Assembly: GCA_041661425.1 (NCBI GenBank) | Contig: JBAZUI010000001.1 | Coordinates: 8,507-72,506 of the forward strand | Source: Patescibacteria group bacterium | Lineage (GTDB): Bacteria > Patescibacteriota > Patescibacteriia > UBA9934 | Length of the DNA: 64,000 bases | Reading direction: 5' to 3' | In this document: piece after piece, positions 1 to 64,000 of the stretch | Layout: each line of letters starts with the position of its first letter | Numbering within the stretch: position 1 is the stretch's first letter | Position numbers and translations under genes: made by a program | Notes under the pieces: model-generated | What the model was told of the DNA's origin: nothing | Databases searched by the model: none | Seen by the model: only the letters and a program-made list of their open reading frames with translations

Positions 1-23
1 TAAAATAGAGGAAAAATAAGCCC

Positions 24-64
24 TTGACGAAGAAAAACTAGCAGTCTATACTTGTGACTGCTAG
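24..64 (+). promoter_or_regulatory. putative sigma70 promoter (TTGACG-17-TATACT) overlapped by a CIRCE-like inverted repeat CTAGCAGTC-N9-GACTGCTAG (38-64) upstream of hrcA
   Basis: Perfect 9-N9-9 inverted repeat read directly. It resembles the CIRCE consensus TTAGCACTC-N9-GAGTGCTAA bound by HrcA and lies just 5' of the hrcA start. Confidence 0.55.
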
Positions 65-68
65 TTTT

Positions 69-785
69 ATGAATGATCGCCAAGCCACTATTCTTTGCGC
101 CATCATCGATGCTTACGTGAAAACCGCAGAGCCTGTCTCTTCGAATTTTTTGATCGATCATTATGATCTTCCGGTTTCTTCCGCCACGGTGCGAAATGAA
201 ATGATGGCCCTCGAAGATGCCGGATACGTACGCCAACCGCATACCTCGGCCGGACGCGTGCCAACCGAAGAAGGGTATCGATTCTATCTTCAGCATCGTA
301 AGCAGGGAAAGGTTATTGGAAAAGAGGCGTCGTTTGAACAAACATTTGAACATCATGCGAAAAATGAAAAAGATTTGATGCGTGAAATTGCAAAAGTCCT
401 CGTGGAACTTTCCGGTGAAACCGCTGTCACCGCGCTCGAGAGTGATTGGCACCACACAGCCGGCTTGCAAAAGCTCTTCGACAAACCGGATTTCGCGGAC
501 GTGGAAAACATGCGTTCACTCTCGGAAGTCGTGGATCGCATGGATGAAGTGATGGCCGATGTGTTCTCCGATGTTTCGGAAGAGATGAACGTCTGGATCG
601 GCCGTGAGAATCCCTTTGGAAATCAGATGGCCACGATCATGGTTCGCTATCGTTTGCCCAATGGGATGCTTGGAATGATGGGATTAGTTGGGCCGCTTCG
701 TATGGATTATGAACGGAATATGAATTTGCTTGAAGAAGCAAGAAAAATAATTGAAGACGATTATGGAAAAACAAAAAAAGAATAA
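69..785 (+). CDS. hrcA: heat-inducible transcription repressor HrcA
   Basis: N-terminal winged-helix region (ILCAIIDAYVKTAEPVSS) typical of HrcA; lies at the head of the grpE-dnaK-dnaJ operon. ATG at 69 is preferred over the GTG at 54. Confidence 0.8.
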   Translation: MNDRQATILCAIIDAYVKTAEPVSSNFLIDHYDLPVSSATVRNEMMALEDAGYVRQPHTSAGRVPTEEGYRFYLQHRKQGKVIGKEASFEQTFEHHAKNEKDLMREIAKVLVELSGETAVTALESDWHHTAGLQKLFDKPDFADVENMRSLSEVVDRMDEVMADVFSDVSEEMNVWIGRENPFGNQMATIMVRYRLPNGMLGMMGLVGPLRMDYERNMNLLEEARKIIEDDYGKTKKE

Positions 786-1260
786 AAAGCCACCATTGCC
801 CGACCTTCAGGCACAATGCGATGAATATTTGGCCGGGTGGAAGCGCGCGCTCGCGGATTACGAGAATCTCAAAAAAGATCTCTCGGCACGTGAAGTCGAG
901 CGTCATCGCTATTTCGTCATTGACCTTATTCAAAGTTTTTTTCCTATTATCGATAATTTCGATGTCGCGGTTCGACACATTCCCAAGCTGGATGATCTCC
1001 CGGAAGAGAAAAAAAAGATGATTGAGAATTGGCTTCAAGGGGTCGTCTACATCCAAAAACAATTTGTCGATAGTCTTGCCTCGCTCGGGATTGAACGGAT
1101 GAAAACAATGGGTGAGATTTTTGACCCGACTCATCACGACGCCGCAGGAACAAAAACCGATCCATCAAAAAAACCACAAGAAATTTTGGAGGAAGTGTAC
1201 AGCGGATGGATGCTGGGAGATCAGGTCATCCGTCCGGCAAAAGTCATTATTAACGAATAA
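763..1260 (+). CDS. grpE: nucleotide exchange factor GrpE
   Basis: GrpE-like sequence ([17 protein letters not shown]...GEIFDP) located between hrcA and dnaK. The track ORF starts at a TTG at 751; ATG at 763 is preferred. Confidence 0.85.
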
Positions 1261-1262
1261 AT

Positions 1263-3158
1263 ATGTCAAAAATACTTGGAATCGATTTAGGAACAACCAA
1301 TTCCGCCATGGCCGTGATTGAAGGCGGTCAACCACGCATTATCGAAAATAAAGAGGGCATGCGCACCACCCCATCCATTATCGCGATCGCCAAAAACGGC
1401 GAGCGATTGGTGGGCATGCCGGCAAAACGCCAGTCCATCACCAATCCGGTTGATACGCTCTATTCCATCAAGCGTTTAATTGGTCGTCGTTTTAGTGATC
1501 CGGAAGTCACGCGCGATCGTGAACAAATGCCATTCAAGATCGTCCAGCGCGGTGAAGGAATCGGGATCTTGATGGGCGGAAAGGGATATACGCCACAAGA
1601 AATCGGCGCCATGGTTCTTGGAAAAATGAAAGCCGATGCCGAAGAGCGCTTGGGCGAACCCGTGACCGAAGCGGTGATTACGGTTCCTGCCTATTTTGAT
1701 GATGCGCAACGCCAGGCCACAAAGGATGCCGGAGAAATTGCCGGTCTTAAAGTGAGTCGCATCATCAATGAGCCAACCGCGGCGGCTTTGGCTTACGGGT
1801 TTGATAAGAAAACCGGTCAACAAATTCTTGTGTACGATTTGGGTGGCGGAACTTTTGACGTCTCCGTTCTTGATGTGTCGGATAATACCGTGGAGGTTCT
1901 CTCAACAAACGGGGATACGCATCTTGGTGGTGATGATTTTGATAAAGTGATCATTGATTGGATTCTTGGCGAATTCAAAAAATTGGAAGGCGTTGATTTG
2001 CACGGCGATGCGCTCGCCATGCAACGCATTAAAGATGCGGCTGAGCGCGCGAAAATCGAACTCTCCACCGCGCAGGAAACTGAAATTAATCAACCGTTCA
2101 TTACCTCGGGCGCAGAAGGGCCAAAGCACTTGGTGATGAAAATCACTCGATCAAAGCTTGAGGAATTGGTGATGCCCCTTATTGAGAAGACGATGGGTCC
2201 GGTTGCGAAAGCACTCGAGGATGCCAAAATGAGCAAGGGCGACATCGAAGAAATTGTGATGGTCGGCGGAATGACTCGCATGCCACTGGTCCAAAAGAAA
2301 GTTGAAGATTTTTTTGGCAAGAAACCGAATGTTTCGGTGAATCCCGATGAAGTGGTTGCGGTTGGCGCGGCCATCCAAGGTGGAGTCCTCAAGGGCGATG
2401 TCAAAGATGTTTTGCTTCTTGATGTCACGCCTCTTTCGCTTGGAATCGAAACACTCGGTGGAGTGATGACCAAGCTCATTGAACGAAATACCACAGTGCC
2501 AACATCCAAGAGTCAGGTCTTTTCGACAGCATCAGATAGCCAGCCATCGGTTGAAATCAAGGTCTATCAAGGTGAACGTCCTCTGGTGAATGACAATAAA
2601 TTGCTTGGCGCTTTCTCGCTTATGGGAATCCCACCAGCGCCACGTGGTATCCCTCAAATTGAGGTTTCCTTCGACATCGACGCGAATGGAATTCTTAATG
2701 TAAAAGCAAAGGATAAAGGAACAAATAAAGAGCAACAGATTACCATTACCGCAAGCTCTGGCTTATCAAAAGATGATATTGAGCGCATGAAACATGATGC
2801 AGAATCACATGCCGATGAGGACAAAAAGAAACAGGAAATGATTGAGGCGCGCAATATGGCGGATACGCTTATCTACACCACAGAGAAGATGCTTGTGGAT
2901 TATAAGAGTAAAATGAATGAAGCGGATGTTAAAGAAATTACGGAAAAAGTGGAGGCGCTCAAAAAGGTGAAAGATGGGGAAGATTTAGCCGTCATCAAAA
3001 CAGCTTCCGAGGAACTTTCCAAAGTCGCACAAAAGATCGGGACAGCCATGTATCAACAGCAAGCCCCAGCTGGAGCTCCAGCGGGTGAGAAGCCGGCTGA
3101 ACCGGGGACAAAAGATGCGGACTTTGAGGAAGTCAAAAAAGATGACGAGAAAAAATAA
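1263..3158 (+). CDS. dnaK: molecular chaperone DnaK (Hsp70)
   Basis: Canonical Hsp70 motifs: [37 protein letters not shown]. Confidence 0.97.
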
Positions 3159-3159
3159 T

Positions 3160-3330
3160 ATGAAACTCCGAAACGTTCTCAAGCTCTTTTTGCGAGGTGG
3201 ATTGGGTTTTGTCTCAACCATCCTCACCATTCTTTCAATTCCGCAGGTTCGCGATTTCCTCTGGAATAAAGTGCTCAATAAGAGCAAAGAAAAAATCGTC
3301 GATGCCAAGGCAAAGGTGGTGAAAGAATAA
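3160..3330 (+). CDS. hypothetical small membrane protein (56 aa)
   Basis: ATG immediately after the dnaK stop, followed by one predicted TM helix. Only an ORF call, no homology evidence. Confidence 0.35.
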   Translation: MKLRNVLKLFLRGGLGFVSTILTILSIPQVRDFLWNKVLNKSKEKIVDAKAKVVKE

Positions 3331-3349
3331 TGGATGGGGAGCTCTTCGC

Positions 3350-3381
3350 CCCCTCCTTAAATAAGGAGGGGTGAGGGGTGG
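3350..3381. repeat. palindromic repeat, copy 1: CCCCTCCTTAAATAAGGAGGGG + TGAGGGGTGG
   Basis: 22-nt perfect palindrome with a G-rich tail. A near-identical copy occurs at 10478-10508. Confidence 0.7.
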
Positions 3382-3391
3382 TCTTGAATTC

Positions 3392-3763
3392 ATGAATATG
3401 AATTATCGATTGTTCAATCTGAGAGATCAGAAGAAATTTCGTTCTAAGCTTAGAAATGATTCAACGGACGCCGAACAGAAGTTGTGGAGTTTTCTCCGTC
3501 ATTCTCAAATCGATAAGTTAAAATTCCGTCGACAACAAGGAATTGGACCGTACATTGTGGATTTCTATTGTCCAAAGATCAAACTCGTCGTCGAGATTGA
3601 TGGCGATTCGCATTTTGATGATCAGGGCATCGCCTACGATAAACAACGAACAGTATTTCTGCAACAGTTTGGTATTCGGGTAGTCAGATTTACGAATGTT
3701 GATATTCAAGAAACCATTGAAGGTGTGATCGAAGAAATAAGAAAAAAAATAACGTTTCGCTAG
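3392..3763 (+). CDS. DUF559 (Vsr-like endonuclease domain) protein
   Basis: Motifs KLWSFLR...FRRQQGIGPYIVDFYCP...VEIDGDSH are characteristic of the DUF559 / restriction-endonuclease-like fold. The gene is inserted between dnaK and dnaJ. Confidence 0.75.
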   Translation: MNMNYRLFNLRDQKKFRSKLRNDSTDAEQKLWSFLRHSQIDKLKFRRQQGIGPYIVDFYCPKIKLVVEIDGDSHFDDQGIAYDKQRTVFLQQFGIRVVRFTNVDIQETIEGVIEEIRKKITFR

Positions 3764-3806
3764 AACCCCCTCAAACTCCCCCTTTGAAAGGGGGAGGCTA
3801 AAAAAT

Positions 3807-4847
3807 ATGGGCAAAGATTATTATAAAATTCTCGGAATCGAAAAAGGCGCTTCCAAAGAAGAAGTGAAGCGCGCTTTTCGAGCTCTCGCCCATACGCATC
3901 ACCCCGATAAAGGAGGGGACGAAGCAAAATTCAAGGAAATCAACGAGGCCTATCAAGTGCTGGGTGATGAGGAGAAGCGCAAGCAATACGATCAATTTGG
4001 CACCACATACGATCAGCCGGGCGGTGGCGGTTTCGGGAATTTCAATGATTTCTATTCGAACATGAATTTTGAGGATCTTGGGGATATTTTCGGGAGCATG
4101 TTTGGCGGAGGGCGAAGTGCACGTGCGCGTGGCGATGATATTGCGGTTGACGTCCGACTCACTTTCAAGGAATCGATTTTTGGCGTTGAAAAAGAATTAA
4201 CGCTCACCAAAAATCAATCCTGTGATCGTTGTGGTGGCACCGGAGGAGAGCCGGGAACAAAAATGAATACCTGTGATACCTGCAAAGGGAGCGGAATGCA
4301 AATCACGGCGCAACGCACGATGTTTGGGACGATTCAATCGCGCACAACCTGTCGAACCTGTGGGGGGAGCGGTGAGATTCCAAAAGAAAAATGTTCCACC
4401 TGTAAGGGCACAGGTCTTGAGTATAAACGAACGACCTTGCGCGTTGAGATTCCACCGGGCGTTGAAGATGGCAATCGGATGCGTGTGCGCGGGCAAGGCG
4501 AAAGTCTTGGGGCCTCCGGAGCGCCTGGCGATCTTTATGTTTCATTGCATGTTGAAACTGATCCGCGATTTGAGCGCCAAGGAGAGCACCTGTTTTCTAT
4601 AAAACGTATTGGATTTTCGCAAGCCGCGCTTGGTGATGAAGTGGTGGTTGAAACCGTGGATGGGAGTGTGAAGGTGAAGATTCCGGCTGGTACGCAGCAT
4701 GGCGATAAACTCCGCTTGCGTCAAAAAGGAGTGCCAACGGGTCGGGGTCGCGGAGATCATTTGGTGATTGTGCATGTGATGACGCCAAAGAAATTAAGTC
4801 GAAGTGAACGAAAAATATTAGAAGAACTGAATTTGCGGGAAGAGTAG
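3807..4847 (+). CDS. dnaJ: molecular chaperone DnaJ
   Basis: J-domain with HPD (YYKILGIEKGAS...HPDK), a G/F-rich region and four CxxCxGxG zinc-finger repeats. Confidence 0.95.
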   Translation: MGKDYYKILGIEKGASKEEVKRAFRALAHTHHPDKGGDEAKFKEINEAYQVLGDEEKRKQYDQFGTTYDQPGGGGFGNFNDFYSNMNFEDLGDIFGSMFGGGRSARARGDDIAVDVRLTFKESIFGVEKELTLTKNQSCDRCGGTGGEPGTKMNTCDTCKGSGMQITAQRTMFGTIQSRTTCRTCGGSGEIPKEKCSTCKGTGLEYKRTTLRVEIPPGVEDGNRMRVRGQGESLGASGAPGDLYVSLHVETDPRFERQGEHLFSIKRIGFSQAALGDEVVVETVDGSVKVKIPAGTQHGDKLRLRQKGVPTGRGRGDHLVIVHVMTPKKLSRSERKILEELNLREE

Positions 4848-4853
4848 ATAGGC

Positions 4854-5387
4854 ATGGGAAATAGGCTTTGGTATAATAGACTCATGTCTTTTTCGTTTGA
4901 GAATCTTCTGAGTGCTTTCCCGTTCGATTCGTTCGACTTGTGGATGGCGGCTGGCGTTCTTGGGCTCGTTTTTATTTTTTTATTTACGATTGGACGGGAT
5001 TTTTCCGTGACCCTCATGCTTTCCGTTTATTTTTCACTGGTCAGCATGACCATGATTCCATTTTTGCGCGATCTTGATATTGATATCAGCTTTGAGGATT
5101 ATTGGGTGAAGTTGGTCATTTTTGGAGTTTTGATCGCGGTCTTTTTTTGGCTTCAAGTTCGCAATGAGTTTTTTGAGCCCTATACGGTTCCCACCGGCGG
5201 AGAGGTGATTGTTTTTGTTTTGGTCATTTCCGGCATGATTCTCTATGCCGCGGGAACCATGATCCCAGAACTTCTGCTTTTGGACATCTCTCCACTTATG
5301 CGAATGCTTTTTCTCGATGAACCGGCGGCGAATGTGTGGTTTACTTTGCCGATTCTTACCATGCTTTTTTTGCGCGGAAGGACTTAG
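4854..5387 (+). CDS. hypothetical polytopic membrane protein
   Basis: Several hydrophobic segments. An internal TGgTATAAT at 4869-4877 suggests the true start may be the ATG at 4884. Confidence 0.45.
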   Translation: MGNRLWYNRLMSFSFENLLSAFPFDSFDLWMAAGVLGLVFIFLFTIGRDFSVTLMLSVYFSLVSMTMIPFLRDLDIDISFEDYWVKLVIFGVLIAVFFWLQVRNEFFEPYTVPTGGEVIVFVLVISGMILYAAGTMIPELLLLDISPLMRMLFLDEPAANVWFTLPILTMLFLRGRT

Positions 5388-5415
5388 TTCGTAGGGCTTG
5401 GTCTGCGTATGGGCT

Positions 5416-5439
5416 TGGCATACCAAGCCCATGCGATGA
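5416..5439. terminator. perfect hairpin ATGGGCTTGGCATACCAAGCCCAT
   Basis: 10-bp stem read directly. Lies downstream of 4854..5387 with a partial direct repeat (gggcttgg) just upstream. Confidence 0.4.
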
Positions 5440-5459
5440 GAGCATGCGATGCCAAAAAG

Positions 5460-5473
5460 TGTCCGATCGGACC
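5460..5473. promoter_or_regulatory. operator-like palindrome TGTCCGATCGGACC upstream of the cassette-B promoter
   Basis: Near-perfect 14-nt palindrome sharing the core GTCCGATCGGAC with the palindromes at 13029-13042 and 13140-13153. Confidence 0.5.
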
Positions 5474-5488
5474 TTTCTTGTCATCAAA

Positions 5489-5517
5489 TTGACATTCTAG
5501 GCCTTCCAGCTTACAGT
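5489..5517 (+). promoter_or_regulatory. sigma70-like promoter TTGACA-17-TACAGT
   Basis: Canonical -35 with a 17-nt spacer and a TAnnnT -10, followed by AGGAGG 9 nt before the ATG at 5542. Confidence 0.5.
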
Positions 5518-5541
5518 TTTAGTGTCTCAAAGGAGGAAGCC

Positions 5542-5934
5542 ATGGCACTCAGTGACATTTCCACGGTTTTTGTCATGAGTCCCCGTCGGTTCTACCGATG
5601 GTCGCTGCTTAGCTCCGTCGTCGTCTACGCACTCGGCGCCATTGCAGGAGCGGGAGGATTCGCTTTCGCAATTGGAGTTCACGTCCTGGTCGGTTTGTGC
5701 GGGGCAGGCGCTGAACACGACCTTGACATGAAGTACGTTATGGAGTTTGACTGGAAGGTCATGACCGGAATCCAGCGATTCAAGTACTTTTTTCTTCTCC
5801 TTGCCAAGAACATTACTCAGGGGGTCTTCGCCCCGTTCGTTTTGTCGTGGTACATCTACGAACAGTGGCGAGTCCTTCGGGACAGCCTTCGGAAACGTTC
5901 GCATCTCGTCGTCACCCGGATCGACATCAAATAG
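5542..5934 (+). CDS. GC-rich hypothetical small membrane protein (130 aa)
   Basis: Third codon positions are overwhelmingly G/C, unlike the flanking genes. Strong SD, two or three predicted TM segments, no recognisable family. Start chosen at MALSD because of the RBS. Confidence 0.55.
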   Translation: MALSDISTVFVMSPRRFYRWSLLSSVVVYALGAIAGAGGFAFAIGVHVLVGLCGAGAEHDLDMKYVMEFDWKVMTGIQRFKYFFLLLAKNITQGVFAPFVLSWYIYEQWRVLRDSLRKRSHLVVTRIDIK

Positions 5935-5946
5935 TCCGGGTTTTTG
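5914..5946 (+). terminator. rho-independent terminator (ACCCGGA...TCCGGGT + TTTTT)
   Basis: 7-bp stem spanning the stop codon, followed by a T-run. Confidence 0.5.
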
Positions 5947-5996
5947 GTTTCTATCGCGTTTTTTATGCGTTGACGGTATACTATTTCACGAAATCT

Positions 5997-7376
5997 ATGG
6001 ATATCAAACTCTACAATACGCTTCATCGAACAAAAGAGATTTTTCACCCTATCCATGAGGGGAAGGTTGGAATTTATTGTTGCGGGCCAACTGTTTATCA
6101 GCGTGCTTCCATTGGAAATTTCCGCTCCTATGTTTTTGCGGATCTTCTTCGCAGAACATTAATTGCCAATGGATATGAGGTGAAACACATTGTGAATATC
6201 ACCGATGTGGGGCACCTGACGGATGATGCTTCTGCCGGGGAGGACAAGATGGAAAAAGCCGCCACGAATGCAGAAAAATCCGCATGGGATATTGCCGCGG
6301 AGTATACGGCTCTTTTTGAAGCGGATGCCGCGCATCTCAATATTCTTCCGCCAACCAAGATGCCAAAAGCAACGGATCACATTGGTGAACAAATAAAATT
6401 TATTGAGGATATCGAAAAAGCCGGATACGCGTATCAAATTTCAGATGGTCTGTATTTTGATACGGGCAAGCTTGAAAATTACGGCGAACTTTCACCACAG
6501 AAGTCAGAGGAGAAGGAAGAAGGCGCGCGGGTTGCAGTGAATGAGGAAAAAAGAAATCCAACGGATTTTGCTTTGTGGAAATTTTCACGCCAAGGAGAGC
6601 ATCGTCAAATGGAGTGGCCATCGCCGTGGGGAGTTGGGTTCCCTGGTTGGCATATTGAATGCTCGGCCATGAGTGAAAAATATCTTGATCTTCCGTTTGA
6701 TATTCACACGGGTGGAATCGATCATATTGCGGTTCATCACACGAATGAAATCGCACAAAGTCTGGCCGCACGCGGAGTGAACCCGGCAACATATTGGATG
6801 CACAATGCGTTTTTGCTCATCGATGGCGGGAAGATGTCCAAGTCGCTTGGGAATACCTATTCACTCGATGATTTGAAAGAGCGTGGAATTGAGCCGCTGG
6901 CGCTTCGTTATTTCTTTTTAGGGGCTCATTATCGCGTCCAAGAGAATTTCACTTGGGAAGCGATTGAAGCGGCACAGCACGCCCTTGATCATTTGCGTGA
7001 ACTAGCACAAAACCTCGATGTGCCAAGCAAGATTCACGAACCATCATTCGAAAAATTCACAACATTCATGAATGACGATCTCAATACTCCCGGAGCATTG
7101 GCCTTTGTTTGGGATTTTTTGCGTGAGGCTTCAATTCCCTCAGGTGAGAAAGCGGCGACCCTTTTAGAAATCGATAAATTTTTAGGACTCAATTTGGATC
7201 ACCCGGGTGCACAGCCACTTGCTATTCCAAGAGAGATTGAGGATTTGGTGCGAGCGCGTGAACGCGTGCGTGAGAAGCGGGATTTTGAAGCATCGGATCG
7301 TTTGCGAAATGAAATCGAAGAAAAAGGATACACCATCAAGGATTCAACAACAGGGCCAATCGTCGGACAAAAATAA
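5997..7376 (+). CDS. cysS: cysteine--tRNA ligase
   Basis: Motifs IYCCGPTVY, HIGN-like region, KMSKSLGN, and the CysRS anticodon-binding C-terminus. The ORF in the track is extended upstream across cassette B; MDIKLY is the plausible start. Confidence 0.93.
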   Translation: MDIKLYNTLHRTKEIFHPIHEGKVGIYCCGPTVYQRASIGNFRSYVFADLLRRTLIANGYEVKHIVNITDVGHLTDDASAGEDKMEKAATNAEKSAWDIAAEYTALFEADAAHLNILPPTKMPKATDHIGEQIKFIEDIEKAGYAYQISDGLYFDTGKLENYGELSPQKSEEKEEGARVAVNEEKRNPTDFALWKFSRQGEHRQMEWPSPWGVGFPGWHIECSAMSEKYLDLPFDIHTGGIDHIAVHHTNEIAQSLAARGVNPATYWMHNAFLLIDGGKMSKSLGNTYSLDDLKERGIEPLALRYFFLGAHYRVQENFTWEAIEAAQHALDHLRELAQNLDVPSKIHEPSFEKFTTFMNDDLNTPGALAFVWDFLREASIPSGEKAATLLEIDKFLGLNLDHPGAQPLAIPREIEDLVRARERVREKRDFEASDRLRNEIEEKGYTIKDSTTGPIVGQK

Positions 7377-7397
7377 GCATGATACAATGGGGGAGGT

Positions 7398-7913
7398 ATG
7401 ACAGAAACAAAAGATCTAAAAGATCAATCTCTTCTTCCGGAAGGGGGTGAAGAACTTTTTGAGGTTCGGGTGGAAACAGCGGAAACACTTACATCGAAAG
7501 AGGCAACAAGAGATGCGACAGCAGAAGTGCAGGAACCGATGGCCGAACAACCTGCCGAGGCTCCTCACGTTTCACCGGTCCCTGTGCCTCCCATGGCGGT
7601 TGAAAAAGATCGTCTCACCAAAGAAATCGAGGAAATTCTTTCCAATGATTTGACGGATATCTATCTCACGCTTTCCGAAGATCGCAAAGTGGCCTTTCGA
7701 GAAAAAGGAGAAGAAGTGGCTGTCGCGATTCACGACATGATGAAAACCGGAAAATTAAAAGTGCAAAAAGTCTTGGAGTTGATTTTAGAGTGGTTACGAC
7801 TCATTCCTGGGATCAATAAATTTTTCTTGGAGCAGGAAGCAAAAATAAAAACCGACACGATTGTTCACCGATGGGAAGAAGAATCAATGCGTGTTGACAA
7901 TGGTCTTGTTTAA
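7398..7913 (+). CDS. hypothetical protein (acidic N-terminus, 171 aa)
   Basis: ORF only, no recognisable motifs. Immediately precedes the TraD-like ATPase gene. Confidence 0.4.
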   Translation: MTETKDLKDQSLLPEGGEELFEVRVETAETLTSKEATRDATAEVQEPMAEQPAEAPHVSPVPVPPMAVEKDRLTKEIEEILSNDLTDIYLTLSEDRKVAFREKGEEVAVAIHDMMKTGKLKVQKVLELILEWLRLIPGINKFFLEQEAKIKTDTIVHRWEEESMRVDNGLV

Positions 7914-7922
7914 TTATTTGTT

Positions 7923-10433
7923 ATGACCGAAATCGATCGTCTTATCTATCTTGCTCTCGCCCTGCTAATTGGTTCGGGATTCCTTTTGGTTTTGATCTAT
8001 GGAATCCGGTCCTTTGTGCAGAATCGACCTCCTCTGCAAACCGGGAAGTGGAAGCACGTGACGCTCATGATCACGGTGCCAAAATTCGCAAACGAGGAAG
8101 AGACACGAAATGATGGCGGGATGCAGAAATTGCAAGAACGCATTGGGATTGCCGAAACATTCTATGCGGCCGTGGGAGGATTGTCCTCACAAAAGGGAAT
8201 CACAGCCTGGTTTTTTGGTCGACAGGATCATCTTGCGCTGGAGATGGTCGCCCATGAAAAATTAATCACGTTCTACCTCACGGTTCCGCAGTATCTTTTG
8301 GAATTCGTGGAGCAACAACTTCATGCACAGTATCCCGACGCCAGCGTTCAACCGGTTGAGGATTATAATATGTTTTGCCCAACCGGGACGATTCTTGGTG
8401 GGTATGTGGAGTTAAAACGTGAGATGATTCTTCCAATCAAGACGTATAAAGAATCAGAATCCGATCCATTGAATGCCATCACTAATGCGCTTTCCAAAGT
8501 CCCCGAGGGAGAGGGAATGGCTGTGCAATATATGATCCGACCGGCGAAGTCAAGCTGGCGTTCCATGGGTCAGAGGATTTCCACAAACATGCACAAAGGC
8601 ATGAGCTATCGTGAAGCCGTAAAAGGAAAAAAGGGTTCGGGAAGTGGATGGGCGGAGATGATTTGGAAGAAGAAAGAAACCGATCCGCAAAAAGTTCAGC
8701 AAGAGAACCAACCGCGACAAATGTCACAAGCGGAGCAGGAAATGCTCAAGCGTATTGAAAATAAAATCAGCAAAGCCGGCATGGAAGTGAACATCCGATT
8801 GATGGCTTCTTCGCAAAGTGCCGATGCCGCGCAGGCAAACCTGAATCAAATCCTTCAGGCTTTTGCGCAGTACAATATCTACGAATACGGAAATGCATTT
8901 GTTAAGGCCATTCCTTCGAATAAATCGAAACTCGTCCGTGATTTTATTTATCGTCGATTTTCCACAAAGCATCAATGTCTTTTTAATACCGAGGAGATGG
9001 CCAGTCTTTGGCATTTGCCGCTTCCCACCACGGAAACGCCGTCCATCCGTTGGATGCTTGCGCGCATTGCCCCGGCGCCGGCTGGCATGCCGACGGAGGG
9101 TTTGCACATGGGGTATAACGATTATCGCGGCAAGCGCACGGATATTTTTATTAAGGAAAAAGATCGTCAGCGCCACATGTATCTCATTGGAAAAACCGGA
9201 TCGGGAAAATCGTGGTTTTTGCGGTATATGGCCGTGCAGGATATTCGCGCAGGAAAAGGTGTTTGTGTGATCGATCCGCATGGCGATTTGGTAGATGATA
9301 TTTTGGGCACGATTCCAAAAGAACGAATTGATGATGTGGTCTATTTCTGCCCGGCCGACACCGAACGTCCCATGGGACTCAATATGCTCGAGGCGCCCAA
9401 TGAGAGCATGAAAGATTTTGCGGTTCAGGAAATGATTTCGATTTTTTACATGTTATTTCCGCCGGAAATGATTGGGCCAATGTTTGAGCACAACATGCGC
9501 AATTATATGTTGACGCTCATGGCCGACCAGCATGATCTGGGAACCATTGCGGAAATTCCACGCATGATTGCCGATGATGCGTTTCAAAAATCTTGGGTTG
9601 ATAAAGTCAAAGATCCGGTTGTCATGAGTTTCTGGAAAGATGAGATGGCGAAGACGTCCGATTATCATAAATCGGAAATGATGGGCTACCTTGTTTCGAA
9701 AGTCGGACGATTCGTGGAAAACGAAATGATGCGAAATATCATCGGGCAATCAAAATCCGCTTTTAATTTCCGCGAGATTATGGATTCCGGGAAGATTTTG
9801 CTCGTGAATCTTTCAAAAGGAAAAACAGGTGAGGTCAACGCGAATCTTTTGGGTCTCATCATTGTTGCAAAATTGCAGATGGCCGCATTCTCGCGCGCGG
9901 AGCTTCCCGAAGATCAGCGCCGCGATTTCTTTCTCTATATCGACGAGTTTCAAAATTTTATCACGCCTTCTATTGCAACGATTTTGTCTGAAGCTCGAAA
10001 ATATCGCCTTAATTTGATTCTTGCACACCAATACATGGGACAGCTCGTGAAAAACAACGATACGCAGATTCGTGATTCCATTCTTGGAAACGTTGGAAAT
10101 ATGTTTGTGGCGCGTATTGGTCCGGAAGATGCGGAGATTCTCTCGAAAATTTATGAGCCGACATTTTCCGGTTACGACTTGATGAATACAGACAATTTTA
10201 CATGGAATGCAAAAATTGTGGTTGACATGGCTCAGCTCAAGCCGTTTACCATGAAAGTGGCAACACCGGATAAGCCAAATCTCAAACTTGCCGAAGCGCT
10301 CAAGGAGATGTCACGTCTAAAATATGGTCGACCAAAGGCAATGGTCGAGCAAGAAATCGCCATGCGCGCGGGCATTGGCGCTGTGGCGGCTGGCACAGAA
10401 CGCACACCACCGCCCATTCCACCAACGATGTAA
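7923..10433 (+). CDS. membrane-anchored P-loop NTPase, TraD/TraG/VirD4 (T4SS coupling protein)-like / DUF87-like
   Basis: N-terminal TM helix. Walker A LIGKTGSGKS followed by VCVIDPHGDL, Walker B FFLYIDEFQNF, and LILAHQYMGQL. The size (836 aa) and motif spacing resemble coupling-protein/HerA-FtsK superfamily ATPases. Confidence 0.6.
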   Translation: MTEIDRLIYLALALLIGSGFLLVLIYGIRSFVQNRPPLQTGKWKHVTLMITVPKFANEEETRNDGGMQKLQERIGIAETFYAAVGGLSSQKGITAWFFGRQDHLALEMVAHEKLITFYLTVPQYLLEFVEQQLHAQYPDASVQPVEDYNMFCPTGTILGGYVELKREMILPIKTYKESESDPLNAITNALSKVPEGEGMAVQYMIRPAKSSWRSMGQRISTNMHKGMSYREAVKGKKGSGSGWAEMIWKKKETDPQKVQQENQPRQMSQAEQEMLKRIENKISKAGMEVNIRLMASSQSADAAQANLNQILQAFAQYNIYEYGNAFVKAIPSNKSKLVRDFIYRRFSTKHQCLFNTEEMASLWHLPLPTTETPSIRWMLARIAPAPAGMPTEGLHMGYNDYRGKRTDIFIKEKDRQRHMYLIGKTGSGKSWFLRYMAVQDIRAGKGVCVIDPHGDLVDDILGTIPKERIDDVVYFCPADTERPMGLNMLEAPNESMKDFAVQEMISIFYMLFPPEMIGPMFEHNMRNYMLTLMADQHDLGTIAEIPRMIADDAFQKSWVDKVKDPVVMSFWKDEMAKTSDYHKSEMMGYLVSKVGRFVENEMMRNIIGQSKSAFNFREIMDSGKILLVNLSKGKTGEVNANLLGLIIVAKLQMAAFSRAELPEDQRRDFFLYIDEFQNFITPSIATILSEARKYRLNLILAHQYMGQLVKNNDTQIRDSILGNVGNMFVARIGPEDAEILSKIYEPTFSGYDLMNTDNFTWNAKIVVDMAQLKPFTMKVATPDKPNLKLAEALKEMSRLKYGRPKAMVEQEIAMRAGIGAVAAGTERTPPPIPPTM

Positions 10434-10440
10434 GCGGTAG

Positions 10441-10472
10441 GGGCAGGTTACAGACTTGCCCTTTTGTTATTA
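10441..10472 (+). terminator. rho-independent terminator / REP-like hairpin GGGCAGGTTACAGACTTGCCC + TTTTGTTATTAT
   Basis: 8-bp stem (one G:U pair) with a T-run directly after the stop of 7923..10433. Closely related to the hairpin at 43023-43045. Confidence 0.6.
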
Positions 10473-10477
10473 TCGAA

Positions 10478-10508
10478 CCCCTCCTTTTTAAGGAGGGGTA
10501 AGGGGTGG
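10478..10508. repeat. palindromic repeat, copy 2: CCCCTCCTTTTTAAGGAGGGG + TAAGGGGTGG
   Basis: Matches the element at 3350-3381 except for the loop and one position. Confidence 0.7.
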
Positions 10509-10530
10509 TTGTGTGAAAAACTGGCGATCA

Positions 10531-10564
10531 AAAGCCCTCGGCCGAGACGACGGCTGAGGGCGAG
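10531..10564 (-). terminator. 34-bp hairpin repeat (copy 1) acting as terminator of minus-strand gene C1
   Basis: AAAGCCCTCGGCCGAGACGACGGCTGAGGGCGAG. On the minus strand it forms a hairpin followed by TTTTGATCGCC. An identical copy is at 11163-11196. Confidence 0.65.
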
Positions 10565-10586
10565 CAGTCTTGCGAAGCAAAGAAAA

Positions 10587-11045
10587 TCAGGGCGCAGCCG
10601 GCATCGAGTCGATGACAGCTGTGGGAGCTGGTGGCTCCGTCGAGAGGTCGATCTGCTCGAACCCTCCACGTGGATCGCTCGGAGGCATGGGGACTGATGG
10701 GATCCCGCCGTCCACGATGATCTGGTTGATCCTCTTGGCGTTTTCACACATCATGGGATCGCCCCCGGGCGCGCACGCCTCGACGACGTCCTGCCTCGAG
10801 CGCTCGTGCGTTCGAGCCTCGATCTTGTCGAGCTCCTCGGACTCGATCTTGTCGGGATGGGCGAGGAGCCATTCAATCCTCGCTTCGTCTTCCTCCTCCG
10901 TTGGAGTTCGCGATCCCTCGACGGCCGTGCTCATGGTTTGGAAGAGGAGGTATGACGAAACGCCTCCCACACAGATTCCTCCGGTTGCGAGACAGAGGAG
11001 GAGGATGATCACGATCAGCAGAACACTGTGTTTTCTCTTTTCCAT
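10587..11045 (-). CDS. GC-rich hypothetical membrane-anchored or secreted protein (153 aa)
   Basis: Start at MEKRK (ATG complement at 11043-11045), preceded by AGGAG. N-terminal basic stretch plus a TM helix (LLIVIILLLCLATGG), then a hydrophilic Pro/Glu-rich domain. G/C-rich codons. Confidence 0.5.
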   Translation of the reverse strand: MEKRKHSVLLIVIILLLCLATGGICVGGVSSYLLFQTMSTAVEGSRTPTEEEDEARIEWLLAHPDKIESEELDKIEARTHERSRQDVVEACAPGGDPMMCENAKRINQIIVDGGIPSVPMPPSDPRGGFEQIDLSTEPPAPTAVIDSMPAAP

Positions 11046-11091
11046 TGATGACGACTCCTGACCTGGGTTAGCTACCAGAGATGTACGTATG

Positions 11092-11120
11092 ATGTTAGAC
11101 AAGAAAAACAAATATGTCAA
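11092..11120 (-). promoter_or_regulatory. minus-strand promoter TTGACA-17-TAACAT for gene C1
   Basis: Read on the reverse complement: TTGACA at 11115-11120, TAACAT at 11092-11097, RBS AGGAG at 11055-11059. Confidence 0.5.
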
Positions 11121-11162
11121 TAGCTTTGTACAGACCTTGCCGATTAAGCCCTTAGAAACACG

Positions 11163-11196
11163 AAAGCCCTCGGCCGAGACGACGGCTGAGGGCGAG
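11163..11196 (-). terminator. 34-bp hairpin repeat (copy 2), terminator of minus-strand gene C2
   Basis: Identical to 10531-10564. On the minus strand it is followed by TTTCGTGTTTCT. Confidence 0.65.
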
Positions 11197-11209
11197 AAGA
11201 CGAAGTAGA

Positions 11210-11353
11210 CTACCTGGCCTGGAAGTACCAGGTATGCAGATTCCCCGGGCTCGGGGAGTTAATGAGGCCACGCGACTGCAACGTGGCCACGAGAATCAAG
11301 AGCGCCAAGGCCATGAAGATCATGACCCCAATCGTACGCGGATTATCCGCCAT
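11210..11353 (-). CDS. GC-rich hypothetical small membrane peptide (47 aa)
   Basis: Start at MADNP with GGAGG 5 nt upstream. One TM helix (IGVMIFMALALLILVA). The longer track ORF (71 aa) has no SD. Confidence 0.4.
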   Translation of the reverse strand: MADNPRTIGVMIFMALALLILVATLQSRGLINSPSPGNLHTWYFQAR

Positions 11354-11386
11354 CGGAGCCTCCATGGCTTTTAGTAGACGGCTATT

Positions 11387-11415
11387 AGTATGCTCCTTTT
11401 TGTCCTTTCTGTCAA
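11387..11415 (-). promoter_or_regulatory. minus-strand promoter TTGACA-17-CATACT for gene C2, divergent from the dnaX promoter region
   Basis: Reverse complement of 11410-11415 is TTGACA, and of 11387-11392 is CATACT. Confidence 0.4.
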
Positions 11416-11459
11416 CCATTTCCATTCACAGGTGGTCGTGCTAAAATGCGGCTACCTCT

Positions 11460-12998
11460 ATGGTACATGAAGCAATTTATCGGAAATATCGCCCGCAAGT
11501 TTTTGCGGATATTGTGGGGCAGTCTCACATTCGAACCACGCTTGAAAATCAACTCAAAACAAATCGCGTGGCTCATGCCTATCTCTTTTCTGGTCCGCGA
11601 GGAATCGGAAAAACAACCTGTGCGCGATTACTTGCGAAAGCCGTGAATTGCGAGCAACGCAAAGAAGGAAGCTCGGAACCGTGCAATGCATGTGAAGCGT
11701 GTCAAAACTTTTTGGCCGGGCGATCACTCGATATCGTGGAAATCGATGCGGCAACTCATACGGGCGTTGAGAATGTCCGCGATACGATTATCGATGCTGT
11801 CCGTTTTGCTCCGGCCGCAGGAAAATTCAAGGTCTTCATCATCGATGAAGTCCACATGCTTTCAACATCATCATTTAATGCGTTATTAAAAACGCTCGAG
11901 GAACCACCGGCCTATGCCATTTTTATTCTCGCGACCACGGAAATGCAGAAGATTCCTGAGACAATTCTTTCACGGTGCCAACGATTTGATTTTCGTCGCA
12001 TGAGTCCGCAGGAGATGCTTGATCGTTTACACACGATCCTTACAGCCGAAGATGTCGAAATTGAAGAAGAAGTGTTGCGAGCAATTATCCGTGCTTCCGA
12101 AGGAGCTTTGCGTGATGCAGAAAGTCTTTTAGGACAAGTGCTCGCTCTTGGGGAAAAGAAAATCACCAAGGAACTCGCTTCGCTTGTGATTCCGGTTGGA
12201 TCGATTGAAACAACTTCACACATCATTGCGGCTCTTGTGATGGGTGATGAAAAAGCGGCAATGGAAACACTGATCTCGTTTCAGAATCAGGGTGGAATGC
12301 CAACACTTTTGCTCGATGAGATGATTGAATACGTTCGCATGATTCTATTTGAGCGCATTGGTGCGCCGCATGACGATCGTTATCCCGATGTCATCATGCA
12401 AGAAATTCGCGCTTTAGCAAAAACATTTAATGAAGAACAATGTCTTTCTCTTTTGAATCTGCTTCTTGATGCAAAAGCTCGACCAGCAACTGATCCATTT
12501 CCTTCACTCCCGCTTGAGCTCGCCATGGTTCTTTTTTGTACGCAAAAACCTCGATCGATTCCGGTGCCGGTGGTCGTCACAGCGCCTCCATGTGTTGAGG
12601 GGGCGGATCTCCTTAAAACAATTCCCATTCAAAAGGGAATGCCAGAGAAGAAAGCAGAACCGGTTGTGACGCCGGAAAAGAAAGCGAGTTTTACACTTGA
12701 AGAGGTTCAGAACAAATGGGGACGTTGTTGCGAGGCGGTTGGCGCGCGAAATATCGCGCTTCCCATGGCGCTCAATGAAGCACGTCCGGAATCGTTTGAT
12801 GTAGATGGGCGATTGTGTATTCGATTCGATCGGGAGTTTCATTTTGAAACGCTTAATAAGCCTGGGAATCTGAAGATTCTTACTGAGGCCATTGCGGAGG
12901 TGATGCAATCGCCGGTGGTAGTGATGCCGATTTTTACAAAGAAACCCGAAGGAGAAGTGAACGATTTAGCTCAACAATTCGGCGGGGAAGTGATGTAA
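11460..12998 (+). CDS. dnaX: DNA polymerase III subunit gamma/tau
   Basis: N-terminal YRKYRPQVFADIVGQ, P-loop GPRGIGKTT, DEVHML, and the clamp-loader C-terminal domains. An extended -10 TGCTAAAAT lies 20 nt upstream. Confidence 0.93.
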   Translation: MVHEAIYRKYRPQVFADIVGQSHIRTTLENQLKTNRVAHAYLFSGPRGIGKTTCARLLAKAVNCEQRKEGSSEPCNACEACQNFLAGRSLDIVEIDAATHTGVENVRDTIIDAVRFAPAAGKFKVFIIDEVHMLSTSSFNALLKTLEEPPAYAIFILATTEMQKIPETILSRCQRFDFRRMSPQEMLDRLHTILTAEDVEIEEEVLRAIIRASEGALRDAESLLGQVLALGEKKITKELASLVIPVGSIETTSHIIAALVMGDEKAAMETLISFQNQGGMPTLLLDEMIEYVRMILFERIGAPHDDRYPDVIMQEIRALAKTFNEEQCLSLLNLLLDAKARPATDPFPSLPLELAMVLFCTQKPRSIPVPVVVTAPPCVEGADLLKTIPIQKGMPEKKAEPVVTPEKKASFTLEEVQNKWGRCCEAVGARNIALPMALNEARPESFDVDGRLCIRFDREFHFETLNKPGNLKILTEAIAEVMQSPVVVMPIFTKKPEGEVNDLAQQFGGEVM

Positions 12999-13015
12999 TT
13001 GTTTTAATAAAATAG

Positions 13016-13055
13016 TGATGACAGAAGTGGTCCGATCGGACCACTTCTGTCATCA
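13016..13055. promoter_or_regulatory. 40-bp perfect palindrome TGATGACAGAAGTGGTCCGA|TCGGACCACTTCTGTCATCA (terminator for dnaX and/or operator; centre GGTCCGATCGGACC)
   Basis: Perfect 20+20 inverted repeat read directly, 17 bp upstream of the TTGACA at 13072. Confidence 0.6.
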
Positions 13056-13071
13056 GGGCGGTAACCGCGCG

Positions 13072-13100
13072 TTGACAGGTGCGCCTTTTTGGCGTATTAT
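13072..13100 (+). promoter_or_regulatory. sigma70-like promoter TTGACA-17-TATTAT
   Basis: Canonical hexamers with a 17-nt spacer, followed by a ~100-nt 5'UTR carrying a second palindrome. Confidence 0.55.
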
Positions 13101-13139
13101 TTTCGGTCCTTTTCTAACGTTATCGATCGTTTCATAAAT

Positions 13140-13153
13140 GGTCCGGTCGGACC
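13140..13153. promoter_or_regulatory. operator-like perfect palindrome GGTCCGGTCGGACC in the 5'UTR
   Basis: 14-nt perfect palindrome; a sibling of the core at 13029-13042 and of 5460-5473. Confidence 0.5.
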
Positions 13154-13201
13154 TTTTGTGAAACGATCACGCTCTTTCGTATTCTCATCCTGGAGGTTCC
13201 C

Positions 13202-14197
13202 ATGCTGTTCATTCTCCTTGTGGCTTGCGCGTCGCAGGTTGAGCAGGACTTCATGACTCATGACGAGGTTCTGCCTGAGGAGGAGGTTGTTGCGGAAAAA
13301 GTTTCACCGGTCCTCGCGACGATTCGACCTGAGGATGCGGCGCTCGCGGAAGCGCGACTCCTTGCGCAGAACTGTGACAACGAAGCCTTTCGGAAGGTGA
13401 CGTATCCGGATGATCCGTCGTCAACGTTCTGTCACTACATCGCGTACGCTCACTTGAGCGATCTCGAGGGTGAGTTCGATGTCTCGCAAGACATCGTCAA
13501 CCTCATCGATGTGAACTTCGAGTACATCGGGTACGAGGTGTATTGGACGACAATCGCACGCGAGAATGCGGGTTTTGCTGAGAACACTAATGTGCGATAC
13601 GTCGGTGTTCTCGAGTGGCTCTACACGCAATGGCAGGAGAAACTTGTTCAAGCGGGCCTTAAGGGAGGGGTCCGTTATAACAATCCCGCGCTCCTTCGCT
13701 CCTACCCTGCGGTTGTCACGAAATGCGAGGGCGACACGAGCTGGGGATGGACGGTTACGACTCTCAGCTACGTCGTGAGCGTGCTTCGCGGTCACCCGGG
13801 CGAGCATCACCTCTTGGACGAGAAGCTCGCCGCTGATGAGAAGATGTGGATGCGACGTGCGGCTGACACCTACCACATTGGCTGTATCGGTGACCGGGAC
13901 GAACGGAATTACGCGGAAGCGTACTTCTATTATTCCGAGGTCGGCGAAATGCCAATGGCTCGCAGGATCGCTCGCATGCAAGCCGAAGCCGGGCTTGCTC
14001 AATTGACGGGTCGAACGCCGTCATGCAACCGAGAATCCTGGTGTTCCTGGCGCCAAGGAGATCTCACCACATACATCATGTGGATGGAGAATGCGGGCAT
14101 GACGAAAGAGGAGCAATGGCTCGAGCTCAAAAAACTCGAAGCCAAACACCCGCCGCCCGAAGTCCTCGATCTCATCCGCTCTCACGAGCCGTCGTGA
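13202..14197 (+). CDS. GC-rich hypothetical lipoprotein (331 aa)
   Basis: GGAGG RBS. N-terminal MLFILLVAC is a lipobox-like signal peptide. G/C-ending codons throughout, no recognisable family. The antisense ORFs here are artefacts of GC richness. Confidence 0.55.
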   Translation: MLFILLVACASQVEQDFMTHDEVLPEEEVVAEKVSPVLATIRPEDAALAEARLLAQNCDNEAFRKVTYPDDPSSTFCHYIAYAHLSDLEGEFDVSQDIVNLIDVNFEYIGYEVYWTTIARENAGFAENTNVRYVGVLEWLYTQWQEKLVQAGLKGGVRYNNPALLRSYPAVVTKCEGDTSWGWTVTTLSYVVSVLRGHPGEHHLLDEKLAADEKMWMRRAADTYHIGCIGDRDERNYAEAYFYYSEVGEMPMARRIARMQAEAGLAQLTGRTPSCNRESWCSWRQGDLTTYIMWMENAGMTKEEQWLELKKLEAKHPPPEVLDLIRSHEPS

Positions 14198-14210
14198 CTC
14201 TGCCCTTCGT

Positions 14211-14249
14211 GGCCGTTCCTGCACCTGCGGGGACGGCCGCTGTATTTTA
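14211..14249 (+). terminator. rho-independent terminator (GGCCGTTCC...GGGACGGCC + TGTATTTTAT)
   Basis: GC stem followed by a T-rich run after the stop of 13202..14197. Confidence 0.5.
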
Positions 14250-14260
14250 TACAAAAAACT

Positions 14261-14306
14261 ATGAATTGATATTCATGGTTTTTTTGTGGTTCCCGGACAG
14301 GGATTC
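14261..14306. repeat. direct repeat duplicating the 3' end of tRNA-Gln plus flank (gatattcatggtt...tggttcccggacagggattc)
   Basis: A 20-nt exact match to 14461-14480, with matching flank gatatt(t)catggtt. This is an att-like duplication of the tRNA 3' end. Confidence 0.6.
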
Positions 14307-14460
14307 CTCCTCATCCGTCGTTCGCGTGTTCCCTCGGAACAGGCTCACTCCTCCTTCAGAGCCGGGGTCGTCCAAAACGTAAAGTAGTTTACGTTTTGTC
14401 CGTACCCTTCGAATCCCTGTCGTAAATAAAATATCGCCAGCCGAAGCTGTCGATATTTCA

Positions 14461-14534
14461 TGGTTCCCGGACAGGGATTCGAACCCCGATTCCCAGGACC
14501 AAAACCTGGTGTCCTGCCCTTAGACGATCCGGGA
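14461..14534 (-). tRNA. tRNA-Gln (anticodon TTG)
   Basis: Reverse complement folds by hand into a cloverleaf: acceptor TCCCGGA/TCCGGGA, D-stem GTCT/GGAC, anticodon stem CCAGG/CCTGG with loop TTTTGGT, T-arm CGGGG-TTCGAAT-CCCTG, CCA encoded; 74 nt. Confidence 0.8.
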
Positions 14535-14626
14535 TCAATGTGGCAAAAGAATACGAGAAAATAATTCTTTTGTCAATCCAATCAATCTGCTTGATTTTCC
14601 TTCACAAATCCGCTATCTTGAGCCTC

Positions 14627-15718
14627 ATGGAAACGAAAAAACAGCGCGTTTTGCTTGGGATGAGCGGCGGAGTCGATTCATCGGTTGCGGCTGTTTTATT
14701 ATTGGAGGCTGGCTATGTGGTGGTTGGCACCTTCATGAAGAATTGGAGCAATGGCACACAGAATTCAGAATGTGACTGGCGCGAGGAACGTCGCGATGCC
14801 ATGCGTGTGGCCGCTCAATTGGGAATCGAGCTTCACACGTTCGATTTTGAGAAGGAGTATCGCGCCGAAGTTTTTGAATACATGATTGCTGAGTATCGAT
14901 CCGGTCGGACTCCGAATCCCGATGTCTTGTGCAATAAATACATGAAGTTTGGTTACCTTCTCAATGAATCGAAAAAACTTGGTTGTGATTTTATCGCAAC
15001 CGGTCATTATGCACGTCTTCATCGCGATGCTCGCGGTGTGGCGCATCTTTTGGCGGGTGTGGATCCAGAAAAGGATCAAAGCTATTTTTTGTGCCAGCTC
15101 ACACAGGATCAACTCAAGCATTGTCTTTTTCCGATCGGCGATCTTCTGAAATCACGTGTGCGAGAAATTGCGCGTGCGCATGAACTTCCAGTAGCTGAAA
15201 AAAAAGATAGTCAGGGAATTTGTTTTATCGGTCAAGTTTCACTTTCAGATTTTTTGAAAACACGTATTCCACCGGTTCCTGGAAAGATTGTGACACCTGA
15301 TGGAACAATCCTCGGTAATCATCAGGGCTACGCGTACTACACCATTGGTCAGCGTGAAGGGTTGGGGATTGGCGGTGGCGAGCCTTATTTTGTCACGGAG
15401 ATTCGTCCGACGACGAATGAAGTTGTCGTTGCAAAGGAAGGAGATCCCGCGCTTTTTTCAAGTGGAGTTGAGGCGATTGGTGTTTCCGAGTCGATTCCCG
15501 GAATTCTAAAATCAAAAATTTCGTATCTTGCTCGCTTGCGATATCGTCAGCCACTCCTTGCGTGCACCATCGAATCGTTTGAGAATCAAAAGATGACGGT
15601 TCGATTTACGGAAGCACAACGTGCCGTGGCTCCGGGTCAATTCATCGCATTTTATGATCAGTCGGGTGAGGAATTGCTCGGATCCGCCATCATCGACAAA
15701 GCCCTTCATTTTGAGTAG
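14627..15718 (+). CDS. mnmA: tRNA 2-thiouridine(34) synthase MnmA
   Basis: PP-loop VLLGMSGGVDSSVAA plus conserved Cys residues. The longer upstream ORF has no support. Confidence 0.9.
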   Translation: METKKQRVLLGMSGGVDSSVAAVLLLEAGYVVVGTFMKNWSNGTQNSECDWREERRDAMRVAAQLGIELHTFDFEKEYRAEVFEYMIAEYRSGRTPNPDVLCNKYMKFGYLLNESKKLGCDFIATGHYARLHRDARGVAHLLAGVDPEKDQSYFLCQLTQDQLKHCLFPIGDLLKSRVREIARAHELPVAEKKDSQGICFIGQVSLSDFLKTRIPPVPGKIVTPDGTILGNHQGYAYYTIGQREGLGIGGGEPYFVTEIRPTTNEVVVAKEGDPALFSSGVEAIGVSESIPGILKSKISYLARLRYRQPLLACTIESFENQKMTVRFTEAQRAVAPGQFIAFYDQSGEELLGSAIIDKALHFE

Positions 15719-15727
15719 GATATCGCT

Positions 15728-17527
15728 ATGGATCAAAATCGTATCCGAAATTTTTGCATCATTGCGCATATCGACCATGGGAAATCTACCTTGGCCGATC
15801 GTTTGATTGAAAAAACCGGCACGGTGCAAAAACGTGAGATGCAAAATCAAATACTTGATTCCATGGATCTGGAACGGGAACGTGGCATTACGATCAAGCT
15901 CACGCCTGTGCGCATGAAGTATACGAAGGATGGAAAAGAGTATGTGCTGAATCTCATTGATACGCCCGGGCATGTTGATTTTAATTACGAAGTGTCTCGT
16001 TCACTCGCGGCGGTTGAAGGAGCGGTGCTTCTTGTGGATGCCACACAGGGAGTACAGGCTCAAACCATTGGAAATCTTTATTTAGCGCTTGAGCAGGGTT
16101 TGGAAATCGTTCCGGTTCTCAATAAAATTGATTTGCCGGCCGCGGATATTTCCGCGCGCATGAAAGAATTGAAAAATTTGATCGGATGCCGCGAAGAGGA
16201 AATCCTCCAAGTGTCCGCAAAAACAGGAGAGCATGTGGAGGATGTGCTTGATGCCGTGATTGATCGCATTCCCTCGCCAAAGGGAAAAGAGGGCGCTCCG
16301 CTTCGCGCTTTGATTTTTGATTCGCACTACGATGATTATCGCGGGGTCGTGGCCTTTGTGAGAATTTTTGATGGGGCGCTTTCACGACTGGCGCATAGTC
16401 GCATGCTTGCGACAAAAGCCGAGACAGATATTCTTGAAGTAGGAGCTCTCAGGCCAAAATATGTGCCTGAGGATACGCTCACAACCGGTCAAATCGGTTA
16501 TGTGGTCACGGGGTTTAAAGATATTTCAGCTTGTCGCGTTGGCGATACGCTCACGCTTTCCGGCGCAACTATCGAACCGCTCGCCGGTTACCGGGAAGTT
16601 GTCCCAATGGTTTTTGCCGGAATTTTTCCCGAAGATGGTGGCACGTATTCGGCCCTTCGTGATGCCATGGAGAAATTGAAATTGAATGATGCTTCACTTT
16701 CGTATGAGCCGGAGCATTCACCTGCGCTTGGCTATGGATTCCGTTGTGGTCTCCTTGGACTTCTCCATCTTGAAATTCTCAAGGAACGACTGGAACGTGA
16801 ATTTGATTTGCAGTTAATTGTCACCACTCCTTCGGTGGCTTATCACATTCTCCGAAAAGGAAAAACAGAAATTGAAACCATCAAAAGTCCCATCGAACTT
16901 CCGGATCCTTCGCATCTTGAACGCATCGAGGAGCCGTGGGCACGTGTGGATATCATTTCGCCAACGGATTACATTGGCAATATCATGGCTTTTGTACAGG
17001 AACGTCGTGGGATTTATAAGACGACGGAATTTTTATCAGAAGGGCGAGCGATTTTGCGATACGAGATTCCGCTTTCCGCTCTCATTGTTGATTTTTACGA
17101 TCGTTTGAAGAGTTTGACAAGCGGATTTGGGTCCATGGATTACGAGGTTTTTGAATATCGATTGGCAGATATCGTGCGCCTAGAAATTCTCGTTGCCGAT
17201 GATCCGGTGGAGGCATTGGCGACATTTGCTTACCGTGATGAAGCGGAACGCGTTGGACGAAAAATCGTTGAAAGTCTCAAAACCTCCATTCCGAAACAGC
17301 AATTTGTAATTAAGCTTCAGGCGGCGATTGGGGGAAAAGTGGTGGCCGCTGATCGTCTTTCTGCCTTGCGAAAAGATGTGACGGCAAAACTTTACGGTGG
17401 AGATGTGACTCGAAAGAATAAGCTTCTCGAGAAGCAGAAGAAAGGGAAAAAGAAGATGCTCGAGATGGGGAAGGGAAAAGTCCGCATTCCAAGCGAGGCG
17501 TATCTCAAGGTTCTGAAACGTTCTTAA
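15728..17527 (+). CDS. lepA: elongation factor 4 (LepA)
   Basis: IRNFCIIAHIDHGKSTLADRL, DTPGHVDF, NKID; the LepA-specific C-terminal domain is present. Confidence 0.95.
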   Translation: MDQNRIRNFCIIAHIDHGKSTLADRLIEKTGTVQKREMQNQILDSMDLERERGITIKLTPVRMKYTKDGKEYVLNLIDTPGHVDFNYEVSRSLAAVEGAVLLVDATQGVQAQTIGNLYLALEQGLEIVPVLNKIDLPAADISARMKELKNLIGCREEEILQVSAKTGEHVEDVLDAVIDRIPSPKGKEGAPLRALIFDSHYDDYRGVVAFVRIFDGALSRLAHSRMLATKAETDILEVGALRPKYVPEDTLTTGQIGYVVTGFKDISACRVGDTLTLSGATIEPLAGYREVVPMVFAGIFPEDGGTYSALRDAMEKLKLNDASLSYEPEHSPALGYGFRCGLLGLLHLEILKERLEREFDLQLIVTTPSVAYHILRKGKTEIETIKSPIELPDPSHLERIEEPWARVDIISPTDYIGNIMAFVQERRGIYKTTEFLSEGRAILRYEIPLSALIVDFYDRLKSLTSGFGSMDYEVFEYRLADIVRLEILVADDPVEALATFAYRDEAERVGRKIVESLKTSIPKQQFVIKLQAAIGGKVVAADRLSALRKDVTAKLYGGDVTRKNKLLEKQKKGKKKMLEMGKGKVRIPSEAYLKVLKRS

Positions 17528-17538
17528 GGGAGTCTTAT

Positions 17539-17615
17539 GTGGCGTTAGCTTAGCTGGATAAAGCGTCGGCCTCCGAAGCCGGAGATCAGAGGTTCAAATC
17601 CCCTACGCCACACCA
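17539..17615 (+). tRNA. tRNA-Arg (anticodon CCG)
   Basis: Acceptor GTGGCGT/ACGCCAC, D-arm GCTT-AGCTGGATA-AAGC, anticodon loop CTCCGAA, T-loop TTCAAAT (one mismatch in the T-stem), CCA encoded. Confidence 0.75.
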
Positions 17616-17680
17616 TTTATCTTGCATCAGAATCAAAAAAAGAAGAAAATAGAGAAAGCAAGAAATTTTACCAGCCGATT

Positions 17681-18682
17681 ATGTTGCCAAAACCTTCAAA
17701 GAATAGACCGTCCCGAAAAGTTATTGGCCTTTCTCTGTTTTTGGCTGGCTGTGATGGAATTCCAAATTGGATTCATCCGCTCGATGCCGAACAGCAGGAT
17801 TTGGTGGATGATTTCGTGATTCGTGAAAAGTTTGAACGGCCGATTGTAAAAGATTTTTTTCGCGCCGCCGATTTTTTATTATTTGATGCAAAGGGATCTT
17901 CTTCGACTAATCAAGTCATCGATGATGTTGAGACAGCCGGAGAAGATTTGAAATTTTTCCATGAAGATCATCGGATCTTCGCCTATACCGAAGAAGATGC
18001 AAAGCGAGAAACCGGAGATTGGACCGCATTTGAACGCCATCAACCTTTTTCAAAAGATTTTATTGCACTTAATGAGCGTTATCAAAATTTATGGTCCTCG
18101 GCGGTTTTGATGCATGAATCCGCTCATGGATTAACGCGAAAAGCCTCTCATTCCAAAACGATGTTAACGTGGCTCGATAACCATCCCGAGCCGGAGATGG
18201 ATGATGCGTTAGCGGAAATTACCATGCAAGAAAAAGATTTTCCTTTTCTTGTGATGGGATTCTACGATGCCATTGATCGAAAAGTCAGTGAGTTCAAGTG
18301 GAGAATTGATCAAAAATTTATTTCCCTTCGTGATGAAGTGGAACAAGGGACTCTGACGCCAAAAGAAGCCATCCATTATATCGAGTCCACGATGCAAGAA
18401 CCCGATTATCAGTTGAATCCTGTTGATGTCCGAGGGCATGCGGAGGATTGGGCAAGCGATTTTTATCGTCCCGACGATTCATTCGTGAATTTTTTGGAAC
18501 CTTTTGGAGTGACTCGCGAGGAATATTTTTACGTGATTGTGAATCACCCCGATGTGTTTAACTATCTTGAAGATTACTATTCCTTGCGGACCCAGGAGTT
18601 TCGCGCTGAATTTACCGAAGAAACTCGACGTGAGATGGCTGAGGAACGACGTCGATCAATCAAGAGCCGGCTCGTGCGCTAG
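17681..18682 (+). CDS. hypothetical lipoprotein
   Basis: Signal peptide with lipobox LFLAGC; hydrophilic body, no recognisable family. Confidence 0.45.
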   Translation: MLPKPSKNRPSRKVIGLSLFLAGCDGIPNWIHPLDAEQQDLVDDFVIREKFERPIVKDFFRAADFLLFDAKGSSSTNQVIDDVETAGEDLKFFHEDHRIFAYTEEDAKRETGDWTAFERHQPFSKDFIALNERYQNLWSSAVLMHESAHGLTRKASHSKTMLTWLDNHPEPEMDDALAEITMQEKDFPFLVMGFYDAIDRKVSEFKWRIDQKFISLRDEVEQGTLTPKEAIHYIESTMQEPDYQLNPVDVRGHAEDWASDFYRPDDSFVNFLEPFGVTREEYFYVIVNHPDVFNYLEDYYSLRTQEFRAEFTEETRREMAEERRRSIKSRLVR

Positions 18683-18789
18683 ATGATTATTTAAACCTAT
18701 GAACAAACCGACGAATCAATCACGTAGCCTTTGGGCAGTTGTCGCACTCATTTGTATTTTTACCATGGTGGTGGCCATGTTCTCATAAC

Positions 18790-20484
18790 ATGAAATTCGC
18801 TTGGAAGATTCAATCCGAGGAGGAAAAACCGATTCGGGATCTCTTACTGGCGAATCGTGGAATTCTTCCGGAAGAAACGGAGCGATTTTTTCATTTGAAT
18901 TGGGATGAGCATTTGGAAAGCTGTTGGAATTTTCGCGAGATGGCGGGTGCGGTGGAACGACTTTTTTTCGCCCTGGAGCATGAGGAGAAAATAGTGATTC
19001 ACGGGGATTACGATGCGGACGGGGTTTCCGGTTCCGCGCTTCTTTTTGAGAGCATTCGGGATATCGCCATTGCCTTGCATCGTCCGCTCCATCTTGCGGT
19101 CTATCTTCCTGATCGCGAAGCAGATGGGTATGGAGTTGCCATGCACACGGTGGAGCGATTTGCCGCGGAGAAAATTAAATTACTCATCACCGTTGATTGT
19201 GGCATTGCCGTCCCAACCGAAATCGCTCGCGCGAAAGAGCTCGGCATCGACACCATTGTGTGCGATCATCATCAACTCGCTTTGGAATTACCGAAGGCGA
19301 TTCTTCTTCATCCACTGGTTCCCGGCGAGGGCGTTGCGAATCGATGGCTGTGCGGCACGGGTGTGGTTTTTAAATTCGCCTGCGCTTTATTCGATGAAGC
19401 CCGAAAGCGTGGACTTGCCATTATTCCCGGAAAAGAAAAATGGCTTTTGGATTTTGTGGCGATCGCAACGGTCACGGATATGGTTCCGCTTCTCGGTGAG
19501 AATCGTTTACTTGAGCATTTTGGACTTCGCGTATTAAAAAAAACAAGACGGCCAGGGCTGAGTAAGATTTTTGAACGGGCGCGTATCGAGAGAGAATCCA
19601 TTGATGCGCACACGATCGGTTTTCAAATTGGCCCACGTCTTAATGCGGCCGGTCGATTGGCTTCCGCTCAGATTGCATTTGAGACTCTCACGGCGAAAAC
19701 TCTAGAAGAAGCTGACCCATTGAGCGAACAACTCGAACAACTCAATCAAAAACGTCAACGTCTTACGGACGGAATGTTTGTGCAAGCCGAAACAATGATT
19801 CAGGAGGTGGAGGATGCACCAGTTCACGTGCTTTGGCATGCGGATTGGCACCCCGGCATTGTGGGACTTCTTGCCGGAAAACTTGTGGCAAAAACAGGAC
19901 GACCCGCATTTGCTTTTGCCCGCTCGGGTGGACATTTCGTTGGATCCGGTCGCAGTACGCTTGGCATCAATTTGGTTGAACTCATGCAATCCGCGCCTCA
20001 TTTTTTTGTAAAATTCGGTGGACATCCCGAGGCCTGTGGTCTCACGATTGCGCGTGAAGAAACGATTCGTGATTTTTCCGAGCACGCAAAATCATTTGTA
20101 AAAAAATTCATCCCGTCGGCGAAAGAAAAACCAGAACTGCGGATTGATGCGGTGATTCCTCTCTCGATGATCACAGAGGATCTCACGAAGATGATTGAAG
20201 CCATGGCGCCCTTTGGGCAGAAAAATCCAGAGCCAACTTTTCTCAGCCGTTCTGTGACGATTCTAGACGCTCGGACGGTCGGGAAGACGCAGGCTCACCT
20301 GCGAGTCACGGTTTCCCAAGGTTCCCGTTCGCGTTTTGAAGTGATTGGATTCGGATTCGGAAATGAGATTCGCCTCCTGTCGATTGGAAAAAAAGTTGAC
20401 CTCGTTTACGAAATTCATCATCATGAATGGCAAGGCCGAAGAACGATTCAGCTCAGACTTTTGGACTTTGAACCAAACGATTGA
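18790..20484 (+). CDS. recJ: single-stranded-DNA-specific exonuclease RecJ
   Basis: DHH family motifs (HGDYDADGVS, DCG, DHH) and a DHHA1-like C-terminal region. The start could instead be 18739. Confidence 0.85.
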   Translation: MKFAWKIQSEEEKPIRDLLLANRGILPEETERFFHLNWDEHLESCWNFREMAGAVERLFFALEHEEKIVIHGDYDADGVSGSALLFESIRDIAIALHRPLHLAVYLPDREADGYGVAMHTVERFAAEKIKLLITVDCGIAVPTEIARAKELGIDTIVCDHHQLALELPKAILLHPLVPGEGVANRWLCGTGVVFKFACALFDEARKRGLAIIPGKEKWLLDFVAIATVTDMVPLLGENRLLEHFGLRVLKKTRRPGLSKIFERARIERESIDAHTIGFQIGPRLNAAGRLASAQIAFETLTAKTLEEADPLSEQLEQLNQKRQRLTDGMFVQAETMIQEVEDAPVHVLWHADWHPGIVGLLAGKLVAKTGRPAFAFARSGGHFVGSGRSTLGINLVELMQSAPHFFVKFGGHPEACGLTIAREETIRDFSEHAKSFVKKFIPSAKEKPELRIDAVIPLSMITEDLTKMIEAMAPFGQKNPEPTFLSRSVTILDARTVGKTQAHLRVTVSQGSRSRFEVIGFGFGNEIRLLSIGKKVDLVYEIHHHEWQGRRTIQLRLLDFEPND

Positions 20485-20498
20485 TAAAATAGACCTAT

Positions 20499-20924
20499 AT
20501 GAAATACGGGAGACTATGCACGGATGGCGGGGCACGTGGAAATCCCGGGCCAGCGGCTTCGGCAGCGGTGCTTTTTGAAGTCGATGCAGAAGGTCAAATA
20601 AAAAATGAAACGGCAAAGACCACCCGCTATGTGGGGATTGCCACGAACAACCAAGCCGAATACGAAGCGGTGATTATTGGACTTCAAAAAGCGCGCGAGT
20701 GCGGGTTCGATATGATGGAGGTCCTTATGGATTCGGAATTGATCGTGGAACAGATGAATGGAAATTATCGTGTCCGCAATGAGGAATTGGCAAAGAAATT
20801 TCTCGAGGTTCATCGATTGATCCAATCCTTCCGTCGCGTGACTTTTCGACATGTCCGTCGTGAAGAGAATCGTCAGGCCGATGCCCTCGTGAATAAAACC
20901 ATCGATGAAGCGCTTGGCGGCTAA
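20499..20924 (+). CDS. rnhA: ribonuclease HI
   Basis: RNase H fold motifs: TDGGARGNPGPAA, EYEA, and the D...D catalytic residues. Confidence 0.8.
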   Translation: MKYGRLCTDGGARGNPGPAASAAVLFEVDAEGQIKNETAKTTRYVGIATNNQAEYEAVIIGLQKARECGFDMMEVLMDSELIVEQMNGNYRVRNEELAKKFLEVHRLIQSFRRVTFRHVRREENRQADALVNKTIDEALGG

Positions 20925-20947
20925 ATCGTGATATAATAGAGAGAACT

Positions 20948-22075
20948 ATGGGATTGTTCGGCAAAAAACAAGAAAACGCGCCGGGCCTTATTGGCGTCGA
21001 TATCGGCGCAGGAGGCATGAAAGCGATTGAATGCCAGATGTACGATGGACATCTCCGATTGGCGACATACGGCTATTCACAAATGAAACATCCCGAGAAT
21101 CAACAGGGTTCGCTTTTGGATGATCCAAAAAAGGGCGCTGAAGTTTTGACGCGGATTATCAAAGAATCCGGCATGAAGGCGCACCGCGCCAATGCCTCGC
21201 TTCCAAGCCAGCATGTCTTTCATGCCATGATCACGATTCCGCAACCAAAGGATGTGAAGCAAGACTTGAAGCCGCTCATTGAAACACAGGTGAAAAAGTT
21301 ATTGCCGATTCCGCTTGAAAAAATGATTCTTGATTCAACGGTCATCGATAAGCATCTTCTCCCAACCGCGGAGCAAGAACCCGCAGAGAAAAAACCTGAC
21401 ATGGGCATTGGGGGAAGAGAGCCTCAAAAACAGATTCGTGTTTTAGTTTCCGGGGCGCCAAAAGATTTGGTTCAAAAATATCTTGAAATTTTCAAGATCG
21501 CGAAAATTGAACTTGTGGCATTAGAAACAGAAGCGTTTGCACTCATACGTTCTCTTGTTGGAAAAGAAAAGGGGCGGGTGATGATCGTGGATATTGGATT
21601 CGAACGAACAAATATCACCATCATCAATGAAGGGATCCCGTATCTTCATCGCAGTGTGAAAGCCGGAGGAGGAATTATTACGCAAATGCTCGCCAAACAG
21701 GCGGGCGTGTCGATCCAGGATGCGGAACAGATGAAAACGGATTTAGCTTTTTCTCCGGGAGGAGAGATTCCAGGGGTGCTTCGCGATGCCATGATGCCGA
21801 TTTTGCACGAGATTCGTTATTCCATTGAATTATATAGCGCGCAGGATTTTCATGACCATCAAGGGGTTGAAAAAATCATTCTTACCGGCGGGTCGGCGCA
21901 TTTGCCGCATATTGATCCATTTTTAACGGAGGCGCTAAATTTGAATGTCTACATCGGTGATCCTTGGGCGCGCATGTCCGTGCCAGCCGGTATGCGCTCC
22001 ATTCTCGATGAGATCGGGCCGAGATTTTCGGTCGCGGTGGGGCTTGCCATGAAGCTTCAACCGGACAAGAAATAA
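20948..22075 (+). CDS. pilM: type IV pilus assembly protein PilM (actin-like ATPase)
   Basis: N-terminal GLIGVDIGAGGMKA, size and fold consistent with PilM; adjacent to the pilin and prepilin peptidase genes. Confidence 0.8.
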   Translation: MGLFGKKQENAPGLIGVDIGAGGMKAIECQMYDGHLRLATYGYSQMKHPENQQGSLLDDPKKGAEVLTRIIKESGMKAHRANASLPSQHVFHAMITIPQPKDVKQDLKPLIETQVKKLLPIPLEKMILDSTVIDKHLLPTAEQEPAEKKPDMGIGGREPQKQIRVLVSGAPKDLVQKYLEIFKIAKIELVALETEAFALIRSLVGKEKGRVMIVDIGFERTNITIINEGIPYLHRSVKAGGGIITQMLAKQAGVSIQDAEQMKTDLAFSPGGEIPGVLRDAMMPILHEIRYSIELYSAQDFHDHQGVEKIILTGGSAHLPHIDPFLTEALNLNVYIGDPWARMSVPAGMRSILDEIGPRFSVAVGLAMKLQPDKK

Positions 22076-22076
22076 T

Positions 22077-22451
22077 ATGGAAAACAAGGATGCGATTTTG
22101 ATTGTGAGTTGCGATCCGTATCTTGCGGGGATTTATGGACGAAAGTTTGAAGAAAATGGTTGGGCCGTGGCGGTTGAGGAAACCATTGAGGCCGGAGAGA
22201 AGCACGCCATGGTGATGCGTCCGGATATTATTCTTCTTCAAACAGATTGCGTCACAGATACAATTGAGGTGATTAAACGCTGGCGATCTTTTCCAACAAT
22301 CTATTCGACAAAAATTGTCATCCTTGCGGAGGCTGGCGATGAGGAGGAGATTCGTGCGGCCCGAGAAGCCGGGGCAGCGGAATATCTTTTGGTCGGACAT
22401 TTTGTGCCGCAGGAAGCAGTGGAAAAAATGAAACATCTTTTGGGTTCGTGA
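22077..22451 (+). CDS. receiver (REC)-like domain protein, possibly degenerate
   Basis: CheY-like length and alternating beta/alpha pattern (ILIVSCD...DIILLQTD...IVILAEAG). Several canonical acid-pocket, Thr and Lys positions are substituted. Confidence 0.5.
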   Translation: MENKDAILIVSCDPYLAGIYGRKFEENGWAVAVEETIEAGEKHAMVMRPDIILLQTDCVTDTIEVIKRWRSFPTIYSTKIVILAEAGDEEEIRAAREAGAAEYLLVGHFVPQEAVEKMKHLLGS

Positions 22452-22467
22452 TATTATTCAATGAGAT

Positions 22468-22947
22468 ATGAATAGACTTTATGTTTTGCTTGCCGTGCTC
22501 GCGATTGGACTTTTAGGATTTATCTCGGTGTATTCCGTCACTAGTGCGCGAGCTCGTATGCGCGATGCCGTCCGACTCTCCGATGTGCGACAGGTTCAGG
22601 TTGGCCTTGAATTGTATGCGAACGATCACAGTGCCTATCCGGAAGCGACGGAAACAACCGCTCTTGGCACATCCGCGACTTTTTGCCTAGGTGATTCTGG
22701 GTTTGGCGGAACGTGTATTGCGGGGTCAGAGACGGTGTATTTGGAAGCGATTGGGAATACGCCAAACGCCGGGCTTCGTGAAAAATCAACGTGCGGCACG
22801 GAATCAAATGCGTATTGTTATCGTTCCGATTCGGAAAACTATCAAATTCAATTCGAATTGGAGCGTTCGCAGACCCGCATGAATTTAGTGCGTGGATTGA
22901 ATTGCGCCACCCCAAGCGGTTTCGAGAGTGGTGGATGCGATTTCTAG
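22468..22947 (+). CDS. type IV pilin / pseudopilin-like protein with non-canonical N-terminus
   Basis: Hydrophobic N-terminal helix followed by an ARMRDAVRLSDVRQVQVGLELYANDHSAYPE block that resembles GspG/PilA. It lacks the canonical G-F-T-L-I-E cleavage motif. Confidence 0.55.
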   Translation: MNRLYVLLAVLAIGLLGFISVYSVTSARARMRDAVRLSDVRQVQVGLELYANDHSAYPEATETTALGTSATFCLGDSGFGGTCIAGSETVYLEAIGNTPNAGLREKSTCGTESNAYCYRSDSENYQIQFELERSQTRMNLVRGLNCATPSGFESGGCDF

Positions 22948-23743
22948 TATGATGGATGTTTTGTATCTGTTCCTTGCCGGTCTTGCCGGCCTTGGCGTTG
23001 GGAGTCTCGTGAATATTGTTATCTTTCGACGCAACGACGGTCGAGAGCTTTTTGGACGTTCGCGGTGTCGGGTGTGCCAGGAGCCACTCGCGCTCCTCGA
23101 TATGATTCCGCTCCTTGGTTTTTTTCGACTTCGAGGAAAATGTCGATCATGTTCGCTCCCGATTTCTTGGCAATACCCAATTCTTGAGCTCCTCACGGGA
23201 ATTCTATTCATGGTCCTTTTTAGCCGTGCGTATTTCGGATTTTGGATGCCGAGTTTCGTCGGCTCAGGTGAATGGTTTTTGCTTTTTTTGCGCGATGCCT
23301 CGCTCTTCCCGTTTCTCCTCATTATCGCGGTGTATGATTTTCGTTATTTCCGTATTCTCGACAGGTATTCTTTGATCGCCGTGGTCATCGCAATTCTATG
23401 GAATATCGCTCTTGGCATGCCGGCACTTTCGATGATGGCCGGCATGGCGGTGCTTGGCGGATTCTTCGGCATTCAATACGTCATTTCAAAAGGGGCTTGG
23501 ATGGGCGGTGGTGATATCCGTTTGGGACTTGTGCTTGGCGCCTATCTCGGACTCGAGGTCGGTCTTGTCGCGGTCTTTTTGTCCTATCTTGTTGGTGCAA
23601 TCGTTGGAGGGGTTCTTCTTTTTCTCAAAAAACGAACGCTTCATAGCGCCGTGCCTTTTGGGGCGTTTTTAACGACTTCCGCGATTTTTTGCGCCCTCTA
23701 CGGCGAAGTGATTTGGAATTGGTACCGCATGCTCACATTTTGA
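22928..23743 (+). CDS. pilD: prepilin peptidase (A24 family)
   Basis: CxxC...CxxC zinc-finger region, catalytic Asp motifs (AVYDFRY, GGGDIRLG), polytopic membrane protein. Confidence 0.85.
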   Translation: MVDAISSMMDVLYLFLAGLAGLGVGSLVNIVIFRRNDGRELFGRSRCRVCQEPLALLDMIPLLGFFRLRGKCRSCSLPISWQYPILELLTGILFMVLFSRAYFGFWMPSFVGSGEWFLLFLRDASLFPFLLIIAVYDFRYFRILDRYSLIAVVIAILWNIALGMPALSMMAGMAVLGGFFGIQYVISKGAWMGGGDIRLGLVLGAYLGLEVGLVAVFLSYLVGAIVGGVLLFLKKRTLHSAVPFGAFLTTSAIFCALYGEVIWNWYRMLTF

Positions 23744-23805
23744 AATTGTCTGTTTTGGGTGTTTTTTCTTTCCCGATTTTGCGTTATACTACTCCCGTGA
23801 AAAAG

Positions 23806-25845
23806 ATGAGTAAAATCGAGGCAAAAGAGCGCATTGAGGCGCTCAAAAAGGCGATTGATCACTATCGCTATCTTTATCATGTGAAGGATATTTCCGAAAT
23901 CTCCGATGAGGCGAATGATAGTTTAAAACACGAGCTTTACAAGCTTGAGCAGGAATATCCCGAATTTGTGACTTCTGATTCACCCACCCAGCGCATTGGA
24001 GGTGATCCATTACCGGAATTCTCAAAAGTGAAGCACCGCGCAAAGATGCTTTCCATTGAAGATGTTTTTTCTTGGGATGAATTTTTGTCATGGACCGAGC
24101 GTATAAAAAAAGTGGAAGGTCATTCCATCACTGATTTTTATTGCATGACCAAGGTGGATGGGCTTGCGGTTTCACTTATTTATCGAAATGGCGTTTTGGA
24201 AACCGCGGCCACGCGTGGCGATGGGGCGATTGGGGAAGAAGTGACGAAGAATATCAAGACGATCGAGACCATTCCTTTGCATCTTCGTGTGCCAGAGGTC
24301 GATGAGCTCAAGTCCCTCCATCTTTCTCGAGAGCTTGAAGAAAAATTGATCTCACAAAAAGGATTGATTGAAGTGCGTGGTGAAATCTATGTGACGAAAA
24401 AGGATTTTGAGACCATGAATGCAAAGCGCAAGGCGCAAGGCGATGAGATTTTCGCAAATCCTCGAAACATTGCGGCCGGCTCCATTCGTCAGCTCGATCC
24501 AAAAATCGCCGCGAGTCGTCCCTTACGTTTTCTTGGATGGTCGCTCGAAGACATTGGTCAAAAAACGCAGGAAAAGAGCATGGAGATTCTTCATGTTTTG
24601 GGATTTCAAACCGCTCCGGGGACGCTGGCGAAATCAGAGGAAGAGGTGAAGAAGTTTTTTACAAAATTACAAACAACACGCCGCGAGATTTTGTTTTGGA
24701 TTGATGGCACGGTTGTTCGTGTCAATGATTTTTCAGAGTTTATGAATCTTGGCGTGGTTGGGAAAACGCCACGCGGACTCATTGCCTGGAAATTTCCCCC
24801 AGAACAAGCAACCACAATTGTGAAAGAGGTTGAGTGGTTTGTTGGGCGCACGGGAAAACTCACGCCGGTTGCCAATGTTGAGCCTGTTTTTATTGCCGGC
24901 ACAACCGTCCAGCATGCAACCCTTCACAATCCCGATGAAATCGAACGGCTTGATGTGAAAATCGGCGATACCGTCATTCTTACCAAGGCCGGGGATGTCA
25001 TTCCAAAAATTATTGGCGTTGTGAAGGATTTGCGAACCGGCAAAGAAAAAGAAGTGGTGGTCCCAAAAAAGTGCCCGGTTTGTGAATCAGCGCTTGAGAA
25101 AAAAGAAGGAGTGGTGGATATCTATTGCACAAATCGAAATTGTTTTTCCATGGAACGTGAGCGGATTCTTCATGCCGCGCGTGCCTTTGAGATCGATGGT
25201 CTTGGTGAGCGAACGATCGAAACGTTTATTGAGAAAGGATTGCTCACCCATGCGCCGGATCTTTTTCGATTGCGCGAGGATGATATTCGGCAACTCGAAG
25301 GCTACGGCAATCTTTCCGCAAAGAATCTCGTTGAAGAAATCAATTCAAAAAAGAATATTTCGCTCGCCTTATTTATTCAAGGTTTGAGTATCCCAAATGT
25401 GGGTGAGGAAACCGCACGGGATTTGGCACTGGCCTTTGGAACACTCGAAGCGCTGAGGACGGCCACGAAAGATGAATTTCTCGCTGTCCGTGACGTTGGG
25501 GAAGTGGTGGCAGATTCTCTTATCTCCTATTTTTCGCAGGAGGAAACACACGCGCTACTCACGGCATATCGAGAGGTTGGCGTTGTTGTGCTTCCCATGA
25601 AAAAACAGAGTGGGCCACTTGTGGGCGTAACGTTCGTGATTACTGGAACGCTTTCAAATCTCAGTCGCGAAGAGGCGAAGGATCGTATTCGTGCGCTTGG
25701 TGGATCAATTTCGGAATCGGTCGGGAAATCAACAAGCTTCTTAGTCGCTGGAGAAAATCCAGGCTCAAAATATGAAAAGGCGAAGGCGCTCGAGGTCCCG
25801 ATCTTGCAGGAGAATGATTTTTTGCGTAAGATAAAATCTCTATGA
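23806..25845 (+). CDS. ligA: NAD-dependent DNA ligase LigA
   Basis: KxDG adenylation motif (CMTKVDGLAVSL), OB fold, Zn finger CPVCESALEK...C, HhH and BRCT domains. Confidence 0.95.
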   Translation: MSKIEAKERIEALKKAIDHYRYLYHVKDISEISDEANDSLKHELYKLEQEYPEFVTSDSPTQRIGGDPLPEFSKVKHRAKMLSIEDVFSWDEFLSWTERIKKVEGHSITDFYCMTKVDGLAVSLIYRNGVLETAATRGDGAIGEEVTKNIKTIETIPLHLRVPEVDELKSLHLSRELEEKLISQKGLIEVRGEIYVTKKDFETMNAKRKAQGDEIFANPRNIAAGSIRQLDPKIAASRPLRFLGWSLEDIGQKTQEKSMEILHVLGFQTAPGTLAKSEEEVKKFFTKLQTTRREILFWIDGTVVRVNDFSEFMNLGVVGKTPRGLIAWKFPPEQATTIVKEVEWFVGRTGKLTPVANVEPVFIAGTTVQHATLHNPDEIERLDVKIGDTVILTKAGDVIPKIIGVVKDLRTGKEKEVVVPKKCPVCESALEKKEGVVDIYCTNRNCFSMERERILHAARAFEIDGLGERTIETFIEKGLLTHAPDLFRLREDDIRQLEGYGNLSAKNLVEEINSKKNISLALFIQGLSIPNVGEETARDLALAFGTLEALRTATKDEFLAVRDVGEVVADSLISYFSQEETHALLTAYREVGVVVLPMKKQSGPLVGVTFVITGTLSNLSREEAKDRIRALGGSISESVGKSTSFLVAGENPGSKYEKAKALEVPILQENDFLRKIKSL

Positions 25846-26135
25846 CAGAAATTGATTTTGACGTGTCAAAAGTTGCGAAACTCGCTCTTCTCGATTTGAC
25901 CGATGATGAAGCTGCGGCACTCCAGCGTGATCTACCTTCGATCGTCTCGTATGTGAGCAAATTGCATGAAGTGGATACAAGCGAGATTGATGCGAAGGCG
26001 TATCTCACGGATCTTTCCGATGTGTTTCGTGCGGATGTGCGACGTCATGATGAGACAGATGATGGCCGTGATTGTGTGGCGGCTTTTCCAAAACAAAAAG
26101 GAAACGCGCTTGAAGTTCCAGGAATTTTTGAATAA
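25842..26135 (+). CDS. gatC: Asp-tRNA(Asn)/Glu-tRNA(Gln) amidotransferase subunit C
   Basis: Small protein with GatC-like sequence, immediately upstream of gatA. Confidence 0.85.
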   Translation: MTEIDFDVSKVAKLALLDLTDDEAAALQRDLPSIVSYVSKLHEVDTSEIDAKAYLTDLSDVFRADVRRHDETDDGRDCVAAFPKQKGNALEVPGIFE

Positions 26136-26137
26136 CT

Positions 26138-27556
26138 ATGAAAACGGCAATTGAAATGCGAAAGGCAATCGCAAACGGCGAAATCACGGCGGAAGAATTG
26201 GTGAAGGCGAGTTTGGAAAAAATTCACGCGGAAGATGCAAAGATCGGCGCGTTTCTTGAAACATACGATGAAGAGGCACTCGAGCGCGCTCGAGCGATCG
26301 ATGCGCGACTTCGCGCCGGTGAAGAATGCGGGCGTTTAGCCGGCATCCCGGTGGCCATTAAAGATAATATGTGTCAAAAAGGACACAAGACAAGCGCCGG
26401 ATCGCATATCCTTATTGATTATGTGGCAACGTATGATTCCACATTGGTGCATCGGCTGGAAGCGGCGGGTGCGATTATTGTTGGGCGAACAAATATGGAT
26501 GAGTTTGCCATGGGCTCGAGCACCGAGACTTCCTATTTTCAAAAAACACGAAATCCCGTTGACACCACAAAAGTTCCCGGCGGTTCCTCGGGTGGGTCTG
26601 CCGCGGCCGTGTCAGCTGGCTTTGTTCCACTCGCGTTTGGATCCGATACAGGCGGGTCCATTCGCCAGCCGGCTTCACTGTGCGGCGTGGTTGGTTTGAA
26701 ACCGACGTATGGTCGGGTTTCTCGCTATGGATTGATCGCGCTTGGATCGAGTCTCGATCAAATCGGCCCGTTCGCTCTCACGGTTGAGGACGTTGCCTTG
26801 GCGCTTGAGGTGATTGAAGGAAAAGATGAATTTGACGCCACCTCACGTGAGGTTGCGGAAAAACATCCGCCCGAGCTTCTCAATCGAAATTTCTTGGGTG
26901 TGAAAATTGGTGTGCCAAAGCAAGCGTTTGTGATTGGGATGGATGAGGGGGTCAAGGCACGGGTCGAGGAAGCGATTGAGAAAATGAAAAACGCCGGAGC
27001 CACGATGGTCCATCTTGATTTGCCGCTCCTCGAGTATGCATTGCCGGTTTATTATATTTTACAGCCGGCCGAGGCAAGCTCGAACCTTGGGCGATTTGAC
27101 GGGATGCGTTATGGTACCCGAGCCGATGTCCCGGCTCTTTGGGACAGCTATCGCAAAACGCGTGGCAATGGTTTCGGTCGTGAAGTGAAGCGTCGCATCA
27201 TGCTTGGGAGTTATATTCTTTCGGCAGGATATTACGATGCGTATTATAAAAAAGCGCTTGCCGTACGAACCGCAATTGACGCATCGCTCACCGAGGCATT
27301 CAAGAGTGTTGATGTGATCGTTTTGCCGACTTCTCCAAATGTTGCGTGGACGCTTGGCGAGAAATTCGATGACCCGATTGCCATGTACTTGGCAGATATT
27401 TATACGGTGGCCGCAAATATCTGTGGAATCCCCGGTATTTCCGTTCCGTGCGGGGAATCAGAAGGACTTCCGGTTGGTTTGCAATTTTGGGCGCCGTCCA
27501 TGGAAGATGGGCGTTTGCTCGATGTGGCCGCAAGTTACGAAGCATTACAAATATGA
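26138..27556 (+). CDS. gatA: Asp-tRNA(Asn)/Glu-tRNA(Gln) amidotransferase subunit A
   Basis: Amidase signature GGSSGGSAAAV and the Ser-cisSer-Lys triad region. Confidence 0.95.
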   Translation: MKTAIEMRKAIANGEITAEELVKASLEKIHAEDAKIGAFLETYDEEALERARAIDARLRAGEECGRLAGIPVAIKDNMCQKGHKTSAGSHILIDYVATYDSTLVHRLEAAGAIIVGRTNMDEFAMGSSTETSYFQKTRNPVDTTKVPGGSSGGSAAAVSAGFVPLAFGSDTGGSIRQPASLCGVVGLKPTYGRVSRYGLIALGSSLDQIGPFALTVEDVALALEVIEGKDEFDATSREVAEKHPPELLNRNFLGVKIGVPKQAFVIGMDEGVKARVEEAIEKMKNAGATMVHLDLPLLEYALPVYYILQPAEASSNLGRFDGMRYGTRADVPALWDSYRKTRGNGFGREVKRRIMLGSYILSAGYYDAYYKKALAVRTAIDASLTEAFKSVDVIVLPTSPNVAWTLGEKFDDPIAMYLADIYTVAANICGIPGISVPCGESEGLPVGLQFWAPSMEDGRLLDVAASYEALQI

Positions 27557-28299
27557 TCCCATATTTTTCTTGGTCAGAATTTTCCATTTTTGGACTCACC
27601 ATTTACGTGTGGGGAATTTTGGTCTCTTTGGGATTTCTCGCCGGCATTTTTGCGAGTTACTTCTATGCAAAGAAAAAGGGCATTAATGCCACACTCATTC
27701 TTGAAAGTGGTTTTTGGATTATTCTCGCAGGAATTATTGGGGGAAGGCTTGGCCAGATATTGTATGAGCCTTCACTACTCATGCATCCTTTTGAGCTTGT
27801 GCAAATTTGGACGGGCGGGATGTCCTTTTTTGGCGGTTTGATTGGTGCCTCTGGCGCACTTCTTCTTTTTCTTTGGAAAAGACATACCCTCACCTGGGAG
27901 ACGATTGATGTTTTTGCGTTTGGACTTCCAGTCGGCGAGATGATTGGTCGGATCGGTTGTTTTTTGATTCATGATCATCCCGGGGGGGAAACGTCATTCT
28001 TTCTTGGGGTGCTTTATCCCGATGGAGTCGTCCGATTCGATCACGGACTTTTATTGGTGCTTTCCAGTGCAGTACTCGCTGTTATTTTTTTCATTTTTCG
28101 TAAAAAAATGTTTCGACCTGGCTCCATGTTCGCCTTTTGGGCCCTGTGGGAAGGCTGTGTACGATTCCTCCTCGACTTTGATAGAGTCCTTGATGTAAGA
28201 TACTGGGGCCTGACGCCGGGGCAGTATTTGGCAATGGCTCTCGCGATCCTGGGGATTCTCATTATTTTCAAAGATAAATTTATTAAAAAATATGAGTGA
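27554..28299 (+). CDS. lgt: prolipoprotein diacylglyceryl transferase
   Basis: Polytopic membrane protein with the Lgt signature (GGIIGGRLG...HPGGE). Confidence 0.85.
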
Positions 28300-29011
28300 A
28301 GAAATGCAGACGCAAAAAGCACCCGGATTTTTCGATGCCAATCCAAAAATGCTTTTTGTTTTCGGTCTTGTAAGCGGTGTGGCAGTGACTCTCCTCATGA
28401 ATTCAGTCGCGCTTCCGGCAAAGGGAGCGGACACGACGCCCGATGATCAAGTCGTTACCGATGATACGGGGACACAAGATACGCAAGCGATTCTTTCCGC
28501 GGTCACGGCCGAGGATCATATTTACGGGGATATCACCAAGGCAAAAGTTGTGCTCGTGGAATATTCGGATTTTGAGTGTCCGTATTGCCAACGTCATCAG
28601 GAGACGATTCAGACGATCCTCGATACGTATGGCGACGATATCGCGCTTGTCTATCGCCACTTCCCATTGACCTCGATTCATGATCAGGCGGTTCCCGCGG
28701 CTCTTGCTTCGGAATGTGCCGGAGCGCAGGGCAAATTCTTTGAATACATGAACCAACTCTATACAAATCAGGCAACTCTTGGTGATGAACTCTACACATC
28801 GCTTGCATCAGATATTGGATTGGATGTTTCGTCGTTTACCGCGTGTTATGAAGCGCAGACTTATGGCGCGGCCGTGGATGCGGATCTGCAAAGCGGACTC
28901 GATGCCGGAGTGGATGGGACACCCGCCACATTCGTGAACGGGACTCGCATGAGTGGCGCGCTTCCGTTCGACAGCTTCAAACAAGTGATTGATGCCGCTC
29001 TTGCCGAATAG
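28292..29011 (+). CDS. DsbA-family thiol:disulfide oxidoreductase (membrane-anchored)
   Basis: N-terminal TM helix and a thioredoxin fold with active site CPYC. Confidence 0.8.
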   Translation: MSEEMQTQKAPGFFDANPKMLFVFGLVSGVAVTLLMNSVALPAKGADTTPDDQVVTDDTGTQDTQAILSAVTAEDHIYGDITKAKVVLVEYSDFECPYCQRHQETIQTILDTYGDDIALVYRHFPLTSIHDQAVPAALASECAGAQGKFFEYMNQLYTNQATLGDELYTSLASDIGLDVSSFTACYEAQTYGAAVDADLQSGLDAGVDGTPATFVNGTRMSGALPFDSFKQVIDAALAE

Positions 29012-29018
29012 AAAGATA

Positions 29019-29055
29019 AAAAAGAGACCCGGAATATCTGGGTCTCTTTTAATTT
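29019..29055. terminator. bidirectional rho-independent terminator AAGAGACCCGG-AATAT-CTGGGTCTCTT + TTTTAATTTT
   Basis: 11-bp stem plus a T-run between convergent genes. Confidence 0.8.
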
Positions 29056-29058
29056 TCG

Positions 29059-30000
29059 TTATTCTTTCATGTCTTTTTGATGGAGCACGGCTTTTGCACT
29101 GACTTTCTGTCGAACACAACGTTCCAGGAAATCAACAATTTTTTTTGAAACATCAATTCCGGTTGCGAGACTAATGCCTTCGAGTCCGGGGTTGGAATTC
29201 ACTTCAATCACTTTTGGACCGTGCTTCGTGCGTAAAATATCAACACCTGCCAAATCGAGTCCAAGAATGCGAGTGGCTTTGATGGCCATCAAGCGTTCCT
29301 CTTTGGTAAGATCGGCAACGCTCACGGTTCCGCCTTTGTGAAAATTTGCACGAAACTCGCCTGATTTTGCCGTGCGTTCCATGGCGGCGATCACGCGCTT
29401 TCGTAAAACGAAAATTCGCAAATCTTTTCCTTTGGCTTCGTGGATGTATTCTTGCACCGTGACCGGTCCATGTTCTTTTGTGGTGAGATATTCAACAATC
29501 GGCTGAAGGGAACGCGCCGACTCCGCTAAAAAGACCCCGCGGCCATGGGTCCCGTGAACCGCTTTGATAATCACCGGAAATTTAAATTCCTCTGCCGCTG
29601 TTTGCAATAGGGCCAAATCCTCAACAACAACGGTTTTTGGAACCGGGACCTTGAAATGATCAAGCATCTGAAGCGTACGAATTTTATTTTTTGCTCGAAA
29701 GACGCCAATGTAGCCATTGAGAACAAAAAAACCCGCAAGTTGAAATTGTTTAATAATGGAAGAGTTAACACTCGGATCCTCGGTAAATCCCGGTCGCACC
29801 AAAATAACGTCAAGATCCTTTGGTTCAAGCACTTTCCCTTTGTAAGTCAGGGTTTTTCCATTTCCGAAAACAAGACCAATGTAGGGTCGATAAAGAACCG
29901 TGACTTCATGGCCACGGGCACGTGCTTCTGCGATGATTCGGCTCGTTCCAATGGCAATTTGCTTCTTGGCGCTGACGAATGTGAGAATTCCAATATGCAT
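29059..30000 (-). CDS. RimK-family ATP-grasp ligase
   Basis: ATP-grasp fold with RimK-like motifs (VIIKAVHGTHGRGVFL, IEVNSNPGLEG). Confidence 0.75.
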   Translation of the reverse strand: MHIGILTFVSAKKQIAIGTSRIIAEARARGHEVTVLYRPYIGLVFGNGKTLTYKGKVLEPKDLDVILVRPGFTEDPSVNSSIIKQFQLAGFFVLNGYIGVFRAKNKIRTLQMLDHFKVPVPKTVVVEDLALLQTAAEEFKFPVIIKAVHGTHGRGVFLAESARSLQPIVEYLTTKEHGPVTVQEYIHEAKGKDLRIFVLRKRVIAAMERTAKSGEFRANFHKGGTVSVADLTKEERLMAIKATRILGLDLAGVDILRTKHGPKVIEVNSNPGLEGISLATGIDVSKKIVDFLERCVRQKVSAKAVLHQKDMKE

Positions 30001-30020
30001 ACAATTAAAACGTTGGTATT

Positions 30021-31001
30021 CTATTGGGCTTTTGCTTCGAGGTCAAGGGAGGCTTGATACGCTCCTAGCATGCCATGAATTTCTTCTTTTGTCTTTGCCT
30101 CAACCAATTTCATGCGCCAGGATTTTGCCTCGGGAAGCCCTTTGAGATATTGGAGGAGATGTTTTCGAAAACTCGGGATGGCTCGTTCGCCGTATTGGGT
30201 GAGATGAAGATCGAGATGCGCTCGGATAACACGAAATCGTTCCTGCGTGTCCGCTGCGGTGATTGATTCTCCTCTCAACCGTGATTCGATTTCTTGAAAG
30301 ATCCACGGATTACCAAGCGCTCCACGACCAATCAACGCGCCGTCGCATCCGGTTTCTTCAATCGCCTTAAAAAAATCTTCAGCGCTTTGGATGTCGCCGT
30401 TATAGAGGATGGGAATTTTTGCGTTTGCCTTCACTTGTGCAATCACGTCACGTCGCGCAAGGCCAGCGTATCCTTGCGCCTGAGTACGGCCGTGAATCGA
30501 AATGAGATGAGCACCCGCCTCCTCGATAATTTTTGCAAAGGTGAGACACTCGTTTGGATCGCTCCAGCCAGTACGCATTTTAACAGATACGGGAACGGAT
30601 ACCGCCTTAACCACTGCTTGCACAATCGCCGCCGCGGTCTCGGGGTCTTTCATGAGTGCGGATCCATTAAAATTCGAAATGATTTTTCTGGCCGGGCATC
30701 CCATATTGATATCAATGCCATCGGGTTGTTTTTCTTCAACAATCCAATGAGCGGCTTCGGCCATAATCTTCGGATCAGATCCGAAAATTTGTTGAATGAT
30801 CGGGTGCTCGCTTTCGTGAATATCCGTCATCTCAACAGTCTTTTTATTCCCACGCATGATCGCTTCCGATGAGATCATTTCACGGAAAATAATCGGATGT
30901 GCCATGGTTTTCACGATGCGACAAAAGGGCGAATCCGTCATATCCGCCATGGGCGAAAGCGCCACAATCGGGTGCCTCATTTGATCCCAAGAAAAATTCA
31001 T
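30021..31001 (-). CDS. dus: tRNA-dihydrouridine synthase
   Basis: Dus TIM-barrel motifs (ALSPMADMTDSPFR, NMGCPARK, HGRTQ). Confidence 0.9.
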   Translation of the reverse strand: MNFSWDQMRHPIVALSPMADMTDSPFCRIVKTMAHPIIFREMISSEAIMRGNKKTVEMTDIHESEHPIIQQIFGSDPKIMAEAAHWIVEEKQPDGIDINMGCPARKIISNFNGSALMKDPETAAAIVQAVVKAVSVPVSVKMRTGWSDPNECLTFAKIIEEAGAHLISIHGRTQAQGYAGLARRDVIAQVKANAKIPILYNGDIQSAEDFFKAIEETGCDGALIGRGALGNPWIFQEIESRLRGESITAADTQERFRVIRAHLDLHLTQYGERAIPSFRKHLLQYLKGLPEAKSWRMKLVEAKTKEEIHGMLGAYQASLDLEAKAQ

Positions 31002-31039
31002 ATTGCGAAAACCGTGAAAAAACGATACGATAGGCTTCT

Positions 31040-31429
31040 ATGCGATTAACGTCAAATGTCTTCATGATCGGGTTTGCCGCATTGGTTCTTGGCGGCGTTG
31101 TTTTTGCCGCAACAATGGCAAGCGGTCCAAAAATCAAACTCGATGATTTTGCTCAATGTATTTCGGATTCCGGGGGAGTAATGTATGGCACCTGGTGGTG
31201 TTCCAATTGTCAAAATCAGAAAGATGATTTCGGATCTGCGTTTAAGTATATCAATTTTGTGGAATGTTCGTCGCCTGGCGGCAAGGATTTTGATCTGTGC
31301 ACGGATAAAAATATTACGGCCGTGCCGGTTTGGGAAACCGCGGAAGGCTATCGCGCGATTGGTCGACAGTCATTGACCACATTGTCGGAAATGTTTAGCT
31401 GTTCCTTGCCAGAAGGTTATGTTGAATAG
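31040..31429 (+). CDS. membrane-anchored thioredoxin-like protein (WCSNC active site)
   Basis: Signal/anchor helix, a CxxC motif in a Trx-like context, immediately upstream of the VKOR gene. Confidence 0.6.
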   Translation: MRLTSNVFMIGFAALVLGGVVFAATMASGPKIKLDDFAQCISDSGGVMYGTWWCSNCQNQKDDFGSAFKYINFVECSSPGGKDFDLCTDKNITAVPVWETAEGYRAIGRQSLTTLSEMFSCSLPEGYVE

Positions 31430-31859
31430 AAAGTGGTTGCTCATTATTTTGCTTGCGGCGAGTAGCGTTGGCATTGTCGCGGCTGGTTTTTCTACGGCTG
31501 CGCATTGGAATACAGGGCTTTATGGATTCTGCGAGCTTGGGGAATATTTTAATTGCAATGTCGTGAATACGAGCAAATATGCGGAAATCATGGGAGTGCC
31601 GGTTGCTTTATTTGGATTGCTTTCGTATACGGCTTTTTTTATTTACGGATTAATCTCGTTGAAAAAGCCATCATTGATTCTTTCGACATTCGCGGGCTCG
31701 CTCGCGATTGTGGGTCTTGGATTTAGTTTGTACTTATCGAGTGTTGAAGCATTTATTTTGCATACGTGGTGCGTTGTGTGTATTACGTCGCAAGTTGCCA
31801 TCATTCTTGTTGCGGCTTGCGTCTTTTGGATTCGATCAATTGATTCGAAAAACATGTAA
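31419..31859 (+). CDS. vitamin K epoxide reductase (VKOR) family protein
   Basis: Four or five TM helices, loop Cys pair (CELGEYFNC) and active-site CVVC. Confidence 0.75.
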   Translation: MLNRKWLLIILLAASSVGIVAAGFSTAAHWNTGLYGFCELGEYFNCNVVNTSKYAEIMGVPVALFGLLSYTAFFIYGLISLKKPSLILSTFAGSLAIVGLGFSLYLSSVEAFILHTWCVVCITSQVAIILVAACVFWIRSIDSKNM

Positions 31860-31879
31860 GAATTTTCGCAACTCGACCA

Positions 31880-31908
31880 TTGACAAATCGAGATTTTTGT
31901 TTTAGCGT
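31880..31908 (+). promoter_or_regulatory. sigma70-like promoter TTGACA-17-TAGCGT
   Basis: Canonical -35 and a TAnnnT -10, with RBS AAGGAG at 31927-31932. Confidence 0.4.
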
Positions 31909-31941
31909 GATTGATGCCTCAAGAGCAAGGAGCACCCCAAT

Positions 31942-32262
31942 ATGTCCGCTCTCTCCGTGCCGGACTTCATGGCGATCACGTGCCAGCTGGTCTCGGGTCT
32001 TTTCTCCTGTGCGGCCATTATCGCGCTCGCGGTGATGGCCTTCGCCTGGCACCGCACCCGTACGCGGTGTGCGAAGCTCGAACACGAGAACATGATTCTC
32101 GGCCATCTTCTCTACATGAATGAGAAGAAGCCTGGAATCTATAGAAAGATGATCATTCAGGTCTCTTTGCCTGAAGGTCAAAAAACCGTTCATCTGCACA
32201 GCGAGTACATGTCGTCGTCTTCTGTGGTCAGGTACTACGTGGACGACGTCGTCCCGAAGTGA
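31942..32262 (+). CDS. GC-rich hypothetical small membrane protein (106 aa)
   Basis: One TM helix (ITCQLVSGLFSCAAIIALAVMAFAW). G/C-ending codons contrast sharply with its neighbours. Confidence 0.5.
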   Translation: MSALSVPDFMAITCQLVSGLFSCAAIIALAVMAFAWHRTRTRCAKLEHENMILGHLLYMNEKKPGIYRKMIIQVSLPEGQKTVHLHSEYMSSSSVVRYYVDDVVPK

Positions 32263-32296
32263 AGACGATCTGCTCGCCATCGACTCCCGGAGGCCT

Positions 32297-32330
32297 CCCC
32301 AGCGCACACGGTGCTCTGGGGCTTTTGTTA
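32297..32330 (+). terminator. rho-independent terminator (CCCCAGCGCAC...GTGCTCTGGGG + CTTTTGTTATTTT)
   Basis: GC stem with one mismatch, followed by a T-run. Confidence 0.5.
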
Positions 32331-32897
32331 TTTTAAGACGGTTTTATAAAAAGAGGATCGCGAGGAATCCTCCGGATTGAAAATTATTTCCTTTTGTACG
32401 TAAGAGAGCGTATTGATTTTGATGGCCTGATTTGACAAAGCGATTTGCTGATCATCAAAAGTGACCATGGTCTCTCCATCAATCGCCGCAATCTCGAGTT
32501 CATTGAGCCAGCTATAATGCACCATGGACGTTGTACCCGATACGGTCGTGAGAATTTCGCGAGTCGCGATCATTAATTCGCCGTCCACGACCATTCGTCC
32601 TTGAAGAAGGTTGACGGTTTCTTGTCCTTCGCGGCCGTCGATGATTTCGAGTTCCGTATTTTCATCGAGCCAGATGTCCGCGGTTCCAAGAACAAGATGG
32701 AGAGGTGATGATTCGGTAAAAGTTGAAATATCATCCCCACGACAATACATTTTTTCATCGGCTTGCGCGCAGGCATGGGTCAGTAATCCTTCGCCTCCGG
32801 CAAATGTGGCGTTCAAACGATTCCCAACCAGCAAAATGCTCCCGATTGATGCAAGTAGAAGAATCAGCGCGCGATACTCGTATTCGTGGTTCGCCAT
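32328..32897 (-). CDS. hypothetical secreted protein
   Basis: Start at MANHEYEY; signal-peptide-like hydrophobic stretch, no recognisable family. Confidence 0.4.
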   Translation of the reverse strand: MANHEYEYRALILLLASIGSILLVGNRLNATFAGGEGLLTHACAQADEKMYCRGDDISTFTESSPLHLVLGTADIWLDENTELEIIDGREGQETVNLLQGRMVVDGELMIATREILTTVSGTTSMVHYSWLNELEIAAIDGETMVTFDDQQIALSNQAIKINTLSYVQKEIIFNPEDSSRSSFYKTVLK

Positions 32898-32898
32898 A

Positions 32899-33750
32899 TT
32901 ATTCCATGCGCTCAATCCAATGTGAATCCGTCTCAACGCGAAGATCCAAATAAACTTTTCGATCACTCACGGCTTCAAGTTCGTGTCGGGTTGATTGTCC
33001 AATTTCCTTAATTCCACGCCCGCCTTGGCCGACGATCATTCGTTCATACCGTTTTTCGCTGGTGAAAATAACGGCTTTGATGTAGACCGTGCCGTCCGGA
33101 CGTTCATCGATTTCTTCAACCTGGACCGAAACCGAGTAGGGGACTTCATCACGTAAACGCAAATAGAGTTTTTCGCGAATGAGCTCCGCAATTCGTTCTT
33201 CCATGGTGAGATTGGTGCATTCGCCTCCTGGATAGAGAAGTTCTCCTTCCGGGAGGTGGGCAAGGATCCAAGTGACAATCAAATTTGTATTAAAACCGGT
33301 CATGGCCGATACTTCAATCGTCTGATCAAAATTTTTTGAGAGATCGCGGTAGAAATCAAGAAAACGCTCTGCCTCCTTATCGTCGATTTTATTGATGACG
33401 AGCAGTGTTGGTTTTTTTGCTCCGCGGACAATCTGGAGCATCTTTTTTTCCTCATCGCCAATGTCGCGCGTTGGGTCCACCACGTAGACAACCACGTCAA
33501 GCTCCGCAAGAGCATTTTCGATATATTGCGTGAGCTTTTTCGTGAGCGGATCCTTCGCTTTTTGCATGAAGCCGGGAGTATCCACAAAAACAATCTGACC
33601 CTCGGGTTTGGTGACAATCCCTTGGATGGGTCGGCGCGTGGTTTGTGGCTTTGGTGTGGTAATGGCCACTTTTGTGCCCACGATTGTGTTGAGAAGCGTT
33701 GATTTTCCGACATTTGACCGCCCAACAATGGCGGCAAAACCTGATTTCAT
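32899..33750 (-). CDS. era: GTPase Era
   Basis: G1 GRSNVGKSTL, G3 DTPG, G4 NKID, plus a KH domain. Confidence 0.93.
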   Translation of the reverse strand: MKSGFAAIVGRSNVGKSTLLNTIVGTKVAITTPKPQTTRRPIQGIVTKPEGQIVFVDTPGFMQKAKDPLTKKLTQYIENALAELDVVVYVVDPTRDIGDEEKKMLQIVRGAKKPTLLVINKIDDKEAERFLDFYRDLSKNFDQTIEVSAMTGFNTNLIVTWILAHLPEGELLYPGGECTNLTMEERIAELIREKLYLRLRDEVPYSVSVQVEEIDERPDGTVYIKAVIFTSEKRYERMIVGQGGRGIKEIGQSTRHELEAVSDRKVYLDLRVETDSHWIERME

Positions 33751-33805
33751 ATGGTGATTATTACACTAAGATGGTAGCATAGGCTAAAATCAACCTTTCT
33801 GCAAT

Positions 33806-34279
33806 ATGCAAGAACGTGAAGTGAAAATTCTTGAGGTGAATGTTGCCGCAGTCAAAAAAGAGCTTGAACGCCTTGGGGCACAGTGCGTTTTTGATGGAGT
33901 CATGGATGTCGCAACCTATGATTTTCCCGATCGTCGGCTTGAAAAGGATGGATGCTCATTTCGGTTGCGGAGTCGTGGCGCGGGTGGGGAATTGACGCTT
34001 AAAAAAATCATTGAAAATAAACGCATCAAGATCGCGGAAGAAACCGAGGTCGCGATTTCTGATATCGATCAAATGAAAACGATTCTCCAAGCGCTCAAGC
34101 TACGTGAGATAAAACACTATCAAAAACATCGGGCATCCTATCAGCTCATGAATATCCATTTTGAATTTGATACGCTTCCGGGAATTCCGACGTTTTTGGA
34201 AATTGAAGGGTCAAGTGAAGAGGAGATATTTGTGTGGGTTCGAAAACTCGGTTTTAGCGAAGACGAGGCAAAACCCTAG
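33806..34279 (+). CDS. CYTH-domain protein (class IV adenylate cyclase / triphosphatase-like)
   Basis: N-terminal EVKILEV motif and length typical of CyaB/CYTH. Confidence 0.65.
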   Translation: MQEREVKILEVNVAAVKKELERLGAQCVFDGVMDVATYDFPDRRLEKDGCSFRLRSRGAGGELTLKKIIENKRIKIAEETEVAISDIDQMKTILQALKLREIKHYQKHRASYQLMNIHFEFDTLPGIPTFLEIEGSSEEEIFVWVRKLGFSEDEAKP

Positions 34280-34304
34280 GGCCGGAAAGAATTATTAGCG
34301 CATT

Positions 34305-34727
34305 ATGAACAATTCTGAACGTCGATTTCCAAAAGTTGGTGTGGCGTGCATCCTAATCAAAGACGGAAAAGTTCTTTTAGGGAAACGTCTTGGTGCGCAT
34401 GGTGCGGGAACCTGGTGTTTTCCCGGTGGGCACCTTGAATGGCATGAGGAGCTTGAGGATGCGGTACGCCGCGAAGTTCTCGAAGAGACGGGATTGATTC
34501 TTGATGATTTTTCGTTTGAAACGATAACAAATGACATCATGCAAGGCGAAGATCTTCATTATGTGACGATTTTTTATCGGGCGACGTGGAAGAATGGCGA
34601 CCCCTGCATTTGCGAACCGGAAAAGTGTTCTGCTTGGCAATGGTGTGATTGGGATCATCTCCCACAGCCCCTTTTTAGCCCGGTGCTTCGTTTATTGGAA
34701 ACAAAGTATCGTCCACCGAATTTATGA
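34305..34727 (+). CDS. NUDIX hydrolase
   Basis: Nudix box GGHLEWHEELEDAVRREVLEETG. Confidence 0.85.
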   Translation: MNNSERRFPKVGVACILIKDGKVLLGKRLGAHGAGTWCFPGGHLEWHEELEDAVRREVLEETGLILDDFSFETITNDIMQGEDLHYVTIFYRATWKNGDPCICEPEKCSAWQWCDWDHLPQPLFSPVLRLLETKYRPPNL

Positions 34728-35161
34728 TTATTATTGCGCATGACATTCGCAGTCTCTATAATGTTGGATCGATTTTTCGAAATGCGGCCGCGTTTGGAGT
34801 TGAGAAAGTGTATCTCACGGGTTATACAGCAGTGCCTCCACGAAAAGAAATTGCAAAGGTGGCGCTCGGGGGAGAACAATTGGTTGATTGGGAGGCTGGG
34901 GTCATTGAGGTGGTGATTGATGAACTACGCGGACGTGGCTATCAAATTTTCGGGCTCGAAACCGGTGAAAAAACCATCCCAATAGAACAGGCGCCGCGAG
35001 TGCCAATCGCTCTTGTCCTTGGAAATGAGGTGACCGGAATCCCAAAAGAAATTCAAGAAAAACTCGATGGACTTTTGGAAATTCCCATGGAGAAAAAGCG
35101 CTCCCTCAACGTCTCGGTGGCGAGTGGGGTCGCCATGTTCATTTTGCAGGAACGATCGTGA
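34724..35161 (+). CDS. SpoU/TrmH-family RNA 2'-O-methyltransferase
   Basis: SPOUT motifs (LVLGNEVTGIP, LEIPM) and size typical of TrmL/SpoU. Confidence 0.8.
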   Translation: MIIIAHDIRSLYNVGSIFRNAAAFGVEKVYLTGYTAVPPRKEIAKVALGGEQLVDWEAGVIEVVIDELRGRGYQIFGLETGEKTIPIEQAPRVPIALVLGNEVTGIPKEIQEKLDGLLEIPMEKKRSLNVSVASGVAMFILQERS

Positions 35162-35177
35162 TATACTTTGTTTATCT

Positions 35178-35891
35178 ATGTCAACCCTCTCTGTGGTGAT
35201 CCCGACGAAAAATGAAGAAGACTATCTTCCCCTTCTTCTTGCATCGATTAAAAAGCAGACATTTCAACCAAAAGAGGTGATTGTGGCTGACGCTCATTCT
35301 ACGGATCATACATCTGAGATTGCAAAAAAAGCAGGAGCACGAGTCGTGGAAGGTGGCATGCCAGGGCCTGGGCGCAATCGCGGAGCAAAAATCGCTACCG
35401 GCGACCTTCTTCTTTTTCTGGACGCTGACGTTGTCCTTCGGGACAATGAGATGCTCGAAAAAACCCTCAAAGAATTTGAGCGTCAGGGTCTTGATATCGG
35501 AACGCCGTTGATCCTTCCATTAAGTCAAAAAACGATCGATATTTTTTTTCACAAAATTTACAATCGGTATGTGCTTTTTTTGGGGAAGCATTGGCCACAT
35601 GCGCCTGGTTTTTTCATCTTGGTAAAGCGTTCAGTCCATGAACACATCCACGGATTTGATGAGCAAATTACATTAGCTGAAGATCACGATTATGCCATGC
35701 GTGCGGCGAAAATTGGGAAATTCGGCATCATGAAAAATATCTTCGTTCCCGTATCAGTCCGTCGATTCGATAAGGACGGTCGATTGACTATTGCGATGAA
35801 ATATTTTTTCGGTGAACTGCATCTTATTTTTCTTGGGCCCATCAAACATAATAAATTTAAATACGAGTTTGGCTACAAAAAGAAACCTTGA
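35178..35891 (+). CDS. family 2 glycosyltransferase
   Basis: VVIPTKNEE, DAHSTD and DAD motifs of GT-A/GT2. Confidence 0.8.
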   Translation: MSTLSVVIPTKNEEDYLPLLLASIKKQTFQPKEVIVADAHSTDHTSEIAKKAGARVVEGGMPGPGRNRGAKIATGDLLLFLDADVVLRDNEMLEKTLKEFERQGLDIGTPLILPLSQKTIDIFFHKIYNRYVLFLGKHWPHAPGFFILVKRSVHEHIHGFDEQITLAEDHDYAMRAAKIGKFGIMKNIFVPVSVRRFDKDGRLTIAMKYFFGELHLIFLGPIKHNKFKYEFGYKKKP

Positions 35892-35892
35892 T

Positions 35893-36474
35893 ATGTCACG
35901 CCCGATTCCACTCGACATTATTCCTTCTCATCTGTATCTCAGTGCAGAAGATCAATCAACCTTATTTGGTATTGGATCACCGCTCACGGTACGAACGTCG
36001 CATACGCAACCCGGTCAAGTTGTTTATGAAGAATGTGTGGAAGTGATGGGAAATAATAAGCGATCACTCAAATTTCGTATCATGGGACCAAATTGGGAAC
36101 AAAGTCATGTTGAGCTCACTCCCATCGAAGCCGGTTACCTTGGGTTGAAACCCCCGATGGCAAAAAGCGGGGATCTTCGCATGGCTTCACCCTGTCTTCT
36201 CCGTGGACCGGCCGGCGAAGTGCGTCTTGATTGTGGAGTCATTATCCCTCTCCCGCACCTTTTCTGCTCCCCAGATGACGCGAATGACCTTCGAGTGAAA
36301 AATGGAGACCATGTGGACCTTGATGTTATCGATGATTCGGGCGAAACGATTAAGGATGTGCTGGTGCGTGTCCATCCATCCTTCACGCTTCGCGCGGAAA
36401 TTCGCGCGGATCTTGCTTCGAATTTGTGGTTGGCGCGTTCTGCACATGCTCGTGTTCGTTTTTTTCCTGCATAG
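35893..36474 (+). CDS. PduL-like phosphate acyltransferase (phosphotransacylase)
   Basis: Two PduL repeats, each with the H-x-H-style RHxH motifs and GP-x-G blocks (HLYLSAED...MGPNWEQSHVELTPIEAGYLGL...RGPAGEVRL...PHLFCSPDDANDLRVKNGDHV). Recalled from the PduL family, not searched. Confidence 0.7.
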   Translation: MSRPIPLDIIPSHLYLSAEDQSTLFGIGSPLTVRTSHTQPGQVVYEECVEVMGNNKRSLKFRIMGPNWEQSHVELTPIEAGYLGLKPPMAKSGDLRMASPCLLRGPAGEVRLDCGVIIPLPHLFCSPDDANDLRVKNGDHVDLDVIDDSGETIKDVLVRVHPSFTLRAEIRADLASNLWLARSAHARVRFFPA

Positions 36475-36490
36475 GTTAAAATAGAGATAT

Positions 36491-37717
36491 ATGTTTCGAA
36501 CCATTGTCGTGAGTTGTGTCCTGATATTCCTTCCGGGAATTGCCTGTGCGATGAGTCCTGATTTGGGGCTTACAGCAAGCGACATTCACTTTTCCACCGA
36601 AACGCTTCGGGCCGGGGACGATATCCGCGTCTATGCCTCGGTTCGAAATTATGGCGAGGTCGATACCACAGGATACGTTTTTTTCTATTCCGGAACGAAG
36701 CCGATTGGGGAGAGTCAAGCGATCACCATTCCGATTGGCGGGGCAAAGGATGACGTGTGGGTTGATTTCACCGTGCCTTATGAAGCCTTCAATATTAGCG
36801 CGACTATTCGCGGACAGAATCCAGAGGATGTAAATCCTTCAAATGATTCTGCGCTCACCATGCTTTTTGATCCACTCGTGGATGATGATGAGGATGGAAT
36901 TGACGATGCCGAGGATAATTGTACTGATCACGCAAATGCAAACCAACTTGATACCGATGGCGACGGATTGGGCGATGCCTGCGATAGCGATGATGATAAC
37001 GACAGCGTGAATGATGAGAGCGAAGAAGATCAGGGGAGCGATCCGCTGGTTGTGGATACCGATGGCGACGGGGTCCAAGATGCGAGCGATGCGTATCCAA
37101 CGGATTCCTCAAAAACGGTTTTGGAAAAGCCGGTTGAATTGCCTCCGATTCCAGTCGTGACTCCTCAAGTTCTTGCCGCGGTCGATGAAGACAGTGAACC
37201 GGTTTATCGCGTTCCCGATTCCGCAACAACGTCCAGTGAAAAACCACTAACCACCAATACACTTCTCGCGATTGACGATTCTTCAGCTTCCGAACCCGTC
37301 CTTTTGGCAGATCGTCCATCAGAAAGTCTTCTCGATGTGGCAACCGATGCCTCTTTTACATTGGAACAGATTGACTGGAATACGTATGATTTTTTGGCTG
37401 ATATTCCCGAGAATGCCGTTGGGATGAGCTGGAGCTGGGATTTTGGGGATGGGAATAGCTCCTTGGACAATCCTGTGGAGCATACATTTGAAAAACCCGG
37501 TTCGTATCTTGTGACCCTGACGCTCACCACAGGCGCCAATGAGGTTCGAAGCGAGAGTGAAACGATTGATATTTCTATTTTTCATCTTTCAAACCCATTG
37601 GTGTACGGAACCATCGGGGTGATTTTTTTCATTATTTTATTGGTGATCCTCATGATCATTCGGGGGTGGGTGAGAGATTTTCGAAAAAAGAAAGAAATGT
37701 CGATTGATCGATCGTAA
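36491..37717 (+). CDS. secreted cell-surface protein with thrombospondin type-3-like Ca-binding Asp repeats, a PKD-like domain and a C-terminal TM anchor
   Basis: Signal peptide; DxDxDGxxDxxD repeats (DTDGDGLGDACDSDDD, DTDGDGVQDASD); WDFGDGN PKD motif; hydrophobic C-terminal helix followed by basic residues. Confidence 0.6.
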   Translation: MFRTIVVSCVLIFLPGIACAMSPDLGLTASDIHFSTETLRAGDDIRVYASVRNYGEVDTTGYVFFYSGTKPIGESQAITIPIGGAKDDVWVDFTVPYEAFNISATIRGQNPEDVNPSNDSALTMLFDPLVDDDEDGIDDAEDNCTDHANANQLDTDGDGLGDACDSDDDNDSVNDESEEDQGSDPLVVDTDGDGVQDASDAYPTDSSKTVLEKPVELPPIPVVTPQVLAAVDEDSEPVYRVPDSATTSSEKPLTTNTLLAIDDSSASEPVLLADRPSESLLDVATDASFTLEQIDWNTYDFLADIPENAVGMSWSWDFGDGNSSLDNPVEHTFEKPGSYLVTLTLTTGANEVRSESETIDISIFHLSNPLVYGTIGVIFFIILLVILMIIRGWVRDFRKKKEMSIDRS

Positions 37718-37726
37718 GAGAAGCGC

Positions 37727-39340
37727 ATGTTTTCATTTTTGAAATTTAAAACAAACTCGATTGCCAGTGCCGCCATTGTGGTTGGGAGTTTTTCGGTTCT
37801 TTCGCGATTTTTTGGTTTCATCCGTGATCGTATTCTTGCCGGAACATTTGGAGCAGGTGATACGCTTGATGCGTACTTTGCGGCATTTCGAATTCCAGAT
37901 CTTATTTTCCAGCTGGTCATTGTTGGGGCGCTTTCCGCAAGCTTCATTCCGGTGTTTACAAAATACTATAAAAAGGAGCATCCGGAGGAAGCGTGGCGAT
38001 TTACAAATGCGGTTCTCAATATCATGGCCATTCTATTTGGGTGTGCGGTCGTGGCCGCGATTGTATTTGCCGGCCCGCTGGCCGCTGTCATTGCTCCAGG
38101 ATTTGGACCAGAGAAACAAGCATTGGTCGCACAATTTTCTCAATATCTTTTCTTCGCGCAATTCTTGCTTGCGCTTTCGATGGTTTTTGGGTCTGTGCTT
38201 CAAGGCGCAAAACGTTTTTTTCTCTACTCACTCGCTCCGGTACTCTACAATGTTGGAATCATCATTGGCATTTTGTATTTAGTACCCATGTGCGGACCCA
38301 TGGGTCTTGTCTGGGGGGTTATCATTGGTGCTGGTTTTCATTTTCTTTTGCAAGTCGTCGGTGCTTTTGCCATTGGCTACCGGTATCAACCAACCATGCG
38401 CATGAAACGTGAGGATCGTCGCTATCTTGCGGTTCACCTTCTTCCGCGCGTGCTTGGACTTGCTGTTGGCCAAATCAATGTGACAGCAATGACGATTCTT
38501 GCCTCGGGTCTTGCCGTGGGATCGGTGGCGATTTTTCAATTTGCGTTTAATCTTGATTATTTTACGGTTGGCGTCATTGGGATCTCCTATGCCATTGCCG
38601 CTTTTCCCACACTTTGTGAGCTCTCTTCGGCCGGGCAAAAAGAAGGATTTATCGAAACCCTCTCTTCAACGATTCGTCAGATGCTTCTTTTTCTTGTTCC
38701 TGCCACGATCCTTTTTCTTCTTCTTCGTGCGCAGATTGTTCGTGTGGTGCTTGGGGCCGGCGTTTTTGATTGGGACGCGACCATTGCCACAGCCAATGCG
38801 CTTGGGTGGTTTGTTTTGAGTCTTTTTGCGCAATCGATTGTTTTTGTTCTTGTGCGCGCTTATTTTGCAAAACATGATACGTGGACGCCGTTTGTGATCG
38901 GTCTTTTTTGTGCGATCTTGAACGTGGTGATTGCCTTGCTTCTCGCTCCGAGCATGGGGGTCGCGGGACTCGCGATCGCTTTTTCCGCATCTTCGATGGT
39001 TCAATTGGCGCTTCTTTGGGTTTTGCTTCGTCTTCGCCTTGGGACGCTTCACGAATCACGTATTCTCTACTCGCTCCTTAAGTTTTCTATTGCTGGATTT
39101 TTCACCGCCTTTGCCGTGCAAGGAATGAAGTATGCAATCGTGACGGTCATTTCACTCGACACATTCTGGGGTGTTTTGGGACAGGGATTTATTGCCGGAA
39201 TGGTGGGACTCGTGGTCTATACTGGAATCACGTTGCTCCTTCGGAGTGAGGAGATGATTGAATTTTTCATGAGCATTCGAAGGAAGTTCTTACGAAAAGT
39301 GAAGACAACCGAAGTGATTGTCACGGAAATCGACACTTGA
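37727..39340 (+). CDS. murJ: lipid II flippase MurJ
   Basis: MviN/MurJ N-terminal signature (SRFFGFIRDRILAGTFGAGDTLDAYFAAFRIPD) and 14 TM helices. Confidence 0.9.
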   Translation: MFSFLKFKTNSIASAAIVVGSFSVLSRFFGFIRDRILAGTFGAGDTLDAYFAAFRIPDLIFQLVIVGALSASFIPVFTKYYKKEHPEEAWRFTNAVLNIMAILFGCAVVAAIVFAGPLAAVIAPGFGPEKQALVAQFSQYLFFAQFLLALSMVFGSVLQGAKRFFLYSLAPVLYNVGIIIGILYLVPMCGPMGLVWGVIIGAGFHFLLQVVGAFAIGYRYQPTMRMKREDRRYLAVHLLPRVLGLAVGQINVTAMTILASGLAVGSVAIFQFAFNLDYFTVGVIGISYAIAAFPTLCELSSAGQKEGFIETLSSTIRQMLLFLVPATILFLLLRAQIVRVVLGAGVFDWDATIATANALGWFVLSLFAQSIVFVLVRAYFAKHDTWTPFVIGLFCAILNVVIALLLAPSMGVAGLAIAFSASSMVQLALLWVLLRLRLGTLHESRILYSLLKFSIAGFFTAFAVQGMKYAIVTVISLDTFWGVLGQGFIAGMVGLVVYTGITLLLRSEEMIEFFMSIRRKFLRKVKTTEVIVTEIDT

Positions 39341-39373
39341 TGAAAAAACGTGAATTCTTTAAGATGATATCCT

Positions 39374-41164
39374 ATGATCAGCGCTGATGAATTGAGAAAA
39401 AAGTACCTTGATTTTTTTGTTTCAAAGGGACATATCCAAATTCCTTCCGCTTCCTTGATTCCCGAGAATGATCCTTCGGTGTTGTTCACGACCGCTGGGA
39501 TGCATCCGTTGGTTCCGTATCTTTTAGGTGAGCCTCATCCCGCTGGCAAGCGTTTGGTAAATGTGCAGAAGTGTGTGCGCACCGGTGATATTGATGAAGT
39601 GGGTGATGCGACGCACTTGACCTTTTTTGAAATGCTCGGGAATTGGTCGCTTGGGGATTATTTCAAGGATGATTCGATTGCCTGGAGTTTTGAGTTTTTA
39701 ACATCCGCAGATTGGCTTGCGATCCCTGTCAATAAACTCGCGGTCAGTGTTTTTGCTGGCGATGACGATGCGCCATTCGATGAAGAGTCCATGAAAAAAT
39801 GGATGGAGCTCGGTATCCTCGAATCTCGCATTGCAAAGCTTGGGAAAGATGATAATTGGTGGCCGGCAGGCGGCAAACATCCAGGGCCTCAAGGGCCGGA
39901 TACGGAGATTTTTTATTGGACCGGAACAGAGGTGGCGCCGGAATCGTTTGACCCGAAAAATAAATTTTGGGTCGAAATTTGGAACAACGTCTTCATGCAG
40001 TTTTTAAAAGGAAAAGATGGTTCCCCTAAATCGCTCGATCAAAAGAATGTGGATACCGGGATGGGCCTTGAGCGCACACTCGCGGTTTTGAATGACGTCG
40101 CAACGGTATTTGAAACTGATCTTTTTATTTCGATTATTTCCGCCATTGAATCGGCAACCGGAGCGAAATACGGGAGCGATGCGGCTGTGACTCGATCAAT
40201 GAGGATCATTGCCGATCATGTTCGTTCAGCGGTCATGATGATCGCGGACGGCGTTGCGCCTTCGAATAAGGATCAGGGGTACATCCTTCGACGTCTGATT
40301 CGTCGGGCGATTTGTGAATCAACAAAGCTCGTAAAAGAGGGGATTGATCTTACAAAAATCGCTCATCCCGTGATTGCGATGTTTGAAGGTGTCTATCCAA
40401 TTCCCACGGCCGGGAATGTCATCAAGGCCATAAAAGATGAACAAGAAAAGTTTTCAAAGACCCTTCACAAGGGGCTGGGACAATTTGAAAAATTTTTCAA
40501 ACAAGGCGCCATTGGTGGAAAAGAAGCATTTGATTTGTATGCAACCTATGGATTTCCACTGGAGCTTACTGAGGACCTCGTGAAAGAACGCGGAGCAACC
40601 ATCGATCGCGAGGCGTTCGAACACGAGTTTGCGCATCACCAGGAGCTCTCCTCGCAAGGGTCGGAAAAGAAATTTAAAGGCGGTCTGGCAGATGCGAGCG
40701 AGGAAACAACACGATTGCATACAGCCACGCATTTGCTTCATCAGGCTCTCCGGATGGTGCTCGGGGATGGGGTGGCGCAAAAAGGATCGAATATTACGAC
40801 TGAACGTTTGCGTTTTGATTTTTCTCATGGCGAAAAGATGACACCGGAACAGATTACCGAGGTCGAACGTATCGTGAACGAACAAATCGAAAAAGCCATG
40901 CCGGTTATTTGCGAGACGATGTCGGTCGAGGAGGCGGAAAAATCCGGGGCCATTGGACTCTTCAAAGAAAAATATAAAACCGTTGGCGACCAGGTAAAGG
41001 TCTACAACGTCGGAAATTCTTCGACAAGCTCAGAGCCTCCTTTCAGTCGGGAAATCTGCGGCGGTCCTCATGCCTCGAATACGAAGGAGCTTGGACACTT
41101 TAAGATTTTGAAGGAAGAGGCGTCGTCCGCCGGGATTCGACGGATTAAGGCTATTTTAGAATAA
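39374..41164 (+). CDS. alaS: alanine--tRNA ligase (short form, 596 aa)
   Basis: AlaRS catalytic core motifs (FTTAGM, KCVRTGDID, FFEMLGNWS) and the HxxxH editing/second domain. C-terminal portions typical of full-length AlaRS are absent. Confidence 0.85.
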   Translation: MISADELRKKYLDFFVSKGHIQIPSASLIPENDPSVLFTTAGMHPLVPYLLGEPHPAGKRLVNVQKCVRTGDIDEVGDATHLTFFEMLGNWSLGDYFKDDSIAWSFEFLTSADWLAIPVNKLAVSVFAGDDDAPFDEESMKKWMELGILESRIAKLGKDDNWWPAGGKHPGPQGPDTEIFYWTGTEVAPESFDPKNKFWVEIWNNVFMQFLKGKDGSPKSLDQKNVDTGMGLERTLAVLNDVATVFETDLFISIISAIESATGAKYGSDAAVTRSMRIIADHVRSAVMMIADGVAPSNKDQGYILRRLIRRAICESTKLVKEGIDLTKIAHPVIAMFEGVYPIPTAGNVIKAIKDEQEKFSKTLHKGLGQFEKFFKQGAIGGKEAFDLYATYGFPLELTEDLVKERGATIDREAFEHEFAHHQELSSQGSEKKFKGGLADASEETTRLHTATHLLHQALRMVLGDGVAQKGSNITTERLRFDFSHGEKMTPEQITEVERIVNEQIEKAMPVICETMSVEEAEKSGAIGLFKEKYKTVGDQVKVYNVGNSSTSSEPPFSREICGGPHASNTKELGHFKILKEEASSAGIRRIKAILE

Positions 41165-41165
41165 T

Positions 41166-41188
41166 GGGGTCAGGTCGGGAATCGGGAA
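41166..41188. repeat. 23-bp direct repeat GGGGTCAGGTCGGGAATCGGGAA (left copy) flanking the HigBA cassette
   Basis: Exact 23-nt match to 41833-41855; lies directly after the alaS stop codon. Confidence 0.75.
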
Positions 41189-41213
41189 TTTTTTTCGGCT
41201 GAACTAGCTTTTT

Positions 41214-41531
41214 ATGAAAATTAAATTCTTTAGTCGAGAGATCGAGGAGTTTATTATAAGACTGGAAAAGCCAACGATCGCAAAGGTCTTACGGAGCTTT
41301 GATCTACTCGAAAAATTTGGTAATCAAATCGGCATGCCTCATAGTAAGGCATTGAGTGATGGGCTGTTCGAATTGAGAATTCGCGGAGTTCAGGAAGTGA
41401 GATTCTTATACTTTTTTAAAAAGACAGAAATGATTGTGATTTTGAGCGGTTTTTTAAAAAAGACAAATTCGATGCCGGTTCGGGAAATGCGGTTGGCAAA
41501 GCAACGGAAAAAAGAGCTTGACGCGATATAA
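41214..41531 (+). CDS. higB: HigB/RelE-superfamily toxin (Gp49-like)
   Basis: LFELRIRGVQEVRFLYFF...IVILSGFLKKT matches the Gp49/HigB-like toxin family. Followed by an XRE antitoxin. Confidence 0.75.
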   Translation: MKIKFFSREIEEFIIRLEKPTIAKVLRSFDLLEKFGNQIGMPHSKALSDGLFELRIRGVQEVRFLYFFKKTEMIVILSGFLKKTNSMPVREMRLAKQRKKELDAI

Positions 41532-41545
41532 CATATACGTTATAT

Positions 41546-41827
41546 TTGATGTGTATGAAAGATTATCAAATTTTGAAAAAAGAATTATTGTCCGATACCG
41601 AAATTCGAAAGGCTTACGAGGCATTGGGACCGGAATATTCGATTATTGAGAAGTTAATCGAGAAACGATTAAAACAGGGGATGTCACAAAAGCAATTAGC
41701 AAAAATTCTCGGCACAAAACAGTCTGCCATTTCTCGCTTTGAATCCGGTTCTTACAATCCCACCATTTCATTTCTTTATAAAATCGCCGATGCGCTCGAT
41801 GTAAAATTGACGATGACGGTTAAATAA
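41546..41827 (+). CDS. higA: HTH XRE-family antitoxin (HigA-like)
   Basis: HTH motif GMSQKQLAKILGTKQSAISRFESG. Confidence 0.8.
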   Translation: MMCMKDYQILKKELLSDTEIRKAYEALGPEYSIIEKLIEKRLKQGMSQKQLAKILGTKQSAISRFESGSYNPTISFLYKIADALDVKLTMTVK

Positions 41828-41832
41828 AAAAC

Positions 41833-41855
41833 GGGGTCAGGTCGGGAATCGGGAA
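41833..41855. repeat. 23-bp direct repeat GGGGTCAGGTCGGGAATCGGGAA (right copy)
   Basis: Identical to 41166-41188. Confidence 0.75.
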
Positions 41856-41868
41856 CTAACCATGAACT

Positions 41869-42501
41869 ATGAACGTAAATATTGAAAAATTTCAGGAGGA
41901 CAGAGAGAAACAAAAAAGCCCGTTTTTTGAATTAGCGCGTAAGGCGTTTCTTGATGCTGGAGCTGAAGAGTATCTATCGCTTCAGGAGATGTATCGTCGA
42001 TGCCCGAGCGATCTTATTGTGCGTCGGGAAAAACCAGAACAAATACTGTCGGTTATTCAGAATGAAAAATCTTTTGAGTTGAGGCCAGATAATAAACTTG
42101 CAAAGTACGCAAATGCTGTTCTGTGGAGTCCTTCCGATGGTCCTCGAGGATTAGAGGATGCTTTTTTGGAGGGAATTTCGCATAAAGATGGAGTTGTTAC
42201 TGTTTTTGGATTTGAACCTCAAGAAGATGCGACGATTGATTATGTTCCGGATGCGACGGGTGGGGTTCTGAATGTTGATCGTTCGCTCGTGAGAAGCGTC
42301 TCAGCGACAGTGACACCCGAATCTGTGCGATTTATTGTTCTTCGAATCCCGATTCAACAGTATTCAGAAAAGGAAATGACCGATCTGGAGCTTGAACGTC
42401 TGGATCGTTACGAACGTTCAATATCGGCAAAACCAAATCCACAGTATATTTGTCGAGGGTATTTTTTCCCAGGAAAAGAAGAGAAGGAAATGGCTGCATA
42501 A
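41869..42501 (+). CDS. hypothetical protein (210 aa)
   Basis: ORF with a plausible RBS context; no recognisable family. Confidence 0.4.
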   Translation: MNVNIEKFQEDREKQKSPFFELARKAFLDAGAEEYLSLQEMYRRCPSDLIVRREKPEQILSVIQNEKSFELRPDNKLAKYANAVLWSPSDGPRGLEDAFLEGISHKDGVVTVFGFEPQEDATIDYVPDATGGVLNVDRSLVRSVSATVTPESVRFIVLRIPIQQYSEKEMTDLELERLDRYERSISAKPNPQYICRGYFFPGKEEKEMAA

Positions 42502-42512
42502 CAAAAGATCCC

Positions 42513-42797
42513 TCAGCACGTACGCCTTGGGACCTGTGATTCGCACTCGACGCATCTAATGGCGCCGGGCACGATCACGAGACGCTTGATGGGAATCTCT
42601 TCGCCACAATCGGCGCAGATTCCATATGAGCCTTCCTTGATTCTCGCGAGAGCCGCGAGAATATAGGGCACTGCGACCCTCTGTTTGAGGGCGAGGTGAA
42701 CCGGAGGACGGGCGCTGTGGGGCCATTCCTCCAGATACCTCCGAAGTTTTTCTCGGAGGATTTCTTTCTGCGATGCAAGAAAATCGCTCGAAAGCAT
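42513..42797 (-). CDS. DksA/TraR-family C4-type zinc-finger protein (94 aa)
   Basis: Start at MLSSDF with GGAGG immediately upstream. C-terminal CADCGEEIP...CVEC four-Cys zinc finger typical of DksA/TraR. The upstream 80 aa of the track ORF is antisense to the transposase fragment and lacks support. Confidence 0.7.
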   Translation of the reverse strand: MLSSDFLASQKEILREKLRRYLEEWPHSARPPVHLALKQRVAVPYILAALARIKEGSYGICADCGEEIPIKRLVIVPGAIRCVECESQVPRRTC

Positions 42798-42968
42798 GGT
42801 TCCTCCAGGGAATATGGACCAAAAATAATAGCACTTTTTTGAGGAAAAGTCAATCATAGTATTGACAAAACCAATAAGATATTTGAGTTGGATGAATCTA
42901 TTATGATGCCAAATCATATCCATGGCATCCTTCAAATTATTGAATCCAAGATCAAAATCGATTCTGTA

Positions 42969-42991
42969 CGGGCGGGTCTGCGACCCGCCCG
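42969..42991. repeat. REP-like hairpin CGGGCGGGTC-TGC-GACCCGCCCG
   Basis: 10-bp perfect stem within the transposase fragment. Confidence 0.7.
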
Positions 42992-43022
42992 CTCGGGGCT
43001 CATCGAATGCGCCGATAATGAT

Positions 43023-43045
43023 CGGGCAGGTCACAGACCTGCCCG
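43023..43045. repeat. REP-like hairpin CGGGCAGGTC-ACA-GACCTGCCCG
   Basis: 10-bp perfect stem, a near copy of the hairpin at 10441-10461. Confidence 0.7.
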
Positions 43046-43250
43046 TACGGGAAAATATGCATTATCCGAGATTATTCGGGGATTCAAATCATATGCATCC
43101 AGAAAAATCAATATTCTATTTGATTCTCCCGGCGCTCCATTATGGCACCGTAATTATTATGATCACATCATCCGTTCTCCACAGGATCTCGACCGAATTC
43201 GCGCCTATATCCGTGATAATCCGAATCAGCAGTAAGGGCGGACAAGATTC

Positions 43251-43279
43251 CTTGACAGAAATAGCCCGATTTAGTAACA
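43251..43279 (+). promoter_or_regulatory. sigma70-like promoter TTGACA-17-TAACAT upstream of infA and the ribosomal block
   Basis: Canonical hexamers read directly. Confidence 0.5.
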
Positions 43280-43346
43280 TTCCGTCGCAACATTTTTCCT
43301 CTTGTTCTTGCCAATTTTACAAGCGTTTGCTATGATGCCAGCGCTT

Positions 43347-43562
43347 ATGGCAGAAAAACAGTTCATCGAAATGCGTGGCACGGTCGAGGAAGCTCTTCCG
43401 GGCGGACAATTTCGTGTGAAGCTCGAAAACGAGCAGGAAATCATTGCTCACCTTTCCGGTCGCTTGCGAAAATTTCATATTCGCATCCTCCCGGGAGATG
43501 AGGTCAAAGTGGAGATCAGCCCGTATGATCTCACAAAGGGTCGAATCACGTTCCGAAATTAG
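43347..43562 (+). CDS. infA: translation initiation factor IF-1
   Basis: S1-like OB fold; [42 protein letters not shown] matches the IF-1 pattern. Alternative starts exist at 43332/43335. Confidence 0.85.
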
Positions 43563-43629
43563 GACGGTATCTCGATTCTCAAAATCAATGTCATCCAATT
43601 AAGGGATGATATTGTCGTATGAGCACTCT

Positions 43630-43743
43630 ATGAAAGTTCGCGCATCAGTCAAAAAAATCTGTCGAGATTGCCACGTGGTTCGCCGCGAGGGCCGTCTTCA
43701 CTGTATTTGCAAAAATCCAAAACATAAACAGCGACAAGGCTAA
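43630..43743 (+). CDS. rpmJ: 50S ribosomal protein L36 (37 aa)
   Basis: [37 protein letters not shown] has the C-x2-C-x12-C-x4-H zinc ribbon in the canonical position between infA and rpsM. It falls below the ORF-track length cutoff. Confidence 0.85.
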
Positions 43744-43745
43744 CT

Positions 43746-44132
43746 ATGGCACGTATTGCAGGCGTCACACTCCCTTCAAATAAACGTACCGTGATTGCGC
43801 TCACGTACATTTATGGTATTGGGAATACCACGGCACAGAATATTATCAAGGAGGCCAAGGTCAGCGCAGAAGTCCGGGTGAAAGATTTAACTTCGGAGCA
43901 AGAAAATGCCATTCGTACGATTGTTGAAAAGCAACATCGTGTCGAGGGTGAACTTCGACGCACGGTTCTTTCAAACATCAAACGCATGAAAGAAATTGGA
44001 TGCTATCGCGGAACACGACATGCCAAGGGATTGCCTGTGCGTGGACAGCGAACAAAAACGAATTCTCGTTCCGTCCGTGGCAATGTCCGCAAGACGGCCG
44101 GTTCCGGACGTCGTATGGTCACGAAAACATAA
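43746..44132 (+). CDS. rpsM: 30S ribosomal protein S13
   Basis: [10 protein letters not shown]...IYGIG signature. Confidence 0.93.
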
Positions 44133-44135
44133 GCT

Positions 44136-44633
44136 ATGACTCAAGAAGAAAAACAGGACGTCGTCGTTGAAACGCCAGTGGAGGCAACCGTTTCAGGCGA
44201 AGCGACCGCTCCAAAAACTGAAAAGAAAGAGGCGAAGAAAACGCAATATGTGCGTACAGCCAAGGGAAAGCGTCGCGCGGTGAAATCCGTGCCACGTGGT
44301 CGTGCGTATATTCATGCCTCTTTGAACAATACGATTATTACGATTACCGATCAGAATGGAAACGGTCTTGCTTGGGCGAGCGCTGGAAATTGCGGGTTTA
44401 CCGGTCCAAAAAAGGCGACTCCGTATGCCGCGAGTATCGTTGCAACCAAAGTTTGCGATAAAATTGAACCATTAGGGATGAAAGAAGTGCACGTCTATTC
44501 AACCGGGATCGGCTCGGGACGTGATTCTGCGATTCGAACTTTTAATACAAAAGGATTGAGCGTGCTTTCAATTAAGGAAATGACGCCAACTCCACATAAT
44601 GGATGCCGACCCCGTCGCGCACGCCGTGTCTAA
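44136..44633 (+). CDS. rpsK: 30S ribosomal protein S11
   Basis: GRAYIHASLNNTIITITDQNGNGLAWASAG conserved core after an N-terminal extension. Confidence 0.93.
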   Translation: MTQEEKQDVVVETPVEATVSGEATAPKTEKKEAKKTQYVRTAKGKRRAVKSVPRGRAYIHASLNNTIITITDQNGNGLAWASAGNCGFTGPKKATPYAASIVATKVCDKIEPLGMKEVHVYSTGIGSGRDSAIRTFNTKGLSVLSIKEMTPTPHNGCRPRRARRV

Positions 44634-44644
44634 CGGATATTGAT

Positions 44645-45283
44645 ATGGGAAAGACATTACAAAAAATGGGTCGCATGAGCCGACGCGAAGGCGCCGCGCT
44701 TTCGACAAGCGAAAAAACCCTCAAGGTGATGCAACGCCGTCCTTATGGTCCGGGCGTTCATGGTCCGGCGGCCGCGCGTGGTGGCATGGGTGGTGGTAGT
44801 CGCATGACCGCTTACGGAAAGCAATTGCGCGAAAAGCAAAAGGCAAAGCGCATTTACGGCATCATGGAAAAACAATTTCGTAATTATTACGAAAAAGCAA
44901 TTAGCATCAAAGGAAATACCGCGGAAATTCTTCCACGTTTTCTTGAAATGCGTTTGGACAATACGGTTTTCCGACTTGGGTTTGCGAAAACGCGTCCTCA
45001 AGCTCGTCAAATGGTTTCGCACTGTTTATTTATGGTCAATGGCAAAACCGTGAACATCCCGTCGTATCAGGTTCGTGTGAACGATGTGGTGGAAATTCGT
45101 GAAAATAAAAAAGCAAAAGCGGTTTTCAATGATCTTGAGGAACGCTTAAAACATCATACGGTTCCGGGATGGCTCTCACTCGATCTTGCAACCCGAAAGG
45201 GAAAGATTGTCAGCCATCCGGAAGGGGAGGACTTGAAGGAAGTGTATGATCCAAAGCTCGTTGTTGAATTCTATTCACGCTAA
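44645..45283 (+). CDS. rpsD: 30S ribosomal protein S4
   Basis: SRREG N-terminal motif, S4 RNA-binding domain, and the expected operon position. Confidence 0.85.
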   Translation: MGKTLQKMGRMSRREGAALSTSEKTLKVMQRRPYGPGVHGPAAARGGMGGGSRMTAYGKQLREKQKAKRIYGIMEKQFRNYYEKAISIKGNTAEILPRFLEMRLDNTVFRLGFAKTRPQARQMVSHCLFMVNGKTVNIPSYQVRVNDVVEIRENKKAKAVFNDLEERLKHHTVPGWLSLDLATRKGKIVSHPEGEDLKEVYDPKLVVEFYSR

Positions 45284-45291
45284 TATTTTAT

Positions 45292-46086
45292 ATGGAGAAC
45301 ATTCTTCTTCCTTCGAAGATGACCTTTGCCCAGGGCTCGACGCCAAACGAGTCGGTGTTGACGATAGAGCCATTGCACCATGGCTATGGAATGACCGTTG
45401 GCAATATGCTTCGACGCGTTCTCCTTTCCTCATTGGAAGGAGCCGCGGTTTTGCAAGTAAAAATCAAAGGGGTTCAGCATGAATTCTCAACCCTCGAAGG
45501 CGTGAAAGAGGATATCCTCGAGATTATTTTGAACCTCAAGCAACTTCGCATGAAGGTCCATAGCGCCGATCCGATTGTTTTGCATCTTGATGTGAGCAAT
45601 CGTGAAGGAGCGGTTACGGCCGCGGATATTGAAGGAAATGCGGATGTAGAAATCATCAACAGCGATTTAGCTCTTGCGACCATGACCGCAAAAACCGGTC
45701 GTTTGATCATGGATATTACGGTCGGCCGTGGCCGAGGCTATCTTCCAACCGAGGAACGTGATACCACGGGAAATGACATTGGAGTGATTGCCGTGGATTC
45801 GCTGTTCAGCCCAGTCCTCAATGTGGGAATCCGCATTGAAAATACGCGCGTTGGCGAAATCACCAACTACGATAAGCTCATCATGACGATTTTGACCGAT
45901 GGCACCACCACGCCTCAAGCGGCTGTCATGGATTCAGTAAAAATCATCTTGAATCACTTTAACTGGATTGATGGCCAACTTTCTCATGCTTCATTGACGG
46001 AGAAAATTTCAGCGGCCAAGGATGAAGAAGAAGCAATCGCAGAAGCTCACGTTCCGGAGGAATCTCAATCGGAGGATGAATCATAA
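45292..46086 (+). CDS. rpoA: DNA-directed RNA polymerase subunit alpha (short, acidic C-terminal tail)
   Basis: N-terminal dimerisation domain motifs (GYGMTVGNMLRRVLLSS) in the operon context. The C-terminal domain appears reduced to an acidic tail. Confidence 0.85.
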   Translation: MENILLPSKMTFAQGSTPNESVLTIEPLHHGYGMTVGNMLRRVLLSSLEGAAVLQVKIKGVQHEFSTLEGVKEDILEIILNLKQLRMKVHSADPIVLHLDVSNREGAVTAADIEGNADVEIINSDLALATMTAKTGRLIMDITVGRGRGYLPTEERDTTGNDIGVIAVDSLFSPVLNVGIRIENTRVGEITNYDKLIMTILTDGTTTPQAAVMDSVKIILNHFNWIDGQLSHASLTEKISAAKDEEEAIAEAHVPEESQSEDES

Positions 46087-46088
46087 GT

Positions 46089-46439
46089 ATGCGCCATCGA
46101 AATGTTGTTAAAACCTTAAACCGTGTTTCCTCGAGTCGAAAAGCGCTTATGCGCGATCTCGCAACGAGCGTCATTGTGTATGAAAAAGTCACCATGACGG
46201 AAGCCAAAGGAAAAGCAGTTCGTCCAGAGGTCGAACACTTAATTACCATTGCAAAAAAAGGTGGTTTAACGGCTCGACGAACCTTGCTTTCGTATTTTTC
46301 GACTGAGCAGCCCGTCAATAAATTAATTGATGTGATTGCGCCACGATTGAAAGATCGTCAGGGCGGTTATACCCGTCTTACAAAACTTGGGCGACGTGCG
46401 GGGGATTGCGCGCCAACCGTTCAAATTGAAATCCTCTAG
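46089..46439 (+). CDS. rplQ: 50S ribosomal protein L17
   Basis: MRHRNVVKTLNRVSSSRKALMRDLATS signature. Confidence 0.9.
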   Translation: MRHRNVVKTLNRVSSSRKALMRDLATSVIVYEKVTMTEAKGKAVRPEVEHLITIAKKGGLTARRTLLSYFSTEQPVNKLIDVIAPRLKDRQGGYTRLTKLGRRAGDCAPTVQIEIL

Positions 46440-46440
46440 T

Positions 46441-46788
46441 ATGTCACGAGAAATTTATCATGTTGATGCCTCAGGAAAAATCCTCGGCCGTTTGGCCACG
46501 GATATTGCTTTGCATTTGATGGGCAAGCATAAAACAACGTACGTGCCAAACATCGATGACGGCGATGAAATCGTTGTCGTAAATGTTTCTGGAATTAAAG
46601 TGACTGGAAAGAAGATCGAACAAAAAGAATATATTCGTCACACGCAATATCCAGGTGGAATTCGCCGCCGCACGCTCAAGGTCTTGATCAAGGAAGATCC
46701 TGCTGAAGTGTTGCGCTTGGCCGTTTCCCGCATGCTTCCAAAGAATAAACATCGCGCACCACGTTTGGCGCGACTCAAGATTTCATAG
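46441..46788 (+). CDS. rplM: 50S ribosomal protein L13
   Basis: L13 core (ASGKILGRLAT...H) immediately before rpsI. Confidence 0.88.
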   Translation: MSREIYHVDASGKILGRLATDIALHLMGKHKTTYVPNIDDGDEIVVVNVSGIKVTGKKIEQKEYIRHTQYPGGIRRRTLKVLIKEDPAEVLRLAVSRMLPKNKHRAPRLARLKIS

Positions 46789-46789
46789 T

Positions 46790-47191
46790 ATGGCAGAAAA
46801 GAAATATTATCAGGGGATTGGACGTCGAAAGACGGCGATTGCACATGTTCGCTTGTTTTTGGGCGGATCCGGCGTCGTGACCGTGAATGGAAAAAAGATG
46901 AACGAGTATTTTGGGGCCCATACGACCCTTCACAATACCATTTCACGACCACTTACCGAGGTTGGAAAAGCCTCAATTGCGGATGTGGAAGCGAAAGTGA
47001 TTGGTGGTGGGTTGCGTGGTCAGGCTGATGCTATTTCGCTTGGCATTGCTCGCGCCATCATTGCGTACGATGAAACCATCAAGAAATCCCTCAAAGATAA
47101 AGGATTACTCACGCGTGATGCTCGCAAGAAGGAGCGCAAGAAGTTCGGAAAGCGTGGCGCTCGTCGTTCAACTCAGTGGCGTAAGCGTTAA
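46790..47191 (+). CDS. rpsI: 30S ribosomal protein S9
   Basis: GRRKTAIAHVRL...KFGKRGARRSTQWRKR C-terminus. Confidence 0.93.
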   Translation: MAEKKYYQGIGRRKTAIAHVRLFLGGSGVVTVNGKKMNEYFGAHTTLHNTISRPLTEVGKASIADVEAKVIGGGLRGQADAISLGIARAIIAYDETIKKSLKDKGLLTRDARKKERKKFGKRGARRSTQWRKR

Positions 47192-47218
47192 ACGGGCTTT
47201 GGCACAAGAGGAGAAAAG

Positions 47219-47241
47219 AAACCGCCAATTTGGCGGTTTTT
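47219..47241 (+). terminator. rho-independent terminator AAACCGCCAA-TT-TGGCGGTTT + TT
   Basis: Perfect 8-bp stem with a T-run after rpsI. Confidence 0.75.
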
Positions 47242-47282
47242 CGTTTGCGAAGAAGCCCATTCTCCACTATGATAGACCTCGT

Positions 47283-48746
47283 ATGGGAGAACGTCCGCTC
47301 GCAAAAAATACCCTGTATTTTACCCTTGCATCGATTGCGCAAAAGGTGATTGCTTTGGGGTATTTTACCGTGATTTCCAACGTGATTGGGACCAGTCAGA
47401 ATGGCATGTATTTTTTGGCTTTGGGCATTGCTACGATTTTGGCGGTTTTTGAGGATATTGGGCTCACCTCGGTCGCTGTTCGCGAGGTTGCCAAACACCC
47501 GGAAGATGCCGGGCTTTGGACGCGGACCGTCCTTGGATGGAAATGCTTTTCAATTCCTCTTTCGATTGGTCTTGCCTTTTTGATTCCCGTGCTTTTTGGG
47601 TATACGCCCGAGCTCACGACCCTCGTCCACCTGGCGATTTTTGTGATGATTGCGGATACGTTTTCTCTTTCGCTTTATGGGATTCTTCGAGGATTACATA
47701 CGCTCCGATACGAGTCTTTGGGAATTTTTCTCGGACAGAGCATGACTGCGCTCACGGGTCTCGCCTTTGTCTATTTTCATGTTGTCTCGCTTCCATTGCT
47801 TTTTGTTGCGGTGATTGCGGGAAGCGTGTGGAATGTACTGTTCTCGCTCTATCATTTGGTCCATCGTCTTGGATGGGGCATTCTTCGACCGAGTTTTGAA
47901 CTTGGATGGACCCCGATTCGTCTGTCCTTTGCTTTTTTCCTTTCCGCGGTTTTTGTGAAGGTCTATTCGTATGCGGATAGTTTTATTCTCAATGAGATTC
48001 TTGGAGAGGCAAGCGTTGGTATTTATGCGGTTGCCTATAAGTTCACCTATGCGTTTCAATTTTTGCCTCTGGCCTTTATTGCCGCACTCTATCCGGCCAT
48101 GAGTGCGGAAGCACATGATAGGGTAGCCCTGAAAAAAACGTTTCTTGATTCGATGTGGTATATCGCTTTGATGGTGTTCCCGATCGTTGGGGGAATTTTC
48201 GCTCTTGCACCCGAGATCATTCGCCTATTTTTTAAGGAAGAATTTTGGAGCGCAGGGCTTCCGTTGCAGGTTCTTATTTTTGCACTGCTCTTCATTTTCC
48301 TTGATTATCCCATTGGTTCGCTTTTGAATGCGAGCGGACGTCAAAATACAAAAACCGCCATCATGGGCGTCACCATGGTTCTCAACATCGTTACCAATCT
48401 TATTTTTATTCCTCTTTACGGGATTTTTGGCGCTTGTTTTTCCGCATTGATTTCATTTGCATTCATGTTCTTCTCTGGTTGGATCGTTTCGCAAAATGTC
48501 CTTCGATTTAGCGTCTTCGAATTTCTTCGACGCACGTGGGGAATTATTCTCAGCGCCACCGTGATGGTAATGGTTGTTTTGGTGGTGAAATCATCGTGCT
48601 CGCTCTTTTTTATAATGCCATTAGGAGCCCTGGTCTATGGTTTTGGTCTTCTGTTGACGCGTACCATTACCGCAGACCACTATCAACGAATCCGTTCGAT
48701 ACTTACTCGCAAATCCTATGTCGAAGATCACCCTCTTCACGAATGA
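47283..48746 (+). CDS. oligosaccharide/polysaccharide flippase (Wzx/MOP superfamily)
   Basis: ~12-14 TM helices with a MOP-flippase-like N-terminus (LAKNTLYFTLASIAQKVIALGYF). Start at MGERP; the upstream part of the track ORF overlaps rpsI. Confidence 0.65.
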   Translation: MGERPLAKNTLYFTLASIAQKVIALGYFTVISNVIGTSQNGMYFLALGIATILAVFEDIGLTSVAVREVAKHPEDAGLWTRTVLGWKCFSIPLSIGLAFLIPVLFGYTPELTTLVHLAIFVMIADTFSLSLYGILRGLHTLRYESLGIFLGQSMTALTGLAFVYFHVVSLPLLFVAVIAGSVWNVLFSLYHLVHRLGWGILRPSFELGWTPIRLSFAFFLSAVFVKVYSYADSFILNEILGEASVGIYAVAYKFTYAFQFLPLAFIAALYPAMSAEAHDRVALKKTFLDSMWYIALMVFPIVGGIFALAPEIIRLFFKEEFWSAGLPLQVLIFALLFIFLDYPIGSLLNASGRQNTKTAIMGVTMVLNIVTNLIFIPLYGIFGACFSALISFAFMFFSGWIVSQNVLRFSVFEFLRRTWGIILSATVMVMVVLVVKSSCSLFFIMPLGALVYGFGLLLTRTITADHYQRIRSILTRKSYVEDHPLHE

Positions 48747-49728
48747 TTATCCACCACACGTCGGGGGAGTTGCGTGCTATCTTGGTTCACTCAAGTCGGT
48801 CATGAGTGACAAGATGGATGTTATTTTTTATGAGGAGGAGACGCCTGGACGTTTACAAATCATCAAAGCGATGCGCCGGGTCGCAAAAAAAGGAGGTGAG
48901 GTTCTCGTGAGCCATATTTATCCTTTTGGAACGCTCGCTTTTTTCGCTCACGTTCCGTACTCGTTAATTTTTCACGGCATGGATTTTGATTTGGCTCGCA
49001 GAAATTGGTGGCGCGGTCTGCTCTCGCGATTCATCATTCGTGGCGCAAAAAATGTTGTCGCAAATTCCTTGGCTCTTGCTCGTGAGATTGCCGATTTTGC
49101 ATCGATTCCGCTCCCGATTGTTGCATCCCCTTGTGTCTCTGATGAGATGATCCGTGCCTGTGCATCATTTCACCGGGTCAAAAAAACGTCTGGTCCGATC
49201 ATCCTTTTAACCGTTGGGCGACTTGTTGAGCGAAAAGGCCATGCGCGGGTGCTTGCCGCGATGCGAAATATTCCATCGCTTGAGTATCATATTGTCGGTG
49301 ATGGGCCGTTTCGAGAATCACTCGAGGCAATGGTGGAAGACTCTGGATTGAAGTCACGGGTTCAGTTTTTTTCTTCTATTTCTCATGAAGAACTTCCGCG
49401 CTATTATCAAAACGCCGACATTTTTGTGATGCCAACAATTTCTTCGCCTGTTGATCGTGAGGGATTCGGAATTGTTTATCTTGAAGCCGGGCTTTTTGAA
49501 CTTCCCGTGATCGCCAGCGATCTCCCCGGAGTTGATGAGGCAGTGCTTGACCAGGTGACTGGCTGTCTTGTAAAGTCAGATGATGAGCTTTCACGTGTTT
49601 TGTCGGAGTTGGCAGGCGATTCAAGCCTTCGAGAGAAGCTTGGTCAAGCGGGAAAAGAACGTGCCAGATGCGAATTTTCAAAAGAGAAAACTTTTGCTCC
49701 CCTGATAAATCTATGGTTCACGGATTAG
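48718..49728 (+). CDS. family 1 (GT4-type) glycosyltransferase
   Basis: GT-B C-terminal motif region (EGFGIVYLEAGLFELPVIAS) and N-terminal YPPHVGG. Confidence 0.75.
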   Translation: MSKITLFTNDYPPHVGGVACYLGSLKSVMSDKMDVIFYEEETPGRLQIIKAMRRVAKKGGEVLVSHIYPFGTLAFFAHVPYSLIFHGMDFDLARRNWWRGLLSRFIIRGAKNVVANSLALAREIADFASIPLPIVASPCVSDEMIRACASFHRVKKTSGPIILLTVGRLVERKGHARVLAAMRNIPSLEYHIVGDGPFRESLEAMVEDSGLKSRVQFFSSISHEELPRYYQNADIFVMPTISSPVDREGFGIVYLEAGLFELPVIASDLPGVDEAVLDQVTGCLVKSDDELSRVLSELAGDSSLREKLGQAGKERARCEFSKEKTFAPLINLWFTD

Positions 49729-50423
49729 TTTCCATTATTATCCCAACCTATCAGCATGCCGACGCAATCCCGGCCTGTTTGAATTCGATTTTCAATCAAA
49801 CATATTCTTGCATTGAGATCATTATTGTTGACGATGGATCAACGGATCGAACACAAGAAGTGCTCGTTGATTATCGCAATCATGCGACCGTGATTCGTCA
49901 GGAAAATCAAGGGTCAAATCCAGCAAGAAATCGCGGATGGCGCGAAGCCGAAGGGGAGTATCTCATTTTTGTCGATGCCGATATCGTCATGAAGCCAAAT
50001 CTCATTGAACAATTGCTTCAAGCTCTCGAGACCCATGCGGATTGTTCATTTGCCTATTGTGCCTTTCGGTTTGGTTGGAAGAAGTTTCGAGGAGTCGCCT
50101 TTGATGCCTTGCGGTTGCGAAAAAGAAATTATATTCATACGACATCGCTCGTTCGTGCGGCGGATTTTCCCGGGTTTGATCCGGCCATCCGTCGTCTCCA
50201 AGATTGGGATGTCTGGCTCACCATGGTCGAGAAAGGGAAAAAGGGGGTCCTCGTTCCCGCTACGTTATTCACCGCGCGAATATTTGGTGCCTCTCGTATT
50301 GGATCTTCTTGGGTTCCTTCCTTCTTTTTCTCTATTCCTTGGAAGCGAATTGGGTGGACGCCACGCCTTGTTACTCGATACGAGGAAGCGCGCAAGGTCA
50401 TTGCCGCAAAGCATCATCTATGA
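49713..50423 (+). CDS. family 2 glycosyltransferase
   Basis: VSIIIPTYQ, DDGSTD and DAD motifs. Confidence 0.8.
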   Translation: MVHGLVSIIIPTYQHADAIPACLNSIFNQTYSCIEIIIVDDGSTDRTQEVLVDYRNHATVIRQENQGSNPARNRGWREAEGEYLIFVDADIVMKPNLIEQLLQALETHADCSFAYCAFRFGWKKFRGVAFDALRLRKRNYIHTTSLVRAADFPGFDPAIRRLQDWDVWLTMVEKGKKGVLVPATLFTARIFGASRIGSSWVPSFFFSIPWKRIGWTPRLVTRYEEARKVIAAKHHL

Positions 50424-51268
50424 AAGATCTCTCGATTATTGTCGTCACATTTAATGAAGACATCGAGATTCTGCGGGATTGTTTTACTTCGGTTACGGCG
50501 TCCGCGGGACTCAGCTGGGAGCTCTTAGTTGTTGATAATGCTTCACGGCCTGCAACAAAAAACCTCGCCGAATCCATTCCACAGACGCGTTACATTCCCA
50601 ATCCCACGAACCGTGGATTTGCCGCGGCCGTCAATCAAGGCTTAAAACTGTCCAATGGACGCTATCTACTTCTTTTAAATCCGGATACCCGATTTTCAAA
50701 TGAGACGCTCGCGACCATGGTGAAGCGGCTCGATGAGAACAATGAGGTCGGGATTGCCAGTGGTTTGATTCGTTATCCCGACGGTTCTCTTCAGGAGAGT
50801 ATTCGTCGATTTCCAACCGTCCTCGATCAATTGCTAATTCTCCTGAAGGTTCCGCATCTGTGCACAACAGCGACGGTTGATCGCTATATGATGCGTGAAG
50901 CGAATCCAATGCAGACGCAGGATGTTGATTCGATTATGGGCGCCTTCATGTTTTTGCGTCGCGCCTGTTTGGAAGACGTCGGTTTGTTTGATGAACAATA
51001 TTTTATTTGGTTCGAGGAGGTTGATTATTGTAAGATGGCCGTGCATCACGGTTGGAAAATTCGTCATTTCGGAGATATTGAGGTGACTCATCATAAAGGG
51101 CATGCCTTTGGGAAAATTGAAACTTTGAAAAAGCAACGATGGATTCGTGAGAGCTTGCGCAAGTATCTTTTGAAGCATCATGGTCGTGGTGTTTGGCTTG
51201 TGTTCTGGATTCTCACGCCAATTTTTCTTGTTCTTGCCTTGATCACCGCGCTCATCAAACGTCAATAA
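50420..51268 (+). CDS. family 2 glycosyltransferase
   Basis: LSIIVVTFNE, VVDNAS and DxD motifs; ATGA overlap with the upstream gene; C-terminal TM helix. Confidence 0.8.
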   Translation: MKDLSIIVVTFNEDIEILRDCFTSVTASAGLSWELLVVDNASRPATKNLAESIPQTRYIPNPTNRGFAAAVNQGLKLSNGRYLLLLNPDTRFSNETLATMVKRLDENNEVGIASGLIRYPDGSLQESIRRFPTVLDQLLILLKVPHLCTTATVDRYMMREANPMQTQDVDSIMGAFMFLRRACLEDVGLFDEQYFIWFEEVDYCKMAVHHGWKIRHFGDIEVTHHKGHAFGKIETLKKQRWIRESLRKYLLKHHGRGVWLVFWILTPIFLVLALITALIKRQ

Positions 51269-51269
51269 T

Positions 51270-52874
51270 ATGATGTTGAAACAATGGTTTTCACAACGAA
51301 CGCTTGTTCTCCTCCTTCTCGCGGTGGCCGTGCATCTTGGCGCATGGTTTTTTCGAGACACGATTTTTAGCCTTCCGTGTCTTCTCGCAGTTGGCGTGAC
51401 CATGGGGGTTTTTTCCTATCAAAATCTTCGTGGCGGATTACTTCTCGCGTTCTTCGAGATTTTCATCGGCGGGCACGGCCATCTTCTCGATGCGGATTTT
51501 TTCGGTTTCGCGCTCTCACTCCGTATGGTGATCTTCGTCGGCGTTTTGACGGCTTGGGCGATTCTTTTTTTTCAAAAGAAGGTGTCGTTGCATTGGGTGC
51601 CACTTCGGGATCTTCCGTGGATTATTTTCATGCTTGCGATTGCGATTGGGGCTTTGATCGGATTTTCGCAAAATGATTTTTCAAATGCATTTGATGATCT
51701 TAATAGTTATGCGAGCATCGCCTTTCTCTTGCCGCTTCTTTCGCTTTCGTGGAATCAAGAAGATCGTCGAGCCATTCTTCAAACGCTCATGGCCGCCGGC
51801 ATGTGGATCGTGGGTTCAACGCTTCTTCTTTCCTTCCTCTTCACTCATCTTCCGGGAAAGGCGAGTCATGAAATTTATACGTTTGTGCGCGATAGTCGCC
51901 TGGCGGAAATCACCTTGCAAACCGTGTCAAATAGTCGTGGGGAAGTGGTCGAACCGTGGATGGCCGCGCTTTTTGGGGCCGATGGATATTGGTATCGGAT
52001 TTTTATGCCCTCGCAATTTTTTGTGATTGTTCTTCTTCTCCTTTTCGTTGCCGCCGCTCTTGCCCTTTATAAAAAAGAACGACTTTCCGAATGGATCACC
52101 ATCGGATTGATTGGCGGAAGCGCTGCTCTCTTTTTGAGCTATTCTCGAAGTTTTTTTCTGGGACTTTTTTGCGCTGGAATTTTCTTAATTGGCCTTATTT
52201 GGTATTTTGAGCGTCCCAATCTTGTGCATCTTCTCAAGCGGTTGAGTTGGATTGGTATTTGCGGCGCGTTTGGTTTTGGCTTGGCCTGGATGAGTATTGC
52301 TGTTCCCATTCCCGCGCAACCGGATCTGACAGAGGCGACCTTTTACGAAACGAGTGCGGATACAAGTCGAAGCATGGCTGTTTCGAGTCGTTGGCAACTT
52401 CTTGGTCCGCTCATGGAAAGTATTTTTGCATCCCCGATTCTTGGATCAGGATTCGGAAAAGAAGTCACGTATATTTCCGATGATCCTCGCATTCGAGAAA
52501 TTGATCCCACAGGGGCGTATACCACGTATCGGTTTGAGTGGGGCTACCAGGACTTGTGGCTCAAAATGGGCTTGCTGGGGCTTGTGGCACTTGTGATTTA
52601 TACGGCCTCAATTGCGCTGGGGGTACTATTTACCTTGCACACCCATGGGTATAAATGGATTCTTCTTGGATGGCTTTCGGGTATTGCGGCGCTATTTGTC
52701 ATTCATATTTTTTCTCCGTATCTCAATCATCCAATTGGCATCACGACCCTCATGGTGATTCTTCCGTTTCTTGATTATCAAGGTCTTCTTGCGTCACGAG
52801 AAGATTACCGTGAACGTAAAAATATCAAAACCGTCGCCATGGCACAGCCAATAGCGAGCCGTCACGAAAGCTAA
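51270..52874 (+). CDS. O-antigen ligase / polymerase-family membrane protein
   Basis: Polytopic membrane protein with a Wzy_C-like loop region, at the end of the GT cluster. Confidence 0.55.
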   Translation: MMLKQWFSQRTLVLLLLAVAVHLGAWFFRDTIFSLPCLLAVGVTMGVFSYQNLRGGLLLAFFEIFIGGHGHLLDADFFGFALSLRMVIFVGVLTAWAILFFQKKVSLHWVPLRDLPWIIFMLAIAIGALIGFSQNDFSNAFDDLNSYASIAFLLPLLSLSWNQEDRRAILQTLMAAGMWIVGSTLLLSFLFTHLPGKASHEIYTFVRDSRLAEITLQTVSNSRGEVVEPWMAALFGADGYWYRIFMPSQFFVIVLLLLFVAAALALYKKERLSEWITIGLIGGSAALFLSYSRSFFLGLFCAGIFLIGLIWYFERPNLVHLLKRLSWIGICGAFGFGLAWMSIAVPIPAQPDLTEATFYETSADTSRSMAVSSRWQLLGPLMESIFASPILGSGFGKEVTYISDDPRIREIDPTGAYTTYRFEWGYQDLWLKMGLLGLVALVIYTASIALGVLFTLHTHGYKWILLGWLSGIAALFVIHIFSPYLNHPIGITTLMVILPFLDYQGLLASREDYRERKNIKTVAMAQPIASRHES

Positions 52875-53803
52875 AGTGTTGTTTCTAGAAAATCCGGATA
52901 CCCATTGAGAAAATCCTTGGCTGACATTTTTGATTTACTCTCGGGTTGAACGGAGAGAATCTCGAGTGCGGTTGTTGATGAGCCAATATAAAGTTTTCCT
53001 TCGATTGATCTCACGGATCCGGCCGGAATGCTGAGCTCACTTGGTCGAAGCTCGTGAATTTTAAGAGAAAGAGGTTTTCCAAATCGATTCCACAGACATG
53101 AGACTCCCGGCCAAGGGTAGAATGCGCGATACATCCGATCGATTTCTTCGCTACTTTTTTTCCAATCAATGATTCCATCTTCTCGGGTGAGCATGGAACA
53201 AATAATCGCCTCGGCGTGATTCTGTTCGCGCGGGGTGAGTGTTCCATTCTCGAGTGCATGAATGGTGGCTACGAGGAGTTTTGGACCGGCATGAAATATT
53301 TTTCCTTCCAGGGTTTGCATGGTCTCTCGTGAATCGAGTGGAAAAGCGAACTGCGCAAGAATCGGACCATGATCCATTTCGCGATCGAGTTTGATGATGG
53401 TTACTCCGCTTTCCATATCGCCGTGAAGAATGGCACTCTGCCGAGGGGAAGGACCACGATATTTTGGTAAAAGTGATGGATGGACGTTCACGGCGCCGAA
53501 TTTTGGAAGATCAAGAAGGGAAATCGGAATGATTTTTCCATAGGCAACCACCACGAAAAGATCTGCATGAAGATTTGTGATTGTTTCGAGCGCCTCTTTC
53601 GATTTGATGCGCTCAAACTCAAAAACCGGAAGACCGTGTTCTTTTGCAATGACTTTTACGGCTGAGGGGACAAGCTCCTTTTTTCGGCCCACGGGCTTGG
53701 ACGGTTGAGTGACAACTCCCACGATTTCAATAGCCTTATCGTCAATAAGCGCCTCAAGAAAAGGGACGGAGAAGGAAGGAGTACCAAAAAATACAATGCG
53801 CAT
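52871..53803 (-). CDS. fmt: methionyl-tRNA formyltransferase
   Basis: MRIVFFGTP N-terminus, formyltransferase SLLP-HG motif (VNVHPSLLPKYRG), and pairing with def. Confidence 0.92.
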   Translation of the reverse strand: MRIVFFGTPSFSVPFLEALIDDKAIEIVGVVTQPSKPVGRKKELVPSAVKVIAKEHGLPVFEFERIKSKEALETITNLHADLFVVVAYGKIIPISLLDLPKFGAVNVHPSLLPKYRGPSPRQSAILHGDMESGVTIIKLDREMDHGPILAQFAFPLDSRETMQTLEGKIFHAGPKLLVATIHALENGTLTPREQNHAEAIICSMLTREDGIIDWKKSSEEIDRMYRAFYPWPGVSCLWNRFGKPLSLKIHELRPSELSIPAGSVRSIEGKLYIGSSTTALEILSVQPESKSKMSAKDFLNGYPDFLETTL

Positions 53804-53806
53804 GCC

Positions 53807-54271
53807 TTATGTTTTATCGTGAATAGAAAGAGCTTTATCGATAAACAGAATCCCATCCAGATGATCAATCTCATGTTGAAAAACAATCGCCGACAGTCCG
53901 GTGGCTTTCACGGTTATGGGCTGGCCCTGATCGTTGAGGGCGCTCACGGTGACGCGCGTGTAGCGTTTGACGATTCCGACTTTTCCCGGGACGGAAAGAC
54001 AACCTTCTTCGCCTGCGACCTTACGCAAACCATGATGAATGATTTTTGGATTGAGAAAAGCATTGAATCCCTCTTTTGACGCAATGACGATCACGCGAAT
54101 AGATTCCCCGATTTGCGGAGCGGCCAAACCAACCCCATCTTCCTTGAGCATGGTTTCTCCCATATCGCGCACCAGTTCAGAAAAATTCGTGCGTGAAAAA
54201 TCTTCGGGTATCACGTCACGCGCGACTTCACGAAGCAGGGGATTGGGATGATGGAGAACCGGGCGAATCAT
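53807..54271 (-). CDS. def: peptide deformylase
   Basis: GLAAPQIG, EGCLSVPG and HEIDHLDG metal-binding motifs. Confidence 0.95.
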   Translation of the reverse strand: MIRPVLHHPNPLLREVARDVIPEDFSRTNFSELVRDMGETMLKEDGVGLAAPQIGESIRVIVIASKEGFNAFLNPKIIHHGLRKVAGEEGCLSVPGKVGIVKRYTRVTVSALNDQGQPITVKATGLSAIVFQHEIDHLDGILFIDKALSIHDKT

Positions 54272-55997
54272 AGGTTGGATATAATATCTCTATTGTACCT
54301 CGTTCTGGAAGTTGGTCGAGGGTTTCTGAAAGATGAGTGAATTGCTCTTGAGTGAAAAAACCCTTTGCGAGATGTTGTTCTTCTCGGAAGTAGCGTGAGT
54401 TTTGACCAAGTGCCGGCAGAAGCGTTGGCGCCAGGCGAACCTCGATGGTGCTTGGTGGAAGCCCGTACTGAGCACGGGTGTTTTTGATTTCTTCGATAAC
54501 CGTTTGAGTCTTCACGAGCGATTTAACCGCGTCACTCATCCAGGTTTGAATGAAGAGTGGCGTTTTTTGATAACCCGCAAAGTGCATGAGCCGATGGAGT
54601 CTTGCGGCCGCGAGCTCACGACTTCGATAATCAGGCTGATTGAGGTGATAATCAAATGTGAGATCAGCGATGAGTCCCCAAGAACGATCAAATGGAAGGG
54701 CGAAGGAATCAAAGTGATAATCAGTCACGAGAAGAATGCTTGCCCCGGGCTCTTGAATATCTTTATCGATGATCCCGATTTTTATTTCGGGAAACGCTTT
54801 TTCAAGACGTCGCTTCATGACTTTGTTCCCAATTCCTTTCTCGAAAAAGAGAGATTTGCCACAAAACGGACAGCTCGTTGGGAGCGAAAAGCTCTTGAGA
54901 CATTGCGGACATCGCATTCCAGAATCCGTGCATTCCGGAGTGGCTTCGCAGATCGGGCAACTGGGAATCGCCTTACAATGCTCACATTGCAGATATTTGG
55001 CATTTCCTTTGCGATTGAACGAAAGTAACACGGTTTTTTGCCCTTGTAAAGCCTCTTTAATGGCGTTGTAGAGCGTTTCAGAGAGCCCGGGGGTATTTCC
55101 ATGCTCATCCTGATGTTTGAGGTCAATAATCGTTGGTTTTTGAGGGGGATCTTCAAGAAACGAATGAAACTCTCTTCCGATTCGTGGAAAAGCGCCGGAA
55201 GCGTGACATTCCGCTTTCCAAGCCTTTGCGAGCATCTCTCCTGCCAAACGCACATCGAATCGTGGATTGCGATCAATGAGATCATATTCTCGGCTTGAGA
55301 GATCGTGGATGTGAACGATGGAAAGATCGTGGGCCGGCAAAAGCGAGGCTTGTCGATTTCCAATAAGGGTTCGAATATCTCCATGACGCCATCCGGCAAT
55401 GATGGATTCGCGGTGTGTTCCTTTTGTGTGTCCGGTGAGCACCGCAACTCCAGGACCGAGTGGAATTCGTTCCGCCAGCATTTCAGCGGTTCGCTCTCGG
55501 GGAACAAGAACGAGAAGTTGTCCTTTTGTTTTTTTTCGGAGAAGCCCGGAAAAAATCATTTCACCCTCCTGCGATGTCTCAAAAAAAGAGCCTGTGGTGG
55601 CGGCGGCCGATTGAGCAAGGCGAACGCTTTCACGCGAAAAAAGTGAAGAGATTCTTTTTTTCTGGATAAACGGGCTTGCCTTCTTTGCGCGAGCCGCATA
55701 TCCCATACAGGCGGTATAGAGAATGGTTGAAGGAGATTGGAAAATGAGTTGTGCTAACTTTTCGTAACGTATCAAATCAGCGTTCGAGAGAAAATTTGAT
55801 TCAATAAGCTCCTCGAGTGGAATCAAACGGTGTGTTGATGTCGAGACCAAACTTCGGACAATTCCCAAAGAACGATGCCCGCGAAAGCTCACCCGCACCA
55901 AATCACCGATGCCGATCTGCAGGCCTTCGGGAATTGCATAATCAAAAAAATCGAACCTCCTTGGAAGCCGGCGAATGAGGTAAACCTCGGCGACCAT
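54228..55997 (-). CDS. priA: primosomal protein N' (PriA)-like, with apparently degenerate helicase motifs
   Basis: PriA N-terminal 3'BD-like region and the characteristic double zinc-binding Cys cluster (CEHCKAIPSCPIC...CPQC...CPFCG). No canonical GxGKT Walker A or DEEH box was recognised by eye. Confidence 0.6.
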   Translation of the reverse strand: MVAEVYLIRRLPRRFDFFDYAIPEGLQIGIGDLVRVSFRGHRSLGIVRSLVSTSTHRLIPLEELIESNFLSNADLIRYEKLAQLIFQSPSTILYTACMGYAARAKKASPFIQKKRISSLFSRESVRLAQSAAATTGSFFETSQEGEMIFSGLLRKKTKGQLLVLVPRERTAEMLAERIPLGPGVAVLTGHTKGTHRESIIAGWRHGDIRTLIGNRQASLLPAHDLSIVHIHDLSSREYDLIDRNPRFDVRLAGEMLAKAWKAECHASGAFPRIGREFHSFLEDPPQKPTIIDLKHQDEHGNTPGLSETLYNAIKEALQGQKTVLLSFNRKGNAKYLQCEHCKAIPSCPICEATPECTDSGMRCPQCLKSFSLPTSCPFCGKSLFFEKGIGNKVMKRRLEKAFPEIKIGIIDKDIQEPGASILLVTDYHFDSFALPFDRSWGLIADLTFDYHLNQPDYRSRELAAARLHRLMHFAGYQKTPLFIQTWMSDAVKSLVKTQTVIEEIKNTRAQYGLPPSTIEVRLAPTLLPALGQNSRYFREEQHLAKGFFTQEQFTHLSETLDQLPERGTIEILYPTYDSPGSPSSQSPAS

Positions 55998-55998
55998 A

Positions 55999-56793
55999 TC
56001 AATTGATTTGGAAATTCACGACAAGATACCCGACTCCGAATGGAGCTTCGTAGGAAAGAATTCTTGGATGCCCACTCATGCGTTCGATGATGCCAAGAAG
56101 TAAGGCGAGCGGTTTTGAAATTTCTTCCTCGGCTTTTTCAAAAAGCGATGATTCCATTTGCAAAAGGCCGGCGGAATTTTTGGTGACAATGAGCTCCTGA
56201 ATTTTTTTATCAAACATGTCACCCTCAGGCGCGAATCCGGAAGGTGAGGTCGACGTGAGGGCATGCGAAAGATCTCCCGAGGCAATAACCGCGATTCGAT
56301 GATCGGAGTCGAGAATCAAATCCTTAAGCGTTGCGCCGAGTGCATAGTGATCCTTGAGGCTCAAATCTTTTGCATAGGACATGGGAAAGAGGTGAACATC
56401 GGAAAGATGTTCGGTGAGGAGAAGAAGCGGGACCGCGGCCGCATAATGAAGCGCTTCATCGCTCGTGAGCGTGAGAGGGATTTTTTGATAGCGAAGCGCT
56501 CGTTGAACGCGATCGATTAAAAGAAAATCAGGATGAAACGTTTGATGATGAGAGAGATCTCCAAATTCGCGAAGATCAAGCTTGAATGGGTCGCAGAGAT
56601 TGATGGAGAATGCATCTGCGTACATGGTTGGGTGTTTGGAAAAAAGAAGAATCGTCTCGGGTTTTGCGGCATAGAGTTCTTCCGCGAGTTCGGCCATGGC
56701 AATGCGCGTTTGCGAAACCGCGCCGATTTTTTCGGTGTTCACGGAAGGGAGAAGCAATGGGGAATGGGGGGTGAGCCCCGCAAAAACCAACAT
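55999..56793 (-). CDS. Memo/LigB-like (class III extradiol dioxygenase-fold; AmmeMemoRadiSam system protein B-like) protein
   Basis: Size and the N-terminal H-rich pattern (LTPHSP...) resemble the Memo1/LigB fold. Weak, from memory only. Confidence 0.35.
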   Translation of the reverse strand: MLVFAGLTPHSPLLLPSVNTEKIGAVSQTRIAMAELAEELYAAKPETILLFSKHPTMYADAFSINLCDPFKLDLREFGDLSHHQTFHPDFLLIDRVQRALRYQKIPLTLTSDEALHYAAAVPLLLLTEHLSDVHLFPMSYAKDLSLKDHYALGATLKDLILDSDHRIAVIASGDLSHALTSTSPSGFAPEGDMFDKKIQELIVTKNSAGLLQMESSLFEKAEEEISKPLALLLGIIERMSGHPRILSYEAPFGVGYLVVNFQIN

Positions 56794-56794
56794 A

Positions 56795-58171
56795 TTATTC
56801 CATCACGTCCTTGAGGTCGAGTCCAATTGGAAGAAGCGCAAGAGTTTCTGGGGCAACATCGATGACATCGCCAAACGACCATCCATATGAATTGAAGACT
56901 TGCTCCGTGGTAATGGGTCGCAATTTTTCTTCCGAGACAATATAGACAACCGGGCTATCCGTTGCTTTCACAAGATACCCATCAGCGAAGAGAAGCGGTT
57001 CACCCTCTTTGTACTGCTCAACTACCGCTGGTTCAACACGCACGATCGTGGGGGACTGCCAGCGAGAATGAATGATCGCTTCATCGACAATCGCATGGCG
57101 GATTCCGTTCTCAACATAGAAGTAGGCTCCGTTTGTCGTGAGTTGCATGAGTGCTCCTTGTGGATAGGCGGTTGTGGCGGTGATATCCTCACCGATTTCG
57201 AAATTGCCAAGTTCATCGTTTGTGATTTGGATAATTTCGTCTTCGGAATAGCCGATTGATTGGAACGTCTCTTGGGAATCAATCTGGCGGAGCGTGTCAT
57301 CCACTAAAAGATAAATGTTGTCACCTTCATCTTTTAACAAAGAATAATTCGGGAAATCAATTGGTTTTCCATCGGGGTAACTCGCAAGAACCGTTCGTGA
57401 TACTTCAATCAAACGATCTTCGTCGAAACGTGACGTAAATGCGCTCCAACTGTGGATCGGGCGTTTGTAGCCATATTCAATAAGATAAATTCCGGATTCT
57501 CCAGCCACTTGTAAGAGCGAACCCGTCGGGTACTGCAAACTAAACCAACGATTCCAAATTTCGGCAAAGTTTTCATTGCCATGAAGATGCGGGGTATAAG
57601 CATAAAGGGAAGCGGTTGCGGCATTGGCCGGAGTCACGACCGTATCGTCAATGACAATCGAAATTCCCGGTCCGTATTTTCCATACGTCACCCCCATGCT
57701 CTCGATATCCTCAAGATAGCCATCGCGCACTTGCGCGGCTGCGGAATTGACTTGTTTTCCAAATCCCTGCCAGCGCATCACATACGGATCATTTTTTGAA
57801 CAATCATCGCACACGGCATAACCCGTTGCCCAATCAAGCTGATTTTGCGTTGGGTCATCATCCTCAACAAGACTTTGTTCTTTTTGCAAAAGCACAAGAA
57901 GAAATTTTTGACTGATTCCATACGCCTGGGCCGCGCGATCAATAATATCGGTTGCCGTCCGCATCACTCCGTCCGCATCTGTTGTCACATAACTCCCAAG
58001 ATATCCGCGATCGAGAAATGCTTGAATCTGATTACGATCAAGAGCAAAAGGATTCTCGAGCTCATCATCGGAAAGAATATAGTTTGGATCAAACTCGAAG
58101 GCAAATGCCGAGCAGGGGATTGCCGCAACAATTCCCAGCGCCAAAATAAGTGAAATCTTGTGGATATTCAT
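56795..58171 (-). CDS. hypothetical secreted protein (458 aa)
   Basis: Clear signal peptide (MNIHKISLILALGIVAAIPCSAFA); no recognisable family. Confidence 0.5.
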   Translation of the reverse strand: MNIHKISLILALGIVAAIPCSAFAFEFDPNYILSDDELENPFALDRNQIQAFLDRGYLGSYVTTDADGVMRTATDIIDRAAQAYGISQKFLLVLLQKEQSLVEDDDPTQNQLDWATGYAVCDDCSKNDPYVMRWQGFGKQVNSAAAQVRDGYLEDIESMGVTYGKYGPGISIVIDDTVVTPANAATASLYAYTPHLHGNENFAEIWNRWFSLQYPTGSLLQVAGESGIYLIEYGYKRPIHSWSAFTSRFDEDRLIEVSRTVLASYPDGKPIDFPNYSLLKDEGDNIYLLVDDTLRQIDSQETFQSIGYSEDEIIQITNDELGNFEIGEDITATTAYPQGALMQLTTNGAYFYVENGIRHAIVDEAIIHSRWQSPTIVRVEPAVVEQYKEGEPLLFADGYLVKATDSPVVYIVSEEKLRPITTEQVFNSYGWSFGDVIDVAPETLALLPIGLDLKDVME

Positions 58172-58249
58172 ACGAGCAGATTATAGCATTTCCTATTCCT
58201 ATATATAAGAGGAGCTAGATTGAAAATCGCTTAAATAAGCAAAATAACC

Positions 58250-58278
58250 TTGACAAAAGGCCGATTTTATGGTATACT
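58250..58278 (+). promoter_or_regulatory. strong sigma70 promoter TTGACA-17-TGgTATACT (extended -10)
   Basis: Perfect -35, 17-nt spacer, extended TG and a near-consensus -10; drives the 41-aa peptide gene. Confidence 0.6.
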
Positions 58279-58327
58279 AATACTTGTATCAGGCAATCCC
58301 GCCTGAATCCCCGCCGGAGGACTTCCC

Positions 58328-58453
58328 ATGTCCACCCGCCCCAACAATGCCCCTTTTGGCCTTGCGAATGATATCGCGGGGCACCTCCTTTTTTCCGCCG
58401 CCGGCCTCACGCTGGCGGTCCTCATCCTTCTCTGCATGGGCACCCCTTACTAG
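58328..58453 (+). CDS. GC-rich hydrophobic micro-peptide (41 aa, one TM helix)
   Basis: GGAGGA 6 nt upstream of the ATG. Peptide MSTRPNNAPFGLANDIAGHLLFSAAGLTLAVLILLCMGTPY. Sits between a strong promoter and a hairpin terminator. Confidence 0.5.
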   Translation: MSTRPNNAPFGLANDIAGHLLFSAAGLTLAVLILLCMGTPY

Positions 58454-58472
58454 TCCATGCAGATCTCCTCGA

Positions 58473-58500
58473 CCCGCAGGCCACTTGGTTCTGCGGGTTT
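58473..58500. terminator. hairpin terminator CCCGCAG...CTGCGGG + TTT (shared by convergent genes)
   Basis: 7-bp GC stem followed by a T-run. Confidence 0.5.
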
Positions 58501-58753
58501 AGCGTTTATAAGCTGAAAGAAAATTATAGAGCCAAGCAAACACCGCACAACCTGCTGCGGCATCCACAAATCCCCAGACCGCGCCGACAATGGCGCCAAC
58601 CGGCCCGGGCACATAGCCGATATAGACCGAGGACATGAGCTCGACCAAGGCCTCGCCATAATGGAGGTACATAGCCAAGAGGGCAAGAACAAAAGAAGCG
58701 AACGACCATAAAATGTCGCCGCTTAATGCGAACGCTTTTACATTGATTGTCAT
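58499..58753 (-). CDS. hypothetical small membrane protein (84 aa, 2-3 TM)
   Basis: Hydrophobic, with Gly-rich helices (GPVGAIVGAVWGF). ORF only. Confidence 0.4.
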   Translation of the reverse strand: MTINVKAFALSGDILWSFASFVLALLAMYLHYGEALVELMSSVYIGYVPGPVGAIVGAVWGFVDAAAGCAVFAWLYNFLSAYKR

Positions 58754-58767
58754 ATAGCTGAATTATA

Positions 58768-60069
58768 TCAAATCGATTTCAATTCCTCTCGCACCACAAT
58801 GCGATCATCCCAATTTGATTTTTTTCCACCAATTACAATGGATTGCTCCGCGCCTTTTCCAGTGATAAGAATAATATCGTCCTTTTTTGCGAGCGAGAGC
58901 GCCTTGCGGATTCCCATGCGCCGATCCTCGATCACGAACAAATTTTCATTTCGAATTTTCCCGAATTTTTCTGCGACGACCGCAATGTCCTCGGCGATTT
59001 CCGTGGGATCATCTTCGTACGGATCAACATTGCTTACCACCACAAAATCCGCCATCGTGGCTGAGAGCTCACCCATGATTGGGCGTTTTGCTTTATCGCG
59101 TCCGCCACCTTCGGCCCCGAGGAGAATGATCGTCCTTGCGCCTGGTTTCTTCATGGCATTCGCGGTTTGCAAAACATGAGTGATACTTTGTTTTTCGTGT
59201 GCATAATCAACAATCACGGTAAAATCTTGCCCTTCATGGATGGTTTCCATGCGCCCGGGAATGAGGCGCAATCCCAAAAGACCGTGAGCGATTTTTTCAT
59301 CATCGATTCCGGCGAGGCGGCCAATAACCACGGCCGGCAGGGCATTTGAAACATTGAATTTTCCAAGAATGCCAAGCGTGATTTTTTTTTCGCCAAGATT
59401 GAATGAAACGCCCGAAGGTGTTTCCTCGATTTCATCCGCCCGATAATCCGCTTTTGCCTCGAGCGCATAGGTGATTTTTTTGTCCGCTGAAAAATTCAAA
59501 AAGTATTCAGCATGCTCACTATCGGCGTTTGCAATAATCACTTTTTCAATACGCTTCCCGTTGATGTTCTTTTCGTGAGTGGTGAGAGTGGCGAACATTT
59601 TTCCTTTCATGGCTTTGTATTTCTCAAAACTTCCACCGTGCGAAGGCAGATGTTCCGGAGTCAAATTTGTAAAAACGCCAATGTCATAATAAACGCCTGT
59701 CTGACGATATTGCTTTAATCCTTCCGAAGTTGTTTCGACAACGCAATAGGTACAACCCGCTTTTACCATCTGCGCCAGAAACTTTTGAATAACCCATCGC
59801 CCCGGCATAGTCATGTGATACTCGTTCATCATCTCTGTTTTTCCAATCCGAATATTTGCCGTGCTCACAATTCCGGTTTCCAGCCCACCAGCCATAAGGA
59901 CGGACCAGATAAAATTCGCGGTAGATGTTTTTCCTTTTGTTCCGGTGACGCCAATCACGATCATTTTCTTGGACGGAAATCCATAAAAAATCGCGGCCGT
60001 CATGGAGACGCAATAATGATAACCAAGAATTAATCGCTCAGGGATGATTTTCTTTAATAGCTTTTTCAT
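58768..60069 (-). CDS. Mur ligase-family protein (MurE-like)
   Basis: P-loop GVTGTKGKTST, Mur ligase middle-domain motifs (TTSEG, TNLTPEHL) and a C-terminal domain. Confidence 0.75.
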   Translation of the reverse strand: MKKLLKKIIPERLILGYHYCVSMTAAIFYGFPSKKMIVIGVTGTKGKTSTANFIWSVLMAGGLETGIVSTANIRIGKTEMMNEYHMTMPGRWVIQKFLAQMVKAGCTYCVVETTSEGLKQYRQTGVYYDIGVFTNLTPEHLPSHGGSFEKYKAMKGKMFATLTTHEKNINGKRIEKVIIANADSEHAEYFLNFSADKKITYALEAKADYRADEIEETPSGVSFNLGEKKITLGILGKFNVSNALPAVVIGRLAGIDDEKIAHGLLGLRLIPGRMETIHEGQDFTVIVDYAHEKQSITHVLQTANAMKKPGARTIILLGAEGGGRDKAKRPIMGELSATMADFVVVSNVDPYEDDPTEIAEDIAVVAEKFGKIRNENLFVIEDRRMGIRKALSLAKKDDIILITGKGAEQSIVIGGKKSNWDDRIVVREELKSI

Positions 60070-60145
60070 ACCTGGGAATTTTAGCAGTTTGGAGCGATTT
60101 GTTCAAAAATCGTTTGCGAAAAAAAATACCCGAGGAATGCTCTGG

Positions 60146-60164
60146 TATTTTTGGTGGACCTTAA
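60146..60164. repeat. direct repeat duplicating the 3' end of tRNA-Ala (tggtggaccttaagggatt)
   Basis: 19-20 nt exact match to 60339-60357; a structured GC-rich ~175-bp segment lies between the copies. Confidence 0.6.
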
Positions 60165-60338
60165 GGGATTTGGCTTCGGCTCTCGTGTCGCCGTCGCTCC
60201 ACTCGGCCTAGCCACCGCCTCGCCATTCCGCCTGCTGGCGGAATAGGGCTCCGGCGTTCGAATCCCCCCGCAAGCCAAATTATTGGCTTGCTCGAAATAC
60301 CAACCCACAAGACTCCAAATTTTTGAAACGCTGTGGGT

Positions 60339-60414
60339 TGGTGGACCTTAAGGGATTCGAACCCTTGACCTCTTCCATGCCATGGAAGCGCTCTAGCCAA
60401 CTGAGCTAAAGGCC
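60339..60414 (-). tRNA. tRNA-Ala (anticodon GGC)
   Basis: Reverse complement GGGCCTT-TA-GCTC-AGTTGGCTA-GAGC-G-CTTCC-ATGGCAT-GGAAG-AGGTC-AAGGG-TTCGAAT-CCCTT-AAGGTCC-A-CCA folds into a canonical cloverleaf. Confidence 0.8.
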
Positions 60415-60487
60415 CTTACCGCGAAAGAATAATAGTAAAAAACGTTCTTTTTGTAAAGAAGGGCATCTTGAGATAAAATAGAGACCT

Positions 60488-60817
60488 ATGAATTTCTCCG
60501 AATATCAAGAAAAGTCACGAAAAACCGCTCTTTACCCCGATCTTGGAAAGAATTTTATTTATCCAACGCTTGGACTTTGCGGAGAAAGCGGTGAGATTGC
60601 GGAGAAGGTCAAGAAAATTATCCGCGATGAAGGTGGAGTGATTACGGAAGAGAAGCGCGTAGAACTTAAAAAAGAATTTGGTGATGTACTCTGGTACTTG
60701 GCGCAACTTGCCACGGAATTCGGGATGGATTTTGATGATGTTGCCTTAACGAATATTGAAAAGCTGAAATCACGCATGGACCGCAATCAAATCTACGGAA
60801 GTGGGGATAATCGATAA
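60488..60817 (+). CDS. MazG-like nucleoside triphosphate pyrophosphohydrolase (small all-alpha NTP-PPase)
   Basis: GLCGESGEIAEKVKK...EELGDVLWYLAQLA is the MazG/HisE-like EExxE metal-binding signature. Confidence 0.7.
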   Translation: MNFSEYQEKSRKTALYPDLGKNFIYPTLGLCGESGEIAEKVKKIIRDEGGVITEEKRVELKKEFGDVLWYLAQLATEFGMDFDDVALTNIEKLKSRMDRNQIYGSGDNR

Positions 60818-60826
60818 GTCAAAGTT

Positions 60827-60850
60827 AAAATCGGCCCGTGGGCCGATTTT
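60827..60850. terminator. bidirectional terminator AAAATCGGCCC-GTG-GGCCGATTTT
   Basis: Perfect 11-bp stem flanked by A/T runs between convergent genes. Confidence 0.7.
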
Positions 60851-61340
60851 ATCGTTGAAGAATAGAGTCAATAATTTCGTGGGCTCTCGTTTTTATTCGA
60901 TTGAATGTTGAAACAATTACTGGCGTACGATCGTTCGTCCGAATATCGAAGGCATTTGGTTCTGTTGCATTTGGGTAGATCTTTTCCACGGCAGCCCCCG
61001 GTGGGGTATAAAATTTTTGAACGGTTATTGGCGTGCGCTCCGTTGTCGCCCCTGGTGGGGTATAGAAAGGATCGTCTGCTACTTGAACCTCATCAAGAAT
61101 TTTTTTTCGCTCTGCATCGCCCGATGCAGCATTCTGATTCATAACGCGATGCATTTCTTCTTCTTGCGCCCGCGTTCTTGCTGTTTCTTGTGCGGTAAAT
61201 TCACGCGCCTCTTTTTTGTCTTTTTGTTTATCTCTTTCAAGAATTGGCGGGGAATATTCCATACCTCGATGCCCGGGATCCGGCTGACTCATGCGTTCTT
61301 CACCATTGGGTAACTTATAGATGAATCTCATATTGATCAA
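60849..61340 (-). CDS. hypothetical protein with a tandem FYTPPGA repeat
   Basis: ORF; internal tandem repeat PFYTPPGATTERTPITVQKFYTPPGAAVEKIYP. Confidence 0.4.
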   Translation of the reverse strand: MINMRFIYKLPNGEERMSQPDPGHRGMEYSPPILERDKQKDKKEAREFTAQETARTRAQEEEMHRVMNQNAASGDAERKKILDEVQVADDPFYTPPGATTERTPITVQKFYTPPGAAVEKIYPNATEPNAFDIRTNDRTPVIVSTFNRIKTRAHEIIDSILQR

Positions 61341-61955
61341 CTATTCTAGGCCTAAAAAATTTCGAATTCCGCTTCGTGCTCGTTGAACAAACGAAGGAAT
61401 TTTGATTTCTTCTGTCGTAGGTTCTTCTTTTTCATCTTCGATTACCGGCTCCGCATCATAGTCGAGGGCGCGATCTGCTCGAAGCGCATCTGGATCCTGA
61501 TAGCGTTCATCCGATGGATCATTGGCAAGTTTATTTATTTTTAATCGTTTTTGTTCTTTTTTATCAGATTTGAGTAACCGTCGAAGCATTTCTGCTGTTA
61601 TTTCGTAGGTGGCATCAACAGGCTGATTCCGTGCAATGGCTTCCAAAAACGCATCGACGTCTTCCGGGATAGGGTCGTGTTCCCGCATTGTTAGTAAATA
61701 ATTTTCTAACTTTTTTTTAAGCGATTCTTTATCGGCCTGAACTTCAGCCTCACTCCTCGCTGACCCTTCCATTCTCATGGCTTGCGCATGCTCCTCGTCC
61801 ATTGATTTCTTAAACCCGTAACGCGCTTCTAGTTGTTCTTGAATGCGTTTTGAACGATCTTCCGCGTTTTCCGCTGAGTGCGTTTCTTGAATCCTTGACG
61901 TTTGACGCTCACTCTCGGCAGGCGATATCCGCTCATTTTCTAAACGTAAATTCAT
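61341..61955 (-). CDS. hypothetical charged/coiled-coil-like protein
   Basis: ORF rich in E/K/R; no recognisable family. Confidence 0.4.
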   Translation of the reverse strand: MNLRLENERISPAESERQTSRIQETHSAENAEDRSKRIQEQLEARYGFKKSMDEEHAQAMRMEGSARSEAEVQADKESLKKKLENYLLTMREHDPIPEDVDAFLEAIARNQPVDATYEITAEMLRRLLKSDKKEQKRLKINKLANDPSDERYQDPDALRADRALDYDAEPVIEDEKEEPTTEEIKIPSFVQRARSGIRNFLGLE

Positions 61956-62004
61956 ATGAATCTATTGTGCCGTAGGACCGAAAATGAGGCAAGAAGGCCT
62001 GTTC

Positions 62005-64000
62005 TTATTTTAGACGAATCTGAATGTTGCCATCCGCGGCATCGATCGTGACTTGTGCATCTTCCGGAACATCACCAGCAACGATTTTCATGGCAAGCGG
62101 ATCAAGAATTTCCGTTTGAATCACACGCTTGAGCGGGCGAGCGCCGTATTGCGGATGATAACCTTTCTTTGCTAATAGTTTCTTTGCCCGATCGGTCACC
62201 TTGAGCGTAATGGATCGTTGATCGCGCAAACGCTTTGAGACCTCAAGAATCTGGAGCTCCACAATATCGGCAATATTCTCTTCGCTCAAGGCATGGAAAA
62301 AAATCACGTCGTCAATACGATTCAAGAATTCCGGCTTGAATTGTTCCTTCAAGAGATCAAGGACTTTTGTTTTTGTCTGTTCTTCGTTTGAAGCCGCATC
62401 GCTTGTAAATCCAATGCTTCCGGCCGTATCGGAATGCAAAATCAAATCCGATCCGGTATTTGAGGTCAGAATAATCACCGTATTTTTGAAGTTGACTTTA
62501 CGGCCTTTGGAATCCGTCAGATGTCCATCATCAAGAATCTGAAGAAGGATATTAAAGATATCCGGATGAGCTTTTTCAATTTCATCAAACAACACAACCG
62601 AGTAGGGATTGCGACGGACTTTTTCCGTGAGCTGGCCCGCTTCATCGTAGCCAATATATCCCGGTGGGGAACCGATCATCTTGGACACGGTGTGTTTTTC
62701 CATGTATTCGGACATGTCCACACGAATAAGAGCTTCTTCATCGTTGAACATAAATTCCGCAAGCGCGCGCGCAAGTTCGGTTTTTCCAACCCCGGTCGGA
62801 CCCAAAAAGATGAAAGAACCGATTGGATGCTTTTCCTCGGAAATACCCGCGCGCGAACGGCGAAGCGCATTGCTCACCGCTTTAATGGCTTCCTCCTGAC
62901 CAATCACACGCTGACGCAATTTTGCCTCCATATCCACGAGTTTCTGCATCTCGCTTTCGAGCATTTTCGTAACCGGAATATGCGTCCAACGGGCAACAAC
63001 CATGGCAATTTCCTCGGCCGTAATCACTTCTTTGAGCAGTCCGCGTTTTTCCTGGAATTTCTTCAGTTCGACCTCGGCGGCCTCCATATCCGCTCGCTGT
63101 TTCGGGATGGCATCGTAACGGATTTCCGCCACTCGTTGAAGATTTCCCAAGCGTTCATTCTGTTCGGCTTCGGTGGTGAGGCGTTCGATTTCATTTTTAT
63201 AATCACGAATCTTTTTAATAAGATCCTTTTCATTTTTCCAACGGAGTTCCAATTCAGAAGATTTTTCTTTGATATCAGCAATGGCTTTTTCAATTTCTTT
63301 CATGCGCGCGAGTGATTCTTTTCCTTCTTCTTTGAGAAGGGATTGTCGCTCGATTTCAAATCGCATTTGTTCACGCTTCATGCGATCCAAATCTTCGGGC
63401 ATGGAATCGATTTGCATGCGAAGCGCGGCCGCTGCTTCATCGATCAAATCAATCGCCTTATCAGGGAGATGGCGATCAGTGATATAGCGAGCCGAGAGCT
63501 CTGCTGCGGCGATAATTGCTTGATCGCTAATGCGCACGCCATGGTGAATTTCGTATTTCTCTTTAATGCCACGCAAAATCGCGATCGTATCAGGAACGGT
63601 TGGCTCCACAATCATGACGGGTTGAAAACGACGCTCAAACGCGGCATCTTTTTCGATGTGTTTTTGATATTCCTTAATCGTGGTCGCACCAATCACACGC
63701 ATTTCACCGCGAGCGAGCGCAGGCTTGAGAAGATTTGACGCATCCATAGGGGACTCATCGCCTTTTCCTGCGCCAACGAGTGTATGAAGCTCATCGATAA
63801 AAAGAATGATTTGACCATTTGCCGCCTCAACCTCGTGGATGACAGCCTTTAATCGCTCTTCAAATTCACCGCGGAATTTTGTTCCCGCAATAAGGGAGCC
63901 TAAATCAAGCGAAACGATCTCACGATTCTTAAGAATCTCGGGAACATCGCCCGAAGTAATGCGCTGGGCCAATCCCTCGATGACCGCTGTCTTTCCAACC
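62005..64000 (-). CDS. clpB: ATP-dependent chaperone ClpB (5' end outside the window)
   Basis: Middle coiled-coil domain, NBD2 Walker [10 protein letters not shown], sensor regions and the ClpB C-terminus. The ORF runs off the window end. Confidence 0.92.

Follow-up and report, generated by a model that had tools for sequence, protein, structure and literature searches.

A GC3-rich orphan membrane-protein gene near era in a Patescibacteria genome, and the small-gene class whose codon usage it shares

How does a small membrane-protein gene with G/C-ending codons come to lie among the syntenic housekeeping genes of a Patescibacteria group bacterium, and is it a recent arrival there? The question is raised by an open reading frame of 106 codons at 31942-32262 on the plus strand of the window, i.e., of the 64,000-nucleotide stretch of DNA that was analysed. 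The first-pass annotation of this DNA had described the ORF as a complete GC-rich cassette, inserted between VKOR and era and belonging to a family of such cassettes. As set out below, the description of the unit itself has held up well, the account of its arrival only in part, and the feature that calls for an explanation belongs less to this gene than to the class of small genes that share its codon usage.

The coding sequence runs intact from an ATG start to a TGA stop and is the best frame under the host coding model. It is also present in the NCBI and JGI annotation, as WC730_00215, and the NCBI title of its product is 'MAG: hypothetical protein WC730_00215 [Patescibacteria group bacterium]'. 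The ORF has a GC content of 0.545, versus 0.473 for the window, and its product of 106 aa has a calculated mass of 11.98 kDa and a pI of 8.9. Kyte-Doolittle analysis finds one hydrophobic segment (19-residue maximum 2.41), a single transmembrane (TM) helix at residues ~9-36 whose codons occupy 31966-32049 (+), directly followed by the basic stretch HRTRTRCAK. The net charge is -1 on the N-terminal side of the helix and +2 on its far side, from which the positive-inside rule predicts an N-out/C-in topology. A single-sequence AF2 model of low confidence (pLDDT 65, pTM 0.28), which is too weak for fold comparison, has one long helix from residue 6 to 62 and, weakly predicted, a C-terminal segment of ~39 aa with three beta-strands (residues 68-105; 32143-32259, +). 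Taken alone, the unit is ordinary in kind: it encodes a further hypothetical membrane protein without relatives, of which the phylum has many.

The strand opposite to this ORF carries a second, fully open frame of 168 aa (31801-32307), with a host-like GC content by codon position (0.66 / 0.41 / 0.49) and a GGGAG before an internal ATG. This antisense register is open because the plus-strand gene shuns A-ending codons, and it is thus an expected shadow of it. In the host coding model, which compares in-frame with out-of-frame codons, the plus frame scores 0.072, the best of all six, and the antisense frame -0.026; for host genes, the same model yields 0.218 +/- 0.064 when they are read in frame and -0.201 +/- 0.109 when they are read in the antisense register. 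Base composition at positions 1 and 2 is host-like in the plus frame only, and the antisense frame departs from the host profile in having C at 0.37 in position 1 and at 0.13 in position 2. Moreover, the antisense frame encodes a low-complexity product rich in Arg, overlaps the 3′ end of the VKOR-family gene and spans both the hairpin and the promoter described below. On the strength of its coding-model score and of its base composition by codon position, the antisense ORF was rejected as the true gene. The plus-strand ORF is the gene, and Shine-Dalgarno sequence, TM helix, terminator and public gene predictions all agree on this.

The gene is accompanied by the signals of an independent transcription unit. 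A candidate promoter of the sigma-70 type lies at 31879-31908 (+), with a consensus TTGACA at 31880-31885, a T-rich spacer of 17 nt and a weak -10 box, TAGCGT, at 31903-31908. A consensus scan did not list this promoter because its -10 box has only three of the six consensus matches. The hexamer TTGACA itself occurs 25 times on both strands, versus ~31 expected by chance in our own estimate, and is hence not enriched. Given this and the weak -10 box, the case for the promoter depends mainly on its position and on the conservation of a promoter block, ATTGACnnATCGnGnTTTTT, in the sister genome. The Shine-Dalgarno sequence AAGGAG, read from the sequence at 31927-31932 (+), ends 9 nt 5′ of the ATG. 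Downstream of the gene, a predicted intrinsic terminator occupies 32297-32334 (+): a hairpin at 32297-32321 with the stem CCCCAG.GCAC...GTGC.CTGGGG and a fold energy of -16.9 kcal/mol, and then a U-run, CTTTTGTTATTTT, at 32322-32334, which overlaps the stop codon (32328-32330) of a convergent FecR-like gene. This hairpin was not reported by a simple terminator scan, probably on account of its internal bulge. In simple scans, neither promoter-like nor terminator-like sites of the region were in excess over shuffled sequences. Within the ORF, the minus strand has a promoter-like site (32181 to 32152); sites of this kind number 3, versus 2.0 +/- 1.3 expected, and Rfam gave no match in 31000-33000. 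With TTGACA, AAGGAG, a one-TM ORF and a GC hairpin terminator all in place, the unit appears complete and autonomous, much as the first-pass annotation had it. The same annotation had remarked that an operator shared by other units is missing here. In fact, no copy of the palindrome GGTCCGATCGGACC lies near the gene; copies are found only at 5460, 13029 and 13140, and at 14898 with 3 mismatches, all more than 17 kb away.

The product is an orphan. In a word-indexed search of 5.8 billion clustered proteins the sole match was the protein itself, and a full phmmer search of 1.84 billion representatives returned, besides the query, only one protein (P0003, E = 4.5e-5). The latter consists of 1248 aa in eight near-identical tandem repeats, Calx-beta-like by eye, and was rejected as a homologue: its E-value is spurious, being summed over non-independent repeats that match residues 58-91 of the query. 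Searches of Pfam, NCBIfam, PHROGs, PADLOC and PDB sequences gave no credible match; tblastn against GenBank phages and PLSDB plasmids, and a scan of IMG/VR, gave nothing; and phmmer --max found no bridging homologue among 8226 ORFs from 117 loci. A remote similarity to the product of 5542-5934, which had been suggested as worth a check, is not borne out, with a Smith-Waterman score of 23 versus 25.6 +/- 4.2 for shuffles (p = 0.76). In the same comparison all of the other GC-rich units stayed within the shuffle range (p = 0.76-0.97), and no wider pairwise test that included the protein reached p <= 0.05. As there is no homologue anywhere, neither a donor of the gene nor selection on its protein can be demonstrated.

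The surroundings are cellular. The neighbouring genes, namely dus, a rimK-like gene, the thioredoxin/VKOR pair, era and a CYTH-like gene, are syntenic across relatives. Upstream lie dus (30021-31001, -), the thioredoxin-like gene (31040-31429, +) and the VKOR-family gene (31419-31859, +; Pfam PF07884, E = 7.7e-22), the immediate neighbour, which has no visible terminator of its own ahead of the unit. Downstream, and convergent with it, come the weakly FecR-like gene (32328-32897, -), which encodes a membrane-anchored protein of 189 aa, and era (32899-33750, -). It is therefore the FecR-like ORF, missing from the first-pass annotation, that separates the unit from era. The synteny of era and the FecR-like gene is conserved in four related loci (L001, L037, L044 and L070).

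Against this background the codon usage of the gene stands out. Its GC content by codon position is 0.51 / 0.38 / 0.74, and the third-position value (GC3) of 0.738 compares with a host mean of 0.464 (sd 0.052, maximum 0.607), i.e., z = +5.3, the reference being 1153 in-frame windows of 107 codons from 36 host genes. None of these 1153 windows attains the GC3 of the gene. Likewise, its score for host synonymous codons (z = -3.6) falls within the lowest 0.26%. It is a general shift, with NNC used for NNT and NNG for NNA: C/(C+T) amounts to 0.72 at twofold sites, versus 0.11-0.36 in host genes, and G/(A+G) is 0.71, versus 0.24-0.42. Thus the preference for G/C-ending codons that had been claimed for the gene is confirmed, and the quantitative analysis, in which a host-like codon usage had been named as the outcome that would speak against a foreign cassette, places the gene outside the host distribution. 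In base composition the gene differs from its neighbours: GC3 is 0.45-0.49 in the VKOR, thioredoxin-like and FecR-like genes that flank it. Translational selection for high expression was considered as the cause and is ruled out, since the highly expressed host genes S13 (GC3 0.44), S11 (0.43) and dnaK (0.49) are host-like in codon usage and lack the bias.

The gene is one of ten small membrane-protein or lipoprotein genes with this type of codon usage, six of them from the window and four from the sister genome. In a leave-one-out log-likelihood ratio (LLR) of class versus host codon models, all ten units score above zero and all 36 host genes below it; the gene itself reaches +20.5 over 98 codons (0.21 per codon), versus -0.13 per codon for the highest host gene. 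On codon usage, then, its membership in what had been called a cassette family stands. The other attributes of a family, i.e., a common operator, protein similarity and shared DNA, are not found with it.

Several of the class members have a counterpart in position in the sister genome, whose region syntenic with positions 1-22000 of the window was available for comparison (L116). Upstream of cysS it carries a TM gene of 118 aa with a GC3 of 0.82, homologous to the product of 5542-5934. The two proteins are 29% identical (BLASTP E = 6e-12), versus 51-91% for the neighbouring genes, and this orthologue pair is GC3-rich in both genomes (0.66 in the window and 0.82 in the sister). In the interval between the VirD4-like gene and dnaX the sister has two tandem TM genes of 41 aa, each with a TTGACA promoter and a terminator, and the window has TM genes of 51 and 152 aa. 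The closer named homologues of DnaX include several from Candidatus Uhrbacteria, at ~46-48% identity. The sister genome lacks a counterpart of the 331-aa unit of the window (13202-14197), and the sixth member in the window is a TM ORF of 41 aa at 58328-58453, which follows a TTGACA-17-TATACT promoter. Across the two genomes the GC3 of class members is 0.64-0.82. A small, indicative scan of ~30 related era loci, which required an SD and misses some known units, gave a GC3 excess of at most 0.10 for small TM ORFs. The class seems to be confined to the lineage of the window and its sister.

The slot of the gene itself tells a similar story. The closest relative found by a GTDB scan with Era is the MAG JBAYHI010000002.1 (L001), whose Era is 80% identical. 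Its gene order is identical to that of the window, with identities of 82-85% for RimK, 62% for VKOR, 64-66% for the thioredoxin-like protein and 50-51% for the FecR-like protein. In the same slot and orientation this sister genome has an orphan gene of 148 aa with a single TM helix (P0002, L001:7489-7935), whose GC3 is 0.64 versus 0.41-0.56 in its neighbours. It has GGAGG before its start and a predicted terminator (-28.5 kcal/mol) that abuts the stop of the FecR-like gene, the same arrangement as in the window, and in both proteins the TM helix peaks at residue 16. The ATTGACnnATCGnGnTTTTT promoter block agrees in 19 of 26 positions between window and sister (p = 0.02 within upstream regions); the window has a single copy of it, and the 117 loci have it only at the corresponding slot of the sister. 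The two coding sequences are another matter. Between the proteins BLASTP gives E = 0.87 and Smith-Waterman p = 0.8, their C-terminal domains compare at p = 0.45, the coding sequences at the DNA level at p = 0.40, and a frame-shifted comparison found no match. The motifs HxxM-LG--LY, P(E/D)G and YYV(D/E), which seemed to be shared by the two proteins, were dropped after failing these protein, DNA and frame-shift tests. Since there is no significant similarity, the orthology of the two coding sequences is unproven.

Farther away, in three loci whose Era is 58-63% identical (L037, L044 and L070), the interval between the FecR-like and VKOR genes contains an MBL/beta-CASP gene and encodes an acidic protein of 76 aa, and lineage-specific small ORFs lie in the same interval at L044:6736-7137 and L070:5861-6127. 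This interval is evolutionarily plastic. In none of the five syntenic loci are VKOR and the FecR-like gene adjacent, and hence the empty slot that a moron insertion would predict was not found.

Third codon positions of housekeeping orthologues differ by ~50-55% between the window and the sister genome. By a rough two-state estimate, genes imported before the two lineages split should, at a third-position divergence of ~0.5, have lost most of their GC3 excess. The GC3 of 0.64-0.82 in both genomes makes a simple ancient transfer inadequate as an explanation, and the bias must have been maintained or renewed. Renewal from a GC-rich pool and a force maintaining the GC3 bias would each account for this. 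The occupied slot in the sister genome and the positional orthologue of 5542-5934 further suggest that the class is positionally stable, and that its members diverge fast or are replaced allele by allele, rather than being freshly inserted.

In accordance with this, the proposal of a cassette inserted between VKOR and era can be upheld only in part. The codons are non-host and the unit looks autonomous, but no scars of insertion, no empty slot and no DNA in common with other units were found. Whole-window and local searches found no convincing direct or inverted repeats or att-like sites around the gene, the best local repeat pairs being short and imperfect (e.g., 22 nt at 73%); no DNA is shared between this unit and the others; and no integrase or transposase lies near it.

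Among known systems, the phage moron offers the closest parallel. Morons have been defined in phages, one example being gene 15 of HK97, whose small product resides in the inner membrane and acts in superinfection exclusion (Cumby, Davidson & Maxwell 2012, PMC3594210). Like the HK97 gene 15 unit, the present one is a short single gene between unrelated genes, with a promoter and a factor-independent terminator of its own (here at the level of sequence, and with a weak -10 box), a base composition unlike that of its neighbours, and a small membrane product that has no wider homologues. It differs from a moron in its neighbours, which are cellular housekeeping genes syntenic in several Patescibacteria and not a prophage. 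No PHROG match and no relatives in phages or viral contigs were found, nor any relative in which the flanking genes are adjacent; by membership, then, the unit is no moron.

Bacterial ORFans share with the gene that they are short, free of homologues and placed between conserved genes (Vakirlis & Kupczok 2024, PMC11293555; review PMC12315717), and the fast divergence of its class adds to the likeness. Such orphans mostly match their genome in GC and GC3, or fall lower if they are phage-like (PMC11293555), whereas the gene and its class are raised, the gene by +0.27 in GC3, and the class in two diverged genomes. Transferred genes and genomic islets of Patescibacteria (PMC12455944) resemble it in their atypical codon usage and their host; they differ in that the present gene has no identifiable donor, no integrase, tRNA or repeat boundary, and a sister slot that is occupied. 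It has been reported that the transfers detected into Patescibacteria come mostly from other Patescibacteria (PMC12455944). The related Patescibacteria era loci span a GC3 of 0.32-0.82, and thus GC-rich potential donors exist within the clade. Integron cassettes, finally, are single-ORF units of foreign composition, several to a genome, as is the case here. Unlike them, the gene has its own promoter-like site and terminator, no attC-like repeat (the inverted repeats around it are weak and short only) and no intI or attI, and the units are dispersed. In summary, the label that suits the gene best is that of an orphan accessory gene specific to its lineage and atypical in its GC3 enrichment.

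On balance, we consider it probable that the gene is a monocistronic, moron-like accessory envelope gene, independently transcribed and fast-evolving, which came from, or is exchanged with, a GC-richer pool. Its anatomy, coding strand, orphan status and codon-usage class and the conservation of its slot are demonstrated by the data above. In the scheme that we infer for its transcription, topology, origin and function, a sigma-70-type promoter, with its consensus -35 and weak -10 box, would drive a transcript whose short leader has a strong Shine-Dalgarno sequence. The product of 106 aa would enter the cytoplasmic membrane through its one N-terminal helix, probably N-out/C-in, and a helical stalk with a small, beta-rich C-terminal domain would then face the cytoplasm. 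The GC hairpin and the U-run would end the transcript just before the convergent era/FecR-like operon. As to the origin of the class, a GC-richer pool, in the form of other Patescibacteria or their mobile elements, followed by rapid divergence or allele replacement in situ, appears the most likely. The role that analogy makes most likely would be an accessory envelope function under diversifying pressure, for instance in phage exclusion or in contact with other cells or a host.

Four other explanations deserve consideration. One of them dispenses with any horizontal origin, and postulates a native and vertically inherited gene of very fast evolution whose GC3 is kept high from within, for example by GC-biased gene conversion at a hot spot of recombination or by selection on codons or mRNA. 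The sister genome speaks for it, having the same slot, orientation, promoter block and TM position, as do the 5542-5934 orthologues, GC3-rich in both genomes at only 29% identity; a passively ameliorating import would not have stayed GC-rich over so much third-position divergence, and 5.8 billion proteins contain no donor. Nevertheless, no known internal process would shift GC3 from 0.46 to 0.74 in a few short genes alone, leaving ribosomal genes and dnaK without the bias, and orphans in general conform to the GC and GC3 of their genome (PMC11293555). The small GC3 excess of TM ORFs in the ~30 related era loci points the same way. We therefore regard this explanation as tenable, if on the whole improbable. 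The model of the first-pass annotation, a mobile cassette that was inserted recently and belongs to a family landing between host genes, would fit the autonomous build of the unit, its non-host codons, the plastic interval between FecR-like and VKOR genes, which holds different genes in distant relatives, and the absence of the 13202-14197 unit from the sister genome. It is nonetheless unlikely, as the occupied sister slot with its retained promoter block, the absence of flanking repeats, of att- or attC-like sites and of DNA common to other units, and the lack both of a nearby integrase or transposase and of relatives in phages, plasmids or viral contigs all weigh against it.

The two remaining explanations concern what the locus encodes. 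That the plus strand is not coding at all, its ORF having arisen by chance in a GC-rich spacer or being the reverse of a 168-aa gene (31801-32307) downstream of the FecR-like one, draws on the open and host-like antisense frame with its GGGAG, and on the lack of a homologue that would prove purifying selection. It must be judged very improbable in the light of the coding-model scores, the host-like positions 1 and 2 in the plus frame only, the composition of the antisense product and the features that its frame crosses. Moreover, the GC3 periodicity, clean TM helix, SD and terminator suit the plus strand, and the same architecture recurs in nine other units. Scarcely plausible, in turn, is a membrane toxin of a type I toxin-antitoxin-like pair, under the control of an antisense RNA. 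The gene does encode a small hydrophobic protein with an N-terminal helix in an autonomous unit, and the minus-strand promoter-like site (32181 to 32152) could yield such an RNA. Type I toxin peptides, however, are usually shorter than 60 aa. The present protein, with 106 aa and a non-membrane, presumably soluble part of ~70 aa, is well over this size, antisense promoter-like sites occur at chance frequency, and Rfam, PADLOC, Pfam and NCBIfam have no match.

With the moron-like accessory gene as the preferred reading, all that is left to explain is why a class so conserved in position should persist in its GC3 bias, and it is this class-level pattern, rather than the single unit, that seems worth keeping: the same slots are occupied across ~50% third-position divergence by genes that change much faster than their neighbours. 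A bolder idea, which we hold to be doubtful, is that of a dedicated set of small envelope genes in fixed slots, each with a strong promoter and a terminator to itself, whose coding sequences turn over or diverge past recognition while their GC3-rich, non-host codons are actively maintained across speciation. If true, it would mean either that alleles are replaced slot by slot from a shared GC-rich pool, by way of the conserved promoter and terminator flanks, or that the class is under a codon regime of its own; it would amount to a moron-like diversification system that resides in a cellular genome and not in a phage. Should the class prove general, it would provide a concrete case for the origin of orphan genes, with transfer, divergence and in-place replacement all in play, and it would point to the surface or envelope proteins of these ultrasmall and probably host-dependent bacteria as a repertoire that evolves fast.

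A GC-rich ORF encoding a 130-aa membrane protein lies on the forward strand upstream of cysS (window 5542-5934), and its positional orthologue is found in the sister genome on the same strand (L116:4561-4917, in the region syntenic with the left part of the window). The two products share 29% identity (BLASTP, E = 6e-12), the genes flanking this unit being 51-91% identical between the two genomes, and GC3 is high in both orthologues (0.66 in the window and 0.82 in the sister genome).

The slot between the VirD4-like gene and dnaX houses two tandem monocistronic small genes for transmembrane (TM) proteins on the reverse strand, both in the window (10587-11045 and 11210-11365) and in the sister genome (L116:9515-9640 and 9764-9889). 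All four are GC3-rich, and each runs from its own TTGACA promoter to a terminator formed by a GC hairpin. The similarity among their sequences is marginal (p about 0.01). In the window, the two tandem genes are followed by 97% identical copies of a 37-nt terminator hairpin (repeat family D15; 10531-10567 and 11163-11199), one behind each gene.

Between dnaX and tRNA-Gln, a GC-rich ORF of 331 aa is located on the forward strand (13202-14197), the product of which carries an apparent lipoprotein signal sequence, MLFILLVACAS; the ORF lacks a counterpart in the sister genome. The tRNA-Gln gene itself occupies 14461-14534 on the reverse strand and, 155 bp from it, 14282-14306 carries a partial copy of its 3′ end (92% of 25 nt). 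A partial copy of this kind is also present in the sister genome slot, and the arrangement may represent an old integration scar. Upstream of the 331-aa ORF there is a near-perfect palindrome of ~40 bp (13016-13055; core GGTCCGATCGGACC), with overlapping 24-nt arms of 100% complementarity, and related copies are situated at 13128-13166 and, upstream of the 130-aa ORF, at 5448-5486. The first-pass annotation had described this palindrome as a shared operator that is missing from the orphan unit between VKOR and era, and indeed no copy exists there.

Elsewhere in the window, a 41-aa single-TM ORF (GC3 0.76) belongs to the class of small genes with non-host codon usage; it is preceded by a near-consensus promoter, TTGACA-17-TATACT, and then GGAGGA, and promoter and ORF together occupy 58250-58453 on the forward strand. 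A low-GC forward-strand gene pair (41214-41827; GC 0.37-0.38), whose products are a Gp49/HigB-like protein (Pfam, E = 8.4e-20) and an HTH_3 protein (E = 3.7e-18), is probably a toxin-antitoxin module.

At three syntenic era loci of more distant Patescibacteria (L037, L044 and L070), a small glutaredoxin/thioredoxin-like CPHC gene separates era from the FecR-like gene, and the interval from the FecR-like gene to VKOR holds an MBL/beta-CASP gene together with a 76-aa acidic protein. The era locus of the window and that of the sister genome lack all three. In L037, the spacer after the FecR-like gene (L037:4572-4776) is made of the short repeated words CAAACTTAGTTT, AAGCTAAGCTTT and AAGCTTTGATTTA, and contains no ORF. 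Across era loci L037-L115, from Patescibacteria whose Era proteins are 47-63% identical to that of the window, genomic GC ranges from 0.39 to 0.66 and GC3 from 0.32 to 0.82. Composition varies very widely within this one clade.

Follow-up and report, generated by a model that had tools for sequence, protein, structure and literature searches.

In the available text of Di Nocera, De Gregorio & Rocco 2013 (PMC3733652), RAYT-like genes that lie between terminal inverted repeats (TIRs) are named "TIRtrons" and their enzymes TIRYTs. The same text reports that TIRtron ends share the outer motif GGGGWSAS and that "moderately abundant families of TIRs" occur as singles, dimers or clusters (PMC3733652). 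Most TIRYTs fall into TnpA_Y1 subclass 2.1 and carry a C-terminal HTH, as far as the available text of Quentin et al. 2018 goes (PMC6006769). TIRtrons are rarely named in the literature, and their function is not known.

Elements of the IS200/IS605 type and PATEs, which are non-autonomous derivatives of them, combine an HUH/Y1 enzyme with same-strand ends, leave no target duplication and can possibly be mobilised in trans. The pdif modules of Acinetobacter plasmids carry toxin-antitoxin genes, including those of HigBA type, or resistance genes between XerC/D sites that are also found elsewhere. These pdif sites are 28-bp, dyad-symmetric Xer sites, are usually inverted around the modules and reside on plasmids.

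The window, by which we mean the whole 64-kb stretch of DNA that was analysed out of a 118-kb source contig, contains two exact copies of GGGGTCAGGTCGGGAATCGGGAA (hereafter the 23-mer), at 41166-41188 and 41833-41855, both on the + strand and with a start-to-start spacing of 667 bp. No further copy was detected in the 64 kb at up to three or up to five mismatches, and 100 dinucleotide-preserving shuffles yielded 0 copies. The alaS stop codon TAA occupies 41162-41164 and is followed by a single T and then by the left copy, and only two open reading frames, 41214-41531 (Gp49/HigB) and 41555-41827 (XRE/HigA), are located between the copies. The original prediction, made from the letters of the window, had described perfect 23-bp direct repeats that bracket nothing but a HigB/HigA pair after alaS, the left one beginning 2 nt past the alaS stop. 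We confirmed its coordinates, strand and spacing, with the stop ending at 41164 and the repeat starting at 41166. The identity of the two copies is confined to the 23-mer, which is preceded by AATAAT on the left and AAAAAC on the right and followed by TTTTTT and CTAACC, respectively. Since the identity stops there and the flanks resemble each other in composition alone, we rejected the 23-mer as the edge of a longer repeat. The locus comprises the following features.

39374..41164, + strand: alaS, 596 aa, the conserved left neighbour (tRNA-synt_2c, E=9e-130)
41166..41188, + strand: left 23-mer copy, with a T7 run directly 3', the typical context of the family
41214..41531, + strand: higB-like toxin gene, 105 aa, Gp49/RelE-ParE superfamily (Pfam PF05973, E=8e-20)
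41526..41545, no strand: near-perfect 20-nt palindrome ATATAACATATACGTTATAT that covers the stop of higB and the start of higA
41555..41827, + strand: higA-like antitoxin gene, XRE-type HTH (HTH_3, PF01381, E=3e-18)
41833..41855, + strand: right 23-mer copy, in the same orientation as the left, with an A-run 5' (typical) and CTAACC 3'
41869..42501, + strand: 210-aa ORF with no family match, outside the repeat-bounded unit and inside the variable alaS-infA gap
42513..43034, - strand: DksA/TraR-type zinc-finger ORF, likewise in the variable gap; the longest ORF probably reaches too far 5'
42888..43235, + strand: 5'-truncated short Y1/RAYT-like gene, of a subclass that differs from the 23-mer-linked transposase

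The toxin gene comes first and is separated from the antitoxin gene by 23 nt, and a RelE/Gp49 toxin is thus followed by an XRE-HTH antitoxin, as is typical of type II HigBA. Homologues of the higB-like gene carry the name type II TA RelE/ParE family toxin. The higA-like product has 90 aa counted from the ATG, and its ORF opens at a TTG at 41546. A promoter-like site (41518-41546) overlaps the palindrome at the junction of the two genes. In homologous loci this palindrome is perfect; it is likely a HigA operator combined with an internal promoter. The form ATATAACATATA(C/T)GTTATAT is conserved in this HigBA lineage, at 41526-41545 in the window, at ~4311-4334 in L033, and in L034/L035. Judging from the family, the pair presumably acts in the usual way, with a ribosome-dependent mRNA-cleaving toxin that is neutralised by an autorepressing XRE antitoxin.

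We compared the region between alaS and infA with the two nearest relatives examined, neither of which holds a toxin-antitoxin pair there. In the closest AlaS relative (L031), the order is murJ-alaS-129 aa-short Y1 (192 aa)-infA-rpsM, while in L032 alaS is directly followed by infA. The window reads alaS-[repeat-HigBA-repeat]-210 aa-DksA/TraR(-)-truncated short Y1-infA. In these sequences the alaS-infA gap appears as a variable spot. In addition, the repeat-HigBA-repeat unit has a GC content of 36-39%, against 47% for the window. The low GC, the absence from the nearest relatives and the variability of the gap together suggest that the HigBA pair was probably acquired. The discrete insertion proposed in the original prediction therefore survives as far as an acquired HigBA module is concerned, but not in the sense that the insertion produced the repeats. 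Because the closest AlaS is merely 75% identical, no near-isogenic empty site could be recovered from the data. Exact-protein look-ups with AlaS and the 210-aa ORF returned no match, and the 690-bp unit had no match in plasmids or phages.

Compared with its full-length orthologue at the same position in L031, the short Y1 gene at 42888-43235 lacks ~71 N-terminal residues. We rejected it as the cognate transposase of the 23-mer, since it belongs to a different short subclass, has its orthologue at the same position in L031 and is not bracketed by 23-mers. Its coding sequence contains two GC-rich hairpins (~42968-42993 and ~43024-43046), which encode RAGLRPAR and RAGHRPAR.

The window holds further duplications at a distance from this locus. 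A 37-nt hairpin-forming direct repeat, 97% identical, is found at 10531-10567 and 11163-11199 and encloses a 177-aa minus-strand ORF (10587-11120) with no family match, a second repeat-bracketed gene in the window. The 3' end of tRNA-Ala(GGC) is duplicated 187 bp away (60151-60170 and 60338-60357, 20 nt exact), and that of tRNA-Gln(TTG) 174 bp away (14282-14306 and 14456-14480, 25 nt at 92%). Both tRNA 3'-end duplications resemble att-type scars left by elements that integrated or were excised.

Beyond the window, the 23-mer proved to be a dispersed repeat. An exact-match scan of species-representative genomes returned 22 copies on 19 stretches from 8 other species-level genomes. Five of these bear the label Ca. 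Uhrbacteria or Patescibacteria, a sixth is labelled "bacterium", and the other two are "Gammaproteobacteria" MAGs. Metagenome contigs yielded 13 exact copies in 10 contigs, and viral contigs gave 0 exact matches. From the size of the genome collection and 4^23, only ~0.02 occurrences would be expected by chance. Individual draft genomes, which are metagenome-assembled and may be incomplete, contain nine (LJ_bin-3226), four (NC_groundwater_1383) and four (H41-bin287_1) exact copies. The copies are found in either orientation and in settings unrelated to one another. The repeat is thus not specific to this cassette, which speaks against the target-site-like duplications of the original prediction.

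After normalising the orientation, we found the flanks of the copies to be unrelated apart from composition, with an A-rich left side, and T occupied +1 in 29 and +2 in 27 of the 32 distinct copies. The working unit is thus ~25-26 nt (the 23-mer plus TT), usually placed between an A-run and a T-run. The right copy of the window is among just 3 of the 32 that have no T at +1. We also considered whether the 23-mer sits within a palindromic target with complementary flanks and rejected this, since the mean complementary run was 3.78 nt versus 3.50 nt after permutation (P ~0.07), the longer run being due to the A-run/T-run composition.

Some copies are grouped. A direct pair, 236 bp apart, occurs in L002/L018/L005, and inverted pairs occur in L008/L025 (AAA spacer), L010/L027 and L016; at no other locus found does a direct pair enclose a discrete gene cassette. 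Partial tandem heads (GGGGTCAGGTCG, GGGGTCGG) stand immediately 5' of full copies at ~1760-1800 in L002/L018 and ~2795-2835 in L016, which suggests slippage or abortive copying at the GGGG end. One exact copy (L003:924-946) resides in a contig of 64% GC, compared with 47-58% GC for the other hosts.

Folding of the 23-mer gave minimum free energies of -0.3 and -0.1 kcal/mol on the two strands (z ~0), indicative of no hairpin, and no terminator was predicted at either window copy. We thus rejected the 23-mer as a terminator or RNA motif. It belongs to no Rfam family, the sole match being a mammalian lncRNA model at E=0.68. Since the copies are both sense and antisense to genes, any function would be exerted at the DNA level and not through RNA. 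The original prediction had named a common intergenic motif, for example a terminator, as the finding that would speak against its cassette; the 23-mer is indeed a common dispersed motif but, forming no hairpin, not a terminator. As a classic REP/REPIN it was rejected as well, having no stem-loop and no GTAG or CGTC tag (it starts with GGGG, ends with GGGAA and has flanks without a conserved tag) and with many of its copies being intragenic. The inverted doublet in L008/L025 folds into a REPIN-like long hairpin of -24.8 kcal/mol.

In other genomes, the same repeat brackets transposase genes. Inverted 23-mers with their GGGG ends outward enclose a 281-aa ORF in L005 (6982+/7867-) and a 282-296-aa ORF in L017 (6949+/7841-). 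The two ORFs match Pfam Y1_Tnp with E=3e-7 and E=1.5e-13, respectively, and score 72 and 92.6 bits (cutoff 80) against NCBIfam NF047646, REP-associated tyrosine transposase. An HUH motif, NHYHL, and a tyrosine motif, RY(I/V)xLNP, are readable in the transposase sequences, which also have a C-terminal extension of ~140 aa. For L017, this C-terminus gave sub-threshold matches to HTH_23 (E=0.034), HTH_28 (0.18) and HTH_SB (0.023), with none for L005 and L033. The L005 and L017 enzymes share the same 23-mer and are just 44% identical to each other. A third homologue, of 291 aa and 43-53% identical, was found in L033 and likewise matches Y1_Tnp and NF047646. Its gene is bracketed by perfect 25-nt inverted repeats, GGGGTCAGGTCGTGTTATGAGCATT (2852/3744), whose first 12 nt are common with the window 23-mer before the two diverge. 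Both repeats open with GGGGTCAG, which fits GGGGWSAS. On these sequence features, the 23-mer is a member of a TIRtron-associated TIR repeat family, known but little studied, here in Patescibacteria. No TIRYT gene was seen within the 64-kb window.

We consider it probable that the two 23-mers of the window are two members of this dispersed, clustering TIR family that lie beside an acquired HigBA pair, and that no duplication arose from HigBA insertion. The family would represent lineage-wide short dispersed repeats of Candidatus Uhrbacteria (Patescibacteria), which would serve as the terminal inverted repeats of a TIRtron with its RAYT-like HUH/Y1 TIRYT gene and would also exist as single copies, pairs and clusters. 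If REP/RAYT systems are a guide, the TIRYT would presumably spread or maintain the 23-mers in trans, acting on single-stranded DNA. The two repeats would occupy two short AT-rich spacers that flank the foreign-composition HigBA pair between alaS and infA, and they are probable transposase recognition sites. Of the recombination-site-flanked cassette in the original prediction, we thus retain flanking sites that are probably recognised by a TIRYT, while nothing was found to show movement by them. Both copies seen in the window flank the same two-gene module. As a rough estimate, random placement among ~70 gene gaps would produce this in ~3% of cases, which counts against this reading and implies some local process. 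The atypical right flank of the right copy, the lack of a TIRYT gene in the window and the lack of another direct pair around a gene cassette weigh against it as well.

Among the alternatives, the one that survives best takes the 23-mer-HigBA-23-mer unit to be a non-autonomous cargo element moved in trans by a TIRYT, or a repeat-carrying circle that recombined with a chromosomal copy. By analogy with IS200/IS605 ends, the two same-strand 23-mers might act as the ends for single-strand excision and insertion. We regard this as unlikely. The direct copies do tightly bracket a module of foreign GC, and the junctions of such an element lend it some appeal. The predicted circle or tandem junction (higA end-AAAAAAC-23-mer-TTTTTTTCGG-higB) would read AAAAAAC-23-mer-TTTTTTT, the typical context of the family, whereas the hypothetical empty site (alaS-23-mer-CTAACCATG) would read AATAAT-23-mer-CTAACC, an atypical one. 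Since a circularised cassette would restore the canonical A-run-repeat-T-run context, we keep mobilisation or capture by repeat recombination as a slender possibility. Against it, however, neither a second cassette in 23-mer-bearing genome or metagenome contigs, phages or plasmids nor an empty site was found, and the repeats around the family's own transposase genes are inverted, not direct.

The homologues of the HigBA pair bear on the same question. HigB homologues 62-68% identical are found in L034-36, L040 and L043, and no 23-mer flanks HigBA in any of these, although the L040 genome has the 23-mer elsewhere; four other HigBA contexts without the 23-mer argue against a mobilised unit. In favour of it, the closest HigBA homologue with long context, 68% identical and located in L033, lies directly after the TIRtron and between different 30-nt direct repeats. 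This adjacency hints that the HigBA lineage is non-randomly associated with TIRtrons. We rejected a general association of the lineage with the 23-mer, which is absent around HigBA in L034-36, L040 and L043, and the TIRtron repeat of L033 has a different tail. The L043 pair is flanked by a 17-nt terminator/promoter-like repeat. In L033, the HigBA pair and the TIRtron are embedded in a small-ORF array (500-6300), whose spacers contain repeated 60-90-nt units made up of a 30-mer (AGTTCGAACATCCT...), a terminator hairpin (AAAACCCTCAGCATTTGCTGGGGTTTTTT) and a promoter-like segment (GTAGTGCAAAACGGTTGACAAAA).

An independent assembly, Logan contig L001 (SRR18595301), corresponds to window 41167-43053 with 99.9% identity. 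It starts at base 2 of the left copy, which could be a graph branch and would then favour a mobilised unit, but the break is equally explained by assembly. The other end of the contig is positioned immediately past the second of the two hairpins of the Y1 fragment. We rejected the start of L001 as evidence for a variant junction, as it is inseparable from an assembly effect and the other end stops at a hairpin; the ends may stem from the assembly graph or from a population that is heterogeneous at the alaS/repeat junction. We likewise give little weight to a more far-reaching version, in which the HigBA unit would be TIRYT-moved cargo and the ~25-nt repeat an actively spreading or homogenised CPR mini-element that is tolerated in frame in essential genes such as atpG.

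Roughly one-third of the distinct 23-mer sites are located in frame inside genuine genes and add ~8 residues, encoding GQVGNRE, GSGRESG or GVRSGIG in sense and IPDSRPDP or FPIPDLTP in antisense. The genes concerned are those for atpG, UDP-glucose dehydrogenase, a GT2 glycosyltransferase (inverted pair), an HhH-GPD glycosylase, HMA-DsbD_2, a PGA_cap/Memo protein, a SAM methyltransferase and a 447-aa protein (loci L011, L022/L026, L010/L027, L012, L015/L019, L006/L021/L023, L004 and L028). Three orthologous pairs, whose members come from different species, have flanks that are ~75-85% identical around a 23-mer that is 100% unchanged. Such perfection amid coding DNA that has diverged by ~15-25%, the presence on both strands relative to genes, which places any function at the DNA level, and the merely 44% identity of transposases that share the repeat would all suit a host regulatory, chromosome-organising or DNA-uptake-type site under selection, with HigBA merely lying between two such sites. 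We find this explanation quite unlikely, given the Y1 transposase genes bracketed in three lineages, the match to the published TIR signature, and the low copy number of 4-9 exact copies per draft genome. Known uptake sequences occur in copy numbers far above 4-9 per genome.

The UDP-glucose dehydrogenase site (codons ~140-155) also speaks against a fixed host site. Here L026 and L022 have a perfect 23-mer, P0244 a degenerate one and L038 a decayed one (4 mismatches and a 21-nt internal insertion), and L037 and L039 (84-91% identical) lack it, as does every outgroup. A neighbour-joining tree places P0242, which has no motif, as sister to P0241, which has one, and gain and loss at this site are therefore patchy. 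This patchiness agrees better with an element that turns over, being mobile or homogenised, than with a host site that is fixed.

The weakest alternative, namely that the 23-mers are a long target-site duplication, as the original prediction had suggested, or attL/attR cores that a site-specific recombinase left on HigBA integration, draws on the perfect 23-bp direct repeats that exactly bound an acquired two-gene module and is highly improbable, because the identical 23-mer stands singly and in inverted pairs at >20 unrelated sites in at least 8 other genomes and hence predates, and is independent of, the HigBA insertion, because it lacks the dyad symmetry that recombinase core sites show, and because the unit contains no transposase or integrase and its neighbours are housekeeping genes, with no recombinase gene from murJ to the ribosomal cluster. 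Usual target duplications range from a few bp to ~14 bp, which 23 bp exceeds. An insertion-specific target-site duplication or att cores are effectively ruled out.

Perfect direct repeats around a toxin-antitoxin pair therefore need no new mobilisation mechanism, and direct repeats should be checked for a genome-wide family before they are named target duplications. The 23-mer appears to offer a clean, low-copy, non-palindromic TIRtron example in streamlined CPR genomes. Its perfection across species, its in-frame copies in housekeeping genes and its series of presence, absence and decay make it a tractable case for short-repeat maintenance by a Y1 transposase.

When set beside known type II HigB/HigA modules, the window pair shares the toxin-first order, the Gp49/RelE-superfamily toxin, the XRE-HTH antitoxin and the junction palindrome; the pair itself is ordinary, and the flanks alone stand out. 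In contrast to the sites of pdif modules, the 23-mer is without dyad symmetry, chromosomal and linked to a Y1 transposase. IS200/IS605 elements and PATEs have subterminal hairpin ends and a cleavage tetranucleotide, whereas the 23-mer has neither a hairpin nor a conserved flanking tetranucleotide. With REP/REPIN-RAYT systems (Nunvar 2010; Bertels & Rainey 2011; Ton-Hoang 2012), the family shares a single-copy Y1 transposase between inverted dispersed repeats, some inverted doublets with a long hairpin (L008/L025), and largely vertical inheritance with unmaintained copies decaying. It differs from them in that the 23-mer lacks the defining palindrome and the GTAG/CGTC tag, is present in low copy number and has many intragenic copies.

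The comparison with TIRtrons is the closest. Relative to those in the available text of PMC3733652 and PMC6006769, the window shows solo copies alone, with no transposase gene; the host belongs to a Patescibacteria (CPR) lineage, unmentioned in that text; about a third of the 23-mer sites are in frame inside genes; and at least 8 species-level genomes share one identical repeat despite transposases that are 44% identical. In common with the TIRtrons described there, the family has a RAYT-like HUH/Y1 gene, which encodes ~280-296 aa with an extended C-terminus and is bracketed by inverted repeats (PMC3733652, PMC6006769), together with the GGGGWSAS outer end and dispersed singles, dimers and clusters (PMC3733652).

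Follow-up and report, generated by a model that had tools for sequence, protein, structure and literature searches.

Does the short intergenic region next to an autolysin-like gene of this Patescibacteria genome hold a protein-coding gene of its own, and if so, is the product a toxin or a part of the cell envelope? The question is raised by a 327-nt spacer between two minus-strand genes that houses a promoter, a Shine-Dalgarno (SD) sequence, a small open reading frame (ORF) and a hairpin, all of them on the plus strand. We have studied this unit in the context of the window, i. e. the whole stretch of 64 kb that was analysed, and of related loci. In our view, the ORF at 58328-58453 is probably a genuine protein-coding micro-gene that was overlooked by annotation, and we hold with moderate confidence that it encodes an envelope micro-protein rather than a toxin. 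This view draws on sequence signals, the conservation of the frame, codon-position bias, predicted RNA structure and synteny; it is from these observations that we infer that the 41-aa gene is transcribed and translated and that its product is abundant, inserted into the membrane and functional in the envelope.

Results

A strong promoter and SD sequence precede a 41-codon ORF

The most conspicuous element of the unit is a sigma-70-type promoter on the plus strand, TTGACA-17-TGgTATACT at 58250-58278, with the -35 region TTGACA at 58250-58255, the TG of an extended -10 region at 58270-58271 and the -10 region TATACT at 58273-58278. It matches 11 of the 12 consensus positions in addition to the TG, and in a consensus scan of both strands it ranks first between 56 and 61 kb as well as in the whole window. 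First-order Markov simulations of the window gave an expectation of 0.07 sites per window with at least 11/12 matches and the TG. The original prediction had placed this promoter in the top class, and it is indeed the best sigma-70 match of the window. Transcription would start near 58285, and the leader between this position and the ATG comprises 44 nt. The leader contains the SD sequence GGAGGA (58316-58321, plus strand), 6 nt ahead of the ATG at 58328. An SD sequence of this strength is an exception in the genome: just 5 of 28 long genes have a 4-mer SD or better. Many genes of the genome carry a TATAAT about 10 nt 5' of the ATG, and this proximity suggests leaderless or short-leader mRNAs for many of them.

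The ORF behind these signals (58328-58453, plus strand) consists of 41 codons and a stop codon, and its translation is the peptide MSTRPNNAPFGLANDIAGHLLFSAAGLTLAVLILLCMGTPY. It lies 157 nt from the start of a divergent gene for a 458-aa protein and 46 nt from the stop codon of a convergent gene for an 84-aa protein; the unit breaks a run of minus-strand genes. Residues 1-18 form a polar N-terminus, a transmembrane (TM) helix is predicted at about residues 19-38 with a Kyte-Doolittle 19-residue maximum of 2.40, and the peptide ends in GTPY. Thus, both the GGAGGA sequence and the peptide ORF with a single TM helix are present behind the dedicated promoter, as had been described. The list of ORFs also contains an overlapping TTG-initiated ORF of 72 aa on the same strand (58284-58502).

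The 41-aa ORF is missing from the gene calls of public collections, and the protein databases are therefore blind to the peptide. An exact look-up of the peptide returned no record, neither the 41-aa nor the 72-aa ORF matched a family in Pfam (E<=0.01) or NCBIfam (E<=0.1), and the 41-aa ORF, the only one queried there, matched no PHROGs family (E<=0.01). A phmmer search against 1.84 billion representatives gave five matches, all of them to long repetitive proteins and none to a small homologue; this method is weak for a query of 41 aa, for which we estimate that a true orthologue would score only about 25 bits and thus below detection. The copy of the unit in Logan SRR18595301 is 100% identical and adds no information. 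A pattern match in IMG/VR lies inside a GC-rich phage gene and was dismissed as a chance hit.

A syntenic orthologue favours translation of the 41-aa frame

A homologue of the peptide, which phmmer did not find among the representatives, was identified by synteny. The closest relative of the 458-aa protein (P0027, 77% identity) is encoded on the locus L009 of a sister species, of which locus L010 is an identical copy. Divergent from this gene, as in the window, L009 has the promoter TTGACA-17-TATGAT, the SD sequence GGAGGA, the start ATG-TCC-ACC, an ORF of 39 codons and a terminal hairpin, and this unit has a GC content of 61% inside a locus of 48%. The 39-aa peptide, MSTQLSPRSSAIINNIAGTLLFGALGIFCLWLLIKWVES, has a TM helix toward its C-terminus with a Kyte-Doolittle maximum of 2.38; it ends in KWVES, so that the end of the peptide is not conserved between the two species. 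An HMM of the peptide, searched against the six-frame ORFs of L001-L089, had its sole match in L010, i. e. in the sequence identical to L009.

At the nucleotide level, blastn finds a single block of similarity between the window and L009, 32 nt at 87.5% identity spanning the SD sequence and the start codon. The alignment of the two ORFs nevertheless needs no gap in 39 codons, with a nucleotide identity of 49% as compared to a random expectation of 28%. The original prediction had set the 41-aa frame against the overlapping 72-aa frame, and the comparison favours the former: The 41-aa frame reaches a BLOSUM62 local score of 53 versus 19.8±4.0 for shuffled sequences (none of 2000 as high), whereas the 72-aa TTG frame with 31 versus 27.4±5.2 (497/2000) and the third frame with 37 versus 27.6±5.4 (129/2000) remain at the level of the shuffles. 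Part of the score of the 41-aa frame stems from the start region, the nucleotide identity of which could reflect a constraint at the RNA level exerted by the SD hairpin described below. The peptides share 13 identical residues, four of them encoded by synonymous codons, and a conserved core N-x-I-A-G-x-L-L-F-x-A-x-G where the TM helix begins; the helix is hydrophobic in both species. With a peptide identity of only 33% and an even spread of the nucleotide differences over the three codon positions (20/17/23), purifying selection is not quantifiable, and as L009 and L010 are identical, the coding statistics represent one pairwise comparison of two independent sequences. The length of the ORF is uninformative with respect to coding, with a probability of 0.47 for such an open frame in shuffled sequences of this composition. 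Taken together, the scores, the frame and the composition favour translation in the 41-aa frame.

The GC excess resides at third codon positions

The GC content of 58300-58499 is 62.5%, compared to 47.3% for the window, and this had been taken as a sign of foreign origin. Resolved by codon position, the excess has a different appearance. The GC contents at the three codon positions are 0.61/0.49/0.76 in the ORF of the window (p = 0.03) and 0.44/0.46/0.87 in that of L009 (Fisher p = 8e-6), while the genes of the window have a mean GC3 of 0.466±0.062. In the same vein, A occurs at none of the 41 third positions in the window (p = 0.0012) and at one of 39 in L009 (p = 0.011). Two other genes of the window are similar in this respect: a lipoprotein gene (13202-14197) with an 11/12 promoter at 13072, the SD sequence CTGGAGG and a GC3 of 0.67, and a gene for a TM protein (10587-11120) with 10/12 promoters upstream and a GC3 of 0.69. 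A strong promoter and SD sequence are rarely combined with a high GC3, but the 41-aa ORF and the lipoprotein gene both have this combination; together with the TM-protein gene, they look like members of a class of strongly expressed envelope genes. The GC3 excess has been kept in both orthologues at 49% nucleotide identity, and it is also present in the other strongly signalled envelope genes and in the genes that occupy the same position in relatives (see below). This indicates a maintained codon or structure bias rather than a recent import, and the idea of a foreign composition thus finds no support. The bias would be kept for expression or for the structure of the mRNA.

The predicted mRNA is highly structured

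The sense RNA of 58284-58505 folds at -93 kcal/mol, corresponding to z = -5.5 relative to dinucleotide shuffles as compared to z = -1.9 for the antisense RNA. For the mRNA of L009, the z-score is -4.3, again on the sense strand only, and the hairpins are located at equivalent positions even though their sequences differ. In the minimum free energy folds, the 5'-UTR forms the hairpin UCAGGC-AAUCCC-GCCUGA (58289-58306, plus strand), at the place of which L009 has a different small hairpin. The initiation region folds into a second hairpin (58313-58339, plus strand) of about -8 kcal/mol, in which the SD sequence GGAGGA is base-paired to codons 2-3 (GUCCACC), with the AUG exposed in the loop. The probability that the SD sequence is unpaired is close to 0 in the predictions for both the window and L009, which also agree in the pairing partners. 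The preservation of this hairpin accounts for the fact that the stretch from the SD sequence to codon 3 is the sole block conserved at the nucleotide level. Three GC-rich hairpins follow within the ORF and over the stop codon (about 58359-58382, 58397-58419 and 58431-58463, plus strand).

The unit ends with a terminal hairpin on the plus strand (58471-58498) that has a strong stem and is followed by a U-rich tail to 58509, UUUAGCGUUUAU. The U-run of this tail is interrupted, and the hairpin was not listed under the criteria of the terminator scan. It extends directly up to the stop codon (58499-58501) of the convergent 84-aa gene. In L009, the analogous hairpin CCCGCGG...CGCGGG is followed by AUUCGCCUUUUAU and abuts the stop codon of a MazG gene. 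We conclude that the hairpin is a probable non-canonical terminator. The proposal of a terminator shared with a convergent small membrane-protein gene applies insofar as the hairpin abuts the stop codon of that gene, but the probable terminator is non-canonical, and the convergent gene is a different one in the sister species. On either strand, a search of Rfam 15 gave no match with E<=1 in 57000-61500 and none with E<=10 in 58230-58530, and ARAGORN detected neither a tRNA nor a tmRNA at the locus. With both searches empty, a known non-coding RNA (6S, SRP, RNase P, tmRNA or a riboswitch) was rejected as an explanation.

The unit is embedded in a cell wall context

The divergent gene (56795-58171, minus strand) was assigned by family and synteny. 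It encodes a membrane-anchored protein of 458 aa, and its -10 region TGCTATAAT is located at 58180-58188 (minus strand), about 9 nt ahead of its ATG. The protein belongs to a family that is large in Patescibacteria (1575 matches). In the structure model (pLDDT 87.6), the N-terminal domain was matched by Foldseek to the glucosaminidases AtlE, Atl, SagB and LytB, and the C-terminal repeats resemble EccB; as judged from the model, the protein resembles a GH73-like autolysin fold with EccB-like repeats. The convergent gene (58499-58753, minus strand) encodes an 84-aa membrane protein of the holin_4 family (NCBIfam NF037947, 83.4 bits versus a cutoff of 70) and is preceded by a gene for a MurE-type Mur ligase (58768-60069). 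Going by these assignments, the setting of the peptide gene is the cell wall, with MurE, holin-like and autolysin-like proteins. The autolysin-like gene is the only conserved neighbour and thus the positional anchor of the unit. In L020, L033 and L012, the 458-aa gene has a holin_4 gene immediately upstream. A functional pairing of the unit with holin_4 was rejected: its homologues occur elsewhere in unrelated contexts without the unit, and L009 has MazG in this place. Among the GTDB species representatives that were reached via MurE (L001-L004), neither holin_4 nor the peptide unit is present, so that they carry no information on the unit. The nearest public relatives of the window are metagenome-assembled genomes labelled Patescibacteria, 'Candidatus Uhrbacteria' or 'Saccharibacteria'.

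The promoter is conserved in relatives, whereas its cargo varies

We retrieved 80 metagenome loci with members of the 458-aa family (L010-L089) and five further ones (L090-L094); for about 50 of these, the sequence preceding the 458-aa gene was scanned. A promoter of the type TTGACAAAA...TGnTATAnT is oriented divergently from this gene in L009, L013, L017, L018/19/82, L021/22/24, L030, L046, L049 and L090. With the exception of L009, the promoter in these loci is first followed by a leader RNA of about 170 nt. Besides an intrinsic terminator, this leader contains the core ACAAUUnGAGAGAGCCC-N8-GGGUAAAAGA, and no Rfam family matches it. On the 3' side of the leader, L013, L017, L022, L046 and L049 encode homologous, fast-evolving lipoproteins of 166-185 aa, the ORFs of which have a GC content of 56-64% in loci of 38-47%, and L018 and L030 have a hydrophobic ORF of 26-29 aa in this slot. 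GC-rich ORFs with N-terminal hydrophobic helices are the positional analogues behind the promoter in all those relatives. In the window and in L009, both the leader and the lipoprotein are missing, and the 41- or 39-aa gene stands directly behind the promoter. Four further relatives with 62-63% identity, from the set L090-L094, carry the leader RNA or different neighbours in place of the peptide unit. Judged by this distribution, the promoter is native and old and its cargo varies by lineage, and the high GC3 belongs to whatever the slot expresses. The peptide gene itself is, as far as can be seen, confined to a narrow Patescibacteria lineage.

Several other origins of the unit were considered and discarded. 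It is not a diverged leader RNA, as nhmmer finds no similarity and the position corresponds to the downstream GC-rich ORF instead. Neither is the peptide a truncated signal peptide of the lipoproteins, since it has no similarity to those of L013, L017, L022, L046 and L049 and no lipobox: the motif L-[AS]-[GA]-C is missing from the peptides of the window (LLC-M) and of L009 (IFC-L). Moreover, the peptide begins with 18 polar residues and not with the short n-region of a lipoprotein signal. Finally, a repeat or mobile cassette can be dismissed, as the unit occurs only once in the window and no phage match was obtained.

Discussion

The proposal that the locus resembles type I toxins with an antisense RNA deserves to be weighed against our own reading. 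A stable, structured mRNA would be silenced by the SD hairpin together with an antisense RNA that originates from an overlooked promoter on the opposite strand or from read-through of the convergent neighbour, and the peptide, once translated, would damage the membrane. We consider this rather unlikely. The criteria of Fozo et al. 2010 for type I toxins include an ORF of less than 70 aa with a TM helix, an RNA antitoxin encoded in cis-antisense or nearby with a promoter of its own, tandem or multiple copies, and a spacing of at least 400 nt and 250 nt from the flanking genes (PMC2887945). With 41 aa (39 aa in L009) and one TM helix, the ORF is of the appropriate kind, and like the loci of Hok/Sok, Fst, Ldr, TisB, Ibs/Sib and ZorO, the unit combines a short hydrophobic intergenic ORF that is not annotated with a highly structured mRNA and an SD sequence that is fully paired, here both in the window and in L009 (PMC2887945). 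The C-terminus K-W-V-E-S of the L009 peptide is even of the polar/aromatic type listed for type I toxins (PMC2887945), but this end is not conserved (GTPY versus KWVES). Similarly, one promoter-like site on the minus strand, TTGTGC-16-TATAAT (9/12), is present at about 58550-58523 inside the 84-aa gene, but it is not conserved: a relaxed consensus scan, which is blind to atypical promoters, found no site of 8/12 or better in L009. In both species, the convergent gene stops exactly at the terminal hairpin, which makes antisense read-through possible. On the other hand, the strongest promoter of the window drives the sense side, which would be dangerous for an unguarded toxin, and the window contains no tandem or extra copies. 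Moreover, the distances to the neighbours are 46 nt and 157 nt rather than the typical 250-400 nt (PMC2887945), no known toxin family was matched in Pfam, NCBIfam or PHROGs, and the two species have inherited the unit in synteny, in a slot that contains an ordinary lipoprotein in relatives. The locus differs from the known type I loci in the lack of a conserved antisense promoter, of tandem repeats and of toxin homology, as well as in the strong promoter on the 'toxin' side, the tight spacing and the variable C-terminal polar cluster; this speaks against the proposal. A more far-reaching version, which we regard as quite unlikely, would make the unit the first type I toxin-like or dual-function RNA module in Patescibacteria: a very abundant, hairpin-stabilised mRNA with a locked SD sequence and antisense RNA by read-through (from holin_4 or, in the sister species, MazG) would permit the triggered release of a membrane-active 41-aa peptide and form part of a switch for lysis or envelope remodelling beside the GH73-type autolysin.

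Might the RNA rather than the peptide be the functional product? The unit would then be a structured non-coding sRNA with an incidental ORF, and the block of SD sequence and AUG would serve as a motif of this RNA, for instance as a seed or for the binding of a protein. In line with this idea, the sense RNA folds strongly (z = -5.5 and -4.3), the hairpins of the two species occupy equivalent places, nucleotide conservation is restricted to a hairpin, such open frames are expected by chance at this composition (P = 0.47), and in relatives the promoter first yields a non-coding leader RNA. However, the peptide similarity is specific to one frame, third positions are G/C-rich and A-poor in this same frame in both species, and the hydrophobicity of the TM helix has been kept despite 51% nucleotide change. 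Moreover, GGAGGA is placed at the optimal distance of 5-6 nt from the ATG in a genome in which SD sequences are rare, and there is no Rfam match. An sRNA is therefore unlikely in our judgement. Very improbable is the view that the unit is a decaying remnant, in which the leader and the lipoprotein were lost and a functionless ORF was left behind with an active promoter, or that it merely insulates the convergent transcription of the MurE-holin_4 genes from the autolysin gene. The slot contains a lipoprotein of 166-185 aa in relatives and only hydrophobic ORFs of 26-29 aa in two lineages (L018, L030), and the unit interrupts the run of minus-strand genes, as might be expected for a remnant; but the peptide is unlike the signal peptides of the lipoproteins and has no lipobox, and length, start, frame, GC3, SD hairpin and mRNA structure have been kept at 49% nucleotide identity, which would not be the case for neutral decay.

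We thus favour an envelope micro-protein gene, and its expression can be envisaged as follows. The near-consensus extended -10 promoter would fire strongly and give rise to a monocistronic transcript of about 215 nt that consists of the 44-nt leader, the strong SD sequence and the 41-codon ORF. The GC-rich hairpins, which are built largely from G/C-ending codons, probably make this mRNA long-lived, while the conserved hairpin of about -8 kcal/mol between the SD sequence and codons 2-3 may throttle or condition initiation. The product would insert into the membrane as a single-pass helix, and the small residues in N-x-I-A-G-x-L-L-F-x-A-x-G would suit helix-helix packing. Most likely, the peptide is an abundant envelope micro-protein that assists the machinery of the membrane or cell wall, in a structural or regulatory role, and is not a toxin. 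The unit would thereby fill a conserved slot for high expression that is divergent from the GH73-like autolysin gene.

The lpp gene of E. coli is an example of a highly expressed envelope protein gene with a stable mRNA. The unit resembles lpp in its small size and putative envelope product, in its very strong promoter and good SD sequence and in a structured, presumably stable monocistronic mRNA; in relatives, the slot does encode a lipoprotein. In contrast to Lpp, the peptide is only half the size and has neither a lipobox nor a signal peptidase site, and its abundance is deduced from the expression signals. The second group with similar features is formed by bacterial small membrane proteins from unannotated sORFs, such as AcrZ, MgrB, KdpF and CydX (reviewed in PMC10730256). 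The peptide is similar to them in its length of about 40 aa, its one TM helix, a promoter and terminator of its own, its omission by gene callers and its narrow phylogenetic range. It has, however, no sequence relationship to any of them, and both the strength of its expression signals and the GC content and structure of its mRNA are unusual.

The annotation of genomes from uncultured CPR/Patescibacteria systematically overlooks small membrane proteins, and it is through the envelope that these reduced episymbionts interact with their host. As the unit has the strongest expression signals in 64 kb, the peptide may rank among the more abundant envelope components of the lineage. The locus also suggests that a conserved slot next to an autolysin-like gene changes its cargo with the lineage, between the leader RNA together with a fast-evolving lipoprotein and a micro-peptide, while an atypical usage of G/C-ending codons is maintained. 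If confirmed by transcriptomics and proteomics, this pattern would provide a handle on how these organisms mark or tune their most highly expressed surface genes.

Leader RNA and lipoprotein genes in related genomes

In relatives of the bacterium studied here, the strong promoter divergent from the gene for the 458-aa protein, which is equivalent to the promoter of the 41-aa peptide gene in the window, is immediately followed by the sequence of a conserved RNA, about 170 nt long, that is either a leader or an sRNA. This RNA is encoded on the minus strand in the metagenome loci L018 (2052-2245), L022 (1972-2141), L021 (192-361), L030 (818-969) and L046 (2241-2413), and diverged versions are present in L013, L049 and L090. 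Its core consists of ACAAUUnGAGAGAGCCC-N8-GGGUAAAAGA. The covarying pairs ACUUCU/AGAAGU, GCUUCU/AGAAGC and GGUCU/AGACC suggest a pseudoknot; moreover, the RNA has a covarying middle hairpin followed by an intrinsic terminator, with a GC-rich lipoprotein gene downstream. A comparison with Rfam gave no family at the gathering threshold and none at E<=5, and the element is a candidate novel cis-regulatory RNA. The 64-kb window does not contain it. The lipoproteins (166-185 aa), encoded on the minus strand 3' of the leader RNA in L013, L017, L022, L046 and L049, form a fast-evolving family with pairwise identities of only 27-34%, and their genes have a GC content of 56-64%, compared with 38-47% for the loci that carry them. 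No member of this family was found within the 64-kb window.

Strongly signalled envelope genes in the window

Two further genes in the window lie behind strong promoters and are rich in G and C at third codon positions (GC3 0.67 and 0.69 vs a window mean of 0.466±0.062), and both encode envelope proteins: the first (within 13072-14197, plus strand; GC3 0.67; promoter at 13072, 11/12) encodes a lipoprotein whose lipobox reads LVAC and is preceded by a GGAGG Shine-Dalgarno (SD) sequence, the second (within 10587-11425, minus strand; GC3 0.69; promoters at 11415 and 11120, 10/12) specifies a TM-anchored product of about 150 aa, and a 71-aa TM ORF is located in the latter region at 11210-11425. 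These genes and the 41-aa gene appear to form a class of envelope genes marked by strong expression signals and codons that end in G or C. Among the long genes of the window, only 5 of 28 are preceded by an SD 4-mer, and several long ORFs have instead a TATAAT-like -10 element, often with TG, that ends about 8-10 nt 5' of the ATG (for example at 58180-58188, 60070-60090 and 20930-20947). The scarcity of SD sequences and the proximity of the -10 elements to the ATG imply that the mRNAs of this genome would be mostly leaderless or carry very short leaders.

Rearrangements around the peptide gene

The 3' end of the tRNA-Ala(GGC) gene (60339-60415, minus strand) is duplicated as a 19-nt direct repeat (60153-60171 and 60340-60358). 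The approximately 168 nt between the repeats have 56-61% GC and gave neither an Rfam nor an ARAGORN hit. The repeat pair resembles the remains of an att site from an integration that targeted the tRNA gene. Compared with L009, the locus of a sister species, the tRNA-Ala/MazG segment is inverted, and in the window the MurE and holin_4 genes separate it from the peptide unit. In L009, a long palindromic element found by eye (GTCATCCTGAG...CTCAGGATGAC, 3375-3445) is located between the 458-aa gene and the peptide promoter and accounts for the longer spacer there; it may be a miniature repeat element.

A possible holin-autolysin pair

The conserved 458-aa protein (56795-58171, minus strand) has no Pfam domain. 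In its structure model (pLDDT 87.6), the predicted N-terminal fold resembles GH73 glucosaminidase autolysins (AtlE, Atl, SagB, LytB), and the C-terminal part would comprise four EccB-like repeats. The motifs QKEQSL and YAYTPH, invariant in the family alignment, are candidates for the active site. Since holin_4 immediately precedes the 458-aa gene in four lineages (the window, L020, L033 and L012), this arrangement points to a holin-autolysin pair encoded on the chromosome of Patescibacteria.
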